Origin: a virus
Lineage: Duplodnaviria > Caudoviricetes
Virus record (IMG/VR): IMGVR_UViG_3300044971_001316
Span: 1-27,176 of that record
Length of the DNA: 27,176 nucleotides
Reading direction: 5' to 3' (one strand)
The position numbers and the translations under genes were made by a program. Position 1 is the stretch's first letter. Each line of letters opens with the position of its first letter. Below the pieces are notes generated by a model that saw nothing but the letters and a program-made list of their open reading frames with translations, made no database searches and had not been told where the DNA came from. Below, one piece after another: positions 1 through 27,176 of this stretch.

Positions 1-1
1 T

Positions 2-3000
2 GTTGAGCGCACCGCCCCACTCGCCCTTGCGGTTGAAGTTGGTCGTGCCGTCCTTGGCCAGCAGCGCTGCCTGAGTCGGCGTCTTGCCCACCTCCCGCGC
101 CGCCTGGTACAGGGCAAAGCGGGTGGCGTTCTCGGAGGCAGAGCCCATGAACTCCAGCATGCGCGCAGTCAGCGTGGCCAGCTTGTAGGGTGGCAGGGAC
201 TTGATCGCCTCAAAGGTGTTCTTCGACTTGGCCCCGGCCAGCAGCATCTCGTTGCGCAGGTCCTTGTTGATGTCATCCAGCGAGCGCATGTAGAAGCCGC
301 CCGTGATGGAGCCCGCGTTGCGGAACTCTTGGAACCGCTGGTCCATCTGCTGGTTGCCGATGATCTTGTTGGCCGTGCCGCCGATGCCAGCTTCCTGGCG
401 GGCGGATGCCATCAGCGCCTTGCCGTAGTTGGCCAGGTACTTGGCCAGGCCCTTGGGTCCCAGCTCAGCCAATGCTGCGGACGTGCCCGACCACAGCGCA
501 TCGCGTGGGATGTTGATCGCAGCGAACGCTGGGTTGTAGCGGGTCAGGACGTTGCGCAGCCAGTTGTTCCACCAGCCCGACACCGCCAGTGTGGCGCGCT
601 CCAGGCCGCTGGTCTCGTCCTTCCAGGCCTGGCGGATGGCGCGGGCCAGCTCGGGGTCTGCCAGCTTGATGTAGACCTGCTGGCCGCCGACCTTGACGCC
701 GATGGTGTCCTCACCCTTTTCGATGGACTTGGTGTACTGCACGGTGCCCGTGGCCTTGTTGAACGCAGGCTTGTTGCGCTCGACGTCCACGCCCCACAGG
801 TCTGGGTCAGGGTTCGACAGCACGAAGTCCAGCAGGACCTTGCCCACGTCGTTCTTCTCGACCCGCATGATCACGCGCTGGTAGTCGCGGATCACGTTTT
901 CGATCAGGTCGCTGGCCTGGGACTTGCGGCCCATGGCGCGGATGGTCTCGCCGCCGCGCACGTTGATGCCACGGCCGATGCCTGGGCGCATTGCGCCGGT
1001 GTTCTCGTCCACGTTCTCCAGGCCACGCAGGGGGATGTAGTTCTCGTAGGCACCGTCGAGTGCGTCGAACTCATCCTGCGTGATCAGGCCCTCGGCCAGC
1101 ATGACCTGGCGGGTGGTTGATGTGATCGCCATCAGGTCGCGGTGCAGCTCTTCAAACTTCGCCTCGTCGCCGGACGCCTTGGCCAACTGCAGGATGCTCT
1201 TGGCGTGGGCGTCGGTCATGCCGGAGCCGCCGTCGGGCATGCGCTTGTTAATGCTGGCGATGTAGGCGTTGCGCTCCTCGGCGTGCTTGGCGTAGGAGTA
1301 CAGCGCCAGCTCGTCCAGGTCGATGCCAAAGCCCACGGCCTTGTCGATCAGCGGACGCATGACGTTGTCACGGAAGTCGTCCATCGCTGCCTGAATGCGG
1401 CCAGGCATCAGGGTGTTGGCGTCGTAGAAGTTCTGAGCCTCGCTGACTTTGCTGCCCTTCTTGGCCTCGACTGCTTCGATGACGCGCTTCATGCGCAGGC
1501 CGTCGTCCTGCAGCTTGATGCGGGCAGCGTCGACCTTGCCCGTGGCGGGCAGTTCAAAGGTGCTGCCGATCAGCTTCTGGCGGCGGTTGCTTGTGCGAAC
1601 TTCGGGGGTGGCCACGCTTTTCGCTTTGTCGGCAGCGCGGTTGCTGAACATCGGCAGGCCCTGACCCACGGTCTCGCGCATCTTGTCGGTGACGTCGAAG
1701 CCGGGTTGCTGAGAGACCTCTGGGTTTCTTTCATCAATCAGTTCAGCGTTCTTGCCGTCTTCCAACAGCTCTGCAAGCTCCTGACGTGCAACGCCCTCAT
1801 CGCTGTAGCCGTTGTACTCACGACCATCGACATTGATGACCCATTGCACAGCACCGGCCGGCGTCTTTTCACCGTTGCCAACTGGCAGCGGCACACCAAC
1901 GGAGCCGAGCTTCTCGCCACCCAGCTTCGGCAACAGCTTTGTGATAGCTTGCGGGACGATCTGGTCGTAGAAGGCCTTCATGCCTTCGCCTCCGACTTTG
2001 ATGTCTTCGCCGTCAAGGAGGTGCTTGCCCATCACCAAAGGCTGCGCCAGCAAACGCTTTGCGACTTCCTTGCCGACGTAGTCCTCAAGCTGTGACTCGT
2101 CAGTAATCTCGCGCCTCATCACTTTGCGACGGTTGTTATCCCATGCGTCAAGGAGCTTTTCCTCTGGGCTGTATGCGATGGACTGGATCTGCTTGCTCAG
2201 GTCATACCGGTCAGCAGACTGCTCGCCATTGACGAACGCGACCTTGTCGTAGCCACCCTCCACCGCCATCATGGCGATGCGCTTGAGCGCCAGGTTGAGC
2301 CAGCCCTCGGTCTTACCAATGAACGGCGCGGCGGGCACGCCCTTCATCAGAGCGCCCATGCGATCGGCGGCTTTCATCACCGCGTCTTTGGTGCCGAATG
2401 CGCGAGGGAGGCTGTAGCCATCCTCTTTCAGATGAAAGAAGCCCGGCTCTTGTTCAACTATTTTCCAACCAGTCTTGAGCGTATCGCCAGTGCCCTCCTT
2501 CTTTGCGGTTTGACCCCAGTCGGACTGCACCTCTTCCACGAACAGCACGCGCTTGCCGTCGGCATCGGTGCGGTCGTTGATGCGGATATGGGCGAGGACG
2601 TTCTTCTCATCCCAGTGGCTGGACCTGTAGTTGTCGGTGCGCTTTTGCGGCGGCGCTTTCTCAAGCGCATCAACCTCTTTGCGCAGGTTGTCTGCCTTGA
2701 CCTGGAACTGTGCTGCTTTCTCGCTTAGGCCGAGGCCAGCGAACTCGCTAACCATTTCTTCCATCGCTTGCAGCCGCTTGCGCGTGCCTTCAAGTCTGAT
2801 CTGCTGGTTGCCAGTCACCTCAGGCAGCGTGATCAGCAGCTCGCGGTAGTTCTCGCCGCCGGGCAAGGTGTACTTGCCGTACTTGGTGTCGTCAGCATCC
2901 TCGTCGAGCATGCCTTCCAGTTCATCCAGAATCTCCTCGCGGCTCATGGCCTCACCGTTTGCCTCTGGCGCGTAGCCGCGAATGCGGGTGTACTCCTTGA

Positions 3001-6000
3001 CTACCTGCGCGTCATCCATTGCGCTGAAGTCTTTGATGTCGCCAAGCATTTGCTCGGACACCCTCACACCTGAGTCAGCCAAGTAGGCCTGCAGCTCTGC
3101 GCTGGTGACCTTGTCCTTGCCACGCAGGGTGAGGTAGTCCTTGATGCCGGACCACTCCATCTCGTCTTTCTTGACGCCCTGCTTCGGACCATTGGAGTCC
3201 AGCCACAGTGCCCACTGGGAGGCAGGCTGCGTGGCCAGCTTCGCGGGCACGTTGGCGATCGTGCGCTCCAACTGGCTGTAGAACGCAGGCTTGGCTCGGT
3301 TGCTAAACATTGGCATGTCGCCCACACGGCCCTCGGTCCATGCCCACTCAGGCAGGAGCCCAGTCTTCTGGTCGGCAAACACGGTGTCCTCGACCTTGGC
3401 GGTGCGGTTGCTCTCGCCGGTGGGGCCGTAGTTCAGCCAGGAGTTCTGGCCGCGTGTCTCGCTGGTGATGGCCGCCACTGCGCTGCCAGTGAACAGACGG
3501 ACGTGAGCCTGCCAGGCATTCTCTTCGCCCTGGGCGCGGAAGCCGGAGCCCTCAAGCCCATGGCCGAAGGCATCATGCACGGCACGGAACAAGTCGTTGG
3601 CCAGCACGCGCTTGCGTGGGCCGAACAATGAGCCCGATGGCCACTTGATGCCGGTGTCTTCCAGCAGCGGGTTGCTGGCCGGGTCAAAGTCACCCGAACC
3701 GAAACCGTCGTCGGTTGGGAACACGCCCATGACCTTGTTTGCGCGGATGTCGCGCATCGCATTCCAGGGGCTGGATGCGTACTCTTGGTTGTCGGGCTTG
3801 TCGAGATTGATAAACCAGAACTTGTAGCCCGCCTTCTCCAAGGCGCGGTACTGCGCAAGGGTCTGCGCGATCAGTTCTTTGTAGGCCGCCTTGACGCGCA
3901 GATCCTGCGGCGCATGAGGCATGGCCTCGTAGGCCTCGGCAATGCGTGCGGCACGCTCAGGGTCGACCTGGGCGTACTCGGCTTGGCGGCGCAGCTCAAT
4001 GCCATTGTCGCGGGCATACTGCTCGGCCACCGCAACGAGGCGGGGGTCTGGACCAGTGAAGCCGCGAACAGTTGGAGCACCTGGCAGCGCCTCGTTTGCA
4101 CTCAGTCCTCGGACTGCTTGCGCATCTGCTCGTTCTGGTGCTTGAACCTGGCGATCCTGCGCGCCCCCAGCTCCTTGCCCTCGGCTTCCGTCTCCGGCGC
4201 GTTGGCTGAATCGGAGTTGGCCTGCATCGCCCCAGCCGTATTTGTCTGCGTACTCGTCGAAGACTTGCTGGACTCGGGGCGCGAGAACAGCTCTGGCCCA
4301 GTAGAGAACATCGGATCGTCCTTCGGCACCAATCCTTTGTACGTAGCTTTCCCCATTTGGGCTCTCCTTCCAGTTGTTCGTTGGCATGTCGCCGCTTGAG
4401 GCAAACACGCGATACTCAAAATCGGGCAGCACAGACTCCGCCACCTTGACGATGTCGGACTGCAGCTTTTCATTTGTGATGATACCAAAATTCACAACCC
4501 TTATACCATTGGGCGAGCTGACAAACGCAAATTTGTCTTGCCATTCTGGGTGGCCGTTGTCGACCATCCAGTCGCCCACGGCAGTCTCAAGGTCTGCCAC
4601 TTCGCGGGGGTTGAGGGTGCGCCCGACGTTGATGTCGAGGCCGTTGGCGTCACGCTTTGTGCTTGAGTAGAACGGACGGTGCCAGCCCACGCCCTCTTGG
4701 CGGGCCACCAGGCCAGCCACAGCGGCGTAAATGTTGAGTGCCGTGGCCTGGGCTGGGTCGACGTTGGTCTTGCCTTCCGTGCCCTTTGCGGGGGCCATGG
4801 CCACATTGAGCTGGGTGCTCGGCGAGACCTCGCCTTGCCACACGCCGGGAGCCAGGATGTCGCTGTCCACCAGCAAGCCCAAGTACGCCGCCAGCTCATC
4901 GGTGCCGCGCTCGTTATAAAACGCCTTCTGCACAGCCTGCTGGAACTCCACCTGCTGCGCATAGGGTGCGCTGTGGATGCCAGGCAGGACGGCGCTGGTG
5001 CGACCAGGGCGAGCCTCAAAAGACACCTGACCGATGTGACGCATCAGGCCATCGCCGAAGTCAAACTTCGCCTGCTGCGTGTCGTCTTTGGTGACGTCGT
5101 GAGCAAACGAATACTTGAGCCAGTTGTCGCGGTGCTTTTGCTCGTCGAGGATGACGCGGACCTTGCCTTTGCCATCCTTGCCGGGCACGAACTTGATCCA
5201 GCCTTTCTTTTCGCTGGTGCGCTCGGTCTCTTTCTTGACGCCTTTGTTCTCCATGCGGGCCTTCATGGCCACCCAGATCGCGGCCTGCACCTGCTGCGGC
5301 TCCCAGCCCAGCTCCCTGGCCAAGCGGTTGGTTTCGTTCTCCATGAACGAGTACTGGGTGTTTGAGGGCGCGTCGGTTTCGTACTGACCCGCACGCATCA
5401 TCCACATGTCGATCGTGGCACCTTGCTTGCCTGCGGTCGATGGGTCGATCTCACGCAGCAGGTTGAAGAAGAAGTTGCCCGTCTTCTCGCCGGACCAGAA
5501 TGCGTCGACATCGTCGAGCGCGCCCTTGGCCTTGGTGTCCATGACCTCGGTCTTCACGCTGATCGGCTGGCCAGCCTTGTACTGTGCCCATGCGCGCAGC
5601 GCAAACGTGGAGTTGGCGTCGACCTTCGCTTGTGGCGAGTAGATGGCCAGCAGTGCCACGAACTTGCGAGCCTCCTGCATATCGCCGCCCACCATCTTGA
5701 GCACAGCTTTGCCGCTGTTCTCGTACCAGTAGCGGCCTGGCGCGCCCTCGTCTGCGAGCTGGCGCAGGATCTTGCGCAGCGTCGGGATCTTGCCGGGCGT
5801 GTTGAACTTCTCGGGGGCACCCAAGTACTTGCCGTTTTTCATCGGCAGCTTCTCGGTCACCTCTCCGCCTCGGCTGTACGCCACCTGGCGGCCTTCAAGA
5901 GCTGCGCGCACGCGAGGTGCTGCGGCGTTGGTGAAGACGATGCCGTCCTTTGTGACTCGACCCTTGACGTCGTCAGGGACCTGAGCACGGATCTGCTCGG

Positions 6001-9000
6001 GGTCGCCGTAGACGACCATCGTGCCGTCCTTCATAGTGCGCACGTCGAACTCGCCAGCAGCAGTGGTGCCTCGGCGGGACATCCTAATGTCCGGGTTTGC
6101 CGGGTCGAAGATGCCGCTGTTGCCAGTGGCAGACTTGATCTGCTCGGGTCGGAAAACCAAATACTCGCGGAAGGGGCTTCGGCCAACAAGCCCGTCGCTC
6201 ATGCGCGTGATGGCGTCGAATCCTGCCGCTTTATAAATCGACTCGATCACCGACATCGGGCCTCCTTCAATCGCGAGCCAAAGTGACTTCGGATTGAATG
6301 TGCGTGATGCCAAGACTTTTTTGAGATCGCGCTCAATAAACTCTTTTGAGTCGATGGCAAGCTCTTGCGGGTAACCAAGGCTCACCAACTCTTGTATGTT
6401 TTTTGGTATGGCAGACTTGATTGCAGCAAGCTGATCGTCTGTGATGTTGTCCGCATCAAGAATGTTTTCGGCCTTGATATACACGGGCAAGACATTCATG
6501 TCCTCTTCTTTGCGCTCGGCAAAGCGAGATGCTGCATCTGCGTCGTCGGTGAAGTAAATGCCTTCTCCAAGGCTTCCTCCATCGGATGGTTTGAACGCGG
6601 TGATGTCGGCACCAGTCCCGTGATAGACCACCATTGGCTTGCCAGCGTCATCCACAACCTTAGAGTTGCCGAAGAACTTCTTGAACTCAGGCGTCTCAGG
6701 AGCAGCGCGGTTGGATGCCATCGGCTGAGCATCACTCACCAGTGCAACGTCGGGCGTCAGGCCCTGAGCCTGCATCGACTCAGCGTAGGCCGTGCTCAGC
6801 AGGTCGCGGGCCTTGGCCACGTCGGTGATGTACTTGCTGACGAACTCGTCGCCGTACTGCTCCTTGGCACCGCTGATGATCGTGTTCAGTTTGGCCAAGA
6901 TGGTCTTGGCCACCTCGCCAAACTCTGCGTTGCCCATCTTCGTGCGCAGGTCCTGCCAGAAGTCTTCGCGCTTGCTGATCGCTTGGACCATGAACGCGGG
7001 AATCTCCTCGTCCAGCAGCGCATCGTTCTTTGCGTCGTAATCGAACTCCTCTGCAAACTCAGTGCGGCGATCTTGACGGAAGTACTGGGCCAACTGCGTG
7101 TTGAGCGCCTTGCGCTGTGGCTCGGGCAGCGTGTGATAGATCTCGTGCATCGCGACCGACAGCGGCGCGTCATCCGCATCGTTGGCAACGAAGATGTTCT
7201 TGCTGTCGCCGGGCAGCATGAACCCGTTGGGCAGCGATGCTGGGGTGTCCGCTTTCAGGTAGGTGACCGTGCGGCCAAGCAGGCGGGCGACCGCGCTGGC
7301 AGCCTGCTGCTGCTCTGTCAGCGGCGCGGTGTCCACCTCGGCATCGACGCCGGTGCTGGCGCTGAGCGTCGTGATGGCCTTGCCGATGGCGCGCAGGGGC
7401 GCGGGCGGGGCGAGCCTGAGTGAGGTCTTCAGGCCAGCAGTTGCAGCACCCTCTGGCGTACCAAGGGCTCCAGGTCGCTGAGCTTGAGCGTTGGGTCCAG
7501 TCGCCACTGAACTGACCCCAACGTCTCCTCCGCTTTGCGCCTGCGCTGCACTTCTGCTTGCCAGCGGCTGAAGTACTCCTGCGCTTGTTGCTCCACTGAT
7601 GGCAGATGCTTGCTGTCCTTGCGTTTGGCCTTGGAGGGCTTGAGGGGTTTGAGTGCCAAGGGTCGTCTCCGTTGGTTTGATGACCCAGCCACCGTCCATC
7701 TTGACAGTGCTGTAGCCGGTGATGCCGTTCTGCTGCGCATAGACGGCGGCGGTTTGTTGGGTGCTGAAAGGCTTGCCGCTGGGAGCGGTGATCGGCTCAG
7801 CGGCGGGTGCAGCCTGCGTCGGCTGGGTAACCCCGGCCCCTGTCTCCATGGTGCCCACAGTGGGAGCAGGCTGCGTATTCTGTTGCTCGTATCCGGCCAA
7901 GCGGAACTTCCCGCTGGGCATCTGCTCCACGCTCCATTCAAGGGAGGGGAACATGCGCTGGCGGCCAGGCAGGGCCTGCGCCGCGTCAGCCTCGGTCACG
8001 TAGCCGTCGCCCTTGCGGCCGACCCACTGCTCAACCGGCTGGACTACAGCATTGTTATTTTCTGGGGCCGCGATGGCAGCCTCGGTGCGCGCCAGCAGAT
8101 CCTGGTCGGTGGCACGGGGTGAGACTCGCGGCAGCGTCAGGCTGGCAGCCTGTTGTCCGCCTGCACTTCCAGCAGGAACATTCGCCCCAGCATTGGCTGC
8201 AGGCAGTCCGGCATTTCCACCAGCGAGTTGTCCGGTGCCAGCAGCATCAAGTCCTGGAATGCCCAGGCCTCCGCCACGCTGATCGCTCGCTGGGAAACCG
8301 CCCACTGCAGGCGCGGCTCCAGCTCCGCCAAGTGTGCTGACATCGGTCGTCTCCGAACGGTTGGGGATAGGCACCACGATCGGCACCAGACCGGCTTCAT
8401 CGGTCGGGCTGCCTGCAGGGGTGAAGTTGATCTCTCGCGCTGGCGCGGAAGGCCCGACGTCCGCAGCCCGGCGCATCGTCTGCTCGGGGCTGATCAGGGT
8501 GGGGTCGTAGCTGTTGACGTCGAAGAGCCCAACCGCCTGGCGCTCTGCCGCGAAGTCGGGTGCTTGCGCTGCGCGGGCCTCTTGGTACTGGCTGGCTGCG
8601 CCGACCGCGCTGAATGGCGCAGAGGTGACGAGCGCAGTGGCCATCGCCTCGGGAACGCCTTCAGATAGCTTCTGGCTTGGGTCGACCGTGCGCGAGATGA
8701 CGTTGCCGCCAAACTGTGTGCCGCCCTCTTCAAGCTGCTCGCCGATCACGTCCTTGGCCAGCATCTTGCCAGCGCCTGCAACTGTCAGCGCCTCGGCTGT
8801 GGCGCGGCCCAGGCCCCTGGAAGCCACGGCGGCCTCGGCCCCCATGAACCCCAGCAAGCCCAGAGGAGCGGTCACCAGCGCGGCCATACGGGCCTTGGCG
8901 GTGGCAATCTCCACGATTGCTTGCTCGCTTGTCTTACCGCTGGCCACCAACTCTTGGTAGTCAGGGTTCTCTTGCCAAACGCTTAGGGGCGTTTGCCTTG

Positions 9001-10180
9001 GGTCGGTCAGCTTGTCGTACACGCCACCGGCCGCGTCGCCGCCAGCCATGACCATGGACGCGCCGACACCACCAGCGGTTGTACCGGCAGCGCGTGCGCC
9101 TGCCTGAATGGCACCACCACTGATCGCCTCACCCAACGCAACTGTCGGGCTGGCACGGCCGACAAGGCCAACGCCGCCAGCCGAGGCAGCGCCAACCAGG
9201 CGGGATGCGCCAACGATGCCCAAGAAGTTGGGGATCTGCTTGACTGCCTCAGACAGCCCCAGCGCTGGGCTTGTGACAAGTTGCACCACGGTCGCGGCGT
9301 ACTTGTCGAGGAACCCGTCCTCGTTCTGCACGCGCTCACGCAACTGTTCGCGCTGTGCCTTGAGGACGTCAGACTCTTGGGCCTGCAGTTCCTTTTGTGT
9401 TTTTCTGAGCGTGCTGGCGATCTCACTGCTTGGGGCAATGATGTTGATCGGCAACTGCACCAAACCGACAGCGCCCTGGCTCAGGCTGGACAGCGTGTCC
9501 GCCGCCCACTCTCCTGCCGTGCGGAACTCGTCTGCCTTTTCGTCCCGAACAGCTTGAACAATTTCAGGCTTGTTGGCCGAATCGACGATGTCTGCAAAGC
9601 TCTTCTCGCCTCGGGCGTCCATCGCCTTGACGACTTTGTTGACCGTGGGGTCTTGGCTGGCCATCTGGCCACGGCTGCTGCGCACTGAGTCGGCTGCTGC
9701 GACAGCTTTCTGGCTGATTGGGCCAGCACCGTAGGACAAGCGCTTGTCGACTTCAGCCTGACGCTCTTGTGGCGTTGGCTCATAGCCGTCCATGACGCTC
9801 TTGAACTCTGGCTTCAAAGCAGCGCCAATGCTGGCAATCACTCCAGTCTTGGGCTTCTGCGATGTGGCTGAGCCACCGCCGATCCCCAGCGGGTCCACGG
9901 GCTTAGGCAGCGCAGACGACAGGCGAGCGATCAGGCCCGGCTTCTCGGGGGCCTTGTAGCGAGCTGCCAAGCGGGCAGTCTCGTCGCCGGTATCGGGCAC
10001 GGGGGCAAGAGTCTGCTGAGTGTCTGCCAGGAACTGGCCACGCACAGCTTCGACTTCATCCTCTGAGACCCGAGGCGCGACAACCTCATTGAAATACTGG
10101 TTGCGAGCCTCTTCTTGTTCGTCAAAGGAGAGGGCCTGGAATGCGGGGTTCGCCGCTACGTCAGACCATTTCATTGCCAT
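2..10180 (-). CDS. Giant phage ejection/DNA-transfer protein, large polyvalent protein type (>3390 aa, 3' end outside window)
   Basis: ATG at 10180, 3 nt after the TAA of the upstream gene. Manual translation and the absence of any closed ORF in this frame show it is open to the window edge. N-terminus MAMKWSDVAANPAFQALSFDEQEEARNQYFNEVVAPR resembles podophage DNA-transfer proteins. Internal motifs: HEIYH..EE (7133-7147, ~7005); VVYHGT..GIYFT..EYLVFRPEQIKSATGN (ART-PolyVal-like, ~6090-6700); HDAFGH (3560-3577); LFVEEVQSDW (~2520-2545); C-terminal HAEERN..YIPLRG..NIPRD..ENATRF..TNFNRKG typical of the region preceding LPD38. Confidence 0.92.
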   Translation of the reverse strand, partial: MAMKWSDVAANPAFQALSFDEQEEARNQYFNEVVAPRVSEDEVEAVRGQFLADTQQTLAPVPDTGDETARLAARYKAPEKPGLIARLSSALPKPVDPLGIGGGSATSQKPKTGVIASIGAALKPEFKSVMDGYEPTPQERQAEVDKRLSYGAGPISQKAVAAADSVRSSRGQMASQDPTVNKVVKAMDARGEKSFADIVDSANKPEIVQAVRDEKADEFRTAGEWAADTLSSLSQGAVGLVQLPINIIAPSSEIASTLRKTQKELQAQESDVLKAQREQLRERVQNEDGFLDKYAATVVQLVTSPALGLSEAVKQIPNFLGIVGASRLVGAASAGGVGLVGRASPTVALGEAISGGAIQAGARAAGTTAGGVGASMVMAGGDAAGGVYDKLTDPRQTPLSVWQENPDYQELVASGKTSEQAIVEIATAKARMAALVTAPLGLLGFMGAEAAVASRGLGRATAEALTVAGAGKMLAKDVIGEQLEEGGTQFGGNVISRTVDPSQKLSEGVPEAMATALVTSAPFSAVGAASQYQEARAAQAPDFAAERQAVGLFDVNSYDPTLISPEQTMRRAADVGPSAPAREINFTPAGSPTDEAGLVPIVVPIPNRSETTDVSTLGGAGAAPAVGGFPASDQRGGGLGIPGLDAAGTGQLAGGNAGLPAANAGANVPAGSAGGQQAASLTLPRVSPRATDQDLLARTEAAIAAPENNNAVVQPVEQWVGRKGDGYVTEADAAQALPGRQRMFPSLEWSVEQMPSGKFRLAGYEQQNTQPAPTVGTMETGAGVTQPTQAAPAAEPITAPSGKPFSTQQTAAVYAQQNGITGYSTVKMDGGWVIKPTETTLGTQTPQALQGQTQGQQASAISGATSAGVLQPLASRSAAQAQSGGDVGVSSVATGPNAQAQRPGALGTPEGAATAGLKTSLRLAPPAPLRAIGKAITTLSASTGVDAEVDTAPLTEQQQAASAVARLLGRTVTYLKADTPASLPNGFMLPGDSKNIFVANDADDAPLSVAMHEIYHTLPEPQRKALNTQLAQYFRQDRRTEFAEEFDYDAKNDALLDEEIPAFMVQAISKREDFWQDLRTKMGNAEFGEVAKTILAKLNTIISGAKEQYGDEFVSKYITDVAKARDLLSTAYAESMQAQGLTPDVALVSDAQPMASNRAAPETPEFKKFFGNSKVVDDAGKPMVVYHGTGADITAFKPSDGGSLGEGIYFTDDADAASRFAERKEEDMNVLPVYIKAENILDADNITDDQLAAIKSAIPKNIQELVSLGYPQELAIDSKEFIERDLKKVLASRTFNPKSLWLAIEGGPMSVIESIYKAAGFDAITRMSDGLVGRSPFREYLVFRPEQIKSATGNSGIFDPANPDIRMSRRGTTAAGEFDVRTMKDGTMVVYGDPEQIRAQVPDDVKGRVTKDGIVFTNAAAPRVRAALEGRQVAYSRGGEVTEKLPMKNGKYLGAPEKFNTPGKIPTLRKILRQLADEGAPGRYWYENSGKAVLKMVGGDMQEARKFVALLAIYSPQAKVDANSTFALRAWAQYKAGQPISVKTEVMDTKAKGALDDVDAFWSGEKTGNFFFNLLREIDPSTAGKQGATIDMWMMRAGQYETDAPSNTQYSFMENETNRLARELGWEPQQVQAAIWVAMKARMENKGVKKETERTSEKKGWIKFVPGKDGKGKVRVILDEQKHRDNWLKYSFAHDVTKDDTQQAKFDFGDGLMRHIGQVSFEARPGRTSAVLPGIHSAPYAQQVEFQQAVQKAFYNERGTDELAAYLGLLVDSDILAPGVWQGEVSPSTQLNVAMAPAKGTEGKTNVDPAQATALNIYAAVAGLVARQEGVGWHRPFYSSTKRDANGLDINVGRTLNPREVADLETAVGDWMVDNGHPEWQDKFAFVSSPNGIRVVNFGIITNEKLQSDIVKVAESVLPDFEYRVFASSGDMPTNNWKESPNGESYVQRIGAEGRSDVLYWARAVLAPRVQQVFDEYADKYGWGDAGQLRFSQRAGDGSRGQGAGGAQDRQVQAPERADAQAVRGLSANEALPGAPTVRGFTGPDPRLVAVAEQYARDNGIELRRQAEYAQVDPERAARIAEAYEAMPHAPQDLRVKAAYKELIAQTLAQYRALEKAGYKFWFINLDKPDNQEYASSPWNAMRDIRANKVMGVFPTDDGFGSGDFDPASNPLLEDTGIKWPSGSLFGPRKRVLANDLFRAVHDAFGHGLEGSGFRAQGEENAWQAHVRLFTGSAVAAITSETRGQNSWLNYGPTGESNRTAKVEDTVFADQKTGLLPEWAWTEGRVGDMPMFSNRAKPAFYSQLERTIANVPAKLATQPASQWALWLDSNGPKQGVKKDEMEWSGIKDYLTLRGKDKVTSAELQAYLADSGVRVSEQMLGDIKDFSAMDDAQVVKEYTRIRGYAPEANGEAMSREEILDELEGMLDEDADDTKYGKYTLPGGENYRELLITLPEVTGNQQIRLEGTRKRLQAMEEMVSEFAGLGLSEKAAQFQVKADNLRKEVDALEKAPPQKRTDNYRSSHWDEKNVLAHIRINDRTDADGKRVLFVEEVQSDWGQTAKKEGTGDTLKTGWKIVEQEPGFFHLKEDGYSLPRAFGTKDAVMKAADRMGALMKGVPAAPFIGKTEGWLNLALKRIAMMAVEGGYDKVAFVNGEQSADRYDLSKQIQSIAYSPEEKLLDAWDNNRRKVMRREITDESQLEDYVGKEVAKRLLAQPLVMGKHLLDGEDIKVGGEGMKAFYDQIVPQAITKLLPKLGGEKLGSVGVPLPVGNGEKTPAGAVQWVINVDGREYNGYSDEGVARQELAELLEDGKNAELIDERNPEVSQQPGFDVTDKMRETVGQGLPMFSNRAADKAKSVATPEVRTSNRRQKLIGSTFELPATGKVDAARIKLQDDGLRMKRVIEAVEAKKGSKVSEAQNFYDANTLMPGRIQAAMDDFRDNVMRPLIDKAVGFGIDLDELALYSYAKHAEERNAYIASINKRMPDGGSGMTDAHAKSILQLAKASGDEAKFEELHRDLMAITSTTRQVMLAEGLITQDEFDALDGAYENYIPLRGLENVDENTGAMRPGIGRGINVRGGETIRAMGRKSQASDLIENVIRDYQRVIMRVEKNDVGKVLLDFVLSNPDPDLWGVDVERNKPAFNKATGTVQYTKSIEKGEDTIGVKVGGQQVYIKLADPELARAIRQAWKDETSGLERATLAVSGWWNNWLRNVLTRYNPAFAAINIPRDALWSGTSAALAELGPKGLAKYLANYGKALMASARQEAGIGGTANKIIGNQQMDQRFQEFRNAGSITGGFYMRSLDDINKDLRNEMLLAGAKSKNTFEAIKSLPPYKLATLTARMLEFMGSASENATRFALYQAAREVGKTPTQAALLAKDGTTNFNRKGEWGGALN
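4102..4356 (-). CDS. Overprinted small protein, 84 aa (MGKATYKGLVPKDDPMFSTGPELFSRP...), in +1 frame of the giant ORF
   Basis: Strong SD GAAGGAGAG-cccaa-ATG. The last ~32 codons almost all end in G/C, while the host frame uses rare codons (GTA, AGG, GGA, CGA, AGA) over the overlap. Confidence 0.62.
   Translation of the reverse strand: MGKATYKGLVPKDDPMFSTGPELFSRPESSKSSTSTQTNTAGAMQANSDSANAPETEAEGKELGARRIARFKHQNEQMRKQSED
7429..7659 (-). CDS. Overprinted small basic helical protein, 76 aa (TTG start; MALKPLKPSKAKRKDSKH...RVLQLLA), in +1 frame of the giant ORF
   Basis: SD-containing CGGAGACGACCc directly before TTG at 7659. Protein-like helical sequence with GC3-rich codons; the host frame here is a low-complexity Q/G/A/S linker. 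Confidence 0.62.
   Translation of the reverse strand: MALKPLKPSKAKRKDSKHLPSVEQQAQEYFSRWQAEVQRRRKAEETLGSVQWRLDPTLKLSDLEPLVRQRVLQLLA
8137..8343 (-). CDS. Overprinted small acidic/hydrophobic protein, 68 aa (MSAHLAELEPRLQWAVSQRAISVAEAWAFQD...), in +1 frame of the giant ORF
   Basis: SD-containing CGGAGACGACCg directly before ATG at 8343. Codon usage (CTG, GAG, CAG, GCG, GAC) matches the phage's real genes; the host frame degenerates to a G/A-rich linker (GGAGAAPAVGG...AGSAGG). Confidence 0.7.
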   Translation of the reverse strand: MSAHLAELEPRLQWAVSQRAISVAEAWAFQDLMLLAPDNSLVEMPDCLQPMLGRMFLLEVQADNRLPA

Positions 10181-10183
10181 GGT

Positions 10184-11239
10184 TTACTTCCAAAGATTGC
10201 TGTAGTTCTTCGTGGGTGTGCCCGAAGTGCTGGGTCGATTATCGCTGGACTTTGGAGCGGTTGCTCCGCCGGTCAAACGCTGGATAGCGCGCTCGCGCTT
10301 TTCGTCTTCAGTCAGCTTGTTGAACTGGTAATCGTTCTTGGCCATCTGGGTCACCAAGCTGGCAACTTTGTTGTTGAAGTCGCTCGACTTGATGCCCAAA
10401 TTCTTGGTGCTGCCGTCGCTCATGATGGCGACCATGTTGCCTGCGTCGTCCACCTTCGTGCTGCGGACTTTGGGGGCAGAGCTTGCAGACCCGCCCGACC
10501 CGCCGCCACTGGCACGCGGCCTGTTGGCGTTGGTCACCGAAGCCTCTGCCCGCGTGGTGGCCGCATCGGCCTGCTGCTGGGCAATGGGCAGCTTTGCCTC
10601 AGAGGCATCGCGGCGCTGGGTGATCGCAGCCATCGTTGCGGCAAACTGCTGGTCGTTCTTCTTCTCGGTATTCTCCAGCCGGATCTGGTCGAGCACGTCC
10701 TTGCGCTTCTTGGCGTAGGCGTCGATCACCGAAGAGTGAGCGCCCAGTTCCAAGGCTGCAGTCGACTGATCGTCGGCTGCACGCAGGCGCGGGTCCATCT
10801 TGTCTGCAATGGCCCCGCCGATGATTCCTGACTTAGCGTAGCTCTCGCGCAGCTTGGGGTCGCTCTGCATGAGCCCCTTGAGCTGATCCTCGCTCAGCGC
10901 AAAGTCGCCGTCCTCGCCCGCCTGCGCGGACGACTTGGCCAGCGTCTGGCTGTCTCGACCCAGTGCAGCCGCGTCCCGGCGCATAGGGGCCTGCGCTGCG
11001 CGCTCCTCGACCTGCACCGCCTCAGTGGCAACGCGGGTCTTCAGCGCCTCGGCCTTGGCCTCCTCGCGGTCCGCCTTGATGCGGTCGAGCGCTTCTTGGC
11101 GAGCAAGCAGTCGCTCCTCGCGCTGAGCCTCGCGCTCGGACTGCATGCGGGACTCAATGTCCTTGGCCATGTAGTTGCCGAACGTGGAGCCCGCGTCTGC
11201 AATGCCTTTGCCGATACCGGCCCAGATCAGTCCGCTCAT
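10184..11239 (-). CDS. Putative ejection/internal virion protein, 351 aa
   Basis: SD GAGGT; ATGA overlap with the upstream gene. Gly-rich hydrophobic N-terminus (MSGLIWAGIGKGIADAG) followed by a charged coiled coil; sits directly upstream of the giant ejection ORF. Confidence 0.8.
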   Translation of the reverse strand: MSGLIWAGIGKGIADAGSTFGNYMAKDIESRMQSEREAQREERLLARQEALDRIKADREEAKAEALKTRVATEAVQVEERAAQAPMRRDAAALGRDSQTLAKSSAQAGEDGDFALSEDQLKGLMQSDPKLRESYAKSGIIGGAIADKMDPRLRAADDQSTAALELGAHSSVIDAYAKKRKDVLDQIRLENTEKKNDQQFAATMAAITQRRDASEAKLPIAQQQADAATTRAEASVTNANRPRASGGGSGGSASSAPKVRSTKVDDAGNMVAIMSDGSTKNLGIKSSDFNNKVASLVTQMAKNDYQFNKLTEDEKRERAIQRLTGGATAPKSSDNRPSTSGTPTKNYSNLWK

Positions 11240-11799
11240 GCTGGCACCTCTTGTTCCTCTCCCTGAAGCTGGTTGAACTCTTCAGGATTGACTTGGTCCA
11301 TCGCCTGCTGCAGTTGCGTGGTGTCCACGCCCTGCTCGCCAAGGAAGCGCAGGATCATTTGCTTGAGCGCCATGGCGACGTCGGAAGGCTGGTACTGCAC
11401 GCCAGCGGCCTCGCCGATCTCGGCGACTTCTTCCAAGATGTTGGATGCGAACAGCACCAGCAGCTCGTCGGGGATCGCGCCCTCGGTGCGCTCGTCCACG
11501 ATGGACACGATTTCGTAGGCGGTGTTGGCCAGTGCCTCCGAGGGATCGCCGCCGGTCTGCAGCGACTTGGCCACGTTCTTGGCGGCCTCCTTGCCGTAGA
11601 GCGCCTCCATCGAGAACGCCATGGCCTGCTGGTAGCCGGGGTCGGCGTCAGGGTCTGGACCCTCGCCCTCGGCCATCTCGCCCGCAGGCATCTGCTGCTC
11701 GGGCATTGCCTGCTCGGGCATCGGCTGCTGTGGGGCTGCGGGCTGCGCCTGCTCGGGGGCTGGAGCGCCAGCCATCTGTTGTTGAATGAGTCCTGCCAT
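11236..11799 (-). CDS. Acidic hypothetical protein, 187 aa, in the ejection module
   Basis: SD AAAGGAAAG; P/Q/M-rich N-terminus and acidic helical body; tight packing with neighbours. Confidence 0.82.
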   Translation of the reverse strand: MAGLIQQQMAGAPAPEQAQPAAPQQPMPEQAMPEQQMPAGEMAEGEGPDPDADPGYQQAMAFSMEALYGKEAAKNVAKSLQTGGDPSEALANTAYEIVSIVDERTEGAIPDELLVLFASNILEEVAEIGEAAGVQYQPSDVAMALKQMILRFLGEQGVDTTQLQQAMDQVNPEEFNQLQGEEQEVPA

Positions 11800-11810
11800 G
11801 ATCTTTCCTT

Positions 11811-12518
11811 TCAGCCCCAGAGGCGTGTACCGACGTTGGTGTTGTAGCGTTTGCGCTCGTCTTCAGCCATCTGGACCTGCTGGTCCTGCTGCTTCTTGGC
11901 CCCGTACCCCTGCATGGCACCGCCAATCAGTTGGGTGCCGCCGGAGATCAGCGCGGGGGCTGTGTAGGGGCTGGACATGATGCCGCCGACCAAGCCCTTG
12001 CCTGCACCTGACGCCAGTTGGAGGCCGGTCGTGGCTGCGTTGGTAGCCGCAGGGAATGCGGTGGCCGCAGCGGCGTTCGTTGCCTGCGTGGCTCCGGTGA
12101 TGCCAGCGTTCTGCGTTGCAAGCATCTGGGCCTGCGACATGCCGTTGGTGATCGCACCTCCTGCGGCACCTGCCAAAGCACTGCCACCCGTAGCAGCACC
12201 AGCGCCGTAGGCACCAGTGAAACCAGAGCCGATTGAGCTGGCCGCGCCACTGAGGCCGCCGGTGCCCGTCAGCGCACCCCATGCTCCAGAAATCCCAGAC
12301 GCCGCACTGGATAGCCCCGCGCTCGCCCCCGACAGGAACCCGGCACCAGAGGTCGCGCCTCCGATCCCACCCATCAGCGCCGCACCACCGAAGTAGACGG
12401 CCGCCGCCGTGATCAGAATCTTGCCGAGCTTGGAGCTGGCCACCTTTTTGACGGCGTTGGTCACGCCCTTGACGACCTTGCTGACCGCACGGCCCACCGA
12501 CTTGACTGCCTTGCTCAT
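11811..12518 (-). CDS. Gly/Ala-rich putative DNA pilot/ejection protein, 235 aa
   Basis: SD TAGGAG; ATGA overlap. Basic amphipathic N-terminus, hydrophobic segment, long G/A-rich body and Gln-rich C-terminus, the usual layout of small podophage ejection proteins. Confidence 0.78.
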   Translation of the reverse strand: MSKAVKSVGRAVSKVVKGVTNAVKKVASSKLGKILITAAAVYFGGAALMGGIGGATSGAGFLSGASAGLSSAASGISGAWGALTGTGGLSGAASSIGSGFTGAYGAGAATGGSALAGAAGGAITNGMSQAQMLATQNAGITGATQATNAAAATAFPAATNAATTGLQLASGAGKGLVGGIMSSPYTAPALISGGTQLIGGAMQGYGAKKQQDQQVQMAEDERKRYNTNVGTRLWG

Positions 12519-12964
12519 GTTGCACTCCTAACGTATGTCAGGTTCAGGCTTTCACGAGCAAAGCCCAACCGATTTAAAAACTTCACCAGACGCGGATCTG
12601 CGCCGGGCTCCAATTCCATGACCGCCACTTTGATGGCAGAGCGGCTCTTGACCCACCGTGCGAACTCGCGCAGCAGCGGGATTGCAGCACCCGGCACCCG
12701 GGTGTAGTACAGCAGCACCGAGCACTGCAGCTTGCTGAACCAGAACGATTCCTGCACGCATGCGGCCACCGATGCCACCACCTTGCCGTCCTGCTCCGCG
12801 ACCCACATGAAGTGGGCGGGGTTCAGGCAGGTGCGTGCGGTGTCGGCCATCGCCTCGCGGTTGATCTTCACCGGCAGCGGGTCGTGCGACACCGACTCCA
12901 CCGCGATGTCCACGATCGCGGGGATGTCATCAAGTTTGGCCTTGCGGCAGACGATCTTGGTCAT
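12515..12964 (-). CDS. GNAT-fold (acetyltransferase-like) protein, 149 aa
   Basis: CRKAKLDDIPAIVDI...WVAEQDGKVVA...LLREFARW...FLNRLGF is a GNAT pattern. A GNAT-like gene next to internal virion genes is typical of podophages. Confidence 0.8.
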   Translation of the reverse strand: MTKIVCRKAKLDDIPAIVDIAVESVSHDPLPVKINREAMADTARTCLNPAHFMWVAEQDGKVVASVAACVQESFWFSKLQCSVLLYYTRVPGAAIPLLREFARWVKSRSAIKVAVMELEPGADPRLVKFLNRLGFARESLNLTYVRSAT

Positions 12965-15549
12965 GCTGTGTTGTTGCCGTAGTAGTTGGCGTATGGATCA
13001 ACCCCGTAATCGGGGTCGCCGGGCGAGCGGCCCCACTGGTCGTTTGGCTGCGCGGCAGGTGCTGGTGCTACAGGTGCTGCAGGCTGAACGGGTGCTTGTA
13101 TGACGCTGTTGACTAAGCCAGCAGCCGATCTGGCTGAGTCAATCCCAGCCGCTCCGGTAGGGTTCTGCGTGCGCCAGTCGGTGACGGCGCGGTCAAATGT
13201 TGATAGGCCGTTCTGCTGCCAGTAAGCAATGTCAGCGTCTGTCGGGTTGGGGTTGGCTCCAGGGGTATTCCTGTAGGCATCCAGAACCTGCTGACGTGTT
13301 GTTTGCGGTGGAGTTGACGCAGCGGGAGCCCCGCCGCCTGCGCCTGGGCCGGGCGAAACAACGCCCGCCCCACCGCTTGGCCCGGCAATGGTCGGCAGGG
13401 GGGTGTTGTAGAACGTAGAGCCCCACTGCATGGTGTTGTTGGCGTTGTCGATGGCGTTTTGAATCGCAACCTTCTTTGCCTCTGGCGTCATGTTCCCGTC
13501 GGCCTGAATTGCATTGACCGCGCTTGACGTCTGCAGCGTCAGGTTGGCGGCAAACGTCTTGCTCACGTTGGCTTGACTCAGATCGTTGCCCAGCCGCGTC
13601 ATCGACTCTTGCTGTGCGCGGTCGAGGCTGGACTGCGTGGCGCTGAACTGCTGCTGCGCGGTCTGCAAGGACTTCTGCGCGTCGATCTGTGCCTGAGCAA
13701 GGTTTGCCTGCTGGGTGCGGTCCAAGGCACTCTGTGCACCAGAAAAATTCTGCTGCGCAGTCTGCAGCGCTTGCTGCGCGGCAATGGACTTGTCGCTGAG
13801 CGCGACCTGCTGCGCACGGTCCAATTCGTTCTGCGCAGTCGTGAAGGTCTGCTGCGCGCTTTGCTGCTCCTTCTGTGCAGTGATCTGCTTGTCTGCAATG
13901 CTTGTCTGCTGAGCGCGATCCAGTTCTCCTTGCGCGCTTTGGAATGTTTGCTGAGCGGCTTGCAGAGCCTGCTGGGCAGCGACGCTCTTGTCGGCCAGTG
14001 CAACCTGTTGCGCACGATCCAGATCATTCTGTGCAGTGGTGAATGCCTGCTGAGCAGTCTGCTGCCGTTCCTGCGCAGCAATCTGCGTGTTGACGATACC
14101 CGTCTGCTGGGTGCGGTCTGCAACATTCTCTCCGCGCTGGAACTCTTGACGAGCCCTCTCCAACGCCTGATTGGCAGTGATGTTTTTGTCCGCCAACATG
14201 ATCTGAGCTGCACGGTCCTGCTCAGCCTGGTTGCCTTGAAACGTCTGCTGCGCGGCCTGAAGATCTCTTTGTGCTGCGATCTGTGTGTTGACGATGCCAG
14301 TCTGCTGCGTGCGGTCGAGCGCGTTCTGTCCAGACGTAAAGGTCTGCTGCTGGGACTGCAGGTTCACTTGCTGCGTGCGGTCCAGATTCGCCTGCGCGCC
14401 TTGGAAGTTCTGCTGCGCAACCTGAAGGGCTTGTTGTGCGGCAACGCTCTTGTCTGCCAGAGCAACTTGTTGTGCGCGCTCAAGTTCGTTCTGCGCGCCG
14501 GTGAACACTTGCTGGGCCGACTGCAGGTCCTTCTGAGCGGCAATCTGCTGCGCGTTTTGTCCGGCCGTGAACTTCTGGCTGCTCTCTTGCAGCGACACCT
14601 GCTGGGCACGGTCAAGGTTGTTCTGTGCAGCCTGAAAGTTCTGCTGCGCGGCCTGCAGGTTCTGCTGCGCCGCGATCGACTTGTCTGCCAGCACAACCTC
14701 TTGAGCGCGCTGCAATTGGTTCTGGGCCGCAGTGAAGTCCTGCTGCGCCTTCATCAGAGTGACTTGCTGCGTGCGATCCAAAGTGTTCTGGCCAGCCGTG
14801 AACTGCTGCTGGCTTTCCTGCAGCGCCTTCTGGTTGACGCGGTCCAGCTCGGACTGCGCACCCTGGAAGACTTGCTGAGCCACTTGAAGCGCCTTCTGCG
14901 CCTCAATGCTCTTGTCGGCCAAGGCTGTCTGCTGAGCACGATCCAACTGCGACTGTGCAGACTGGAAGTCTTGAGTTGCCTTGTTCTGCTCCGCAGTAAA
15001 CGCCTGGCCGCCCATGCGCTCGCTCGTTTGGAACGACCGATTGGTAGCGTTCTCTCCAGACGTGAACGCCTGATCAGACTTCTGCAGGCCAAACTTGTTG
15101 ATCTCGCTGGCGTTGAACTGGCCAGCCTCGTTGATCGTCTGCTGGTTGGCCAACGTGCGGTTTGAGAATGTCTGCGCATCCTGCTGCGCAAGGGGCGTGA
15201 TGCGGTCAATCATGGCCGCGACACCAGCGCCTTGGTTGATTGAGCTGTTGACCAAGCCTCGGCGGTTCATCCCCTGAGTGGCCAGCGTGCGAGCCCGCTG
15301 CATGAGCGGGTTGTCCTTGGCCAGCAGCGACTCGACCTGACCTGCAGCGGTCTCGGTCGCCCGGTCTACTTCACGGGTCTGGGGGGTGTAGGTCTGCGCG
15401 GCCATGTTGGCCACGCCAGGCAGGGTGGTGGACTGCGCTGCGTTTGCGCCCTGAGTCGCGCCGCCCGACATGGCGTTGCCCACCAGGCCCGTGGAGCCGG
15501 ACGCTTGGGGCTGCGTGTCGAATGGGTTATTGGGGACAGTTGTTGCCAT
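12961..15549 (-). CDS. Gln/Ala-rich repetitive internal virion/ejection protein, 862 aa
   Basis: SD AAGAGG. About 490 aa of 11-residue-periodic repeats (F-x-x-AQ-x-x-LDR); N-terminal MNRRGLVNSS..AQQDA block; C-terminal small helical unit (VLDAYR..PTDADIAYWQ). Confidence 0.85.
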   Translation of the reverse strand: MATTVPNNPFDTQPQASGSTGLVGNAMSGGATQGANAAQSTTLPGVANMAAQTYTPQTREVDRATETAAGQVESLLAKDNPLMQRARTLATQGMNRRGLVNSSINQGAGVAAMIDRITPLAQQDAQTFSNRTLANQQTINEAGQFNASEINKFGLQKSDQAFTSGENATNRSFQTSERMGGQAFTAEQNKATQDFQSAQSQLDRAQQTALADKSIEAQKALQVAQQVFQGAQSELDRVNQKALQESQQQFTAGQNTLDRTQQVTLMKAQQDFTAAQNQLQRAQEVVLADKSIAAQQNLQAAQQNFQAAQNNLDRAQQVSLQESSQKFTAGQNAQQIAAQKDLQSAQQVFTGAQNELERAQQVALADKSVAAQQALQVAQQNFQGAQANLDRTQQVNLQSQQQTFTSGQNALDRTQQTGIVNTQIAAQRDLQAAQQTFQGNQAEQDRAAQIMLADKNITANQALERARQEFQRGENVADRTQQTGIVNTQIAAQERQQTAQQAFTTAQNDLDRAQQVALADKSVAAQQALQAAQQTFQSAQGELDRAQQTSIADKQITAQKEQQSAQQTFTTAQNELDRAQQVALSDKSIAAQQALQTAQQNFSGAQSALDRTQQANLAQAQIDAQKSLQTAQQQFSATQSSLDRAQQESMTRLGNDLSQANVSKTFAANLTLQTSSAVNAIQADGNMTPEAKKVAIQNAIDNANNTMQWGSTFYNTPLPTIAGPSGGAGVVSPGPGAGGGAPAASTPPQTTRQQVLDAYRNTPGANPNPTDADIAYWQQNGLSTFDRAVTDWRTQNPTGAAGIDSARSAAGLVNSVIQAPVQPAAPVAPAPAAQPNDQWGRSPGDPDYGVDPYANYYGNNTA
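13600..15070 (-). repeat. Degenerate coding tandem repeat with 33-nt (11-aa) base period
   Basis: Phe residues spaced 11, 22 or 33 aa apart; recurrent LDRAQQVALADKS and DRTQQTGIVNTQIAAQ units. Confidence 0.85.
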
Positions 15550-15566
15550 TGGACGGCCTCTTCATG

Positions 15567-15594
15567 AAACAAAAAAGGCCCGCCAATGCGAGCC
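15567..15594 (-). terminator. Rho-independent terminator after the lysis cassette
   Basis: Minus strand GGCTCGC-ATTG-GCGGGCC hairpin (7 bp, one G:U) followed by TTTTTTGTTT. Confidence 0.8.
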
Positions 15595-15640
15595 ATGTCC
15601 GGGAAACTGCAGACGCACCTCCCCGGGAACGAATTCTAAG

Positions 15641-15651
15641 GCATTGTGATA
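15641..15651 (-). promoter_or_regulatory. Repeated intergenic motif TATCACAATGC (copy 1)
   Basis: Identical 11-mer at 18999-19009; both lie just after a stop codon and are followed by nnTAG(A/G)A. Confidence 0.4.
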
Positions 15652-15653
15652 CT

Positions 15654-16277
15654 TCACGCCACCCCCGTCGTCAGGACGGCCAAAGCGTGGTTGATGTGCT
15701 TCTTGCGATCCTCCAGACCGATCGTGCCGCCGTTGATCCTCTTAGTCAGGCCGGTCCAGTCCCCTGCCTCGGCCAGGGCGTTGAGCCTTTGGGTGTCCCA
15801 GAACCATCCGGCGGTGAGCGCAGCATACTGGGGCGTGGCCACCAGATCGGGCTCCATGATGAAGTCCACACCGAGGGCCTTGCTTGCGTGGTGGTAGTTC
15901 GCCGCGCCGGTCAATTGCAAGATTCCGCGACCGCGAAAACGGAAGCCATCGCCCGACGCCTCATCGCGGTTGTTCATGCGGTTGCCGTAGATGCGGTTGG
16001 CGATCTTCTTGGGCTGGCGCTCGTACTCGGCCGCATCCTCGGGCGTGAAGCCCCAGGCGCGACGGGGCGTGCGCGGGAAGAGCTTGAGCAGTGTTGCCGC
16101 CCGATAGTTCAGGTTCTCCTCCAGCACGCAAAAGTTGGCGCTCTCGTGCGCGCACTGGCCAATGAACGCCGCCTTCTGCCTGGTGGTGCTGATGCCAAAC
16201 CGGGCGAAGGTTTCGTTGAGCGGGTCGACCCACTGCGCAGAGATGTGGAGTTGCGATAGTTGTTCAGCGTTGAGCAT
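15654..16277 (-). CDS. Endolysin, glycoside hydrolase family 19 (chitinase-like), 207 aa
   Basis: AAFIGQCAHES, EENLNY, GDGFRFRGRGILQLTG..NY, WFW and TKRINGG..GL.DR motifs; adjacent to spanins. Confidence 0.93.
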   Translation of the reverse strand: MLNAEQLSQLHISAQWVDPLNETFARFGISTTRQKAAFIGQCAHESANFCVLEENLNYRAATLLKLFPRTPRRAWGFTPEDAAEYERQPKKIANRIYGNRMNNRDEASGDGFRFRGRGILQLTGAANYHHASKALGVDFIMEPDLVATPQYAALTAGWFWDTQRLNALAEAGDWTGLTKRINGGTIGLEDRKKHINHALAVLTTGVA

Positions 16278-16794
16278 TGATGGTGGTCCTCATCTCTTCG
16301 TATGCCGCGATGCACGAGTTCAGTTGATTGATGGCCCGGTCTCCGTCGGCTGCAATCTTCGCAATCAGCTCTAAGGTTTCGCGCTCGGACTCGCTGGGGC
16401 CGGGTTCACTGGCACCAGAATCTGCGTCAGGCGCTGGGTTAGGTTCGCCTCTCGCTTCGTGCCGATCTCGGGGGGCAGTGGCGGGATATGCGGTGGCTTG
16501 TACGCAACTGGGGGCTGGGAGGCGCACCCTGCCAGCACGAATGGCAGCAGTGAGATCAGTTTGCTTTTTGTCGATGACATCGTTGGCCCTTCTCAGTTCA
16601 GTTTCTTTGGCTTGCACCACCTCGGCCAGCTTTTGCTCGGTCTGCCTGGCCTCTTCGTTCTTCTGCGCGATCGCTGCCTGCATGTCGGCGTCACGGTCGT
16701 ACCAACCATTGTGATACCCGTAGCGATAGATGCCGAACCCGGCGAGCGCAGCAGCCAGCAGCGCCCAGGGCAGCCATGAGACCCTCAACATCAC
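16264..16794 (-). CDS. Rz-like inner-membrane spanin, 176 aa
   Basis: N-terminal TM helix, coiled coil, IRAGRVRL, C-terminal GDRAINQLNSCIAAY; contains an embedded lipoprotein ORF. Confidence 0.85.
   Translation of the reverse strand: MMLRVSWLPWALLAAALAGFGIYRYGYHNGWYDRDADMQAAIAQKNEEARQTEQKLAEVVQAKETELRRANDVIDKKQTDLTAAIRAGRVRLPAPSCVQATAYPATAPRDRHEARGEPNPAPDADSGASEPGPSESERETLELIAKIAADGDRAINQLNSCIAAYEEMRTTINAQR
16371..16580 (-). CDS. Rz1-like outer-membrane spanin lipoprotein embedded in Rz, 69 aa
   Basis: Lipoprotein signal with lipobox LAG-C, Pro-rich mature part, fully nested in the +1 frame of Rz. Confidence 0.82.
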   Translation of the reverse strand: MSSTKSKLISLLPFVLAGCASQPPVAYKPPHIPPLPPEIGTKREANLTQRLTQILVPVNPAPASPSAKP

Positions 16795-17345
16795 AAGACC
16801 TCCCTGCGGGCCGCAGCGATCTCGGCACGCTCGTCATCAGGCTCTTGGTGCTCGGGCGGCGTGGTGGGCGGTGGGCCTGGCGTCCAGCTCTCGTCCAACT
16901 CGGGGTTCTTGTAGCCCATCCAGTTGAAGTCAGGCATCGCGCTGGCCGTCTGCTGCGGCGGGTAGTGCTGCGGATACATCGGCGCGCCGTATCCACCGTA
17001 TGGGGGCGACGGTGGGCACGGAGATCCGTAGGGGCTGGTCGGGGGCATGGGTCGAGACATGGTCTTGGCGGCCGTGCCGATGGCGCGCTTGCCGATCACC
17101 CCGCCAATGCCGCCCACGATGAGCAGCACGATGTCGTTGAGCATCTTCGTGTAGGCCTGGTCGATGGGGGCCATCGACTTAATCGGCTGCGTCACGAACG
17201 TCACCGAATACAGGATCGCAGCAACGATGAACGCAAGGATCAGCGTCACGACGATGACAACGAAGCCCCAGATGCGGACCTCAATGTCGTCAGCGGTCAG
17301 CGGCGGCTGCTTTGGGTGTCTCTTGAACAGTAGGTTGAACGGCAT
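16791..17345 (-). CDS. Two-TM membrane protein, holin candidate, 184 aa
   Basis: Two hydrophobic helices (IWGFVVIVVTLILAFIVAAILY; IVLLIVGGIGGVIG) and a Pro-rich tail, directly upstream of the spanin and endolysin genes. Confidence 0.7.
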   Translation of the reverse strand: MPFNLLFKRHPKQPPLTADDIEVRIWGFVVIVVTLILAFIVAAILYSVTFVTQPIKSMAPIDQAYTKMLNDIVLLIVGGIGGVIGKRAIGTAAKTMSRPMPPTSPYGSPCPPSPPYGGYGAPMYPQHYPPQQTASAMPDFNWMGYKNPELDESWTPGPPPTTPPEHQEPDDERAEIAAARREVL

Positions 17346-17517
17346 TGATTTGCTTCTCCAGGATTGGCGCGACCAAGTACTCGGGGCAGGTCTGCGTGAA
17401 CTGGCACTTAGGCTTCACGCACTGCTCCTTGTGAAAGTTTTCGGGGTTCTGGCAGAAGTACCGGTACTGGTCTTGGCAACCAGTCAAGAGCCCAGCGACA
17501 AGAATCAGTTTCCACAT
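17290..17517 (-). CDS. Small Cys-rich lipoprotein, 75 aa
   Basis: MWKLILVAGLLTG-C lipobox plus four more Cys (YFC..QC..KC..TCP); overlaps both neighbours. Confidence 0.75.
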   Translation of the reverse strand: MWKLILVAGLLTGCQDQYRYFCQNPENFHKEQCVKPKCQFTQTCPEYLVAPILEKQINAVQPTVQETPKAAAADR

Positions 17518-17999
17518 TTAAACTCCCGGCAGTACAGCAAAATCTCGACACCGATCCAAAGCATCACGGCAAGAACAAGAGAGGCCAATGAGAGAGCAAT
17601 CCACAGCTCAAGGTCTTCCTTGCGCTTCTTGCGGGCTTGGATGGCAGCATCGGCGGCACGGCGTTTTGCGGCCTTGTCGTCAGCATCCATTTGCTTCCTG
17701 CGAGCAACGATCTTGTTCCAAACGTCCATGTTGTTTGGAAAGAAAAGACCTTTGACCTCTTCCTCAAACTGACGGGCGCTCTCAATGGCCAGCTCTAACT
17801 CAATGGCCTTGCCCATGTTTGAGCCTTTGAAGCCACCCTTGTTAACCTCTTCAAGCACCTTGACCGCATCGGCCTTGGCGTCGAAATACTTGCCAAGCAC
17901 GGGGCCGAGACTGCGCACATCGTCGACAGTGCTGACGGCCTTCTTGACTAAGTTGACGGCTGTAGTGACTGCCGCAAGGGCTGTGAACGGATCAAGCAT
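17505..17999 (-). CDS. Hypothetical membrane-anchored helical protein, 164 aa
   Basis: MLDPFTALAAVTTAV N-terminus, charged coiled coil, C-terminal TM helix. Confidence 0.8.
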   Translation of the reverse strand: MLDPFTALAAVTTAVNLVKKAVSTVDDVRSLGPVLGKYFDAKADAVKVLEEVNKGGFKGSNMGKAIELELAIESARQFEEEVKGLFFPNNMDVWNKIVARRKQMDADDKAAKRRAADAAIQARKKRKEDLELWIALSLASLVLAVMLWIGVEILLYCREFKCGN

Positions 18000-18005
18000 A
18001 AGCTG

Positions 18006-18320
18006 TCACTTTCTTTCCAATCTGGTGTTGATGACAGCGATCGCCTGCCGGTTGTACTGAATGTCGTCCCTGTTCTTTTGTATCTCAGCCGACAGGTCTT
18101 GACGCAGCCGTTCTCGGGCCAATTCAGCACCCGTGTTAGTCGCTTGTTTGTTGTCGCTGGTGACGACAAGACTGATCTTGCTGTTGAGCACAGTGACCTC
18201 ATGGCTCAGGCTTGACAGAGCGGACATCAGGTACACCACGCACGAAAACAGCAGTGGAAGAATTGCGAACGTGATCTTCTCAATCAACGCGCCTTTTGCA
18301 GAGTCTTTTTCATCAGCCAT
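18006..18320 (-). CDS. Hypothetical protein with one TM helix and a coiled coil, 104 aa
   Basis: ITFAILPLLFSCVVYLM TM segment followed by heptad-like sequence; in the lysis cluster. Confidence 0.78.
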   Translation of the reverse strand: MADEKDSAKGALIEKITFAILPLLFSCVVYLMSALSSLSHEVTVLNSKISLVVTSDNKQATNTGAELARERLRQDLSAEIQKNRDDIQYNRQAIAVINTRLERK

Positions 18321-18408
18321 ACAGAACTACGATAAAAACATGAACGCACCACACGACCAACCCCACAACGGCGATGGCAGCGAGAAGCGAGATGACCCAG
18401 TCTTTCAT
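18313..18408 (-). CDS. 31-aa single-TM microprotein MKDWVISLLAAIAVVGLVVWCVHVFIVVLYG (below ORF-track cutoff)
   Basis: Starts in an ATGA overlap with the upstream stop and ends overlapping the next ATG (ATGGCTGA), exactly filling the gap; entirely hydrophobic. Confidence 0.7.
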   Translation of the reverse strand: MKDWVISLLAAIAVVGLVVWCVHVFIVVLYG

Positions 18409-18602
18409 TTAGCCAGGATCTGAAAAAGCATCATGATGATTGAGCCAAACCCGGCGATGACCACGCCAGCGGCGGCGATCATCAGTCCTTCAATGCGCTT
18501 TAGCCGCGCATTGCTGGAGCGGAACTGCACCTCAATGCCTGCGTACCTTTGGGCGCAAACGGCCTCGTGTGTGTTGAGTTGTGCTTCGACTGCGGATACC
18601 AC
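18405..18602 (-). CDS. Small membrane protein, 65 aa (coiled coil plus C-terminal TM)
   Basis: GTG start after AAAGG; THEAVCAQRY..LKRIE then a TM helix, a common phage lysis-region type. Confidence 0.72.
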   Translation of the reverse strand: MVSAVEAQLNTHEAVCAQRYAGIEVQFRSSNARLKRIEGLMIAAAGVVIAGFGSIIMMLFQILAK

Positions 18603-18615
18603 TTGCAGGCCTTTC

Positions 18616-18984
18616 TCACTTCAGGAAGTGCAGTTTGAAAATTGTTCGATCGTAGAGCGCAACGATCTCGTCGATGATGTTGTGGAGGTGCGTCTCCTCC
18701 TTGTCGACCGCCTTGAAGCGGTTTGCCTTAATCCACTTGAGCTGCGCCTGCATCGACTCCTTGATCTCGCCGGGGAACTCGTTGTCCAGCAAAGGGATGT
18801 CGATCAGCGTCAGCTTGCAACCCTGGTAGGTCTCGGCCAGCGTGTCGGCCAGATCCACAACGGCCGGGTAGAACTCGCCAAGCGCTTCGTGCCTAGCAAA
18901 GCTGCCAGGGCCGGTGGTGCGCAGGTGCGCCCGGTGCGCCAAGTCTCTGGCGAGGAATAGGACTGCGATGAATTGGCCGATCAT
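18616..18984 (-). CDS. Ferritin/Dps-like four-helix protein (DUF5856-like), 122 aa
   Basis: AHRAHL..FARHEALGEFY..DLADTLAETYQG..HNIIDEI..KL pattern of His/Asp/Glu ligands; SD TAGGA. Confidence 0.72.
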   Translation of the reverse strand: MIGQFIAVLFLARDLAHRAHLRTTGPGSFARHEALGEFYPAVVDLADTLAETYQGCKLTLIDIPLLDNEFPGEIKESMQAQLKWIKANRFKAVDKEETHLHNIIDEIVALYDRTIFKLHFLK

Positions 18985-18998
18985 GGGGTGTTCCTACA

Positions 18999-19009
18999 GC
19001 ATTGTGATA
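18999..19009 (-). promoter_or_regulatory. Repeated intergenic motif TATCACAATGC (copy 2)
   Basis: Identical to 15641-15651; lies in the 26-nt gap upstream of the Dps-like gene and lysis cassette. Confidence 0.4.
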
Positions 19010-19010
19010 G

Positions 19011-19544
19011 TCAGGCCCAAGTCGCGTCGGGGCGTACAGGCCACTCAGTGACGGTGGCCGGTGGGTCGATCGCAATCGCACGCAGCGCCAGGCGGTATGT
19101 GTCGAAGTCGGCCGTATTGGTCAGGTGCGGCGTGACGGCAGCATTGCGCACGCTCGCGTTCTCGGACCAGTCCGTGGCCAGCAGCTCCTGCTTGGCGCGA
19201 GCTGCGTTGGCGGCCTTGAACTCAGCGTCCTTCATGGCGACGTAGGCGGCCTCGTGCTCGGCTGCCGTGGTGGTCACACCATCAACTGTAGTGTCTGTGA
19301 AGACAGGCCCAAGCACATACTTGGTGTACCACTTGCCATCAATCTGCTCCACACCATCGGCTTGTGAGAATTGATACACCGTGCCGCCTGTGGCTTGTGG
19401 GCCTTCAAAGACCACATCAGCGCCCAAGCTGTCGAGGATTTCTTCTGTTGTCACGCCCCATGTAGGGCCATCGTTGGCTTGCTGGTATGCACGAAACTCT
19501 GCCTCGTACATCACTGCGCCTGTTGCTCTTACTCGTACTTGCAT
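19011..19544 (-). CDS. Tail-fibre assembly/chaperone-like protein, 177 aa
   Basis: SD TAGGAG; C-terminal RAKQELLATDW..YRLALRAI..WPVRP pattern; located directly after tail genes. Confidence 0.72.
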   Translation of the reverse strand: MQVRVRATGAVMYEAEFRAYQQANDGPTWGVTTEEILDSLGADVVFEGPQATGGTVYQFSQADGVEQIDGKWYTKYVLGPVFTDTTVDGVTTTAAEHEAAYVAMKDAEFKAANAARAKQELLATDWSENASVRNAAVTPHLTNTADFDTYRLALRAIAIDPPATVTEWPVRPDATWA

Positions 19545-19556
19545 TGATTACTCCTA

Positions 19557-22421
19557 TCAGGCTATTGCCAAAAATATGTAGGTTGCTGCGTTGACGTTCA
19601 CGTTGGTAGCAGCCACTTGGTTGACAACAAAGCCTGTGCTGTCAGTGTCGATGGTGTCGTTGCTTGTCACTTCAGCAGCAGTGGTGTTGAGGCTAAGGTG
19701 TGGATCATTACCAGCCACAATGCCTCGCGCTGTGTCCCATACGTACCAATCACCAGTGCTGTCAGTGCGTTTGATCATTACGAACCTAGCGCCACCAGTG
19801 AAGCCGCAGTTGATGGTTTGACTGCTACCGTTGCCTGTGTAGTTACCAACCTTGCTCACGCCGGGACAGGAGGCAAAGAGGTATGCAACGTAGGTTGAAC
19901 CATTGGCATTTACCATTGAATTTGATCCAACAGAAAACACAGACGCTGTTGGAGATGTGTTGTTCCAAACCACACTTTGAACAATAAGTGTTCCAGTTGT
20001 GTTTAACCGCAAAGAGCCTGTGTTACCAGTTGCGGCAGTATAAACACCCCAATCTTCAACGCCACTTCGCATTTTTACAATCATTATCTCAGGCACAGCT
20101 CCTAAGTTATGCGCTACGGTCCTGTTAGCCCCCGTCCCCGTATAGCAAACCTCATCAAAGAAGCCGGGGGCGCGTTGGAAAACCCAGTTAACATAAGTTG
20201 TATCGCTGTTGTTAATTGCAGTATTAAATTGATCTGCGCCAAGCGAATAACTGTTATTATTAAATGCTGTAATAGAGTTGTTGCTTGTTGGAGATGAGTT
20301 ATCAGTTTCCGAGCTTGTAAAAGCACTTGCTAAATATCTGTTTATACCCCTTAATCTGTCATACCAACCAGTACTATTAGTAGTACTTCTTGCTTTTGAG
20401 ACAACAAGGTCTGGTCTAGCAGTAAGTCCAGAAACTGTTGCAATAGCGGCTGTTCCTGATCTAGTAACAAGATTCAATACACTCGTCCCCGTTGTCGGCA
20501 CTTTCATCGGGCCACGGCGTATGGCTACGTAAAAGTAGGTGCCATTGTTTGGCATCACCTCACCAACACCAGAGAAGCCTGTTGCTGTTGGATAGCCCCC
20601 GGTAGTTACAGTATCAGTAGTTGGGTTTGTTAAAGCGTTATCGTTGACTGTAAGTTGTATATCAGCGTTAGTTGTTTGTGTATTGTTCCATCTACGAAAC
20701 GTATCCAACATACGCCAGTCTGTGCCGACACTGGAGCCCTTGATCAATAAAAACTGCGGCTCCCATCCCAAGGTGACGCTGTAGTTACCAGATCCATCGG
20801 TTGTAAGCGATCCGCACTGAATGACACTATCGATTGCTGTGTCATGAGCGAACACATAAGCCACATAACTCGCGCCCGTAGAGTTTGTGAGGGCGTTCCT
20901 GACAGAAAAATTTGACGGCGAAACAGCGGGTACGTTTGTATTTATCGGATCAGTATCAGTGGCGTTACTGTTAATCGCTATAGAACCGTTGAGGCTTCTA
21001 TGCCACACCAGCCCAGCCCCTGTGCCATCCAATCGTTTGATGATGATCATTCCCGGCGCAACGCCTAGCGAATGAGATATGACGTTACTTGCTGGAGCCG
21101 TCCAAGTAATAGCATCTGTTGAGGTTGCAGCATCTTGAGCGCCAAGAACAAACTTAGTGCCATCCCACGTAATGGCATTGATCTGGGCATTAAGAATTAC
21201 AGTTCTTAACTGTGCTCGCGCTGTCCAAGTAATGCCATCAGTTGATGTAGCAAGATATGATTCATTGGCCCCTACCACAAACTGTGATCCGTTGTGAATA
21301 ATGGACTCACATTGCCTTGAACTTACGGCTGTAGCCAGTGAAGCTCTAAGTGTCCATGTGCCAGTGTCAGGAGAAGTAGCGCACGAACCGTTGCCACCTA
21401 CTGCTACATAAAGCCCCGCAGCAAAGCTAAGGGCTTTGACTTGGTTTTGATTAACCGCCCTCATTTGAGTTGATCGGCTTGTCCAGTTGCTTCCACCGTT
21501 GGTGGATATAGCACAATATCCCGATGCGCCAGCACACAAAATAGTACCTCCATTGGACACTATGGCGAACATGTCACTGGAAGAAACTTGCGCAGCTAAA
21601 GTGGTGATATTTGTCCAAGTAAAACCACTACCTGATATAGCGCATATACCACTACTACCTACGGCTACAAAAACACCATGAGTGGAGTTCCATGTAACTG
21701 CATTGCAGGTTGTATAACTCGTTTGGACCGCGAGACTGACCCTGTTGGTCCATGTAATTCCATCTGGTGAAGTCACACATGAACCACTATCGCCAACCAC
21801 ACAAAATACACTACCGTTCCAAGCAATTGCTTGAGGGCTACCGTTTGTCCAAGCTGTTGCAAATGATGGCCTCTCGGTCCATGTGATTCCATCCGTTGAC
21901 GTAGCACAAATCTCTGCACCGCTATAACCAACAGCCACATAGATTGAGCCATTCCATATCATGTCTGCTGGTGTTGTTCTAAGAACATTCGACAGACTTG
22001 TTCCTGCTCCGGTGTACGTCACGACATCAAAGAACTTTGGCTGCTTTCTAAAAGTCCAAGCTGCGTAGGTGGCATTATTTGTATTGATGGTAGACAACGA
22101 CCCGATATTGAATCCCGTGGATGAAAAAGAAGTCACCCCCGTTGCTTGTGTTGTTTGAGCTGTTGTTTTATTAATTGCTAAATCGAAAGTTGCCCCGCGA
22201 GCAGTATCGTATAAGGCATGATTTGTAGCTGCGCTTCTGCTTTTAATCCAAACCAAACCACCCTTGCCCGCCAGATCAATTCCGTTGGTGATCGTCTGCG
22301 TAGAGCCATTGCCTGTGTACAACCAAGTGCTAAATACGTCTTCGATGTAGGTAGGACCAGCAGCCGCACCACCGCCAAAAGCGTCATACGATGCTGCCCC
22401 TGATGTTGCTTGTAATGGCAT
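19557..22421 (-). CDS. Tail/virion structural protein, 954 aa, with repeated YTGNG..G..P..(V/I)IK..W..YD..RG modules and an inserted propeller
   Basis: Several YTG(N/T)G-type repeats plus seven (A/V)TSxDGxTW-type repeats; follows the tail fibre; visibly lower GC than its flanks. Confidence 0.85.
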   Translation of the reverse strand: MPLQATSGAASYDAFGGGAAAGPTYIEDVFSTWLYTGNGSTQTITNGIDLAGKGGLVWIKSRSAATNHALYDTARGATFDLAINKTTAQTTQATGVTSFSSTGFNIGSLSTINTNNATYAAWTFRKQPKFFDVVTYTGAGTSLSNVLRTTPADMIWNGSIYVAVGYSGAEICATSTDGITWTERPSFATAWTNGSPQAIAWNGSVFCVVGDSGSCVTSPDGITWTNRVSLAVQTSYTTCNAVTWNSTHGVFVAVGSSGICAISGSGFTWTNITTLAAQVSSSDMFAIVSNGGTILCAGASGYCAISTNGGSNWTSRSTQMRAVNQNQVKALSFAAGLYVAVGGNGSCATSPDTGTWTLRASLATAVSSRQCESIIHNGSQFVVGANESYLATSTDGITWTARAQLRTVILNAQINAITWDGTKFVLGAQDAATSTDAITWTAPASNVISHSLGVAPGMIIIKRLDGTGAGLVWHRSLNGSIAINSNATDTDPINTNVPAVSPSNFSVRNALTNSTGASYVAYVFAHDTAIDSVIQCGSLTTDGSGNYSVTLGWEPQFLLIKGSSVGTDWRMLDTFRRWNNTQTTNADIQLTVNDNALTNPTTDTVTTGGYPTATGFSGVGEVMPNNGTYFYVAIRRGPMKVPTTGTSVLNLVTRSGTAAIATVSGLTARPDLVVSKARSTTNSTGWYDRLRGINRYLASAFTSSETDNSSPTSNNSITAFNNNSYSLGADQFNTAINNSDTTYVNWVFQRAPGFFDEVCYTGTGANRTVAHNLGAVPEIMIVKMRSGVEDWGVYTAATGNTGSLRLNTTGTLIVQSVVWNNTSPTASVFSVGSNSMVNANGSTYVAYLFASCPGVSKVGNYTGNGSSQTINCGFTGGARFVMIKRTDSTGDWYVWDTARGIVAGNDPHLSLNTTAAEVTSNDTIDTDSTGFVVNQVAATNVNVNAATYIFLAIA

Positions 22422-22424
22422 AGA

Positions 22425-25298
22425 TTAAGCCTTGAACTGAGTGACAGAAGCCAGCACTGTGTAGGTGGCACTGCCTGTTTTGATGATGAGGTAGCGGTAG
22501 CTGTCGATGCCGCTTGCGTTACCCGCAGTAGGCGCACCACCAAGCCAGCGAGTCGTCACGCCAGAGGTTGTACCGTCCACTTGCACTGCGTTGTTGTAGT
22601 AGGCTGTAGCGCCTTGAGTGACCAAGAAAGCCACGGTCACCGACTGACCTGTTGCCAGTGCGGTGTCTAGCGATGTACCGCTAGAAGCTCGGAAGTTCAC
22701 TGTCCAGTTCGCTGATGCGTTGGAGGTGTAGAACAGCACCGACTGAGTGGTGATGTCATAAGCAATCGTGCCTGTGGCTGCTGTGGCCGAGACCGTTGCG
22801 ACTTCTGCTGCATCGTTCAATACAATAGCCAATGTGCTGGATGTGCCGCTGAAGGTCTTTGTGCCTGTGAGGGTCTGCGCGCTATCAGGCGTGACAACGT
22901 CACCCCAGCTCGGAGCTGCAGAAGCGCCGCCGGAAAGCATGGCCTGGCCCGACGTGCCGTAGGTCGCACCGCCGATGCCCCACTGACCTGCTGCGCCAAT
23001 CCTGAATCGTTCTGCGGCAGCGCCCGCGCTGACGGTCTCAAACCAGATCGATCCAGCTTCTGCGCCCGCAGTGGCGCTGGTAATATCCGCGCCGATCCTG
23101 ACGTACTGCTGATCAGCGCCGCCGCTGTCCTTGCCGCGCCAGATGAGCACACCAAGCTGGTCGGCCGCTGCTGGGCTTGCAGAGTTGCGGTACAGGACCA
23201 CGTCGGGGGCAGCCGAACCGGAGTCGTCGACAGTCTCAAAGACAACCAAGTCGCCGGTGTTGTTGCCCTGAATCTTGAAGACGCCAGAGGCGGTTGAAGA
23301 ACCTACGGTCGTGTTGCCCGCGCTGTCGAAGGTGATGCGGTCGACACCGTTGGTGGCCAGCACCAGCGACGTGGTGTTGTTGGAGGCCAAGCGGATGGCG
23401 CTTGCTGTTGCCTGGAACTGCGCTTGAGTCGTGCCGCTGACCTGCAGCAGCACGCGAGAGTCGGTGCCCGCGTTGACGAGCAAGTTGCCGGTCATCGTGC
23501 CGCCGCTGATCGGCAGATAGCCTGCAGCAGGCAGGTACGCAGCCGCCCATGCAGCGCCGTCGTAAACCTTCATGGTGCCCGACACGCTGTTGAAGTACAG
23601 CGCGCCAGTGATCAGAGCATTGCCGTCGTTGTCGACGGTCGGGTCGCTGGTTTTCGCACCCAGATAGCGGTCATCAAAGCTGTCGTAGCTTGCCGCCGCA
23701 GCGTTGGCGCTGGACAGGGCCGCGCTGGCGCTGCCCGATGCGGCCGTGGCGCTGTTGCCTGCGGCGATCTCGCTGGCAGACGCCGCAGAGGCCGAAGCCG
23801 CTGCGCTGGTGGCAGAGCCTAGGATCGAATCGGTGTAGGCCTTGGTGGCCCCATCCTGTGCGTTGGTGGGATCTGCCAGGCCGGTGATCTTGTTGGCACC
23901 CATTGCCAGCGCGCCGGACATCGTGCCGCCGGTCAGCGACAGCTTGCCGCCAAGCAGAGTGTCGGCCTCGGTCTTGGTGTAAGCGTCGGTGATGCCGTAG
24001 CCGGACAAGGTGGTGGGGTTCGTGCCTGCGGTCACGCGGCCGTAGACATCGACGGTCACCGAGCGGTAGGTGCTGGCCGAGACGCCGGTGGTGGCCAGGT
24101 CGATGTCGTCGGTGTTGACGACGATGCGAGCGCTGGAGGCAGTGCCGACGTTGAGGGTGTTGCCCGTCTTCGTCATACCCGCGCCAGCCGTGATCTGCCC
24201 AGCGCCGGAGAACTGCTCAAACGTGATCGACGTGCTGCCCAAGGTGCCGCCTGCGGCTACCGTGCAGACCCAGCCGCTGTTGTCGTTGGCGGTACCCTCT
24301 TCCACAAAGAAGAACGCGCCCGGCAGCTCTGCCCAGACGTCTGCGTCGGTGGCCCGGCTCCAAGAGCCCGCTGCCACCACATACACGCCGTTGGCGGATG
24401 CGCTCGACTGGTTCTTGGCCAGCACTCGGTCGCCAGCGATGACGGCCACGCCGTCGATCGTCTGCGTGCCGCTCAAGGTAATGTCGGCCGTGGTAGCCAC
24501 GCGCACGCTGCCCTTGACGTCCAGCCCTTGGGCTACACCATCGACATATGCTTTCGTGGCTGCGTCGCCGTCGGCGGTCGGAGTGCCCACGCCGGTGACC
24601 TTGCTGCCGCCCATGGCGATGGCACCGCTCATGGTGCCGCCGGTTAGGTTCAGCTTGAGGGCGTCCTGCGTGTCGACGTAGCCCTTGTTGGCCGCGTCGC
24701 CGCTGTTGGTTGGGTTGGCCAAGCCAGTGATGGTGCCGACCGACCCGGAGTTCATGTCCAGCGTGCCGTTGATCGTCACGCTGTTGAATGTCGAAGTGCC
24801 GCTGGATGCGGTCACATTGCCGGTCAGGTCGCCCGTCACGTTGCCGATGACGTTACCTGTGACGTTACCTGTCACGTTGCCGGTCAGGTTGCCGGTGAAA
24901 CCCGAGCTGGCCGACGCGGTCGTGAACGCACCGCTGGATGCGGTGGTGCCGCCAATCGGGGTGTTGTTGATCGTGCCGCCACCGATGGTCACTGACGTGC
25001 CGAGGCCTGCAGTGCCGTTGACGGACAGGTTGGTGAAGCTGCCCACTGCGCGAGTGGTCGCGCCAATCGGGGTGCTGTCGATGGTGCTGCCAGTGATAGC
25101 CAGCGACTGAAGCGCGGACGACGCAATCAGCGCCGTGCCCGCTGCGTTGACCATTGCCACCTTGTAGCCGTTGCCAGCCAGCGTCGGCAGCAGATTGAAG
25201 CCCGCAGTGACTAGGTCAAGTTCAGCGCGCAGAGCAGCCGAAGAGCCTGGCGCGTTGGGCGCAGGGTAAGTCGCGTGGTTGTAAAAGCTGTTTGGCAT
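22425..25298 (-). CDS. Tail fibre protein, 957 aa
   Basis: G/T/S/A-rich; DAANKGYVD/DAATKAYVD/DGATKAYTD and LTGGTMSG repeats; VRVATTADITLSGTQTIDG..GDRVLAKNQ..NGVYVV domain; TAATG start/stop overlap at 25298. Confidence 0.88.
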   Translation of the reverse strand: MPNSFYNHATYPAPNAPGSSAALRAELDLVTAGFNLLPTLAGNGYKVAMVNAAGTALIASSALQSLAITGSTIDSTPIGATTRAVGSFTNLSVNGTAGLGTSVTIGGGTINNTPIGGTTASSGAFTTASASSGFTGNLTGNVTGNVTGNVIGNVTGDLTGNVTASSGTSTFNSVTINGTLDMNSGSVGTITGLANPTNSGDAANKGYVDTQDALKLNLTGGTMSGAIAMGGSKVTGVGTPTADGDAATKAYVDGVAQGLDVKGSVRVATTADITLSGTQTIDGVAVIAGDRVLAKNQSSASANGVYVVAAGSWSRATDADVWAELPGAFFFVEEGTANDNSGWVCTVAAGGTLGSTSITFEQFSGAGQITAGAGMTKTGNTLNVGTASSARIVVNTDDIDLATTGVSASTYRSVTVDVYGRVTAGTNPTTLSGYGITDAYTKTEADTLLGGKLSLTGGTMSGALAMGANKITGLADPTNAQDGATKAYTDSILGSATSAAASASAASASEIAAGNSATAASGSASAALSSANAAAASYDSFDDRYLGAKTSDPTVDNDGNALITGALYFNSVSGTMKVYDGAAWAAAYLPAAGYLPISGGTMTGNLLVNAGTDSRVLLQVSGTTQAQFQATASAIRLASNNTTSLVLATNGVDRITFDSAGNTTVGSSTASGVFKIQGNNTGDLVVFETVDDSGSAAPDVVLYRNSASPAAADQLGVLIWRGKDSGGADQQYVRIGADITSATAGAEAGSIWFETVSAGAAAERFRIGAAGQWGIGGATYGTSGQAMLSGGASAAPSWGDVVTPDSAQTLTGTKTFSGTSSTLAIVLNDAAEVATVSATAATGTIAYDITTQSVLFYTSNASANWTVNFRASSGTSLDTALATGQSVTVAFLVTQGATAYYNNAVQVDGTTSGVTTRWLGGAPTAGNASGIDSYRYLIIKTGSATYTVLASVTQFKA
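24810..24897 (-). repeat. 12-nt coding repeat (GNLT/GNVT tetrapeptide run) in the tail fibre
   Basis: TGNLTGNVTGNVTGNVIGNVTGDLTGNVT. Confidence 0.75.
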
Positions 25299-27175
25299 TA
25301 TCGAATTCCTCGCCGGAGAGTGTAGTGAACGATTATCGAGTTCACGGTGAATGGCTGGAGCAGTGCGGACACCGAGGAGATCCGAATGCCCATGTTTTCT
25401 GCTGTGCCGGTGACCTCAACCTCTGATGGCGAGATGTCGTTGCCGTCGAACACGAAGTTGTCCCAGACCATGCTGTCCCAGTACGCAGAGCGCAGGTCGT
25501 TCTCGTGAGTCGAGTCACTTGGCTGATCCAAGAACTGGGTGCGGTAGCCGAGGTCGTAGCCGAAGGCAAACTCTGCGAACGAGTCACCGGTCATCTCGAC
25601 GCTGGCCTTGCGGTAGCGCTTCAGGATGCGGGGCGACTTCGTGCTGTTGTAAACCAGGCTCAGGTTGGCCGGGATCACAGCGCCGTCAAACGACGTGCCA
25701 GCGTCCAGGCGGTAGACGAAGCCATCGCTTGAGCCGAAGAAAGAACTCTCCGCGCCGTCAACGCTCTGGCCCTCCGAGGTGCACAGCACGGGGTTTGGGA
25801 ACTGGATGGGCATCGCGCCCACGTACTTGCCGTTGGCGATCGTCAGATACAGGCCGTAGCCGTCGCTGAAGAACACGCGGTACTGGCCCTTCTCGCGGTT
25901 CACGATGGACGCGCTGGCGAGGTTCCTGCGCACCTGGATGAACGGGCGCAGGTTCATGGTCAGCGACGCGGTGGCGAAGTTGCCGAAGTTGAGCGTGGTG
26001 CCCAGGCCCATGACGCCGCGCTCGCTCAGGATGTACGACTGGTCAAGGTTCTGGCCGGTGTTGGCCACGCCGCCAGTGCCCACGTTGAACGTGGACAGGG
26101 CGAAGTCTTCGGAGCTGGTGCCGTACAGCACCGACGTGTCGGTGCGGGTGTAGACCGCCATCGCGCCGCTTGACTGGTCGCCAGGCAGCGAGAGCAACTG
26201 CGTGATGCTGTCGTTCATGGCGATCTCGCCCGCGCCCAGCACGGGGTCCCAGACGTAGGGGTCACTGATTGCGCTGAACTGCAGCGAGTGGCCAAAGGCC
26301 AAGAACAGGTGCTGCTTGTGCACAGCGATGCGCGTCGGCACGTCGGGCGACATATTGGTGCTGATCGGCACCAGGTAAGTGCCGTCGAACTCAAATGCGC
26401 GGTTGACGCCGTCGCAGAAGTACAGCCGCTTGTTGGTCTGGCCGCCGCCGAAGTTGGCGACCGAGAACTGCACGCGACCGCCGGGCAGCCACGTCATCTG
26501 ACTCTGCGTGCCGTTGACCAAGGCGAACTTGGTGCCGCCGACGTTGATGTGCTCGTTGTTCTGGAACGTGCCGGTGACGGACGTGAAGACAATGCGACCC
26601 GTTGCATGGGGCGCGCCGCCCCAAGAGCCGCTCTCAACCGTCACTCGGCGAGCCACGCCGGTGGCCCCGCTGGTGCCGCCAACAACGGTCGTGCCTTCGG
26701 CGATTTCGGTCGTGCCGTCGTCGAAACGCAGTTCGATGCCAAGGGTCACGGCCGTCCAGCCAGAGCTGCCGGACTTGTACATTGCGAGGGCAGTGCCGCC
26801 CGCGTTGTTGCGCCATGCGTAGGTGGAGCCGTTGAAGAAGCAAACGCCACGCACCGAGCCGGAGCCTGGCACTGCGGCGATGTCTGCCCGGTAGTCGGCG
26901 GCTGCCAGCGACTTGTAGGTGGCATCCTGCAGGCCGTCGGCCACAGCGCCAGCGATGGCGGAGATCGTGCCGACGTTGACCGCTGAAACAATCAGCGCCT
27001 CGCCAATTAGGAAGGTGCCAGTCTCGCGGGTAATCACGACGTTGCCGCCGTCCACCGCGATGACCTTGCCGGTGGCTGCGGAGGTGTAGCCGGTTACGGT
27101 GTTGCCCACCGCGACAGCGCCGGTCAGCGTGCAGGTCAGCACGTTGTAGCGGGCGTCGGATGGGTTGGGCCTGCC
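25298..27175 (-). CDS. Tail tubular/head-closure (stabilisation-type) protein, 5' end outside window (>625 aa)
   Basis: The frame stays open past the listed GTG at 27142 to the edge (..GRPNPSDARYNVLT). Beta-rich sequence, HKQHLFLAF..LQFS and C-terminal KRYRKASVE motifs; lies upstream of the tail fibre. Confidence 0.72.
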   Translation of the reverse strand, partial: GRPNPSDARYNVLTCTLTGAVAVGNTVTGYTSAATGKVIAVDGGNVVITRETGTFLIGEALIVSAVNVGTISAIAGAVADGLQDATYKSLAAADYRADIAAVPGSGSVRGVCFFNGSTYAWRNNAGGTALAMYKSGSSGWTAVTLGIELRFDDGTTEIAEGTTVVGGTSGATGVARRVTVESGSWGGAPHATGRIVFTSVTGTFQNNEHINVGGTKFALVNGTQSQMTWLPGGRVQFSVANFGGGQTNKRLYFCDGVNRAFEFDGTYLVPISTNMSPDVPTRIAVHKQHLFLAFGHSLQFSAISDPYVWDPVLGAGEIAMNDSITQLLSLPGDQSSGAMAVYTRTDTSVLYGTSSEDFALSTFNVGTGGVANTGQNLDQSYILSERGVMGLGTTLNFGNFATASLTMNLRPFIQVRRNLASASIVNREKGQYRVFFSDGYGLYLTIANGKYVGAMPIQFPNPVLCTSEGQSVDGAESSFFGSSDGFVYRLDAGTSFDGAVIPANLSLVYNSTKSPRILKRYRKASVEMTGDSFAEFAFGYDLGYRTQFLDQPSDSTHENDLRSAYWDSMVWDNFVFDGNDISPSEVEVTGTAENMGIRISSVSALLQPFTVNSIIVHYTLRRGIR

Positions 27176-27176
27176 G

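Follow-up and report, generated by a model that had tools for sequence, protein, structure and literature searches.

Evidence for a conserved gene for a short basic peptide nested within a giant phage gene

The window, i.e., the whole stretch of 27,176 nucleotides that was analysed, is a linear phage fragment of an estimated 52% completeness whose closest DNA matches come from lake metagenomes. Besides tail, lysis and acetyltransferase genes, as recognised in Pfam and PHROGs searches, it carries one giant gene, and the question arises whether a second protein (gene B) is encoded in the +1 frame of this gene and what such a protein would do. From our point of view B is almost certainly a real gene, and its translation very likely begins at a Shine-Dalgarno sequence and TTG codon of its own, since its lysine-rich first 14 – 18 residues and the start signal recur at hundreds of comparable phage sites. 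The features concerned are the following, in positions of the window:

2..10180, minus strand: host giant gene (open reading frame 10180..2, at least 3393 aa, running off the end of the window)
6761..7429, minus strand: HExxH domain of the host protein, following B immediately, with H, E and H invariant in 15 sequences
7429..7659, minus strand: nested gene B, encoding 76 aa in the +1 frame of the host gene, from a TTG start to a TGA stop at 7431-7429
7432..7605, minus strand: optional helical tail of B, codons 19-76, with helices predicted at 22-47 and 65-75
7606..7659, minus strand: conserved basic core of B, codons 1-18, net charge +6, predicted to be disordered
7660..7941, minus strand: upstream part of the 170-codon open reading frame, a shadow of the host frame outside gene B
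7667..7670, minus strand: Shine-Dalgarno GGAG of B, 7 nt before the start
8137..8343, minus strand: nested gene A, 68 aa, acidic, +1 frame like B, ATG start after the GGAGACGACC leader

The giant gene and the boundaries of gene B

The host protein starts with a DNA ejection protein-like part, of which the first 54 residues match the DNA ejection protein of Xylella phage Xfas53, followed by the HExxH domain, ART-PolyVal (E 2e-23) and DUF7178, the latter two both matched in Pfam. For the HExxH region (6761..7429) Pfam returned zero matches, and we infer that the domain is zincin-like. Giant size, several conflict domains in one polypeptide, among them ART-PolyVal and an HExxH domain, and a setting in the late virion region are likewise features of the polyvalent proteins as far as the accessible part of their description goes (Iyer et al., 2017; PMC5512222), and the host protein fits this group. 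Short motifs of the type M/F-S-N/Q/R-R are repeated at its domain borders (residues ~1153, 1366, 1990, 2291 and 2845) and are possibly processing or recombination marks.

Over gene B the host protein consists of a linker (residues 841-917) in which A, G, S, T, Q and P make up 79% of the residues vs 44% in the whole protein, and whose entropy is the 11th lowest among 3316 windows of the protein. The low-complexity linker that the first-pass annotation had described here is thus present, as is the GGAG followed after 7 nt by the TTG at 7659 that shares its frame with the 7429..7941 open reading frame, all on the minus strand. B consequently has a start codon, a Shine-Dalgarno sequence and a stop of its own that lie wholly inside another reading frame. 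Its length is unremarkable, as 17 of the 71 stop-to-stop runs in the +1 frame of the giant gene have at least 76 codons, and the case for B hence rests on conservation.

The earlier claim that only the part after the TTG is real protein was borne out as well, because the frame upstream behaves as a shadow: one relative has a B-frame stop codon 12 codons before the TTG, and in a population contig from run X14 the 219 nt just upstream of the GGAG (window 7670-7890) are swapped for 12 nt with the host frame kept. A start of B at 7941 is unconserved and was rejected. Contigs from three other runs span B without indel. AlphaFold2 predicts B with a mean pLDDT of 77 and residues 1-21 without secondary structure. 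A search of 6800-8800 found no sigma-70-type promoter, RNA folds at the nested-gene starts are not stronger than those of shuffled sequences, and among the matches listed for the window DNA there is no RNA dataset.

Conservation of the start signal, the core and both frames

In a first search with B, 33 loci were obtained, and in each of them the same basic N-terminus lies in the +1 frame of an open reading frame of >1600 aa. We then scanned viral sequences with codons 1 (its TG) to 8 fixed and the first base left free. Among the 120 matches listed, 106 continue with S[KR] and were counted as family; removal of 14 non-family rows, four loci with short flanks and 12 duplicates left 90 distinct sites. 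Among these, the start is GTG in 42, TTG in 28, ATG in 20 and CTG in none, vs a C frequency of 39% in comparable host codons. An SD-like motif precedes 77 of the 90 listed family sites vs 106 of 1234 background NTG codons, with the weaker starts having the better motifs (TTG 28/28, GTG 39/42, ATG 10/20 among the matches listed). A host frame of at least 500 aa was found at 70 of the 71 long family loci and at none of the nine non-family matches listed.

The reciprocal scan, with codons 5-14 fixed and the start left free, was reduced by duplicates and short flanks from 120 to 103 viral and from 119 to 111 metagenome sites. Among the viral matches listed, ATG, GTG or TTG stands exactly four codons upstream in 100 of 103 sites, followed by A/S/P, L and K/R, and the host frame is open in 102 of 103; among the metagenome matches listed, the start codon is present in 110 of 111. 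Taken together, the scans give at least 243 distinct B-family sites, nearly all nested in giant genes, to be read with the provisos that part of the motif was fixed by construction, that the viral scans share contigs and that the sites are related, so that nominal P values overstate the strength of the case. GTG or TTG serves as start in 167 of the 243 sites, and the GGAR-to-start spacing is 6-7 nt in 192 of the 214 motif-bearing sites (both among the matches listed). Among 20 genome matches listed, 12 belong to the family, 11 of them in betaproteobacterial records, the other eight having been classed as non-family by eye. In addition, a 107-aa Cys-containing open reading frame (L147:300-620), which we take to be HNH-nuclease-like, shares the first eight residues of B, probably by chance.

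The N-terminus of the family reads MALKPLKPSKxKRK, with near-invariant L, P and S positions, and over this core the host-frame residues drift while the B-frame residues stay. Contigs from other lake runs match only 7616-7670, i.e., the Shine-Dalgarno sequence plus 15 codons, and a locus found through the host frame alone (L155) keeps the Shine-Dalgarno sequence, the TTG and the core in front of another tail. The median family length is 25 aa; most members have 21-30 aa, and 40 aa or more are reached in only 10 of 90 (among the matches listed). The tails fall into short Pro/Gln forms, forms of 41-51 aa, forms of 60-63 aa and the helical form of the window. The helical module is also found without the basic core, and a search for the loci of a tail-only homolog found none. 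As judged from these sequences, the unit of the B family is the core and not the helix. The first-pass annotation had proposed a basic helical protein of 76 aa; the length and a selected helical tail were confirmed, whereas the notion that the helical part is the protein fails on the short, tail-less majority, and the most conserved stretch is formed by the first 14-18 residues instead of the helical stretch.

Selection acts on the tail too. The 76-aa B has 20 protein homologs with 46-93% identity, and both frames are conserved in the family, dual-frame conservation being a check that the first-pass annotation had proposed. For the tail, a comparison of 10 pairs from 5 loci gave a pN/pS of 0.37-0.74 for the B frame vs 1.23-1.81 for the host frame, and the downstream control domain shows the reverse (0.16 in the host frame, 2.19 in the +1 frame). 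Among 12 population variants in B, seven are silent in B and three in the host, and none is a stop. At wobble positions where T would create a stop in the host frame, T is found in 0 of 882 cases vs 44 of 648 at safe positions (among the matches listed). Substitutions hence favour the nested frame, which is under purifying selection, and the host frame likewise stays free of stops.

At L335 and L314 the basic peptide occurs twice in one host linker, with one copy diverged. At L057 (near 4000) and L222 (near 2500), single-base frameshifts at or near B apparently split the host frame and are apparently assembly errors or broken genes. Programmed frameshifting was rejected, as a slippery heptamer is present in only 12 of 243 sites (among the matches listed) and the two cases look like single indels.

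Nested neighbours and candidate functions

Gene A, which shares the GGAGACGACC leader with B, is likely a companion of B. It is predicted to be three-helical, occurs at 26 loci and is under selection in its own frame (pN/pS 0.08-0.71, 6 pairs); Pfam and PHROGs gave no family match and Foldseek no fold match. Within 1500 nt upstream of B, an acidic nested open reading frame is present in 109 of 170 loci, namely A in 26 and a second family, S, in 83, never both, although the two families occur within the same host-gene clusters; their median charges are -6 or -5. The remaining 61 of the 170 loci have neither. Family S is the commonest nested neighbour and occupies the place of A:

L094:4051-4218, minus strand, and 82 other loci: family S, 55-60 aa, acidic, Shine-Dalgarno sequence in 82 of 83 loci

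Pfam and PHROGs searches with S gave nothing usable, and homology of A and S was rejected, none being detectable. The predicted complex of A and B scored 0.00 in two runs, which bears neither way. Further nested frames were noted in passing: a candidate gene C (window 4102-4356, minus strand; 84 aa, ATG with GGAG) with a single homolog of 49% identity in L078, and a further basic, Lys/Pro/Gln-rich family of 60-87 aa, located 94-217 codons upstream of B in L005, L007, L009, L031 and L213.

As to the function of B, we favour, at a probability of roughly 0.45, a late-made nucleic-acid-binding peptide of the head core, a reading that draws on analogy. B would be read from the late mRNA of a virion-protein gene, its working part would likely be the basic N-terminal 14-18 residues, and the Lys/Pro-rich peptide would bind or neutralise DNA while the head is filled or the giant protein is ejected, much like microvirus J/VP8; the helical tail would be a lineage-specific add-on. 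A charge of +6 within 18 residues without predicted fold favours nucleic-acid binding, and the setting among tail, lysis and ejection genes counts for such a role, as do the further copies of B in a P1-like dar region and, apparently, in a head-gene cluster. In the accessible part of the source, the J/VP8 proteins are small, Arg/Lys-rich and largely unstructured and bind DNA inside microvirus capsids (PMC11281519), to which the median of 25 aa (among the matches listed) and the core charge of B correspond. They differ in that they belong to ssDNA phages, are encoded by a free-standing gene and conserve a C-terminus that is buried in the capsid, whereas B conserves its N-terminus (PMC11281519). 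Membership of B in the J family was rejected, given the tailed-phage context and the lack of a PDB, Pfam or PHROG match. Three points speak against the core peptide: the strict L/P/S positions point to a specific binding site over charge neutralisation, the weak starts (GTG or TTG in 167 of 243 sites among the matches listed) are ill-suited to a high-copy structural role, and a general linkage to Hdf is lacking (0/21). Low expression of B, as suggested in the first-pass annotation, is plausible given the weak start codons, but it is these that have the better Shine-Dalgarno matches.

Searches with B in Pfam, PHROGs, PDB sequences, Foldseek and the ESM Atlas gave nothing usable. No Pfam family matched more than one of 74 family members, phrog_11051 gave a weak match in the family search and none to the window, and GenBank phages gave zero matches to B or to a short peptide. 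The N-terminus of B resembles, as we take it, that of the ribosomal proteins bL32/bL34. Mimicry of these proteins gained no support, as no PDB sequence, be it J/VP8, ribosomal or another solved protein, was matched at E up to 10 and the Pfam families went unmatched, in searches for which short low-complexity profiles are low-powered.

A wider proposal, which we regard as tentative, combines both nested genes into an engulfed two-gene +1 cassette in the first linker of giant ejection proteins. It would comprise an acidic protein of 55-68 aa from two interchangeable families and a basic peptide of 14-18 residues with swappable tails; the peptide, as a new ligand with sequence specificity, would either serve as a tag that takes small cargo domains to the head or inhibit a conserved machine of betaproteobacteria, and polyvalent linkers would largely be read-through of such cassettes.

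The main rival reading, less likely in our estimate, is that B is a host-directed peptide which engages a groove of the ribosome, of RNA polymerase or of a nucleoid or defence protein that reads a Pro/Lys motif, with the upstream A or S as partner or antidote. The strictly conserved L, P and S positions, the weak start codons and the mutually exclusive acidic neighbours in 109 of 170 loci would all suit this idea, and polyvalent proteins are described as serving in the conflict with the host (PMC5512222, accessible part). However, neither a ribosomal nor any other solved protein was matched at E up to 10 and no Pfam family by more than 1/74 members, the acidic neighbour is missing from 61 of 170 loci, A and S are not detectably homologous, and their co-occurrence with B is explicable by linkage.

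Still more doubtful is an action in cis, by which ribosomes that start at B, possibly slowed by the Lys/Pro peptide, would set the pace of translation, or put a limit on it, in the effector part further downstream in the giant gene. B does lie at the junction that follows the host protein's N-terminal part, about 450-1050 codons in, most tails are short and variable, and the strength of the Shine-Dalgarno sequence compensates that of the start codon. Yet folded tails are under purifying selection, the free-standing copies described below have no host gene around them, and frameshifting into the host frame is unconserved, with the heptamer in 12 of 243 sites among the matches listed.

The first-pass annotation had linked B to the polyprotein as a regulator, chaperone or inhibitor, and we consider it very unlikely that the helical protein acts in this way on the peptidase next to it or on some other module of the giant protein. 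Among the loci compared, all five with a helical tail precede this peptidase clade, as in the window, and the tail is selected and predicted to be helical. However, the tail is found in 5 and absent from 9 of the 14 loci with this clade, an HExxH motif follows 30-260 aa downstream of B in only 20 of 163 loci (within 400 aa in 79 of 163), and the downstream segments fall into 34 clusters. The constant linkage that an inhibitor or chaperone would be expected to show was thus not found, the proposed tie to the peptidase does not hold for the family, and co-inheritance of tail and peptidase is explained by adjacency alone.

Lastly, it is hardly credible that B is no gene and merely mirrors a conserved motif of the host linker or of the DNA, as the equally long +1-frame runs (17/71) and the low and uninformative ESM recognition would allow, since host residues drift while B residues stay, starts switch among ATG, GTG and TTG but never CTG, the Shine-Dalgarno spacing is tight and variants are mostly silent in B.

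Origin and relation to known systems

The N-terminal host parts in front of B fall into 11 unlinked clusters (155 loci). Outside giant genes, B was found inside a 166-codon open reading frame in L109, in what appears from our reading of unannotated frames to be a head-gene cluster, and as free-standing copies in L162 and L165, two contigs of one genome bin. The latter copies follow an Hdf-like gene and sit between it and a DarA-like gene, resembling the dar region of P1. In P1, DarA-Hdf has basic DNA-facing surfaces according to the accessible part of the source (PMC12810830). A fixed link between B and Hdf was rejected, as B directly follows an Hdf-like gene in 0 of 21 other related loci and the content of this slot varies.

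For overprinted genes, the accessible part of a review names a narrower distribution of the inner frame as the criterion (PMC8227390). The distribution of B is not the narrow one, without homologs elsewhere, of a de novo overprinted gene, and by this criterion B would be the older frame and the linker a read-through. The two free-standing copies suggest that a small gene existed first and was engulfed by the giant gene; they could also be escapes and derived instead. The giant gene may accordingly have grown by reading through an older small-gene cassette, which would make the linker the newer frame. As to the term "overprinted" in the first-pass annotation, the nesting with both frames conserved stands, whereas the direction may be reversed, B being under tighter constraint and more widespread than the host frame and having two free-standing copies.

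Embedded same-strand phage genes are well known, e.g., Rz1 within Rz of lambda, genes B, E and K of phiX174 and the lysis genes of single-gene lysis leviviruses. Like these, B is a complete +1-frame gene with its own start and with both frames under selection (PMC8227390, accessible part). It differs in that its outer frame is a drifting linker, that the constraint is stronger on the inner frame, that its hosts form 11 unlinked clusters and that a second nested gene lies beside it. The iddB gene of P1 is an annotated frame inside ddrB as well; it is antisense, whereas B lies on the same strand. Overlapping alternate-frame insertion (OAFI), as described in the accessible part of a preprint (10.1101/2024.11.07.622342), is synthetic, and B would be its natural counterpart. 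Nested genes as such are thus known, and an engineered equivalent exists. In the accessible main text on polyvalent proteins (PMC5512222), nested genes are not mentioned, and the words "overlap" and "linker" occur 0 times each; PMC3185693 held nothing relevant to B. In the literature searched, neither the B family nor any nesting of genes in polyvalent proteins is described, and small-gene catalogues and supplements, which lay outside the search, could list the peptide.

Overall, B represents a widespread family of phage microproteins, put at about 220-270 stretches by each of three scans and overlooked in annotation because its members are both tiny and nested. The family supports the view that polyvalent proteins lengthen when small genes are read through, such that their linkers would form a second coding layer. 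As carriers occur in records of cultured genera (Variovorax, Pseudacidovorax) and the core comprises only 20 residues, the function of B should be cheap to test.

Follow-up and report, generated by a model that had tools for sequence, protein, structure and literature searches.

The 11-nucleotide sequence CGGAGACGACC occurs twice within a giant phage gene, each time just before a nested reading frame, which raises the question of whether this gene carries a deliberately built operon inside its own coding sequence. The first-pass annotation of this locus had answered yes, proposing an injected effector polyprotein whose linkers encode its own small immunity or assembly proteins (nested genes A, B, and C). 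The window analyzed here is the whole stretch of DNA, a virus record of 27,176 bases. Its relevant features are as follows.

2..10180, minus strand: host giant gene, an ORF for a putative ejection/polyvalent protein of the IVP-D/DarB-like type
4102..4356, minus strand: gene A, +1 frame, ATG start with AAGGAG, 84 aa (frame score 22.7)
6107..6652, minus strand: ART-PolyVal domain in the host frame (Pfam, E = 2.1e-23, residues 1177-1358)
6731..7408, minus strand: zincin-like metallopeptidase (putative MPTase-type) domain in the host frame, with the HExxH motif at residue 1012
7429..7659, minus strand: gene C, +1 frame, TTG start, 76 aa, stop ending at 7429
7661..7671, minus strand: Shine-Dalgarno sequence (SD; GGAG, 7 nt from the start) and spacer of gene C, read T-E-T-T in the host frame
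7671..7889, minus strand: optional small host-frame module, skipped by contigs of two sequencing runs, which are joined at 7670
8137..8343, minus strand: gene B, +1 frame, ATG start, 68 aa, stop ending at 8137
8345..8355, minus strand: SD (GGAG, 7 nt from the start) and spacer of gene B, read S-E-T-T in the host frame
11811..12964, minus strand: upstream operon genes, a GNAT acetyltransferase (IVP-A position) and a weakly T7 gp14-like gene (IVP-B position)

The giant gene and its reading frames

The late genes lie on the minus strand and comprise genes for the tail and fibres, a set of lysis genes, the GNAT acetyltransferase, the weakly T7 gp14-like gene, two more genes, and then the giant ORF, which begins with an ATG at 10180, exceeds 3393 codons, and runs off the window end. 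The gene order corresponds to that of the internal-virion-protein (IVP) operons in the available part of PMC4819975, where the IVP-D operons likewise combine an acetyltransferase, a small IVP-B-like gene, and large genes. The acetyltransferase matched phrog_1249 (E = 1.3e-13), and the T7 gp14-like gene gave a sub-threshold match to PF24072 (E = 0.0057). Besides the ART-PolyVal domain, Pfam identified DUF7178 in the giant protein. The HExxH domain, the first folded host domain after gene C, had no Pfam match, and its H, E, and H were invariant in 13 aligned homologues; we infer the name MPTase-type from this motif and the available part of PMC5512222. The C-terminal 513 aa had matches in 337 phage records, including Bcep22 gp75, and the giant proteins of Stx phages were also similar at the C-terminus, while a sequence search of the PDB returned no match for the giant protein. 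Several conflict-related domains and the HExxH motif are thus joined in one chain, resembling the phage polyvalent proteins described by Iyer et al. 2017 (available part of PMC5512222), which are likewise multidomain, combine an HExxH peptidase motif with ART-PolyVal, and belong to a virion operon. Given these domains, the C-terminal relatives, and the IVP operon order, we therefore treated the host as an ejection-type polyvalent protein. By analogy, it would be packaged and injected; the DarB-like protein of the Bcep22-like phage JC1 is virion-associated by mass spectrometry, according to the available part of PMC9144972.

DNA nearly identical to the window came mostly from lake-water metagenomes, and none of the sequencing runs listed with such DNA was of RNA. 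Elsewhere in the window, the G+C content fell to 0.45-0.48 at 20001-22000, within a 954-aa tail-fibre-like gene, compared with about 0.62 in the remainder, which suggests that the low-G+C part of this gene is a swapped segment.

Along the giant gene, the codon-likelihood profile switched to the +1 frame only at B, C, and 4375-4100, and a self-trained detector returned exactly three SD-led +1 ORFs, namely B, C, and 4356-4102. The last was taken as the gene A of the first-pass annotation. The host frame was stop-free across all nested genes, forming a low-complexity linker at B and C, and T at host codon position 1 was depleted in B and C (0.015 and 0.026, respectively, compared with 0.107 gene-wide). 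None of 200 codon shuffles yielded a scored SD-led +1 ORF, compared with the three observed, so the expectation that nested ORFs exceed codon-shuffled controls was borne out. The use of the same +1 frame by all three, which had been cited in favor of a design, is true but carries little weight: the +2 frame offers 14-fold fewer start codons (5.6 vs 81.8 per 1000 codons; 23 vs 192 in the window), and a shared +1 frame is therefore expected, being largely imposed by the genetic code.

The repeated 11-mer and the initiation sites

The description of the repeat itself was accurate: both exact copies end 1 nt before a +1-frame start and encode E-T-T in the host frame, at offsets of 1825 and 2509 from the host ATG (both 1 mod 3). 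One further match with one mismatch was present at 6007 on the plus strand, while shuffled sequences contained a mean of 0.54 matches with at most one mismatch. As many as 96 distinct 11-mers occurred at least twice in the giant gene, and the repeated 11-mer by itself is unremarkable. Among the +1-frame start codons, its SD pairing strength ranked 8th of 191, and the accessibility of the starts was middling (ranks 43 and 39 of 191 for genes B and C, respectively). No internal promoter or terminator signals stood out above shuffled sequences.

Could the 11-mer nevertheless be a dedicated cis-element, such as a copied initiation cassette, a regulator, or a recombination site, that is kept identical within a genome? 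Random B/C pairs would show the exact identity seen here in about 0.6% of cases (it occurred in 2 of 342 cross-genome pairs), the B and C sites of the window lineage share a GGRGACRACC-like consensus, and module boundaries coincide with the 5' edge of both sites. However, the two sites were identical in just one of the 19 genomes with both genes, the window itself, and copies were not significantly more alike within genomes than across them (mean distances of 5.26 and 5.65, respectively; permutation p = 0.14). The exact 11-mer preceded 2 of 104 C copies and 1 of 21 B loci (the window alone), with one further occurrence in locus L001, which lies outside the 104-copy C set. Gene A has a different SD, and the variant without 7671-7889, the module from which the second 11-mer takes its first base, has this base altered. 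Moreover, the 11-mer followed by ATG had 100 distinct matches in IMG/VR, of which 28 started ORFs of at least 88 codons and 30 started short ones, the remaining 42 being one recurring family judged to be an off-frame reading; none of the four matches inside a long host-register frame was gene-like. Such a cis-element is accordingly a very improbable explanation.

Since the likeness of B and C sites was no greater within than across genomes, each site appears to have been inherited in its own family from a related consensus. GGAGAC may be a typical betaproteobacterial SD; in 400 kb of one Variovorax genome, it occurred in 2 of 14 GGAG-led genes, a small number of genes, compared with a background of 3.3%, and there was one genome-wide pattern match. 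The 11-mer before both starts most likely reflects a common SD-plus-spacer consensus, and we read the exact identity as two related consensus sites coinciding in the lineage of the window. The inference of deliberate design from the identical sequence thus does not hold.

Conservation of the nested genes

All 21 B loci had a start codon, an SD, and an aligned stop, and were nested; 18 lay in host frames of at least 1000 codons, and the other three were snippets open at both ends. The pooled pN/pS across the 21 loci was 0.70 in the nested frame and 1.30 in the host frame, with distant pairs saturated, and was 0.08 for the closest pair. Between the window and L001, the nested frame had a pS of 0.32 and a pN of 0.03, compared with 0.00 and 0.14, respectively, in the host frame. 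A profile search of 1.84 billion representatives retrieved 34 proteins of 65-79 aa, and the hydrophobic core of B was conserved over 30% identity. Gene B encodes a predicted three-helix protein (AF2 pLDDT 86.6) that ends in N-x-L-P-x. It had no match in Pfam or PHROG, and neither Foldseek nor VIA matched its fold to the PDB (best Z 3.8), which does not imply a new fold.

Direct tblastn searches with B, C, and D (a further nested family, see below) returned no match among cultured phages; the link of B to these was reached via a fold match and a wider B profile. The best viral fold match by Foldseek was A8HNW3 (110 aa, TM 0.75, E = 0.086), which, judging from its length, is probably BA3_0004. 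BA3_0004 (GenBank EU124666, 110 aa), a hypothetical protein matched by the wider B profile at E = 1.3e-11, is an annotated CDS in the +1 frame inside BA3_0002, and its annotated start is probably too far upstream. B homologues were nested at the same place in the cultured phages BA3, VvAW1, and FGH, those of the latter two being frames without annotation; B occurs in both beta- and gammaproteobacterial phages. In Thalassomonas phage BA3, the gene that carries the B homologue, BA3 0002, is listed as an IVP-D (T7 gp16-like) homologue in the available part of Hardies et al. (PMC4819975), where nested genes are not mentioned. Judging from its sequence, a second annotated +1 CDS in BA3_0002 (BA3_0003, L437:5036-5380) resembles a chance frame, and the detector did not score it. 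In one contig assigned to an archaeal genome bin (L419:3176-3700, plus strand), a giant gene of 2472 aa contained B, another basic +1 ORF, and C; this is probably a mis-binned phage contig.

Gene C consists of a strongly conserved basic N-terminal peptide (ALKPLKPSK...) followed by a lineage-specific extension, which is predicted to be helical in the window (AF2 pLDDT 76.8) and had no match in a fold search. Copies ranged from about 21 to 83 aa, most being lysine-rich peptides of 21-28 aa with a P/Q-rich tail. All 31 C loci from the protein search were nested in frames of 1643-4411 codons. Among 123 matches to a C pattern, 82 lay in host frames of at least 500 codons and 39 were snippets of at most 630 bases with the host frame running off an end, leaving two exceptions. 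When the pattern was searched without a start codon, GTG, TTG, or ATG directly preceded the peptide in 104 of 105 distinct matches, and the sole start-less match sat in no long ORF. An SD of at least 4 nt preceded 89 of 104 C copies (108 distinct copies minus L099, L127, and two with little upstream DNA); where the start was GTG or TTG, 79 of 82 had an SD. Codons 11-17, which lie outside the search pattern, had a pN/pS of 0.38 in the nested frame and 0.84 in the host frame.

Variant contigs of three lake-metagenome runs aligned exactly to 7429-7670, that is, from the C stop to its SD, directly upstream of which the optional module lies. Among the substitutions in the 40 of 129 rows listed, those inside B and C favored nested position 3 (13/22), whereas those between the two genes favored host position 3 (10/16). 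Approximately 250 IMG/VR stretches contained the C pattern, and the named genome records with C and a start codon were nearly all betaproteobacterial. In two P1-like contigs, both from one metagenome-assembled genome, C is a free-standing gene located between an hdf-like DarA_N gene, which it follows directly, and an InPase+DarA_N gene downstream. At L407:1176-1247, the free-standing copy begins two bases after the hdf-like gene, and L411 is arranged likewise. In locus L099, an unrelated gene of 166 aa, located among putative head genes, carried C nested in its +1 frame (at 740, reversed strand). A likeness of C to the N-termini of ribosomal proteins was considered and had no support from Pfam or the PDB.

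By every sequence test that was run, genes B and C are real nested genes: their starts and ribosome-binding sites are conserved, the host frame remains open across them, and the nested frame is under purifying selection. An opposing view is that the peptides are functionless, the +1 ORFs either providing only ribosome traffic that adjusts how much giant protein is made or how it folds, or arising as a side effect of constraints on the host frame. The wide variation in C length would fit this view, and the start and SD of gene A could follow from host W-K-E codons. The synonymous excess in the +1 frame, the fixed length of B (65-69 aa), its conserved hydrophobic core, and its confidently predicted fold run counter to it, and we regard it as the least probable of the explanations considered, with hardly any chance of being correct.

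The case for gene A is weaker, given that its first 28 codons coincide with part of a conserved host domain. Its ATG and open frame were kept in four relatives (L071, L275, L277, and L278), the nested frame was clearly favored in two of the four pairs, so that the evidence for selection is mixed, and host-frame T-avoidance was absent.

Surveying giant genes for SD-led +1 ORFs, as had been proposed, revealed nested families at conserved places across many phages. Family D, a +1 protein of 56-58 aa with a conserved EW-L-L core, was present in L047 (6061-6231, minus strand) and 40 other hosts, being commoner than B in the sample, and ended in LQ, LH, or VH in all 36 aligned members. Family E (60-87 aa, P/Q/K-rich) was nested in the +1 frame upstream of C in L006, L008, L010, and L032. 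Homology of B and D was considered and found no support (hhalign probability 0.4), and their commonest last residues differ. Further nested +1 families of 60-63 aa were seen beside later cargo domains in L064, L071, L076, L098, and L276. Giant genes of cultured phages also contained unannotated SD-led +1 ORFs with strong frame scores: two of other families each in Bcep22 gp75 (L440, codons 869 and 1462) and phage Eline gp53 (L441, codons 845 and 1413), and one at codon 728 of VvAW1 (L438); those at codons 1462, 1413, and 728 were alike by eye. The claim of nested genes in the linkers of a large polyvalent gene therefore stands for B and C, whose layout is conserved in many phages, and is less firm for A.

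Possible roles of the nested genes

In the hosts, the N-terminal region was followed by the slot, in which B, D, E, or no gene was found, then by C, and then by the first HExxH domain. In 86 hosts, the slot upstream of C held B in 13, D in 41, and E in 4, with B and D never at the same locus, and the first HExxH domain was downstream of C in 77 and upstream in one; conversely, C followed B in 20 of the 21 B loci. Across 97 hosts, every first-HExxH cluster was pure for B, D, or E, while the N-terminal clusters mixed them; linkage alone could explain this purity. No B, D, or E was found in 29 of the 97 hosts, and the slot therefore appears to be dispensable or to hold undetected families.

The reading that we favor, by a modest preference, combines an ordinary SD-plus-spacer with conserved, internally initiated genes B and C that act as small helpers of the giant protein. 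Its parts differ in strength. On the evidence of two maintained frames with amino-acid conservation in the +1 frame, B and C are very probably translated, through internal initiation by ribosomes on the late mRNA of the giant gene, and they are probably, with nearly the same assurance, co-expressed with the giant protein late in infection. That they would then help in making or loading the giant ejection protein is our tentative best guess. In such a scheme, B may act as a small helical protein that chaperones or guards the adjoining, peptidase-led part of the cargo, and the lysine-rich C peptide may bind either DNA or an acidic partner while the head is being filled. When B was modeled in complex with the HExxH and N-terminal host domains, the score was 0.00, which is evidence neither way. 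The constant place of the nested genes ahead of the first HExxH domain, the pure HExxH clusters, and the free-standing C behind hdf-like genes speak for this reading; the empty slots, the copy of C in an unrelated gene, its absence behind the hdf-like gene of Rb1, the pairing of near-identical B with a divergent HExxH domain in L001, and the lack of any match to a characterized protein speak against it.

As a best guess, we rank this helper role ahead of a role directed at the host cell, which we consider somewhat unlikely, and the latter ahead of immunity. If directed at the host cell, B and C would be real genes acting in defence evasion, takeover, or lysis timing, and the linker would simply offer them room for coding within a late operon that is expressed strongly, without any functional link to the giant protein. 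The free-standing copies of C and the one within another gene, the nearly exclusive betaproteobacterial origin of the C records, which would fit a target in that host lineage, the association of B with several N-terminal and HExxH families, and the sometimes empty slot all agree with such a role. It is less readily reconciled with the order and position being kept in very divergent hosts, with the presence of B in phages of two proteobacterial classes, and with the free-standing C copies adjoining Dar genes for head-internal proteins.

Immunity, in which each nested gene would neutralize a toxic cargo domain (ART or peptidase) in the producing cell, appears improbable. The co-segregation of slot families with first-HExxH clusters and the nested families adjoining later cargo domains speak for it. 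Nevertheless, ART was absent, according to Pfam, from the B-bearing hosts L002, L004, L076, and BA3, and present without any B or D found in L079; immunity to ART is therefore unlikely, and this part of the earlier partner-protein model is not upheld. For HExxH, co-inheritance was mixed: 21 of the 54 members of the largest cluster had no slot gene found, and the B of L001 was 94% identical to that of the window while its HExxH domain was missed by the MPTase profile of the window, which argues against a tight specific interface. A 22-aa basic peptide that is invariant across unrelated cargoes would also be a poor fit for a specific antitoxin.

Embedded genes as a kind are already known. The Rz/Rz1 spanin genes of lambda-like phages are the classical case, Rz1 being a lipoprotein subunit that partners the product of its host gene. 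Bcep22 gp80/gp81 are annotated as an Rz/Rz1-type pair. In the window, a 69-aa ORF (16371-16580, minus strand) lies out of frame in an Rz-like spanin gene (16264-16794), has a lipoprotein-type signal and a cysteine, and is likely Rz1. Like Rz1, B and C are complete small genes that lie on the strand of their host but in another frame; each has a start and an SD to itself, and both frames are kept. Unlike Rz1, they have neither a signal nor a lipobox cysteine and are nested in an ejection gene rather than in Rz, several such genes share one host, the stretch of host that they overlap is a passive linker, and their partnership with the host protein is a candidate one. Nor did B or C have a sequence or fold match to a characterized protein in Pfam, PHROG, and PDB searches. 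With respect to the P1 Dar system (hdf/darA), the parallel is the position of free-standing C behind an hdf-like DarA_N gene in the two P1-like contigs, while the cultured phage Rb1 has no C peptide after its hdf-like gene; in P1, Hdf and DarA form a lining of the capsid and are in contact with DNA, according to the available part of PMC12810830. A literature search, mainly of open-access main texts, retrieved no account of genes nested within those for polyvalent or ejection proteins. The main text of PMC5512222 does not use the word "overlap," and its available part uses "nested" for a hairpin fold and mentions no out-of-frame linker genes. One member of family B is already annotated in GenBank without comment.

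More broadly, the linker before the first peptidase domain of podophage giant ejection genes may hold a conserved hidden two-gene unit, in which one helical partner can stand in for another (B, D, or E) alongside the near-invariant, lysine-rich C. This unit would constitute an undescribed loading or maturation-control system for injected polyvalent proteins, and C would link it to the Dar head proteins that some P1-like phages have. We offer this as a speculative possibility that goes beyond the reading favored above. The 11-mer cassette itself is of little importance. The cultured carriers BA3, FGH, and VvAW1 make the function of the nested genes testable. Gene callers drop genes that lie within longer ones, and phage annotations consequently lack a conserved layer of predicted small late proteins. 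What appear to be floppy linkers in polyvalent proteins owe their form in part to a second reading frame.
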